From: the human T2T-CHM13v2.0 reference genome, Homo sapiens
DNA length: 64,000 bases
Assembly: GCF_009914755.1 (NCBI RefSeq)
Contig: NC_060941.1
Strand: one strand, 5' to 3'
Shown: piece by piece, positions 1-64,000 of the stretch
Numbering within the stretch: the first letter of the stretch is position 1
How the letters are laid out: each line of letters starts with the position of its first letter
Notes under the pieces: generated by a model
Seen by the model: the letters and a program-made list of their open reading frames with translations, nothing else
Database searches by the model: none
Told to the model about the DNA's origin: nothing
Position numbers and translations under genes: made by a program

Positions 1-2030
<2,030 letters not shown>

Positions 2031-2749
2031 AGATTTATGCCTTTTAAATACATGTTTATAATTACTTAATGGGGTTTTCAGAGGAAGCAAAAGTAGGTGT
2101 TCAATCCTCCATCTTTACCTGGAAATCCGAGAATCAGAATTTATTCCCATAATCACAGAAAAACAAAACAAAGAACACCCTTCAAGTTAACATTTATTGA
2201 ACACCAGGTGTTTTCCCTTCTGTTACCTTAATTTTGACAACCACCATGAAAGGTAAAGTTGATTATCACCATTTTACAGATAAAAGAACCTGAAGCTCAG
2301 ACACTCATTCAAGCAAGCATCTGTGGACCTGGGAGGCAAACTGCTCTGCTGCTTCCAAGTCTGGTTCTTCTAGCGCATGACAGCTGCTTCATCCTATTCT
2401 AGAGCTGCAGCCAGGCTGCCACGGCAGAGGCTATGACCTCACAGCAGCTCAGGCCCTTGAATGGTCTCCATCAAATGTGTGAATGTGCCATATGTGATGA
2501 GAGAAACCAAGTGGACAGAGTAGCTGGCAATGGCAGGCCCCAGAGGCCTCGTTAGTCTGCTCTGCTGCTGGATGAACTCCCCTGGGTCAGGTCGGGGGAC
2601 TGTTCTGCAGCAGACAGGTACCTCCTTGAATCTCTCCTCCCCAGAGTTGACCCTGGGGTGGAGAGAAGCATAGCTGGGGAACCAGCAGAAACTTCAGGGA
2701 CAAATAAAATATAAAAAATTAAGAGAGAGAAACAGAAAATAGATTAGTG

Positions 2750-3969
<1,220 letters not shown>

Positions 3970-4244
3970 TTAAAAAATATCCATAAAATAAGGATACTAA
4001 GCATTTCTAGGCAAGCGAAAGTTTTTCACAAACACAGACGATTGCATCCAGTGCTGAACAACATGGGTGTGGACGGCCTGATCTCAGCAGAAAGTAGCGC
4101 CCGCACTCCTGTCTGAGGCCCAGAGAAGCAAGCTCTGGGGCTGCCGGAAACTGCTGTATGAGTTCCTTGGGAAGTCTGTCCCCCAGCCCCCAGCCTCCCC
4201 AAAGGAAGGTGCCTGGGACCTGGCCCCAGCCTCTGGGAACTTAC

Positions 4245-4333
4245 TTGACGAGCCTCAGTGTGTCCTTTCGGATATTGACCAGGCTTCTCAGAGTCTTCAC
4301 GGGTTCTTGGGGAGGTGGGGCGGCGTAAGGAAA
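4245..4333 (-). CDS. RNF157: RNF157 coding exon 3 (89 nt, phase 0 to phase 2)
   Basis: Minus strand reads ...cttctcctgctttgtttctgacacag|TTTCCTTACGCC...AGGCTCGTCAA|gtaagt; translates FPYAAPPPQEPVKTLRSLVNIRKDTLRLV(K), directly continuing exon 2 in frame. Confidence 0.96.
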
Positions 4334-5459
4334 CTGTGTCAGAAACAAAGCAGGAGAAGGTGGTGTGTTTAAAAAGACCCACAGCTGTCCCTCGCTTTAC
4401 AGTTTGCCAAGAATAGCCCTAAGAGGTGAGGCAGGAAGGCACAACTCTCCTAATTAAGTGAGGAAACTGAAACTCCGACATACTGAGTCAACCTGCTCAA
4501 GGTCACAGCTAGCGGGAAAACTGGGATGCAATTTGGGGCCCAAAGAGCCAGATTTATCTTCTTTTTCCATTATATGAAGCTTATTTCGGTCAGTGTTCAA
4601 AACCTGGAGAATTAATAATAAAAAAAAAAACCGCTGAAGTTCCAAATACCAAAGGACACACTGTGGCCGAGTTAATCACAAAAGGCTTTTCCATCTGACC
4701 TCAGACGACAGGGAACCAGACCTGCAAGCCCTTTCCTTCGGTGAGGCCATGCGGTATCCCAGGAGTTTAGGGACCGCAAATAAAAGAGGGCCCCATCATG
4801 TGTACAGAGCTGAAGTTTGCAAACAGTAAAGAACAAACTTCCCCTGCAGCTGATCATATAAAGCAGAGCTCTTTAACATGTGAGCCAAGAGTTATTTTGG
4901 GGTCACCAAAGGTTTATGGTTGTCTTCATCATTTACCATCCGCTTCTTCCCCCTTTGCCCGTTTAGACCTTTGGATTTGAAGTTCTGAGTTGTTGATAAT
5001 GATGAGATAAAGAAAGGGGAAATAGCCAAAAATTTCACTGGGAATTGCCTTCTGAGGATCAAGAATGATTTCAAATGTTCCCGGTATTTTTAAAATGTTA
5101 TTTGGGCAATCAAAATGTTTTAACATATAATTCCCAAAAAACCTACTGGTCTCTGCAGCTTTGCAAAACTGTGGTTCTCTTGGCTCAAGAAGAGTCTACC
5201 TCCATAGTGTGGTATCACAAAACAGGACACCCAAGTTATAATCAAATTGTGCCCTCACAGGTTTTTATTGAATATGGTTATTTTACTTGGGAAACAATAT
5301 AGTTAAACCATAGTTAAGGTGCATCTGACTTAATGTACGCAGTATAATTGCTTATAATTCACAGGTATGAATGTGACTCTTACATTCAATAGAAATTATC
5401 TTCATTCAGATTACTCACTTTGTGGGCATGATGCAGTAATTTACTTTTTCATTGATATA

Positions 5460-6010
5460 TTAACCATACATTCTTTTAAAAATGATAGTTTTTTCTAATT
5501 ACAAAGTAATATATGTTTAAGCAGAAAACTTGAAAAACACAAAAAAGTACAAAACTATCCCTAATTTTACTACTCGGCAATACCAAAATTAACATTATGG
5601 AATACGTATCTCCATCCGTCCGTCTATCCATCCATCCTGTCCACCTCTATATCTATGTGCTGTTTCACACTGAACATACTATTTTGCAGTTTCTTTTTCA
5701 CCTAAAAAGATGTGGTAAACATTTTTAAAGTCCATAATTTTGATAACATTGCAGATAATAGCATACTTTAATCAATTCCATATTATTCAATATTTTATGT
5801 TGGTTTTACTTTTTTTCGCAGCTATAAATGTTGTGGTGAATATCCTTGTCCCTATATTTCTGCATGCTTGTTTGATTATTTCCTAAGGACAAATTCCTAG
5901 AAGTGGAATTACAGGATCAAAGAGTAAGCATATTTTTAAGACTTTAAAAATTATTTTGCCAAACAGTTTTCCACAAAGCTGACTCCAACTTTGCCCTCCT
6001 GCAAGCAGTG
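5460..6010 (-). mobile_element. Old L1ME-type fragment
   Basis: ATTTCCTAAGGACAAATTCCTAGAAGTGGAATTACAGGATCAAAG typical of antisense L1M. Confidence 0.65.
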
Positions 6011-7093
6011 CATCAGGAGGCCTTGACATGGTAAAACTGAAATTCTAGTTCAGATCCCATCTGTGGCCTGTTTCTCCTCCCCCAACTTTCCTAGGCTGTC
6101 ATACTAAAGGAATTTAAAACAATTTTTAAATAAGCTTAAGCAAAAAGTAATTAGGCAGGAAAATCCGACACAAACGCTAGTCTATTCTAAAGCCAAAATA
6201 AATGACTTTGGGATTAAAATTTTTTTCTGGAGTAGCAAAGTTAATCATTTTCATTTGTACAGGTACTTGGGCGTTATCCATAACTCCTACCTGCATTTCA
6301 AAAAAAAGATGCGTCTTTTCCCTTATTCTTTACTCTTTCTCCTCCATAGCCACTCCCTGCCGCAAAAGAGAGAAAAATAAAAAGAAAGAAAAAAAAATCC
6401 TGGCACTCTTTATCCTCCATTTTGAATATATTTGATGATAACTGTGGCAATGAAACATAAGCTATTTGGCTCTTAAGGAAAGGTATCAATGAGTTCAATT
6501 GTTTATAAATCCACCCCTATACTTTAGGCTCTCCCTGTACACACACATACACGCACAAGACAACAACGGCAAATCTGTTCAGGAGAAGCTTGTTCGTGGG
6601 CTGCTACCCACCAAAGTTTGTGCCTTGCTGGCCTTGCATTCATGCAATCAGAGTCTACATGCAACACTCCATGCCAGGAGTAAGGAGAGATTGAAAACCA
6701 AGAAGATAAGGCCCTGCTCTTTCAGGAAGCTGCATTATAAGGCAGCTGACATAGTAATTGTAATATCAAAGAGATTAAATATATGGATATTTTTTTGCCA
6801 CAAAAGGCAAAAATAAAGGAAGTGATCATTTCTGGCTGAGGTAATCTGAAGGCTTCATGGAGGAGTTGGTAGTTGATCTGGGATCCTAAAGGATAAATGA
6901 AATTTGCAAATTCAGAGATAACAGAGAAGATGGAGGGGACAGTAGGATCAGAGGCAAATTAAAAAAAATTTTTTTTCTGCTCTTAGAGTTGTCTCCCATT
7001 CTTCTGTAAATCGATTTTGCCTACTATTACTCTCGAAATTTCTTAGTGAGTTATCTTCCTTTCAAAAATTACCATTTATTGAGTGCTTACTAT

Positions 7094-9186
7094 TGATGAC
7101 AGTGGTGGGCTGTCCAGAGCAGCCGCTGCCATCACAACGGCTGCTGCAGGGGGGTCGCAGGGAGCAGACAGACAGCCCCTCCACAGCTTGCCGCCCTGGA
7201 GGCCACCCCATGGGGCTGGCCGGGTTACCCACCAGCAGAGGAGCAGCGTGGCAGAAGAGCAGCGCGGTAGGGCAAAGAGGAGCCCCGAGGCGGAGCTGGG
7301 CCTTGGCCAGTGTCCCGCTTGCTCATGGAGCGCCAGGGCCAGGCCTGGGCGCGGAGCTGGGGCCATGCTTCAGGGGCCCCGGGCAGGAAGTGGGAGCAGC
7401 TTCCGCTTCGGGCACCTGGCCATTGGCGCAGCCACTGTGCCCACCCTGCCGAGGGTGCCAGGTTCCTGTGCCTCGGGAGGAGGTTCTGCGCAGCCCGTCT
7501 GGGGCTGCGCCCCCAGGTCTGCCCCACATTGGGGTGACCACTGAGCCTGACACTCCTGGGCAGATGGCCTGGCCCAGGCCCAGGCCCAGGATCCACTCTG
7601 TCCCAGACTGCCCGTGAAGCACCGGGGGAACAGGCAGAGCTCATGGCGATGTCACCCTGCCCTGGACACTGGCCCCGGCCCTGGCCCCGGCCCAGTGAGG
7701 ACCTGGAGCCCCTGCCCCAGGCTGCAAGGGGGTGCTGCAGGGGCTGCATGCTCCACAGAGCCGGTGGAAGCCAGGAACAGGCAGCAGCCCCGCCTTGGGC
7801 TGTGGATCGGGGGCCTCCATAAGCTCTTGGAGACACGGAAAAGCCCTCCCACCCCCCCGCCCCAGCAGGCTCGGAAGTGCCTGCTCCTGCCGCCTAGCTT
7901 CTGCTTGCTCTTGGTGCTGGCTCTGATCTTAGAGCAGTGTGGGGCCAAGCCAAGGTGCTGTTGCAGCCAGGCTAGGAGTGCACATGCTCGGGGTAGCGCT
8001 GACAAGCCAGCCCCCTGCTGCCTCGGCCCCTTCCAGACTTTGGGCACTGATGAGCATGAGGGAAGGGGAAGGGGGAGAGGCGAGGGGGTGCTGAGGGCAG
8101 CTTGGTGCTGGCCTTCAGGGAGGACGTGAAGGCTGGGGGCCTGGCTGCCAGTCCCGCCCACTGGAGTGGGAACTTGTGTTGCCTTTTCTAGGCCTGCCCA
8201 TGGATGCCCAGGGACCAGTCTACCTGCACTTCCTCCCCTCTGAGGCCCATAAAAGGCCCAGGCTCAGCCAGAACAGAGCAGAGGTTGGGACCACCAGCTG
8301 CAGAGAGGAGCAACCTACTCCAGTGCCTCCTCTCTGCTGATAGCTGCAGAGATGTCCATAAGACCAGCTGCAGAGAGGAGCTACGCACTCCAGGGCCTCC
8401 TCTCTGCTGAGAGCTGCAGAGAAGACAGGATGACCTTCCTGCGGAAAAGAGCTTCCCACTCCAGGGTCTCTATGCTAGGACACTTGTCAGGACACCCTGG
8501 CTGCGGAAAGAGCTACCCACTGCGGGTATCCTCTGAGCTGTTCCAAGGCTCAATAAGGCTCCTCTTCGTCTTGCTCACCCTATGTTTGTCTGTGTATCTC
8601 ATTCTTCCTTGTTGCAGGACAAGAATTTTGGACCCATGGAATGGTGGGACTAAAAGAGCTGTAACACAAACAGGACTGAAACATGCTCCTTGCTTGTCAT
8701 GTTGCAGGCAAAGAGGAGAGAAGAGCTGTGGCCCGTCGGGGAGCCCAGACCTGGGAGCTGCCCAAGCCAGGGCTATGACTTCCTCTTTGTGGCCCTGTAG
8801 TTCCTGGCATCTCCAAGCTTCCGGGTGCCACCACATTCCCTGGTGCCAACCGGGAGAGCTGCTTGCAGTGCACCTGGTCCAGCCACAGCCTCGCAGACAG
8901 CTGGCACCTATACTGGCACCTGGGGCTGCCAGCCCCACAGCGGCAGCTGGCGTGTCTGACTGCACAGTGGCCGGACCCCACTCTCGCTCACACACCCCTT
9001 GCTGCTCCATGCCTGACTTGCAGTCTCCCTTGGAGGCGTGGGATATAGGCTGGTAGTGTGAGCTGAGTGCAGCCTGTCAGGCCAAGTGGGTGGAAGAAGC
9101 CCAATGTGCCTGAGCCGAACCTGTGCAAGGCACCACTGGCCACAGGTTTCCAGCCAGAAAAGTGACACCCCAAAGATCACATAATA
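7094..9186 (+). mobile_element. MER52-family (ERV1) solo LTR, ~2.1 kb, inserted in a MIR
   Basis: Begins TGATGACAGTGG, ends GACACCCCAAAGATCACATAATA; 4-bp TSD CTAT (7090-7093, 9187-9190); GC-rich; internal repeats CAGCTGCAGAGAGGAGC...CTCCTCTCTGCTGA; flanks rejoin to MIR sequence TTATTGAGTGCTTACTATGTGCCAGGCAC. Confidence 0.85.
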
Positions 9187-10015
9187 CTATGTGCCAGGCA
9201 CTATGCTGAGCTCTTTATTTATATTATCTTATTTAATCTTTGGAGGAATCCTGTGAAATAGTCATGGTTGTTCCCATTTTTGCAGGTAAGAAAACAGAGG
9301 TTGCAAAGAGGTTGAAAAACTTCTCTAAAGTCCCCCAAGTTTTAGGGAGCAGAGGTTATTTTTCTCTCTTTTTTTTTTCCAGTAACTAACATGTCTTAAA
9401 GGGAGCAGAGTTGAGGTTTGAACACGTTCTACCTTTATCTTTCCCCAAGACGCTCTGGATGCAGCTTTTTAATCTAGAGATGAGATTTCCAAGGATTAAA
9501 GTGCTGGTTATTAAAAGATCTGAAGACACAAATTTATTTATTTTCTCATTCCTTTCTAAAGTCAAGACATCAGATAAATGTTTGTGTTTGTCCACACTAT
9601 CTCCTCAATACATGCACCATTACTAAGTTATATTTAAGACAAAAGGTGTATCCTGGCCGGGCACAGTAGCTCACGCTTGTAATTCCAGCATTTTGGGAGG
9701 CTGAGGCAGAAAGATCGCTTGAGCTTAGGAGTTTTGAGACCAGCCTGGGCAACATGGCGAGACTTTGTCCCCACAAAAAATGTAGAACTTAGTCAGCATG
9801 GTGGCACACACCTGTAGTCCCAGCTACTCAGAAGGCTGACGCAAGAGGATCACTTGAGCCCAGGAGATTGAGGCTGCAGTGAGCTATGATAGCATCACTG
9901 CACTCCAGCTTGGGGGAGAGAGTGAGACCATCCCAAAAAGGAAAAAAAAAGAGGCCAAGCGTGGTGGTTCATGTCTCTAATCCCAGCACTTTGGGAGGTC
10001 GAGGTGGGCAGATCA

Positions 10016-10264
<249 letters not shown>

Positions 10265-12344
10265 CTAAAACCAGAGATCTCACTCATATGCTAACAGGTA
10301 AGTATGAAAGGAAAGAAAACTAATGCCTTCTTGGGACCAAGAAAGATGAAGCTCAGAACAGATTCAGGGCCAAGCATTTTTCTGAAGTACTCATGCACCA
10401 GTCCACTGTACTTAGCATTAGCAATCGTTTTCTCAGTTCATATCCACAGAGTTTCTGTTTTCTTTTTTAGAGTCTGCAAAGGGTAATTTTCTCAGCCCTA
10501 GGTCTACTGAGTAAGGGAGTGCATGGTGACAAGGAAGACCAGATAAAGTCTTTCTGATGTAAGCATCCTGGCATATCCGGAAACAGGAAGAGCTTCCTTT
10601 TCTGTCTTGCACACAACATGCCCCAGGTCCACAGACAGAGGGAGACTGAGAAGCTTTCTGATCTCTTACCTCAAGCTCAGTATGGATTTATAGAATGGCT
10701 TCCTGTTTCTCAGGTATCATTCTGGAGTAAATAAACCCTTAACAGCCTTATGAAGGACAACTAAATGCAGCTTCTAGAATCCTATTTCACTTTTTATAAT
10801 GAAAACAGGCCTCAGATCAAGACTCATGAACAAAGAATGAAATTTGGTCTGCTCAGGGATTTGGGGACCAAACATTAAGTGTGAGTACCTTTACGACAGA
10901 AAAGCAAGGCACAGATCCCCCTAATCTATTCATCTAACCAGAAAACTCTGCCAAAAGAAAGCCCCTTTCATGGGGTAAAACTTGGGTAACCTGCAATTAC
11001 AGCTTGGCAAATCATGAAAAAAGAGAATGTAAGGAAATATTTAACTGAGTATCTACTATGTGCCAGGCATTATGCTAGGTACTTTAGATAGATTCTTTTT
11101 GTCCCCCATTTTACTTTACATATTTTTTATCTTTATTTTTAAATTTTCGTAGAGATGGGGTTTTACTATGTTGCCCAGGCTGGTCTCAAACTCTTGAGTT
11201 CAAGTGATCTTCTCGCCTCAGCTTCCCAAAGTGCGGGGATTAGAGGTGTAAGCCACCACACCTGGTCTTTTTATTTTTATCTTGGTAAAATACACATAAC
11301 ATGAAATTTACTATCTCAATCATATTCAAGTATACAGTTCAGCGGCATTAAGTAACATTCACATTCGCATTATCGTGCGGCCATCACCGCCATCCAGCTC
11401 TAGTTTAGGTATGCTCTTATTTCACATTCTCGAAAGGAACAACATGCCTGCCCCTCTCACCAGCCTGTAAGTTCCGTGTGTATGCTGGAGGACAGTCCAA
11501 CATGCCGGAGAAATACAGTAGCCGACTGAAAAATGAAGAATGTCAGTTAAACAAACTGACATTCTACAGATAAAGAAACCGAGACTCAAAAGATTCACGT
11601 AATCATCCAGGGTCCCAGAGCTAATGAGCAGCAGAACCACAATTTGAACCCAGGTACATCTGACTCCAAAAGCCATACTCTATTGCACTGCTTCTACTGT
11701 AGGGCAAGTCTACAGGCTCTTCTAATCCTAGGAGTGTTCCAGGGACCTGAGCAGAGTTCGGGGAGTCTGAAAGTTATACCATCATGGCAAACAGTACTGA
11801 ATTCTGTGAAGGTTCTGGAAGCTAGCCAAAAATCTCCAATGGCGCCCTATGCTTAGATGGCAGTATGTACAAAATCATACCACGCACCACACTCCTTTCT
11901 ATCTTTAACAGGAGTATCTAAGGTCTTCTTAGAGAAGAGCTTTCTTGGAGCACAGTATGACAAAATCTTTGTCTATAAGATCTAACAGTACCTGCAGAAG
12001 ATACAAATGTACACTGAGGGCAGGGTGATGTCAGAGAACACTGCCAGCAGCCACAGCCACAATGGATACGTCAGTCAGCGTTTACCTTCCACCCAAGATG
12101 CTCAAAGATGTGTTACTGCCAGATAGTTCTAAAATATGGCGACTTCTTCACTAAATTGTTTTCAAAAAATGGTCGGGTGCGGTGGCTCACATCTAATCCC
12201 AGCACTTTGGGAAGCCGAGACAGGCAGATCACCTGAGGTCCAGAGTTTGAGACCAGGCTGGCCAACATGGTGAAACCTCATCTCTACTAAAAATACAAAA
12301 ATCAGCTGGGTGTGGTGGCGTGTGCCTGTACTCCCAGTTACTCA

Positions 12345-12506
<162 letters not shown>

Positions 12507-12889
12507 TTACCCATTCATTCAGCACTCTCACTATATCCTGAGTACTGAACTAGGCCTGAGGGACACAGTGAAGAGTCAAGCAAACCTCTCTTAGTTCCAT
12601 CTGTAAAGGGGCGTCAAGCTTGCATCTGGTGCCCTGCATGCTTGGATACAACATCCTCCTGGGACTGGGCTGCTGTGTCTGTCCTGAAGTAAGCCTGAAT
12701 CTGAGAATAACTTAAATCCCAAACATCTCAAACCCAGAATGGAAGTAGAGTTGGGCTCAGCCAGAAGACCTCTTTTGGTGGACCTCAGGCGTTTGCTGAC
12801 GAAGGCTCTGTGTGTTACGTGAGCAACTCCTCTTTGGCTTTTGACCCTGGTGCTCATCAGCTTCCTTTTACCAGCACATCACATCGGCA

Positions 12890-12908
12890 AAGCGCCACCT
12901 GGTGACGA
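12890..12908 (-). promoter_or_regulatory. Candidate CTCF site
   Basis: AAGCGCCACCTGGTGACGA closely matches the reverse complement of the CTCF core (CCACCAGGTGGCGCT); in non-repeat sequence. Motif only. Confidence 0.55.
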
Positions 12909-12991
12909 AAGATGAAATTGCCAGACCATGCCCAAATGCAGGCCAGAAGGGTGCACGTGCATTCACATACACATGGGCACACACGCATTTA

Positions 12992-12994
<3 letters not shown>

Positions 12995-13025
<31 letters not shown>
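12995..13025. repeat. (TG)n microsatellite
   Basis: About 15 uninterrupted TG units. Confidence 0.95.
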
Positions 13026-13027
<2 letters not shown>

Positions 13028-13299
13028 CAATCACATGTCCTAGATTTTTTTTTTTACCATTCTGATTTCAAATATTACACTACTCCTACGGTTGTACTAT
13101 TTTTGCTGTAAAAAAATATGGTCACAGTACATGTGAAAGGACATCTTACTCTGTGTGTAAATTATTAGGCAATTCCCAGTAGTCTACAAAAAAACACAAT
13201 AATCCATTCATCCCATCCATAAAAATAAAGTTAACTTCAACATAAATCTTTTTTTAAAGTATATACTTTGTTTTCATTTGCTATTAGATTCAGGCCTCG

Positions 13300-13343
<44 letters not shown>

Positions 13344-13430
13344 TATATATATGAGAGAGATATATATCCTATATATCCTATATATGATATATAGGATATA
13401 TAGGATATATATATCCTATATATCATAATA
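13300..13430. repeat. (TA)n microsatellite with AT-rich palindromes
   Basis: TCTCA(TA)nTGAGA followed by TATATATCC / GGATATATA units. Confidence 0.92.
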
Positions 13431-13431
13431 A

Positions 13432-13930
<499 letters not shown>

Positions 13931-15992
13931 GAAAGAAAAAATGCTGGTCTTCTGCAGCTAATAATATTTAATTATATACCAAAATAAATTCACATAAAGT
14001 TTTTTTTTGTTTTGTTTTTTAGAGGTAGGGTCTTGCTATGTTTCCATGCTGGAATGCAGTGGCTATTCACTGTGACCATAGTGCACTACAGCCTTGAACT
14101 ACTGGGCTCAAGTGATCCTCCTGCCTCAGCTTCCCGAGTAGCTGGGACTACAAGCAAGTCATCACAGCTGGCTAATTTCTATCATTTCTTCCACATTAAA
14201 AAACATTTATGGATATAGAATAATTATAGCTTTCTACATTTATTAGCTGGGATTCTACTGTAAGGAAGAGCTGTCCTTTATCATTCAATTATTCAATTAT
14301 TTCTTCATTTGTTTAATTATAAATTATGTATTTATGTAATTTATTTTATATTAATTTTTTTACTTAAGTAAAAACAAAAAACCCAAAATACCAAAAATAT
14401 GCTTCCAAAGACAGGAAACCATTTTAGACAATTTATAATTAAAATAGCAAAGTACAGGCTGGGAGCGGTGGCTCACACCTGTAATCCCAGCACTTTGGGA
14501 AGCTGAGGTGGGCGGGTTGGTTGAGGCCAGGAGTTTGAGACCAGCCTGGCCAGCATGGTGAAACCCCGTCTCTACTAAAAACACAAAAAATTAGCCAGGC
14601 ACAGCGGCACGCGCCTGTAATCCTAGCTACTTGGGAGGCTGAGGCAAGATAATCACTTGAACCTGGGAGGCAGAGGTTTCAGTGAGCCAAGATAGTGCCA
14701 CTGTACTCCAGCCTGGGCGACAGAGCAAGACTCCATCTAAAAAAAAAAAAAAAAAAGCAAAGTACACATTTTGTATATTGGGCAGACATTTAATATTTAT
14801 GCCAGAGAATCAAATAATAATTACTATAGAAACCAACACCTGGGGTCATATCAAAAACTCATTCATGGTACTACATAATCTCTTTTTTTATAGGGTTTTG
14901 TGTTTAAATTCTATTTCATTTTTATTTGATGCCTGGTTATTTTCCCAGCTTTCTCTGCTTCCCTTCTCCTGAGATACATAACGTGTCCAAGGCTTACCAG
15001 TGGATATTTTTAGACTGGTGATGGATCAGTGTTGGGGAGAGCAGCTTCGTATTTGCTTGAATGCTGTGAAGTGAATACAAATTTGCCTATTTACCCAGAT
15101 TCATCCCTGAGACAGACTGATGTGCCTGCTGTAGATCAGAACAACAATGATCTATATTAACTGCAGTAAACCTCTTTTCACTAATTTTTCAACCAATCCT
15201 CATGGGGAGCCAATCACCAGCTTAGAATGAATGGTAATCACAAAGCTGACAAGATAAAAGATATTCTTTGTACCCAAATCAAAGATATGAGGGAGATAGC
15301 AAGAGAGTGTCACAGATGACCTTGCACACAAAAATGCTTTGTCTTCAGATTTGGCTATCAAAGAAATCAATCCAAGAAAGCACTCCATTTATAGTCTTCG
15401 AACTCCTCTGCTAGGTCTCTTGGCAGGAAGTACACAAGACCAACGTCATGGCTATATGACCTCCCACCTAATGTTGACCTTTTCCAAAATATTTAATTAA
15501 GCAATTGCACAGTTAAGCAATTCTCTCTGTTCACCTTAACAGGTGATAAGGGTACGAAAAACCTACCACAGAGTAAAGAACACATCATAAAATGGCATAG
15601 ATCTTGGTAATGACCATCACAGATCCATTCTATATCTCTCCTTATGTTTTAGGTCTTGACTCATTGTTTGAGAATACTGAGACTGGGCAACATGCTCAGT
15701 CCCACTCTGTCATTAAACACACCTACATGGCTACGTGAACTGCTTAGATGACAAATGAACCTACTTGACTTCCAGGCCCCCCCAGATAGGAAGCCTCCCT
15801 TCCCAGCAGGCTAAAACCTTCTACCCAATCATGCTGTGCTTCTAGAATAAAACTACCTTCCAGAAGACGAATTGCTTTTAGTTGCAAAAGATTTTGCCTA
15901 ACACCAGCTAATTTTAAGTTGAGTTAAAAGGAGAAAAGCGTGCTCTTAATAAAGCAGACACAGTCATCTTTTCCCCTCCAGCGAGTTGGTAA

Positions 15993-16317
<325 letters not shown>

Positions 16318-16744
16318 GAGATTACTCCTTTCACACGAGCAACCCATCCTCACTACCTCACTTCCTGATTTCATTTGGTCAGGAGATTCATAAACCAGCT
16401 CACAAATTAGAATACACTTTTAAGCAGCAGGTTTTGAGATGCCTTGATACTGTATGTATGTGAAGAATATGCTTACAGAAGCAAGCACCAGTATCAGACT
16501 AAATAGGCATTTAAAAATATAAAACATATATATATATATTTCTTCCTAAGCAAGTATTTGAACGTTCTAATGCCAAGTATTAAGTTTCCCAGATATTTTA
16601 AAACAGAGGCATTTTTGATAGGCCAATTACTAAGGGCAAGAGGACCAAAATCTTCCCTACTCTCTATTTCAAAAATAAAAAATAAGAAACTGTAAACTGG
16701 TCTTCAAGCTGAAAAACTCCAAGCTGTCCTTTCATGTCCCATTA

Positions 16745-18446
<1,702 letters not shown>

Positions 18447-19249
18447 CTGATAGTTCTATTTTCTGAGTTATTAATGTAAAGATGTGCGGAAACCCTAATG
18501 GAAAAATCTATTCTGCAGCTAGTTTAATAAGGTGGCACTTGTTCCGTTTTGCATTGCTAAGCTTCTAAGAGTCTTGAGAGCTCTGATTATTCTTCAGTCA
18601 CCCCCCAATAGCAGTGGGCAGCCAAGATTCTGTAAACCAAGTGAACTACTTTCTTTGGCTTTTATGAAAGTCTAAACTCATTTAAAGACCGGATATAGTG
18701 AAATGCAGTGGCTAGAACTTTAGGTTCTAGATGGTGAACACCCATACTCTATCATGCTCCAACTCCAAGGTGACTTACGTTCTCTTGTACTGCATCCCAC
18801 GGCCTCCTACCTGGGATCACTCCACTGCCCCATGTGGTCACCCATCACTTCTCAGCCCATCCTTGTAAATCTCCACTCCTTGAGCCACATCCTTCATCAC
18901 CTCCAATTTTCCTTATTCTCAGCAACCTCTTCTCTGTGGTTCTTCCTCTTTTTACTGATTTTCTGCATTTCATTAAGACCCTGGGCTTCTGATCATCTTT
19001 CAGGGCTTGTCAGAGGTGATTACACTCCCTGAAGAATAAATAGGTGTCTTAGCATTAACCACAAGCTTTCTGAGACTAAAAATAGCCAAGTTCCAACTTT
19101 AAACAAGGTGCAAGCAAAGATGGTGCAATAGATGCAACAGATAATTCCCCCCAAAGCAATGCATGCTAGTATCTCCCAACAGTGTTAGTTTGGCTTCTAA
19201 GTTTATAATTCTCAGTCTGGTCATTAATACAAACATTCTCTTATGCTAG

Positions 19250-19890
19250 TTAATAGTCTGTAAAGAAAGCATGGCTCCATAATTAAGTGGGAAGTCAAAA
19301 GTTCAGCAAGAGGATTTAGTGACTGGCTTCTAACGAATACATCATGGAAAGGGGAAGATTTACAGTGGATAAACCTGTACCACCCGGACCATGTAAACAG
19401 GGCTGATATCAACAGCAATAAGTCATGTGATATTATGTACCTCTGATATGATGCAACTACATCTGTGGTTTTCTTTCCCAAAGTCTATAATCCTGGTCTT
19501 TTGATATTTCAAAAGAAAACATTAGAAAAACCCAAATCAAGGGAAGTTCTACAAAATACCTAGCCAAGTACATCTAAAAATTTTCAAGGTCATGAAGAAC
19601 AAGGAAAAATTGAGAAACTAGCACACATTGGAGGAGATGAAGGAAACATGAGAACCAAAAGTATCCTGGACTAGATCCTAGAACTAAGAAAGGACAATAG
19701 AGGAAAAGCTGGTAAAATCCTAATAAAGTCTAGTTTTAAAAATAGTAATGTAACTGTGTTAATTTTCAGTCTGGATAAATGTGTTGCAGTTATGTAAGAT
19801 GTTAACCTTAGGTGGAGCTGGATAAAGGCTATATGGCAACTCTGTTATCTTTTGTGATTCTTCTGTAAGAATAAATTATTAAAAAAATTA
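19250..19890 (+). mobile_element. L1MC-type 3'UTR fragment
   Basis: ATCCTGGACTAGATCCTAGAAC...GTTATGTAAGATGTTAAC...CTTCTGTAA. Confidence 0.6.
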
Positions 19891-20080
19891 ATTCAGCAAG
19901 AGAAATGCAGAGATGAAATGGAAGGAGCTCAGGATCTATGAGCAGAAGGCGTGGGTCTCAGCTCCTGTGCTGCTGGTTACGGTGACTTTAGACAAGCTGC
20001 TTTGCCCTACTAAGCCTCCATTTCCTTATCAGTGAAATGAGCTCCATAACAGCGACCTCAAAAGTTGTGAGAGTAGAAGT

Positions 20081-20660
20081 TGTATTAATCATGGTTTAGT
20101 CAGGAAAACAGGTACTACACAAGGTATTTTAATAGGCAGAATTAAATACAAGGAACTGGTTAAATGGATATCAGAGAACTAAAACACGAAAAGGGGGCAC
20201 GGAGCTGACAGAGAGAAACTGCAGGAAACGGTTTCCATCCCCATGGCTGAGGAAACAAAAGGGAGAGGTTGGGTTCTCAGATCCTGGAAGCCCGGAGAAG
20301 GGACCCTCCGAAGCTGGGACTCAGACTTCTGAGGTGAGGGTACTGCCCAGCTGGTTCTGGGTTTGTTGGGAGGAGAACACAAACAAAAACAACTGAAGGC
20401 TGAAACAAACTGCAGCTGGTGGGATGAAAAGGCATTGCTGGGATGGTGGTCATAGGAACAGCCAGGCGCAAGAAGCAGTGGGTCCTTCTCCTCCAGCCCT
20501 GTAGACCTTCCAGCACCTCCCACTGGCAGCACATGGCCAAGTGTAGCAAGCAATGGAGAGAGCCGCAGAGTCCCAGCCCCAGTGTTCACAGGGTGGTGTG
20601 GGGCCAGGAAATAACAGTGGAATTGTGGAGACAAATAACTTTGTAAAGGGTAGATGTGAC
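20081..20660. mobile_element. Possible ancient ERVL/MaLR-type LTR remnant
   Basis: Starts TGTATTAATCATGGTTTAGTCAGGAAAACAG, resembling ends of old ERVL LTRs; subfamily not determined. Confidence 0.4.
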
Positions 20661-20719
20661 CCACTGATACTTATTACCCTTACTTCTGTTAAGTGCTCAG
20701 GCTAACTGCTTGCTCTCTC

Positions 20720-22330
<1,611 letters not shown>

Positions 22331-25300
22331 TTAAAATGTAAAGATAAAGTATATGTCTGATTAATTTCTGTAATAATCAGGGCTACTATTTTATTTGATT
22401 GGCCGGGAAAGACCATCTTAGAGAATGAAGTGTGCTGCTTAGGGACAAAATTTACGTGTAATCAACTGTTAAGCTATTTGACTCGTAAGTCTTTGACAAT
22501 ACAATACAGACTTTTATATAACAGTTTCAGTAACAGTTAAGGCCACTATGCATCTCTTTAAATGCTGAAAAAGTTAACCAGATTTTTCTTTGAAATGCAA
22601 AACCAGTAAGTATAGTTTCCCGTCAGATGGGGTGCACAATGACAACAGGAAACAGAGGTGAGAGTGTGCACACTTGGTTTCAATATGTTTCAAAGAAATT
22701 TCGAGGAAATTCCTACAACACAGATGCTTTAGTTCCACTACTGAATACCACAGCAGTTCTTTGTACTCTGGTTTGTTAAGAAACATGGCATCAAACAACG
22801 AAGCAAAAGTTCAAGCACTTAGTGGCACTTTTCGAGTCAGCAACATTTACATTATAAAGTTCCTTTCTCCAAGCTTTTACATGACTATTTTTATACTTCA
22901 TTTTTCACTCCCTGCTCTGTATTATAGCTATGTATGTCCAAGTCTGATCTTCTCCATGAAATTATAAACTTGAGGGCAAAATCCATGTAGGAATCCTCTT
23001 CGTGTTACCCCTAGTGATTAGACCAGCACATACAGAAGGCAGAAATAGATGTCTGTAGAATGAATACACGAACAACAAGATCTTCGGAAGAGTACAGCAT
23101 ATGCCCATGGTGACTCTTTAGATTTTGAATATTTGCCCCGCAGACTAAATGGCAGACTGGTACAATTAATGCTCACAAAATAACTGAAAAACACAGACCA
23201 CCATGTGTTTTTAAATTAAGGGTTTGTGGAGTAATACTGAGTAAGCTTGACTAGCAGCTGAAACCCTCTGGTTCTGCCAGTGAGTTGTATGAAAGACTGG
23301 AAAATGAAGATGAAATGATTTAATAAAACAAGTATGATATCAACAGCCAGAAGACACAGGTTCTTGTTTCAGCTCTCCCACTTTCTTTCCTTTTTTTTTT
23401 TTTTTTTTGAGACAGCATCCGCTCTCTTGCACAGGGTGACTGCGATGGCCATCACTGCAGTCTCAACCTCTCAGGCTCAAGTGATTCTCCCACTTCAGCC
23501 ACGTGAGTAACAGCCGCGCGCCACCACACCTAGCTAATTTTTGACTTTTTGTAGAGACGGGACCTCGCTGTTTCCCAGGCTGGTCTCAAACTCCAGAGCT
23601 CAAGTGATCCTCCCGCCTCGGCCTCCCAACATGCTGGGATTACAGGCGTGGGCCAGAGCACTCAGCCTTCTCTCACTTCATACACAAGACTTTGGGCAAA
23701 TAACTTAACATCTCTGAGCATCAATGTCCTTATCTGTAAAATGAGATTTATAGCTTCTGTCTATCTCATAGGGTCATTAAGATCAAATAAAAATGTTTTG
23801 AAAACCATACAGTGCTATAAAAATATATGTTATCATTAGTGATCCTTAGTGATTAGCATTAGTGATAACATCTTCATTAAAGAACTTGTAATGCTATTTT
23901 GAATGCTTGGAAAAAATAATGCACAAATGAAATACAAGCAATTAGGTAAGTATCTCTTATCTACAAATCCCAAAGCACTTGAAGTAAATACAGTTAGGAT
24001 ATATCTCACTTGGTCGTGACCCAGAAGAATTATTGTAGATCTGCCCTATATTCTACTGGAATTTAACATCTTGGAAACAGCTACCCCCACCACCCCCCAC
24101 CCACGGACACATACAAGTTTCTACCATAGTGACTGAAAGGCTCTCTGAGATTCTCGGTTTAGGATCACTAGGGAAATGGAAGACACTGTCTAAGGTAACG
24201 TGAGAGTTAAGCACGTTCTCCTTTTGTCTGTTGTGACCCTGACTGTCTAACAAACAAACGTGACTTCTGAAGCCTGATCCGAAACAATCAGGAGCTGAGC
24301 GAGAAAACAAAACAGAGGTCTGAGGCACAGCTCCTGGGCAGGCTCTCCCGCATCCTGCAGTGAGGCTGCCGCTCCCATAGTTTCAGATCTGAGATTAGCG
24401 CCTGGCCGAGGGCTGCTGATGCAGGAGCAATGCTGCCCTGCTACCCCTCCCACCTCCACATCCACAGACAGCCCTGGGGGACACGGCTACCACTTCTCTG
24501 GGGTACACGTCCACAAACGGGACTCCCTGGACTACATGGGAACCAGGCCACAGAGAAGGCAATCACATTTCTATTAATCACCTCTTTCCAAGGCACATTC
24601 TGTTTTTTTGTTGGTTTGTTTATCAAGGTATAATTTATATACAGTAAAATTCAGCCTTTTTGGTGTACAGTTCTGTGAATTTTGACAAACACACACAACA
24701 GTGTAACCACCATTACAAACAAAATAAAGAACATTTCCATTACCCCCACATTCCCTTGTGCCCTCTCTAGTCAACTCCTCCATGCACCCCAGTCCCTGGC
24801 AACCATTGATCTATTTCTTATCTCTATCGTTTTGCTCTTTCCAGAATGACACAACACTCTTTACAATGCTTAAGTAAAATAGCCAAAGGCCTCATTCAGT
24901 TCGCATAGAACACCACGCACTCAGCCACCATAGGAGACTTTCAAATACATCAGAAATAGTGAAGCCAGTCTGATGGTGGGAAGGGCGGTAAATTCACTAG
25001 AGCCTGAGATGACTCTGCAGGCTCTGCTGAAAGACCCCCGAAAGCAGGACGCTTCTTAGTGGGCTGTGAAGTGGATAGTTTAAACCCAAAGACAAATAAC
25101 TCATTTAAAATAGTCTCTATAGAAATGGCCTATGTCCTCTTCCATGATTGTATAATATACAGTACCAGACACGATTAGGTTTCCTTCCAGTTTAGATAAC
25201 TCTGCTTTCTTCTGAATTGCTACTAAAACAATAGTAAAGAGATTTAAAAAGAGAGAGAGAAAAATATAAAACCACAAGAGCAGGCCGGGCACGGTGGCTC

Positions 25301-25457
25301 ACACCTGTAATCCCAGCACTTTGGGAGGCCAAGGTGGGCAGATCACGAGGTCAGGAGATCGAGACCATCCTGGCTAACATGGTGAAACCCCGTCTCTACT
25401 AAAAATACAAAAAATTAGCCAGGCGTGGTGGCGGGCGCCTGTAGTCCCAGCTACTCA

Positions 25458-25730
<273 letters not shown>

Positions 25731-25899
25731 TTAGGAAATGGAGGTGTAGGTCCTCCTACAAGCGGGGTAGAGCAAGGCTGGAAACAGGAGACTGGGGTTG
25801 GTGTGAAAAGCATTTAGACCCCTAGATCTTTTTCCAGACACCACGTAACCAGGAGATCACCTGTCTCTCCAACTTCATTGGTTATCGGGAAAATGAAAA

Positions 25900-27070
25900 T
25901 AAATTCTACAAACCTACCACAATGGCTAAGATTAAAAAGATGGAAAATACTAGGTGCTGGACATTCTAAACACTGCTAGTGGGAAAAAAAAATTGGTAGA
26001 ATCACTTTGAAAAGCGGTTAGCGGTATCTACTACAGCATATTCTATGACTCAGCAATTCTCCTAGCTATAGCCTTAACAGGTATGCATACATATACACAA
26101 CAAAATACATGTAATAATAGAACGTTCATAGCAGCACTATGTGTAATAGCCAAAATGCCCCAAAAAAGCTCAATGCCTGCAAACAATAGAGTGGATAAAT
26201 TATGGTGTATTCACACAATGAAATACTATGCAGCAATGGAAATGAACCGTACACAGCACAGGAATAGTTTGTTCCTTCTCGTTGCTGTACGCCATTGAGG
26301 TAGGATGTAGGACTTGACTCAAGAAGTGAGACTCAACTCCAGAGGTGGGGCTCGCACATCAGACTAAATTGAGCACAAGCTAAAACAGGGACTGGGCAGA
26401 AGCAGCTTTCCATAAGATAGCCCATACCTCCCATACCTGTCAGTGTGTGCCATGTCAGTTTACTATTGCCACGGCAACACCTGGAAGTTACCACCCTCTT
26501 TCATGGCAATGACCCAATGACCCGGAAGGTACTATCCTTCTTGAAATTTCTTTATAATTTGTCCCTTAATTTGCACATAATTAAAAGTGGGTATAAATAT
26601 GATTACAAACCTGCTCTGAGCCGCTACTCTCAACACACTGCCTTTGGGTAGCCCTGCTCTGCAGGAGCAGTCACAGAGCTGTAACACTGCCGCCTCAATA
26701 AAGCTGTTTTCTTCCACCACTGGCTCTTAAATTCTTTCCTGAGCAAAGCCAAGGACCCTCCTGGGCTAAGCTACCATGAGATAAATAAATGTCACAAAGA
26801 TGCTGAGTGAAAGGAGCCAGACATTAAAGAGCAAATTGAACACAGTTCCACTTATATAAAGTTCAAACCAGGACAGAAGTTAGGATTGCGGTTACCTTAG
26901 GCTAGAGGTAACAACAGGAAAGGAGCAGAAGGGGAGCTTCTGGGGGTGCTGGCCATGTGCTACTTCTTCATCTGAATGCTGGCCACAGCGGAGGGCTCAC
27001 TTTGTGAAAATCAACTGTGCATGGATGACTTGTCATCTTTCTGTGTGTATGTTATACATCAATAAATATT
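25900..27070 (+). mobile_element. Old L1ME-type 3' fragment hosting the MER66-like LTR
   Basis: GGATAAATTATGGTGTATTCACACAATGAAATACTATGCAGCA; resumes after LTR with TGCTGAGTGAAAGGAGCCAGAC. Confidence 0.7.
26296..26773 (+). mobile_element. MER66-like (ERV1) solo LTR inside an old L1
   Basis: TG start, TATAAA 26592-26597, AATAAA 26697-26702, similarity to recalled MER66/MER41-group LTRs; CCAT on both sides; 3' end appears slightly truncated. Confidence 0.7.
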
Positions 27071-27170
27071 TTTAAAGAGGACAAGTCAGCCCTAGGTAAA
27101 TGGATCTAGAATGATCTCCAATATGATACACCATTAAATTAAAAAGCAAGGGCCGAAGTATGTACGGGAG

Positions 27171-27609
27171 TGTAGTCATGTGCTGGCGTCCCAACCTTCC
27201 CCAACTCCCTCCCCAGGTCTCTGTACCCCTGCTGTGGAGAGTTTTGGCTACAAACAGCCATAGCTACCCCTTCTCCAAGAACTGGGAACCAGAGCCACCT
27301 GATCCAAGAGTCTTCCTGATTCCCTATCTCACTCCAGGACAGCCACCAACAGCCAGTGACTGATTGACAGGGCTGTACAAAAAGCTGGCCCCTTTACCTT
27401 GAGATGAAGCAACTCTGTGGTACAAGCTGTACTCCAAAGCTTTCCCGTGGGACCAGGCCAAAATGGGTCTTGGCCAAGACCGCACTCATGTTTGGTTTTG
27501 CTCCACTGCCCCATCTGTCTTCCTCATCTCTAGAGAGCATTCCCTCAATAAACAGCTTTCACAAAGATCTCCATCTCAGGCTTTGCTCCCAGAGAACCCA
27601 ACCTAAACC
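27171..27609 (+). mobile_element. LTR16-family (ERVL) LTR
   Basis: TG start, AATAAA 27547-27552, typical end TCTCCATCTCAGGCTTTGCT...AGAACCCAACCTAAA. Confidence 0.7.
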
Positions 27610-28950
27610 GGTTGATATCAGATGTTGTCTATGGATGGAATTTGGGGGTGGATCACCCACAGCCAGATGGCAATGAGGACCCATCACTGAGGTGGGTGGA
27701 AAGTGGATGGTCCCCAGCATGCTGCAGACATTCCCCTGTGGTGAAGGGGAATAGGAGACACGGGGCTGTATAATATCCAGGCGATTTTGATGTCTTGGTA
27801 CAGGAGGTACAGGAGAAACAGTTACAGTAAGGACTGTGAAACTGGGTGACTGCTATTAAGAGGACTGTTTCATTGAAAAGAGAAAATGAGTTTCAGGTAT
27901 AGCAATCAAAAATGTAAAGCCAACTATGAGCCTGGATGTGGTGGCTCATGCCTGTAATCCCAGAAATTTGGAAGGCTGAGGCGGGAAGATCACTTGAGGC
28001 CAGGTGTTTGAGACCACCCTGGGCAACACAGCAAGACCCCATCTTTATAAGAAAAACTAAAAATAAAGAAATAAAGCCAGCTATGATAGTCAGTAAGCTT
28101 CCTTTGGCAATTTTTACTTATTTATTAATTTATTTGAGATAGGGTCTCAATATGGTACCCAGGCTTGGAGTGCAGTGGTGTGAACATAGTTCACTGCAGC
28201 CTCAAACTTCTGTCTCAAGCCATCTTCCCACCTCAGCCTCCCGAGTGCTGGGATTACAGATGTGCCACCATGCCAGGCTGCTTTGGCAGCATTTAAAGAC
28301 AATCATTTCCTGCAGGCACAAGACCTAATTTTAAGAGTGGCAGAATCAAAAAGGATGAACTCTCAGCCTATACTAGTCTACTGTGCCAGATTCAGGCCCT
28401 GGTAGGGAAGGAGTGAACTCTAAGACTTGAGATGGGAACGTCTGTGTATATTTATTTGAGGAACATGAACCCCAGATTCCCTAGGCTTGCAAATAGCCCT
28501 CTCCCTTGAAGATGGGAGGAACCTGCTCCTCCACCCTTCATGATTACACAGAGGTCTCAAATGAGGCGAGTAACTTAAAAGACAATGCTCACCCTACAGA
28601 GGACCTGCCCCCACCTTCCTTTCTGGCCACCCAACCATAATTAGGGCCATTATCTGAGTATTACTCAACCGGGGCCTGCTGGACCTGCAAAGAGAGGAGA
28701 GGGCTTATCATGCCAGAGGTGCTTGGGACCTGGCCAACAAAGGCACTAGCAGGACCTGGAGGATGTGTGGGAGGGGTTCCTGAGGGTGTTGGAATACAAA
28801 GTTGGATGAGGGAGAGCCTGTTGATACAGGGACATTCTCTTATGACACAGAATGAACACCTTGGCAAGAGCCTTGGATCTGATATGTGCTGGGGGAGGGG
28901 GGTTCTTGGGAGCTTGGAAAAATGATGGACCACAGTAATTGATTCCAAAA
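27610..28950 (+). mobile_element. Decayed ERVL internal remnant following LTR16, interrupted by two Alu fragments
   Basis: Directly follows the LTR with a degenerate PBS-like GTTGATATCAGA; no intact ORF; family assignment by position and recalled similarity. Confidence 0.45.
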
Positions 28951-29149
28951 CTGCCACAGAGATCTTTAGAGGAAAAGTTCAAAAGGCTTCGTGTCTACTC
29001 CACGAGAATAGGTCTGCACATAAAGTGGGAAAATCCACTAGCTGGCTGCGTCCTTTGGGGGGCCTGAACATACTCTAATTACCACACCCTAGATTCTGCC
29101 CCACACTGGTTACCAGCATAGGTTCTGCCGTATACGTCAGTGTCCTCTT

Positions 29150-29650
29150 CATTCCTTCTGCAGCCTGAGGTCAAACCTCCATCAAATCTCAGTTGGACAA
29201 CTGGTTACCCTGTATCCGTTCTCATGACTCTCTAATCTACCTTCTACACTTCATCTGAGAGATCTTTTAAAATGTGTCTTCTGTGAGCCCCAGTTTAAAG
29301 CCCATTAGTGGTTCCCCACACCTACAGGACAAAAATTCGAAGCTCACAGGGAGGCATACCAGGCCCCTTGGTCCAGGCCTGGCATCTCAGTCTTATCTCT
29401 TGCAAAGTCTCCTCCCACCCTCTGGATGCCACACCTGCTTATGCTGAATCACCTGCAGTGCACACACCGTCTGTTGGTGAGATGTCTCTGTGCCTCTGCT
29501 CATGGGCCCTCCTCCGACGTGTTCATGTTTCCTAGCTGTACAACTCCTTCAGGCAGGGACTGCATTTCATCGGTATTTCTAGTGTCTAACATCAGCCTGG
29601 AGAACAATGGGTATTCCACAGAATGTAAATGATTGAGGGAATAATGAAGG
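29150..29650. mobile_element. L2 remnant (similar remnants near 34620-35090, 58890-59800, 60850-61100)
   Basis: Pyrimidine-rich body ending GGCAGGGAC...GAATGTAAATGA / TGTTGAATGAATGAA, typical L2 3' end. Confidence 0.55.
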
Positions 29651-29932
29651 AGTGAGCCAGTTAGTCAGTGATTTGTGTAACAGAGAGGGGAAAGAAGATC
29701 AAAGTTGGCAACATGTTATGATCATTTAAGAAAACTATCTTCTCAACTAGTACAGAGACCAGATTAAAACATGAACAAAGAAGAAACTATTCCTTCCTCT
29801 ACTTTCTCTTCCTCCTTCTCCCAGTGTACTTATATTCCAAATTGGTTTTGGCTGGAGTGCAGTGGCTTGATCACAGCTCACTGTGGCCTCAACCTCACAG
29901 GCTCAAGTGATCCTTCCACCTCAGCCTCTTGA

Positions 29933-30118
<186 letters not shown>

Positions 30119-30567
30119 TAAAAAAAAAAAAAAAAAAAAAAGAACAGCTGGCAGGAAGAGCCACATCAATACTAATAGGTATAAACACTGATTCAACTTC
30201 TCTGGGAGTGCCCCTTCTTATCACTGGTGATCTCAACGTGAAGTGTGACTGCACTTGGTGACGCAGCTCGCTGGTCTCCATCCTACTGCCACCTGCTCAT
30301 GCTACTGGGACCCCGTCTCTCTGAAGATCCACCTACCATAGAAATCCAACTCCATAAAACAGAGGGATAATGTCCTCATCTTTATTAAGGATGAAAAGTA
30401 ATATAAGTTGAATAAAGTGCTTTTTGTAAGAACATAAAAACAAGTTAAATTTCAAAACTGAACCTACAACAAGCCTACATAATTTCATAAAACTAGGCAT
30501 TTCAGGTCGGGCGCGGTGGCTCACGCCTGTAATCCCAGCACTTTGGGAGGCCGAGGCGGGCGGATCA

Positions 30568-31200
<633 letters not shown>

Positions 31201-31730
31201 TGATGAGCAGGGTGGTCACCCCTGGGGAAGGCGTGGAAGTAGGGAGACATGTATTATAAGAATGCCTTAAGTGAAACTCTTTAAAGCCCTAAACCATTTT
31301 AAAAGTATGAATATTCATCCTCTAGTTCTTTTACTGTCAGGTTGCTGAAAAGCAGGCCACTTCCATACTGAATCTCATACCATTTCGAATCAACTGTTTC
31401 TAAAGGTGAATTACTGCATGTTGGCACCAAGAGGACCGAGCTCCCTGACTCTCCTCCTCCCCATGCTTACTCTGGTTTTCTGTCTTTCTCCGCAAGCCCC
31501 CAGACACTTCCTGGCACACATCCCAACCCCAGCGAGCAGACCCTACCTTTCCTGTAGTTCACTAAAAAATTAAAACCATTATTTTGTGAACTCCCTTAAT
31601 TTTCCTACTTCTAAATATTCTTCTAAACCTATTTCCTTCCTCTACTTAGAAGTATTTCCACCTCTATTTTTAAAGAAAATTAAAATACTTTTCATTTAAA
31701 AATGAAAACACGTTCACTGGAAAAAATTCA

Positions 31731-31868
<138 letters not shown>

Positions 31869-31930
31869 CTACAAAAAAAAAAAAAAAAAGAGAAAAAGAA
31901 AAAATTTTAAATTAGCTGTGCATGGTGTCA

Positions 31931-32080
<150 letters not shown>

Positions 32081-32659
32081 TTAGAAAATATGAATTAAGA
32101 AGTGAATACCCCCCTTCTTGATATATCCCAAGAGTTACCATTGTTAACAGTTCAAAATGCATTGTAATAGTATATTTGTGTAGCTATAAATATATGTACA
32201 TAATGCACACACATACATATATTATTTTTATCCGAAATGAAATCAGACTCTACATTATACACTGCAACTTGCTTTATTCAGTAAGTCATGTGGTTGTGGA
32301 CATATTGCCATCTCAGTGGACGCAGATCTATCTAATTTTTGCTGAATAACAGTTCATGGCATAGGCACATTATAATTTATTTAACCATTCCACTATAATG
32401 GCCATTAGATATTTTCTAATTTTGCACTACTACAAGTAATGCTACAATATACATTGTAAATAGGAATCATTTCACACTCTTCAAAATATTTCTGTAGGAG
32501 AGATTCGGAGAGGTGAAACAGTTGGGCCAAAGGGTACGCACAGCTCAAAATTTAATCAATATTTCCAGGCTAAAGGACAAAAAAAAATTGTAGTAAAATT
32601 ATAAAGGAAGGAAGAAGGAAAGAAGATAGCATGCAAAAGGCAAATAACCCAATCTCAGT

Positions 32660-32660
32660 T

Positions 32661-32720
<60 letters not shown>
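32660..32720. repeat. Compound (TC)n(AC)n microsatellite
   Basis: About 9 TC then about 21 AC units. Confidence 0.95.
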
Positions 32721-32724
<4 letters not shown>

Positions 32725-32959
32725 ATGAGAAAGACACCCGTTCCCACCATGGGCTTTAGGCCTGTAGGGCAGTTAAGTGCCAGGTCCTTGTGATGTGACC
32801 TATTAGGCCAGTTACTCCAAGTCCAAGGCACAAATAAATCTCCAAACATAACACGTGCACAGCATCTGGGGTAAGTGGTGGCCTCTCACAGAGGCTGTTC
32901 CTTGGAGTGTCCTTTGCCTCAACTCACACTGCTGCAATTCTCTAATCTGCACTGCATTC

Positions 32960-33378
32960 ATTTTATTTTCTGTTTTTTAGACACATTTTAGTCTGATCAC
33001 ACATGGTCCAAGAACACACAAGTCATAAATCAAATGTAATCAGATGTTAAAGATGGGTCTTCAAAGATTACAGCAATGATGCCACACTTGCCTGTGAGCT
33101 CTCTGACATAAAATCACGTCCACACCTCATGTGTGGACCACATCATTCAGCAAAGCTTCCTTAACTGTGAGCTATTAGAGCGCTACTATTTTTTTTTTCA
33201 GGCTCTGAATAGTTCTAGGGATCTCACCAGGGGTTGGAGGAAGCAGCTCAGCCTTGGCATAGTACCAAAAAGTGGCCAATCGAGGCTTCAAACAAGTCAC
33301 AACAATGATCATCAGCCCTGGGGCCTTCTCTGCAAGGTTATAAATTGGTCCATGGTTCTAGGGTAGAAAGTCTGCACC
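32960..33378 (-). pseudogene. ATP5MGP6: Decayed processed pseudogene of ATP5MG/ATP5L (ATP synthase subunit g)
   Basis: Minus strand has AGAACCATGG start (ATG 33353), peptide remnant KPRLATFWYYAKAELLPPTPGEIPRTIQSLKK, former stop at 33061-33063 and 3'UTR (…TTTAACATCTGATT…GGACCATGTGTGATCAGACT); intronless; early frameshifting deletion. Parent identity is confident, the paralog number is from memory. Confidence 0.88.
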
Positions 33379-33536
33379 ATGTTTATTTGCAATGCTGTTA
33401 ATCCTATTCAGTTATTTCATGTATTTTTTCTTAAAATAAATTACTTCCTAACTGGTCTTCTTATTTTCTGTCTCTCTGATTCATTACCTATACTGTGAAT
33501 TAATTTATAGAATTAATTTTCTAAAATGCAAATTAG

Positions 33537-41660
<8,124 letters not shown>

Positions 41661-42919
41661 CACCTTTCCAATCGGGCCAGACTGGTTTCCTTATTTGTTC
41701 CAGGGAAGAACAAACCATGCTCATTTCAGCTCTGTATCCACAGCGCCTATCACAGTACCTGACACGCAGTAGTTGCTCAGTAAATGTTTGCCAATTCAAC
41801 AACTTGAATGCTCTTAGGCCTGTGCCGTGCTCTACTCCTGGAAAGGCCTCATCCAACCCACCATTCTTCAAAGGCCAGTTCAACTCCCTGCACCTCTTCC
41901 CAGTGTAACACTGAAGCAACCTGCCCTTGCCATTGTCTTCTCCCACTCTCAATTCCCACCACATTCAATCACTTCTGATCTTTATTGTTAATTAAACATT
42001 TCCTGTTTTCTGTGTTTTGTCTGCTCCACCAAACTTGCAGAATATTTCAAGGCAGTGAGGAGCACTGGAAAGATTACTGATCTGTGACCAGGCAAACCTA
42101 GTTACATGACTTTGAGAAAAATGTATATAAAACCCTTAGAACAGTGCTTAGAACATAGTGTGCACTTCCTAGCTTCTGTCATTATTCATCTCTCTGAACA
42201 CCTCAGTTCTCTCGCTTATAAAATAGAGTGATAAGTCCTAAGTCAAGTGGTCTTCATATGGAACAGGGGTCTCTAGGACCTTCCTAGCACACGGTAGCCA
42301 CTCAATAGCCACCTGGCGGCTATTATTACAAAGCCTCCTGCATGATGCAGAGAAGGTGCGCAATAGAAATTTATGAGAAGGAACAAGTGAGAGAAATGTA
42401 TTCTCATATCAACTCATATATCAAGAGAAAAATTTTCAGTCATTCATTCAACAATCATTTATTAAGGGCTTAACATTACGTGCCAGGCTTTGTTCTAGGT
42501 TTGGGATACTACAGTAAAAACAGTCCTTGCCTTATGAAACTTACGTTCTAGAGGAGGAGGCAGACAATAAGCAGAGAAAGAGACAAATCAATAAAAGGTT
42601 GGTGTTAAGTGCCATGAAGAAAAAAAAAAAAGGTAAGCCCTTGGAAAAGGGTTGCCTAAAGAGGTGACAGGGAGAGATCTGTCCTAGCTTAATTTGTGAG
42701 ACTCATCCTCTCCCTCACAAGACTCCAGGAGCTCTTCCAGTCCTCTAGCAACAAGAGATCCCATACAACCAAGGAGGCTGCAGTTTGTCTTCTAGTGCAT
42801 CTCTCTCAACTCAGACCAAGCTACAAACTGCTGAACAAGCAACTGCAAACTTATTTTTGTTACATTTTTTGAATTGGCCACTTAAGCTCCAAGTAGGAGT
42901 AAACTGATTACAGCCATAC

Positions 42920-43038
42920 CACAACTGGTCTGTTCCCCAGAAAGTTCAGATCGCTGTTCTCTCCAAACAGGTAACCTTCAGGATGAGTTGAGTCAAACTT
43001 CTCTCCTCCCATAATGAAGTGGCTGGCAAAATAGCTTC
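42920..43038 (-). CDS. RNF157: RNF157 coding exon 2 (119 nt, phase 1 to phase 0)
   Basis: Minus strand reads ...tttgtttgttcctctctag|GAAGCTATTTTGCC...AGACCAGTTGTG|gtatgg; translates (G)SYFASHFIMGGEKFDSTHPEGYLFGENSDLNFLGNRPVV, matching the recalled N-terminus of RNF157 (MGRN1 paralog). Exon number is from recalled gene structure. Confidence 0.96.
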
Positions 43039-43767
43039 CTAGAGAGGAACAAACAAAAAAAATCAAACAAGCAGAAAACAGTCAACCTAAATCTAGTAAA
43101 AAAAAAAAGCTGATTTTTAAAATGTTAACCTTTTGGGCTGTGCGTGGTGGCTCACACCTGTAATCCCAGCACTTTGGGAGGCTGAGGCAGACAGATCGCC
43201 TGAGATAAGGAGTTCGAGACCAGCCTGGCCAACATGGCAAAACCCTGTCTCTACTAAAAATGTAAAAATTAGCCGGGTGTGGTGGCACATGCCTGTAGTC
43301 CCAGCTACTCAGGAAGCTGAGGCAGGAGGATGGCTTGAACCCAGGAAACAGAAGTGCAGTGAGCCGAGATCCTAGCACTACACTCCAGTCTGGGCGACAG
43401 AGTGAGACTCTGTTTCAAAAAAACAAAAACAAAAAAGTTAACCCTCTGAATGAATAATTAGAGCAATTTCTAATCCCAGAGTGTTTTCTTTTCCTGATTT
43501 GGGACAATGGCACAAAATAAGTAAAATCATAGCAGGGAAAACCCCAGATACCAAACGTAGACTAGATCACTGTTTTCCTTTTAACATTCTTAACTGAATT
43601 CTTCTAATGATCTGTTTAAAATACCTCCAGCCAAAAGACCAAAAGGTTCTACAATGCACATTAATGATCATATATATTTTTTGGTTCCTGACTTTTGCCT
43701 TTAAACTTGAAGTAGTTATTCCATGTATTGAAGAATCTCAGCTACAGGTATCGGCATATACATACAC

Positions 43768-44940
<1,173 letters not shown>

Positions 44941-47900
44941 TTTCTTTGCCTAGATTTTCATAAGCCAGCTTATACCTACACACAGAAGTCTCAGTACCCA
45001 CCCACCACTACTGCTATACCTCCATAACCTTCTATGATGAAGGTTCTTCACACTTTAACTTGCTGCAAACATTATTGTTTCACAGGAAAATACGAATTTA
45101 GATAATACAGTTATCCCTGGCTTTCTCTACCAATTACTACACAGACTATGGTGTAAAATAAGGGGACAATTTAATGCTATGAAAGAAGGCTACACACATA
45201 CCCTCTCCACCTCAAATTCATTAACAGTGCTAATGGCCAGAACTGCTGGGACATCAGTCATGGCAGGGCCCCTTTGCCCCTTCTTAATCAGCCAGGAGGC
45301 AGAAATATTTTCAGTGCAATATAATAACCAAATGAAATCAGCAGTCAGGGGCCAAAATTCCCATCAGCCTCATCCGGACAAACCAAGGAACTGTGACAGG
45401 ATATGATGGAACTGAGAAGTCACCAAAGGAGGCTTAGGTTATGCTGAAAATTACATCTGGGAATACATTTTAAGTTTGATGATTAAACGAATGCCGCTTA
45501 CCTCTAATTTCTATTATCTAATTCTCCCATGAAGGTAAGCTGTCCAAAGTAAAGGACACATCCCATAATATACCTTTATCAACACTCTCATATACCCCAT
45601 TTCTGAAATTAACACAAGGAACTTATTAAGTGGCAAAAGGCTTGCTTGTGTATAATACATTGAGGATATACACAAACTCCCTAAATCAGTTGCAATTTTT
45701 GTTGAAGATTTGTAGCAGGCAGGGTGTGATGGATCTTGCCTGTAATCCTAAAACTCTGGATGGCTGAGGCAGGAGAATTGCTTTAGGCCAGGAGTTGGAG
45801 ACCAGCTTGGGCAACTTAGCAAGCTTAGCAAGACCTTGTCTCTACTAAAAACAAAACAAAAAATAAATAAAAATACAAAAATTAGTTGGGCATGGTAGCA
45901 TGCGTCTGGAGTTCTAGCTACTCAGAAGGCTGACGCAGAAGGGTCGCTTGAGTTCAGGAGTTCAAGGTTGCAGCGAGCTATGATTGCCACTGCACTCCAG
46001 CCTGGGTGACAGAGTGAGACCCTCTCTAAGAAAAAAAAAAGAAAGAAAGAAAAAAGAAAAGAAAAGAAAAAAGGAAAAAAAGATTTATAGCAAACTAAAA
46101 AAAAAAAAAAAATGAGATTCAGTACTTTGAGCCTGTGGAGAAGCCATAGGAAGGAAGACAGAGAAGAAAATTCTAGCAAAAACTGAACCAAACATTCATT
46201 TTTAAAACTTTCTACACAAGGAGCTTTAGTCTAGAAACATCTATTAAATAAAACAATGTGGATAAAATCACTCACCACAAAGTGAGGCAACTATTGAATT
46301 AAACAAGCAGGAAAACATTCTTTGAGAGTAATAATGCAACCCAGATCAAAGCAATCACTGAGGAACTACTGAAAGTCACCCATTAAAACTTAAAAAGACA
46401 AAGGGCAGCCATCTGATACAGTGATACAACAGCAGAATTCATCATTTAGGAAAGCTTAATTATCAATTATTTATGTCTGGCACTTGCTAGCCCTATTTTC
46501 CAAGTGCATAATTTATGGAGAGGGGAGGTACCTAGTTGCCTTAAGTAGAAGCAGCAATCTCAAATAATTTAAGTCATTTACTGATGAACTTCAGCAAGAT
46601 ATATTTTCTATGCATCAGGAATTATACATTTATCATATATTAGGTAAAATTGGAAAAGTTAAAGATGTTACACAGATGGATGGCTTGCCCAAATCATGAA
46701 AAAAGAAAGGGAGAGAAGAGAGTTTGATGTCTGGAATTGTCTAGGTTGACCTCAGTGTGGGACCACTGAGTTTCCAGTACCTGTGAGATCTCAGGGGAGG
46801 GATCTGGGGCAGTAAAAATCCATGGATGATTGGCTTAGAGGTGGCCATGATTGAACCTAGCGAGAGAGGACCCCTAATGATTTGGGGGCTAAAGAGTTAA
46901 AGCAGGCAACAGGGTTCGATTAGAAATGCCCTTTTATGCCATAATATTAAAAGAAAAGAAATGACCACAAAAGATGTGTAGAGCTAATTGTAGTTTTGCC
47001 TTGCATTAAAATCAAGAATAGTCTGGGTGTGGTGGCTCACACCTGTAATCCTAGCACTTTGGGAGGCCAAGGTGAGAGGATCACTTGAGCCCAGGAGCTC
47101 AAGACCAGCCTAGGCAACATGGTGAGGCTCTGTCTCTGTATATTTAAAAATAATAATAATAATAATACTATGGTATATTCAGTCAGTAGAGTATTATGAA
47201 GCCTTTCAAAGTGGTGTTGTAAATCTATATCTACTGACATTAAAAATGTTCACAATATATTATAATTAGACCCTTGTCTCGACAAAAAATTAAAAAATTA
47301 GCTGGGTATGATGGCCCAAGCCTGTGGTCCCAGCTACTCAATAGGCTGAGGTGGGAGGATCACTTGAGCCCAGGAGGTCAGGCCTGCAGTGAGCCATGAC
47401 TGCGCCATTACATTCCAGTCTGGGTAAAAGAGCAAGACCCTGTGTCAAAAAAAAACAAAAACAAAAACAAAAAACAAACAAACAAACAAAAAACCCCATA
47501 AAAGCTATATAAGCTGTATACTTATAACTGGGAATGATTTTCTCAAAATTACAAAGTTGGCAAAATTGTTCTTACTTTTACTTAAAATTAGCTTGAACAC
47601 CTGTTCAATCACTCAATAATTCTTTAGCAATATTAATTTCTAAACTTTTGGTTATTAAGGGGAAGACGCATAAAATGTGCAAGATTGTATGAATTAAAAA
47701 GAGCTCCCCAAACCTTCATCTATTTTTTGTTTGTTTTTGTTTTTCTGTAGAGATGGAGTTTCACCATGTTGGCCAGGCTGGTCTCAAACTCCTGGGTCAA
47801 GAGACCTGCCCGCCTCAGCCTCCCAAAGTGTTGGGATTACAGGTGTGAGCCACCGAGCCCAGCCATCCTCATCTGTTAAAAGGAAAAATAAATTTACTTA

Positions 47901-48429
47901 TTGGTATTTCATTTTACAACCAAAAATTTGCTTTTTCCTTTCTTTGAAATGAACCCCTCTAGCAGCTTGCTTTCATTTAGACAAATGAGAAAAGCAAATC
48001 AGCCTTTTTCAGACTGAATAAAGCTTTCTACTTGCTCAGTCTTTCTAGAGGGACAAATTGGTGCACAGCTATGTATAGCTACTAGATCATCAGATACCAA
48101 CACCAAACACATCAACAGTCCCCAAACAAGATGACTTTTAGACAGCTTATGCATATTTTTACTTCTTAACACAATGAACTGTGCTTCAAAATCAGTGGTG
48201 GGGGAAAAGAACTCTACTAAAGTACTTCTTTGCCTATTTGTTACCAGGAGAAACACGTCACTCACAGATAAACTGCAGAACTCAACTAAAATACACCCTT
48301 GCCTATTTGCTAACGGGAAAAAAACATATGTCACTAGTAGATAAACTTCGAGTGTTTCATTATTAGTGAGCTATAATTTATTAATCAAAACTCATATTCA
48401 GAATTCTTTGCAGGCTTTAAAAAGTCACA

Positions 48430-53030
<4,601 letters not shown>

Positions 53031-53445
53031 ATCACATGGGGAGGAAGAATTTGGCACAGTCAGGTTATAATGCTGTCATTTGAATTTTTATTTTAACTTC
53101 CAAGCATGTATCGTAAGCAAGATACAGAACTTTACCAAAATTATCCCTGATTTTCATCTGTAAGATATTCTCTTACGTCCATTTTTCAGTTGAGGAAACT
53201 AAGGATTAGAAGAGTTCAGTGACTCACACAACGTCCCACAGTTAAGAAACAGCAGAGACCGAGAGATGCAAGGTTTGAACCGAAGGTCTGGCTAACTCCA
53301 CATCTCAACCCTGCACCTGTCTCTCCATCTGACAGTGGCAAAGAATAGCATGTGTGTGAGAGAAATGAAATCAAACAACTGTGTGTGTGTGTAAATGTAA
53401 TGTCTATTATTTCATATATATGTGGAAGACGAGCCAAATGTTTAA

Positions 53446-53625
<180 letters not shown>

Positions 53626-53728
53626 TAGTAGAGACGGGGTTTCACCGTGTTAGCCAGGATGGTTTTGATCTCCTGACCTCGTGATCCGCCCACCTGGGCC
53701 TCCCAAAGTGCTGGGATTACAGGGGTGA

Positions 53729-54091
<363 letters not shown>

Positions 54092-55169
54092 TAATAGGAA
54101 AAAAGAAAGAGGGATAATGAATTGATGATAAAATGCTTAACCATATAAAACCCAAATTTTTTTCTTTCTGACAAACAGGAATTGTAAATCAAACCCCTTA
54201 GTCTCAAAAACATTTTGTTTTCCACATAAACGTTAAATATTGTGTTTTACATATCTAGTGGAAGAACCACTAAGTTCAACGTACAGCCTCCCTGTTCAGA
54301 ATAAAATATGGAATATAATGAAACAAAAAACCAAACAGACTGCACTGCCCAACTTTATATTTTTGGAAACAAAAGCAAAATAACTCTGAACCTCAGTAAA
54401 AAATGTTAGAACATGCAGTGTTTTCAACACATACACAATTCATATACAACTTTGCAGAGCACCATCAGAAAGAAGTAAGTATAATAACACAGGGCAAGGC
54501 CCACACTGGCCAGAGCAGCTCCAGACACTACTCCTTAACATCTGACTTTATCTTAGTCACTATCAGCACTTTCTGGCTCTACAAGAACTCAGGGCAATGC
54601 AAAGGGAACTTGCATTACACTGAGGGAGCCCTACCCTATCAATGGCAATTTTTGAAGCGAAAGCCCAAAATCAATAAATTGACTTCAACAAAGGAAAATC
54701 AACTATTTGTTCCTTATAATGTGAACAAAAAAGAAAAATCTCATTTAAAATTCATTGTATTAAATAATTTGCCTAATCATTTTGAATTTAAGTTTTTGGG
54801 ACATATTCCTAATACCACAGTGAAATTAAATATTGAGCAATGGGTTCCCTAAATTATGTCTGCCTCAATAAGATATTGTGACATTTGTTAGCAAACCACT
54901 ATGAATTATAACAACATATAATAAAGGACAATTAAACCCATTTTCTATTCTTCTACAATTCTATGGGAATCTATAGGCTATGGGAATCCTAGTAAATTTT
55001 CATATATTTGAAAAAATCTTCATCTACATGACATTTCAATAACAATAAGCTTTAGATCACAAAAATAAGAAGAAAACTAGAAAACTGCAAACACCTCTAA
55101 ATATTCAGCTCAATTCTATAATGCTACAGTGCTGCTTTTGTTCTTCATTTTTAAGTTTTCCCCCTAGAG

Positions 55170-55409
55170 CAAGGGTGCCTAATCTTTTGACTTCCCTTGG
55201 CCACACTGGAAAAAGAAGAATGGTCTTACGCCACACTTGAAATACACTAACACTACTGATAGCTGATAAGCTTTAAAAAAAAAAAAGAAAGAAACTGCAA
55301 AAAAACTCATAATGTTTTAAGAAAGTTTACTAATTTGTGTTGCGCTGCATTCAAAGCCATCCTGGGCCACATGTAGCCCAGCCCATGGGGCGTGGGTTGT
55401 ACAAACTTG
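55170..55409. mobile_element. MER30 hAT-Charlie MITE, copy 2 (opposite orientation to copy 1)
   Basis: Termini CAAGGGTGCCTAA...TTGTACAAACTTG; 8-bp TSD CCCTAGAG (55162-55169, 55410-55417); reverse-complement similarity to copy 1. Confidence 0.88.
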
Positions 55410-55443
55410 CCCTAGAGCATATTTTTAATTATTTAAAAAATTA

Positions 55444-55818
<375 letters not shown>

Positions 55819-56305
55819 TCACTTGAGCCCAGGAGTTCAAACCAGCCTGGGCAACATAGCAAGACTCCATCTCCACAAAAAGAAAAAGAAATAGAAATAC
55901 ACAATACATGTCCTTTGCCAAAAAAATTAGTATATATAAGTTAATAATTTAAAATTTAACCCTACTCCATAAGAAGTAACTCCACTATTCACAATTGGGT
56001 GTGGCCTTCCAGATTTTTTTATACATATACAAATATGTCCAGGTCTTCCTGTTCTATTATTTTTTTTAATTGAATGGACTATTTGAATGCACATATTGTC
56101 TGCATAATTGAATGCACATATTGATCTGCAAGTTGCTTTCACCTAATATACTGTAGGCATCTATGTCTGTATTTATGGCATGACCTCATTGTTTTTAGTG
56201 GCCAAATAATATGTATTTTTTTCCCTACAAAATAATTTATTGGAACACACAGCTACAGCAGACACTCTATGTACAAGCACGTTGACACTCCTGACCTACC
56301 CTCAA

Positions 56306-57361
56306 CTAGGGGACCCTTTTCTTCCCCCTTGCCTTGCGGACCTCTTCTATCAAATCTTTCAGGTACTGGATCTCCTTGGCCAGGGAATCTGCCCTCTCTT
56401 TTAGAGCCTCGTTCTTCTTTTCCAGCTCTTTGCACTCGCCAGTGAGAGCCTCCTGCTCCGCCCTCTTCTTCTGGCGGTACCTAGTGGCTGCTGTCTTGTT
56501 TTGCTCCATTTTTTTCAGCTTCTTATCCAGTTTCTCACCCTTTACTTTTGCTGCTACCATCTTCTCTCCAGGAGGATCGTAAGGTTTGGGGTGGGCAGAC
56601 CCACAGAGAACACCTGGAGATGGGAGGCTCCTATTTGGAGAGCCCCTGGTAGAGGGGCTATGCTGAGGAGACCCCAGATAGGACTCTGGGCTCATACAGA
56701 TGCCACTATCATTATCTGAAGGGGTGTCTTCCTCCTTTATGCACTGAGGGATCATGGCAACGTAAGCAGTGGAGTCCGGCTTCCTATCTTCTTCAGTGAT
56801 ATCCACTTCACTGCCCAGCTCTAAACTAAAGGAATGATCTGGAGTGGAGGACTGGACCCCTGGGGAAAGGGGAAGAAGTTGCAAGAAGGTGAAGGGGGCA
56901 ACCTGGTCGGGTTTTGTTAAACTTTCTGGGAGATGGCCAATTGGGTTCACCATCTGGGGGGGCACCTTATTAGTCTCCTGGACTAGGGGGGCAAAGAGAT
57001 TACAAGTGTCATCCAACGTGGTCAAAAGGTCATCTGGCATGGTTTCCAGGTCATCTATACCCAACAGGGCACCAAAGTCGAACTCCTTCAAATCCATTTT
57101 CTCCAACATCCAATGTGTCCCAGAGAAGGCATCCTCCTTGCTGTTGTTGGAGGGACTGACCAACCCATCCACAGTCAGCCATTCGGAGGAGCCCGCCTTA
57201 GCCTTGTCGCTGGAGAACCCATGAGGTTTGAAGTGCTTGGCCACCTCCACGTAGTCATCTAAGAGACCTATGCTTTCTTCAGCCCCCAAACCCGACTGGT
57301 CGAAGGGGGACATCAAGTCCCCCACCAACACCTCGTTGCTCAGGAAGCTCATTTCGGTCAT
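56306..57361 (-). CDS. ATF4P3: Intact 351-aa ATF4-like bZIP ORF within the retrocopy (expression unknown)
   Basis: ORF track 351 aa, same length as ATF4; DSGICMS beta-TrCP degron, basic region KKMEQNKTAATRYRQKKR and leucine zipper all present; about 15 aa differences from recalled human ATF4. Confidence reflects uncertainty that it is translated. Confidence 0.55.
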   Translation of the reverse strand: MTEMSFLSNEVLVGDLMSPFDQSGLGAEESIGLLDDYVEVAKHFKPHGFSSDKAKAGSSEWLTVDGLVSPSNNSKEDAFSGTHWMLEKMDLKEFDFGALLGIDDLETMPDDLLTTLDDTCNLFAPLVQETNKVPPQMVNPIGHLPESLTKPDQVAPFTFLQLLPLSPGVQSSTPDHSFSLELGSEVDITEEDRKPDSTAYVAMIPQCIKEEDTPSDNDSGICMSPESYLGSPQHSPSTRGSPNRSLPSPGVLCGSAHPKPYDPPGEKMVAAKVKGEKLDKKLKKMEQNKTAATRYRQKKRAEQEALTGECKELEKKNEALKERADSLAKEIQYLKDLIEEVRKARGKKRVP

Positions 57362-57458
57362 GTTGCGGTGCTTTGCTGGAATCGAGTAATGTGCTTAATT
57401 CGAAGGTGTCTTTGTCGGTTACAGCAATGCTGCTGCTGAATGCCGTGGGAAGCGCCAT
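57279..57458 (-). promoter_or_regulatory. ATF4-type inhibitory uORF2 (59 aa) overlapping the main ORF out of frame
   Basis: ATG at 57458, 97 nt upstream of main ATG, open for 59 codons ([59 protein letters not shown]), ends 83 nt inside the main ORF. Confidence 0.9.
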
Positions 57459-57545
57459 GGCTTAAGCCGCTGGGGGGTGCCGCTGCAGAGCCTGGTGCTG
57501 CTGCCGCCGCTGCAAAGGCCAATGCTGCCGCAGGCACTGCTGCCC

Positions 57546-57557
57546 CTAATATGCCAT
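57546..57557 (-). promoter_or_regulatory. ATF4-type uORF1 (M-A-Y-stop)
   Basis: Minus strand GCCACC ATG GCA TAT TAG with strong Kozak context. Confidence 0.9.
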
Positions 57558-57613
57558 GGTGGCCGTGGACCCTGAGGGCGGGGAGGAGGGAAGGCGTGCA
57601 CGTGCGGAAAAAA

Positions 57614-57619
57614 CTACAT
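57614..57619 (-). promoter_or_regulatory. Start-stop element (ATG TAG) of the ATF4 5' leader
   Basis: Minus strand CAG ATG TAG TTT, as in the recalled human ATF4 leader. Confidence 0.75.
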
Positions 57620-58321
57620 CTGTGGGCAGGCAAAGTAGAAATGCCAAATAATATTAATAACCTCTTTTTTTGTTTTTTTTTTTTTTTGAGACGGGAGTCT
57701 CACTCTTGTCGCCTAGGCTGGAGTGCAATGAATGACACGATCTTGGCTCACTGCAACCTCTGCTTCCTGGGTTCAAGAGATTCTCCTGCCTCAGCCTCCC
57801 AAGTATCTGGGACTACAGGCACCTGCCACCACACTCAGCTAATTTTTGTATTTTTAGTAGAGACAGGGTTTTACCATGTTGGCCAGGCTGGTCTTGAACT
57901 CCTGACCTCAGGTGATCCGCCCACCTCAGCTTCCCAAACTGCTGGGATTACAGGCGTGAGTCACTGCGCCTGGCCTATAATCTCTTCAGAGGACTGACTC
58001 TATAACAGCACTGTACTAGCAAGTACTACACGGGTTATTCTTCACAACCCTTTGAAGATGTTGCTATTTTCTTTTCATTTTATAGAAGAGGAAACTAATG
58101 CACAGAGGTTAAATAATCTGTCCAAGGTCACACAGATAGTAAGAGGTAGTGGCCCGGCATGGTGGCTCACGCCTGTAATCCCAGCAGTTTGGGAGGCCGA
58201 GGTGGGCGGATCACCTGAGGTCGAGAGTTGGAGACCAGCCTGACCAACATGGAGAAACCCTGTCTCTACCAAAAATACAAAATTAGCCGGGCGTGGTGAT
58301 GCAGGCCTGTAGTCCCAGCTA

Positions 58322-58441
<120 letters not shown>

Positions 58442-59258
58442 TTAAAAAAAGAGGTAGTGTCAGGTCCCCAAATCTAGCTATATTTATTCCAGAACCTGTG
58501 CTCTTAACCATTATAATGTATTCCCATTGAATGTCCAGATTTAATTAACTGTTTCCCTACTGATAAACATTCTCTTTACAGTTTATGTTGCTTCCTGTTT
58601 TTTACAAATGGAATTCATAGATGTAGACTTTGTGGGGTTTTTTTCTAAAAAGAAATAAAAAAAACCATTTATGGAATATTCCATTTCCCCCCACTAATTT
58701 AAATTCTATTCTTATGCTAAATATACTTAGATCTGGACTCTTCTATTCTGGACCAGTACAACACAGACTGAACAACGGTAGCTTCACAGCATTTAGAGAA
58801 AGGCACACATCAATGCGTCTAAAACCCTTCCCACATTCTCAAGTCCCAACCCCAACCCTGTACCCTTCTTCCTTGTGGTGCTCTCAGAACCCTTATGCAT
58901 TACAATAGTTTCAACACCTAACAACTTCCCCATATTTCTACCCATACTTTCTTCCAGTCTCAAGGAGGCATTCCTCCTTTCCAAGGTTAACTTCTTCACC
59001 TGAGTTCTCATTCCCAACTGCCTCTACCTCACCTGAGACCACATCTGTAACCATCCTTCTTGTTTAACACTTGCGTTCCTCTCTCTCCACTGGCTTCTTA
59101 CTTACCTCATCCTACAAGCATATACTGGTCTCCCCAACTCAAATAACAAATACCAAAAAAGTTCCATCTGCCATGTCTTACTAACCAGTCACTTGGGCTG
59201 GGCACAGTGGCTCACACCTGTAATCCCAGCACTTTGGGAGGCTGAGGCAGATGAATCA

Positions 59259-59513
<255 letters not shown>

Positions 59514-61175
59514 TCACCCACCCACTCACCCATCCATCGATTCATCCTGTCCTTTCACACCACACATCCAGTAATTCCTCAAATATTTACAATAGTTTCC
59601 ACCCCTCTACTAAAACTGTTCTCTGGAACACCAACCAAACCAAGTCTTGTCTCACACTTCATTTACCTCTGCAGAATTCAACACTCATTTCTGAGGCTCT
59701 CTTTCCTCAAAACCCTGGATAGTTTGTGTCTCTTCTGCCTCTCACTTGTTTCACTTTTCACCATACAGATGGACATATCTTAAGGGTTCAGCCCTCTCCT
59801 CTTCCTTCACACTTTCTCTCTTCTTCACAGAATCGAAGCAAAGGTTTTGACTTACAAGAGAGCTGGATTTTATCCTGATGCTGCTGCCTATCAGCTTTGT
59901 GACCCAGGACAAATTATTTAAACTTTTTGAGCTTTGGTTTATTTGTAAAATAGAGACAATAATACTTCTTTCAACAGATTATTGTTGAGATCAAGTAAGA
60001 TCACATGTGTATAGAAGCTGGCTAAGCCCAGTGGGCAACTGATAAATTTTGGCTTCTCCCTTCCCATACTCAACTCCCAAACCTTTGTCTCTGATCTTCA
60101 GCATTTCAGTCCAAATCTTCAATCACCTGCCATATCTTTTCATCCAGATAGCCCATCTTTGCCTCAAACTCAATAACCTTTTCTTCTGGAAGGAGGAGGA
60201 ATCAAGGGCACTTTATCTGAAGAGCTGGCACCAGAACTCCTCTTAGGGAAGGCACTATCTTTTTGGAGGATGCACCTTAATGAGCTACTTAGAATGGAGA
60301 GTGGCACACTAAGGGTACGTATGGGTGCTTCTGTTGCTCCTTGATGGAACCTAAACTGCTTGTAATTTGTTTTTCTTCTAAGATATAAGAGTGAAGAGTC
60401 AAAAAAAGAAAAAAAGGAAAGATAAGAGGAAGGAGACATTAGGACAAAGAAAGGCTGGGGTTGGAGAACTTAAAGAGTCAGTAAAACTTTAAAGTACTGT
60501 TTAGGGTAACCATGCTTATGACTCCTCTGGAGTTGTGTGCATTTCTATAAGGTACACCCCAACTCATCATTCCCCACAAATCATTAGTAAAATCCATATT
60601 CTGAATATATCATGTGAATGGATTTTTTTGGAGAAACTGAAGAATGGACTGATGTCTCATCTGCAGTGGGGCAAAGACAGCAAACTGGATCATGGGAGTC
60701 AAAATGATCATAATGTGAGTCCTTTGGCAATCCACAGAAACCTTTGAGGGGGCATTAAAATCCTCTATTCTGTGGTTTTGGGAAATAAGTGGGTTTCTGT
60801 CTAATTTCCCCGGATCTTGAGGCAAAGTAAAGCAACCAGCCGACATTTAGGACTCACTTCAAAAGCAGTTTCTGCTCCAGAATTCCAATTTCTGTCAATG
60901 GTATCTCACTTCTCTGGTCACCCAGGCTAAAAATGTCAGTCATCAAAGAAACAAAAACACTGAACATGTGCTCTATGCAAAGCATCCTGAGTCAAGACCT
61001 TAGCCTTTTCCAAGTTCAATTACAATGGGTTATCTTCTAAGAGTTTCCTACCAAATCTCTCTGCTTCCAGTCTCTCCTCCCAATCACTCATATTTCTTAA
61101 AAGGAGATACTGAGCCGGGCATGGTGGCTCACACCTATAATCCCAGCATTTTGGGAGGCTGAGGTGGGTGGATCA

Positions 61176-61475
<300 letters not shown>

Positions 61476-61632
61476 TTAAAAGATTTAATCTTTTTTTTTT
61501 TTTCTTTTTTAAAGTTAGGGTCTCACTCTATCACTCAGGCTAGAGTGCAGTGACCAGATCATAGTCCACTGCAGCCTTGACCTCCTGGGCTGAGGCGATC
61601 CTCTTGTTTGTGCCTTCTGAGTAGCTGGGACT

Positions 61633-61997
61633 ACCTCTGCCTCCTGGGTTCAAGTGATTCTCCTGTCTCAGCCTCCCAAGCAGCTGTGACTACAGGCACC
61701 GGCCACAACGCCCAGCTAATTTTTTGTATTTTTAGCAGAGACAGGGTTTCACCGTGTTAGCCAGGATGGTCTCGATCTCCTGACCTCATGATCCGCCCGC
61801 CTCGGCCTCCCAAAGTGCTCAGATTACAGGCGTGAGCCACCGTGCCCGGCCTCTTGCACATTTTTTAATTGGGTGGTTTGTCTCTATAATATTGAGTTGT
61901 AAGAGTTCTTAATATTGATACACATCCTTTATGTGATTTGCAAATATTTTCTTTCAGAAAGTGGCTTGTCTTCTCAACTTTTTACTGTCTTTTGAGG
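61633..61997 (+). repeat. 365-bp dispersed duplicate of 63556-63920 (part Alu + L1)
   Basis: Same length, about 16 mismatches by eye, spans an Alu/L1 junction. Confidence 0.92.
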
Positions 61998-62309
61998 CCC
62001 ACCACCATGCCTGGCTAATTTTTAAAATTTTTTGTAGAGATGAGATCTCACCACGTTGACTGGGCTGGTCTCAAACTCCTAACCTCAGGTGATCTTCTGG
62101 CCTTGGCCTCCCAAAGTGGAAGGATTGCTTGAGCCCAGGAGTAGAAGATCAGCCTGGGTAATATAGTGAGACCCCATCTCCACTTATTTAAAAAAGAAAA
62201 AAAAAAGTCTACCTTCAATGCCTTTTGCTACCAAGAACCCCACCCTTTCAATCATCAAGCTCTTGTCTTTATTTTATCCAAAAGGCACAAACCCCTCTGT
62301 GCTGTTATT

Positions 62310-64000
<1,691 letters not shown>

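What the first reader, a model, noticed from the sequence alone, without database searches (positions are those of the whole stretch)
56213..57642. ATF4 'pseudogene' that keeps an intact ORF and the whole stress-translation switch
Seen: intronless ATF4 copy with TSD, full 351-codon ORF without frameshift or stop, start-stop element (57614-57619), uORF1 MAY* with Kozak (57546-57557), 59-codon overlapping uORF2 (57279-57458), and AATAAA. Known: this uORF1/uORF2 layout gives ATF4 its eIF2alpha-phosphorylation-dependent delayed reinitiation. Inference: any capped transcript of this copy would be a ready-made integrated-stress-response-inducible second ATF4, i.e. a candidate retrogene rather than a dead pseudogene. 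A recent insertion could also remain intact by chance.
Basis: partly seen in the sequence, partly recalled or inferred. Interest (0 to 1): 0.8.

Follow-up and report, generated by a model that had tools for sequence, protein, structure and literature searches.

The report
Intact but apparently idle ATF4 retrocopy
This is ATF4P3, an intron-less copy of the stress-response gene ATF4 that still has a complete reading frame and control region; it was described in print in 2026, and its sequence changes and trace RNA levels fit an unused copy that has survived by chance.

Summary
Window 56216-57642 (-) is a full-length processed copy of ATF4 mRNA with 12-bp target-site duplications. It keeps a 351-codon ORF, the ATG-TAG start-stop, the 3-codon uORF1, the 59-codon overlapping uORF2, the overlap stem-loop and AATAAA.

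It is not new. Dalton et al. (HGG Adv 2026, PMC13587735) describe the same features of ATF4P3 and call it a functional retrogene.

My checks favour neutral drift:
- The retrocopy branch has 13 nonsynonymous and 5 synonymous changes, against a neutral expectation of 69-72% nonsynonymous. This matches the truncated sibling ATF4P4 (15:7). Parent-like constraint is rejected.
- The paper's ape sequences differ from human at 11 of 351 residues (chimpanzee) and 17 of 351 (gorilla), and gorilla has lost the uORF1 stop (read by eye).
- The paper's GTEx values for ATF4P3 are about 0.1% of parental ATF4 and track it across 52 tissues (r = 0.94). Its qPCR puts ATF4P3 at about 3e-5 to 3e-6 of ATF4.

No endogenous protein or leader-driven translation has been shown. 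Verdict: real, accurately read, already known, probably an idle retrocopy.

The parts
57643..57654 (-). 5' target-site duplication ATATTATTTGGC
   Evidence: Exact 12-bp repeat of 56201-56212. The same TSD is printed at the head of the ATF4P3 sequences in the paper's Table S1.
56216..57642 (-). ATF4P3 retrocopy body: full-length spliced ATF4 mRNA copy, from the leader to the A-run
   Evidence: Aligns to the three chr22 ATF4 exons, with junctions at GT..AG introns. Identity to the spliced parent is 96.4%. It starts one base inside the parent cDNA printed in the paper's Table S1.
57614..57619 (-). start-stop element ATGTAG (St-st / uORF0)
   Evidence: same mRNA position (24) as in the parent. The element is named in Smirnova 2024 (passages).
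57546..57557 (-). uORF1, ATGGCATATTAG (MAY*), context GCCACCATGG
   Evidence: One synonymous G>A difference from the parent.
57279..57458 (-). uORF2, 59 codons, out of frame with the main ORF and overlapping it
   Evidence: Three amino-acid differences from the parental uORF2 peptide. The 87-nt spacing from the uORF1 stop is identical to the parent.
57281..57349 (-). stem-loop in the uORF2/ATF4 overlap (SL3-like), preceded by an in-frame CUG at codon 7
   Evidence: same fold as the parent, -37.1 against -39.9 kcal/mol, z -3.4, and 0 of 200 shuffles fold as well. SL3 and the CUG are described in Smirnova 2024 (passages).
56306..57361 (-). main ORF, 351 codons plus stop; ATF4 paralogue
   Evidence: There are 27 nucleotide and 16 amino-acid differences from the CHM13 parent.
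56351..56536 (-). bZIP domain (codons 276-337)
   Evidence: Pfam bZIP_1, E 2.3e-17. 62 of 62 residues identical to PDB 1ci6_A. No nonsynonymous change on the retrocopy branch here.
56236..56241 (-). AATAAA polyadenylation signal inherited from the parent
56216..56222 (-). short A-run: the poly(A) remnant, 7 A against 3 templated A in the parent
56201..56212 (-). 3' target-site duplication ATATTATTTGGC
57668..57975 (-). Alu in the same orientation, its A-tail ending about 15 bp upstream of the insertion; it occupies the place where a promoter would be needed
   Evidence: Read directly. The Alu name is from recognition of the sequence, not from a repeat-masking tool. GC is 0.45-0.50 and no CpG-island-like rise is seen.

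Best explanation
ATF4P3 is a full-length, L1-type processed retrocopy of ATF4 mRNA. It sits in the sense orientation in an intron of RNF157, in the ancestor of human, chimpanzee, bonobo and gorilla by the paper's dating. It brought the whole 5' leader, the coding sequence and the poly(A) signal, but not the parental promoter.

In humans the ORF and the uORF switch are still intact. I read that as survival by chance in a young copy, not as maintenance by selection. Its coding sequence changes at the rate and in the pattern of unconstrained DNA. Its RNA is at or near noise level.

Steps that are shown: the origin, the anatomy, the intactness, and the neutral-like substitution pattern. Steps that are inferred: that most database 'expression' is mis-assigned parental ATF4 reads, and that the copy adds nothing measurable to the stress response. 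If a capped transcript did start near 57642, it would very probably be translated under eIF2alpha-phosphorylation control like ATF4 and give a DNA-binding-competent protein. That too is inferred and untested.
For: Origin. The copy is intron-less with junctions at the parental GT..AG introns. It has a 12-bp TSD and an A-run after AATAAA, and no parental upstream sequence.

Substitution pattern on the retrocopy branch, polarised with ATF4P4 and ATF4P1/2:
- 13 nonsynonymous and 5 synonymous changes (4 synonymous if the ambiguous L113 site is placed elsewhere). Nei-Gojobori dN/dS is 0.73 (0.92 with the alternative). The parental branch gives 0.22 and the pairwise value is 0.47.
- A CpG-aware neutral simulation expects 69-72% nonsynonymous; 72% is observed.
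- Parent-like constraint (omega 0.22) gives P(N>=13 of 18) = 0.0007-0.0018. The one-sided 95% lower bound on omega is 0.40-0.45, and omega = 1 fits.

Relative rate. ATF4P3 has 17 unique CDS substitutions and the truncated ATF4P4 has 21 (p = 0.63). Their N:S ratios are 13:5 and 15:7. The ATF4P3 CDS rate (17 of 1088 columns) is no lower than its UTR rate (9 of 374, p = 0.36).

Intactness is not improbable. P(ORF intact after 18 substitutions) is 0.57-0.63. The paper's own model gives about 20% for four apes.

Ape copies in the paper's Table S1, read by eye:
- Human and chimpanzee differ at 11 of 351 residues; human and gorilla differ at 17 of 351.
- The gorilla leader reads ATGGCATATCAG, so the uORF1 stop is lost, and has an extra C downstream.
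- The paper reports two predicted-damaging bZIP changes in gorilla.

RNA:
- In the paper's Table S4 (GTEx v10), ATF4P3 TPM tracks parental ATF4 TPM over 52 of 52 tissues. Pearson r is 0.94, Spearman 0.93, slope 0.0010, median ratio 0.00115 and CV 0.20.
- ATF4P3 is lowest in brain, where the paper says the host gene RNF157 is strongly expressed.
- 9.0% of 76-nt windows are identical to the parent and 21.6% differ at one base.
- The paper's qPCR Ct values put ATF4P3 at 3.3e-5 and 2.6e-6 of ATF4. Thapsigargin (p = 0.64) and arsenite (p = 0.34) gave no significant induction.
- The paper's ATF4P3 qPCR amplicon (56747-56988) lies wholly inside the copy, so it cannot separate an autonomous mRNA from RNF157 pre-mRNA.
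- In the paper, CMV-driven 5'UTR+CDS constructs gave no protein; protein appeared only after the Kozak sequence was engineered.
Against: - The ORF is full-length in all four apes examined by the paper, which puts the chance of that at about 20%. My own range for the human lineage alone goes as low as 0.05.
- No nonsynonymous change hit codons 276-351 on the human branch. The simulated probability is 0.046-0.048, but the region was chosen after seeing the data.
- The paper reports 'strong' CAGE TSS signal, H3K4me3 and cCREs at ATF4P3, hits in GTEx long-read data, and ATF4P3-specific variants in Sanger traces of DNase-treated RPE-1 cDNA. I could not inspect those data.
- The testis ATF4P3/ATF4 ratio is twice the median (0.0023), which may be real low-level transcription.
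- The V5-tagged ATF4P3 ORF, when overexpressed, is made, is stabilised by bortezomib and raises XPOT.
- With only 18 substitutions, moderate constraint (omega about 0.5-0.7) cannot be excluded.
Confidence: 0.7

Rival explanations
1. ATF4P3 is a working retrogene. It is transcribed from a start site at or near its own 5' end, at least in some cell types. Its inherited start-stop, uORF1 and uORF2 leader makes translation rise when eIF2alpha is phosphorylated. The product is a second ATF4 with an unchanged bZIP domain and an altered N-terminal half (for example P162L in the oxygen-dependent degradation domain), which modulates ATF4 target genes. This is the reading of the first reader and of Dalton et al. 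2026.
For: - Leader architecture is identical to the parent, including spacing, contexts and the overlap stem-loop.
- The ORF is intact in four apes. The bZIP matches the solved ATF4 chain at 62 of 62 residues. The DSGICMS degron string is present in the ORF.
- The paper reports CAGE, H3K4me3 and long-read signals and ATF4P3-specific cDNA variants.
- The overexpressed ORF gives a proteasome-sensitive protein that raises XPOT.
- The bZIP is free of nonsynonymous change on the human branch (P about 0.05).
- The testis ratio is twice the median.
Against: - The branch N:S of 13:5 equals the neutral expectation and matches dead ATF4P4.
- Ape orthologues differ from human at 11 and 17 of 351 residues, and gorilla has lost the uORF1 stop (by eye).
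- Gorilla has bZIP changes predicted damaging.
- RNA is about 0.1% of ATF4 in GTEx and tracks ATF4. By qPCR it is 3e-5 to 3e-6 of ATF4 and is not significantly induced by thapsigargin or arsenite.
- No promoter was copied, and an Alu lies directly upstream.
- No endogenous protein, Ribo-seq or mass-spectrometry evidence exists: these words occur 0 times in the paper.
- The paper's 5'UTR+CDS constructs gave no protein.
Confidence: 0.18
2. The copy matters only as a passenger or modifier of its host gene. It is transcribed as part of RNF157 pre-mRNA. Its sense-strand AATAAA could act as an intronic polyadenylation site that truncates some RNF157 transcripts. Any 'ATF4P3 RNA' would then be intronic or chimeric and would not be translated through the ATF4-type leader.
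For: - It has the same orientation as RNF157 and lies in the intron upstream of the exon at 42920-43038 (annotation supplied with the finding).
- AATAAA is intact.
- The qPCR amplicon cannot tell pre-mRNA from mRNA.
- The paper itself suggests use of the RNF157 promoter.
Against: - GTEx ATF4P3 values are lowest in brain, where the paper says RNF157 is strongly expressed, and they follow ATF4 instead.
- No annotated RNF157 transcript has an exon in or next to the copy, according to the annotation table given with the finding.
- I have no RNF157 expression table or transcript data to test this directly.
Confidence: 0.07
3. The transcript acts at the RNA level, as a decoy for microRNAs or RNA-binding proteins that regulate ATF4, in the way PTENP1 is said to act for PTEN.
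For: 96.4% identity to ATF4 mRNA over its whole length, including the 3' UTR. The paper raises this possibility.
Against: At roughly 1e-3 (GTEx) to 1e-5 or 1e-6 (qPCR) of ATF4 mRNA abundance, it cannot titrate factors away from the parent. This stoichiometry argument is an inference. There is no sequence constraint in the UTRs relative to the CDS.
Confidence: 0.03

Closest known systems
ATF4P3 as described by Dalton et al., HGG Adv 2026 (PMC13587735; bioRxiv 10.64898/2026.03.31.714484)
   Same: It is the same locus. The paper reports the same facts: RNF157 intron, same strand, TSDs, all three uORFs intact, a full 351-aa ORF, 15 missense differences with none in the bZIP, and P162L.
   Different: The difference is in interpretation only. 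The paper concludes 'functional retrogenes'. My branch-polarised counts, the comparison with ATF4P4, the ape protein differences, the gorilla uORF1 loss and the ATF4-tracking GTEx values point to neutrality. In CHM13 the parent carries P22, which gives 16 rather than 15 differences.
Parental ATF4 (chr22) and its delayed-reinitiation leader (start-stop, uORF1, uORF2, SL3; Smirnova et al. 2024, PMC11058473, passages read)
   Same: Same order, positions, contexts and spacing of the start-stop, uORF1, uORF2 and main AUG. Same overlap stem-loop and in-frame CUG. Same bZIP.
   Different: No introns and no parental promoter. There are 14 leader and 27 CDS differences from the parent; about 7 and 17-18 of these are specific to the copy. 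There are 13 copy-specific amino-acid changes, all in residues 9-257. Whether this leader works has not been tested.
ATF4P4 (chr11), the sibling retrocopy of similar age
   Same: Same kind of full-length L1-type copy (95-96% identity to the query or the parent mRNA). Similar number and N:S mix of unique CDS substitutions: 21 substitutions and 15:7, against 17 and 13:5.
   Different: ATF4P4 has lost the start-stop and uORF1 stops and is cut to 137 codons. It has two 1-bp CDS deletions. ATF4P3 escaped such hits.
Established protein-coding retrogenes (PGK2 and HAPSTR2 are the examples named in the paper)
   Same: Intron-less copy with an intact ORF of a broadly expressed parent.
   Different: For ATF4P3 I found no robust independent expression, no sign of purifying selection and no endogenous protein. 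The properties of PGK2 and HAPSTR2 are taken from the paper's discussion and were not tested here.

Membership tests
L1-mediated processed retrocopy | Introns precisely removed relative to the parent gene | tested here: met
   Three alignment blocks against chr22 ATF4, with boundaries at GTGAGT...CAG introns.
L1-mediated processed retrocopy | Flanking target-site duplication, and an A-run after the poly(A) signal | tested here: met
   Exact 12-bp ATATTATTTGGC on both sides. There are 7 A's where the parent has 3. The tail is very short.
L1-mediated processed retrocopy | Parental promoter not included | tested here: met
   Homology starts at the first bases of parental exon 1. Upstream lie the TSD and then an Alu.
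ATF4-type uORF switch (delayed reinitiation) | Short, reinitiation-permissive uORF1 followed by an inhibitory uORF2 that overlaps the main ORF out of frame, with parental spacing | tested here: met
   uORF1 is 3 codons at mRNA position 86. uORF2 is 59 codons at position 185, in frame +2 relative to the main AUG at 282. The spacing is 87 nt, as in the parent. Only the sequence was tested, not the function.
ATF4-type uORF switch (delayed reinitiation) | Start-stop element and overlap stem-loop with an upstream CUG | tested here: met
   ATGTAG at position 24. The stem-loop folds at -37.1 kcal/mol with the same pairing as the parent, and the CUG at codon 7 is kept. The elements are as named in PMC11058473.
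ATF4-type uORF switch (delayed reinitiation) | Stress-induced translation from this leader | not testable with these tools
   No reporter or Ribo-seq data are available. The paper's 5'UTR+CDS constructs gave no protein.
bZIP transcription factor (ATF4) | Basic region and leucine zipper domain | tested here: met
   Pfam bZIP_1 at 63.3 bits against a cutoff of 27.6. 62 of 62 residues identical to 1ci6_A.
Functional protein-coding retrogene | Purifying selection on the retrocopy branch (omega well below 1) | tested here: not met
   N:S is 13:5 and omega is 0.73-0.92. The nonsynonymous fraction of 0.72 compares with 0.69-0.72 expected neutrally. The pattern is the same as in dead ATF4P4. Power is limited, because omega of 0.5-0.7 is not excluded.
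Functional protein-coding retrogene | ORF kept open in sister species | tested here: met
   351-aa proteins for chimpanzee, bonobo and gorilla are printed in the paper's Table S1. This was read from the paper, not recomputed from genomes.
Functional protein-coding retrogene | Independent transcription, not explained by the parent or the host gene | tested here: inconclusive
   GTEx values track ATF4 (r = 0.94) at about 0.1%. qPCR gives 3e-5 to 3e-6 of ATF4. The paper's CAGE and long-read claims could not be inspected.
Functional protein-coding retrogene | Endogenous protein product | not testable with these tools
   The paper's text mentions Ribo-seq and mass spectrometry 0 times. Only V5-tagged overexpression is reported.

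The most novel reading that the evidence does not exclude
In some human cell type that bulk data do not capture (testis shows twice the usual ATF4P3/ATF4 ratio), ATF4P3 is transcribed from its own 5' end and translated through its intact uORF switch. That would give humans a second stress-inducible ATF4 whose human-specific P162L change weakens oxygen-dependent degradation. The intact leader is found in human, chimpanzee and bonobo but not gorilla, so this would be a lineage-restricted gain.
Probability: 0.1. Interest if true: 0.6.

Novelty: already known. Interest (0 to 1): 0.2.

Why it matters
ATF4 is the central effector of the integrated stress response. A second, independently regulated ATF4 in humans would matter for stress biology. 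It would also matter for interpreting ATF4 knockouts, antibodies, qPCR assays and read mapping.

As it stands, the practical value is cautionary. The copy is 96.4% identical to ATF4 mRNA, so it can both absorb and donate mis-assigned reads. Its published 'expression' scales with ATF4 itself.

The claim that it is functional is already in the literature. The useful addition here is that branch-specific substitution counts, the dead sibling copy, the ape orthologues and the paper's own expression tables all fit neutrality.

Tried and rejected
- Literature searches for ATF4P3 (8 papers, 7 listed), for 'ATF4 pseudogene/retrocopy/retrogene/ATF4C' (15 papers, 11 listed) and for the Ensembl ids (1 paper) found only one study of the locus. 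From their listed titles and abstracts, the other ATF4P3 hits are expression or review papers on other topics; I did not open them. The ATF4C hits are unrelated usages.
- A codon-based analysis across apes was not possible. The paper's nucleotide cells are cut at 400 characters in the copy I could read, and no ape genomes are held here. I therefore compared only the printed proteins and the first 400 nt, by eye and without a script. Those counts (11 of 351, 17 of 351, the gorilla uORF1 stop loss) should be recomputed.
- The paper's supplementary figures (mmc1.pdf, with Figures S4-S8 on CAGE, chromatin, dN/dS plots and Sanger traces) could not be read. They may bear on the transcription-start and selection claims.
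- I considered that the absence of nonsynonymous changes in the bZIP shows constraint (P about 0.05). I did not rely on it, because the region was chosen after seeing the data and because gorilla and bonobo do carry changes there.
- I considered host-gene (RNF157) read-through as the main RNA source. It ranks below parental bleed-through, because the values are lowest in brain and follow ATF4.
- No structure prediction, complex prediction or large protein-database search was run. The protein is an obvious ATF4 paralogue, so they would not change the verdict.
Full report
**What is there.**
On the minus strand, window 56216-57642 is a complete, intron-less copy of ATF4 mRNA.
- The 351-codon ORF (56306-57361) is open.
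- It carries a bZIP_1 domain at residues 276-337 (E 2.3e-17).
- It matches the solved human ATF4 bZIP chain 1ci6_A at 62 of 62 aligned residues.
- Upstream lie ATGTAG (57614-57619), ATGGCATATTAG (57546-57557) and a 59-codon uORF (57279-57458) that overlaps the main ORF out of frame.
- AATAAA is at 56236-56241, followed by seven A's.
- The whole insert is bracketed by an exact 12-bp duplication, ATATTATTTGGC, at 57643-57654 and 56201-56212.

**Origin.**
A search of the window's own assembly found several related loci:
- the parent on contig 22, in three exon blocks;
- ATF4P4 on contig 11;
- the ATF4P1/P2 pair on X;
- an extra 118-bp 3' fragment on X.

The block boundaries of the parent fall at GT..AG introns, and homology begins at the first bases of parental exon 1. 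The paper's parent cDNA starts only one base further upstream. No parental promoter came along. Directly upstream are the TSD and a same-strand Alu, then an inverted Alu, with no CpG-island-like rise in GC. The copy lies in the sense orientation in an RNF157 intron (annotation supplied with the finding).

**The leader.**
Against the spliced parent, the copy keeps the start-stop at mRNA position 24. It keeps uORF1 (context GCCACCATGG), uORF2 (59 codons) and the main AUG (context CGCAACATGA), each in the same place relative to the others. The uORF1-stop to uORF2-AUG spacing is 87 nt in both.

The siblings are damaged here. ATF4P4 has lost the stops of the start-stop and uORF1, and ATF4P1/2 have lost the uORF2 AUG.

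The stem-loop in the uORF2/ATF4 overlap and the in-frame CUG upstream of it are described by Smirnova et al. 2024 (PMC11058473, passages). Both are kept. The fold has the same pairing, at -37.1 against -39.9 kcal/mol, and 0 of 200 shuffles fold as well. So 'the whole switch is there' is true at the sequence level. Nothing shows that it works in this copy.

**Already in print.**
Dalton et al. (HGG Adv, Aug 2026, PMC13587735; preprint Apr 2026) is devoted to the four human ATF4 retrocopies. I read its sections 17, 21, 28, 29, 32, 33 and 34, passages of other sections, and supplementary tables S1 (part 2), S4 and S5.

For ATF4P3 it reports:
- the RNF157 intron location, the same strand and the TSDs;
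- all uORFs intact and a full ORF;
- 15 missense differences with none in the bZIP, and P162L;
- presence and intact ORFs in human, chimpanzee, bonobo and gorilla (about 14.8 My);
- dN/dS of 0.4-0.6 pairwise and about 0.7 against a reconstructed ancestor;
- a chance of about 20% of staying intact;
- a GTEx maximum of 0.88 TPM;
- CAGE and H3K4me3 signal;
- no significant induction by thapsigargin or arsenite;
- a V5-tagged overexpressed protein that is stabilised by bortezomib and raises XPOT.

It concludes that the copies are functional retrogenes. Three literature searches found no other study of the locus.

**Independent test of selection.**
I aligned the copy with the spliced parent, ATF4P4 and ATF4P1/2.
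- There are 51 differing columns between the parent and the copy. Of these, 27 are in the CDS, giving 16 amino-acid differences. One of them is Q22P carried by this assembly's parent, which is why the paper counts 15.
- Polarising with the two other copies puts 13 nonsynonymous and 5 synonymous changes on the ATF4P3 branch, and 4 and 5 on the parental branch.
- Nei-Gojobori dN/dS is 0.47 pairwise, 0.73 on the ATF4P3 branch (0.92 if the ambiguous L113 site is placed elsewhere) and 0.22 on the parental branch.
- The pairwise value below 1 therefore comes from the parent's own constraint.
- A CpG-aware neutral simulation expects 69-72% of substitutions to be nonsynonymous; 72% is observed.
- Parent-like constraint is rejected (P = 0.0007-0.0018). 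Omega = 1 fits. The one-sided 95% lower bound on omega is 0.40-0.45.
- Against the demonstrably truncated ATF4P4, the copy is no slower (17 against 21 unique CDS substitutions, p = 0.63) and no different in kind (13:5 against 15:7). Its CDS is no slower than its UTRs (p = 0.36).

**Is intactness surprising?**
Given 18 substitutions, the ORF stays open in 57-63% of simulations. I allowed for indels at 0.05-0.14 per substitution. The middle value comes from the sibling copies and the outer values from recall. That brings the chance to 0.05-0.26, in line with the paper's 20%. This is one of five ATF4-derived insertions in this genome. The paper cites about 8,000 retrocopies in humans. Against that background the chance is unremarkable.

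The one hint of constraint is that no nonsynonymous change fell in codons 276-351 (P about 0.05). That region was chosen after the fact.

**Ape copies.**
The following was read by eye from the paper's Table S1 and not scripted, so it needs recomputation.
- The same TSD heads all four ape sequences.
- Human differs from chimpanzee at 11 of 351 residues, and from gorilla at 17 of 351.
- From recalled genome-wide divergences of about 1.2% and 1.6-1.75%, and a 0.7 nonsynonymous fraction, about 9 and 12-13 differences would be expected with no constraint at all.
- Five changes are shared by all four species: S9N, D83H, T137M, L170Q and R257H.
- Four are private to human: L31I, A133V, P162L and G191E.
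- The gorilla leader reads ATGGCATATCAG, so the uORF1 stop is lost, and it has an extra C downstream. The three-codon uORF1 that the switch depends on is therefore not conserved there.
- The paper reports two gorilla bZIP changes predicted to be damaging.

**Expression evidence re-examined.**
- In the paper's Table S4, ATF4P3 median TPM follows parental ATF4 TPM across all 52 tissues. Pearson r is 0.94, Spearman 0.93, slope 0.0010, median ratio 0.00115 and CV 0.20.
- It is lowest in brain, where the paper says the host gene is strongly expressed. The brain and non-brain ratios to ATF4 are the same (0.00124 and 0.00114).
- A copy without the parental promoter should not mirror the parent this closely.
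- 9.0% of 76-nt windows are identical to the parent and 21.6% differ by one base. The simplest reading is therefore that about one parental read in a thousand is assigned to the copy. This is an inference.
- ATF4P4 behaves the same way outside testis and cerebellum (r = 0.93).
- The paper's text does not use the words correlate, rank, mis-map, pre-mRNA, Ribo-seq or mass spectrometry.
- Its qPCR Cts (about 32 for ATF4P3 and about 17 for ATF4) put the copy at 3.3e-5 and 2.6e-6 of ATF4 in RPE-1 cells, assuming equal primer efficiency.
- The ATF4P3 amplicon was partly contaminated by ATF4.
- The amplicon lies wholly inside the copy (56747-56988), so it cannot separate an autonomous mRNA from RNF157 pre-mRNA.
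- Only the first 27 nt matter for short CAGE tags, and they differ from the parent at one base. I could not see the paper's CAGE figure.

**How it most likely works.**
My best reading, at confidence 0.7, is that it does nothing measurable. It is a young retrocopy without a promoter. Its ORF and leader have so far escaped disabling hits, while its protein sequence drifts at the neutral rate.

- Shown: the origin, the anatomy, the intact state and the neutral-like substitution pattern.
- Inferred: that database expression is mostly parental bleed-through, and that the copy contributes nothing to the stress response.
- Conditional: if a capped transcript began near 57642, ribosomes would meet the same start-stop, uORF1 and uORF2 logic as on ATF4. 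They would reinitiate at uORF2 when ternary complex is plentiful, and bypass it to reach the main AUG when eIF2alpha is phosphorylated. The product would bind DNA like ATF4. The mechanism is established for the parent, known to me from recall and from the passages, and is untested for this leader.

The rivals are a genuine low-level retrogene (0.18), a passenger or modifier of RNF157 (0.07) and an RNA decoy (0.03).

**Limits.**
- Only 18 branch substitutions are available, so moderate constraint cannot be excluded.
- The ape comparison is by eye, on truncated data.
- I had no access to CAGE, long-read, Ribo-seq, proteomic or population-variation data.
- The paper's PDF supplement was unreadable here.

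Noticed in passing
L008:1505-1618 (own genome, contig 23, 96141848-96141965): A fifth ATF4-derived insertion. It holds only the last ~118 nt of the mRNA (88-90% identity), followed by an A14 tail, and is flanked by a 9-bp repeat AAGAAGGCA. That makes it a 5'-truncated L1-type retrocopy. It is not among the four copies treated in the 2026 paper.
   Followed up: partly
L007/L005 (parental ATF4, contig 22), codons 22, 96, 133 and 197: All retrocopies agree against the parent at these codons, so the copies act as fossils. The parental lineage changed F96L, E133Q and S197Y after the copies were made. This assembly's parent also carries P at codon 22 where every copy has Q. From memory, I recall a common Q22P polymorphism.
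   Followed up: partly
Paper Table S1, ATF4P3 sheet; corresponds to window 56306-57361: Some site patterns do not fit the species tree. K190 is seen in chimpanzee and gorilla but not in human or bonobo. V38 is shared by human and bonobo, and T63 by human and gorilla. Bonobo shows about ten private amino-acid changes, far too many for its short separate history. Assembly error, lineage sorting or conversion are all possible. This was read by eye only.
   Followed up: no
Paper Table S4; locus L002 (ATF4P4): ATF4P4 TPM also tracks ATF4 (r = 0.93) once testis (2.3 TPM) and the two cerebellar samples (about 0.6) are set aside. Those three tissues are the only places where a retrocopy signal stands clear of the parental trend.
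   Followed up: partly
window 57655-58445 (-): The retrocopy inserted about 15 bp downstream of the A-tail of a same-strand Alu, and an inverted Alu lies about 200 bp further upstream. The A/T-rich target (TTATTA|ATATTA) fits L1 endonuclease preference, as I recall it.
   Followed up: no
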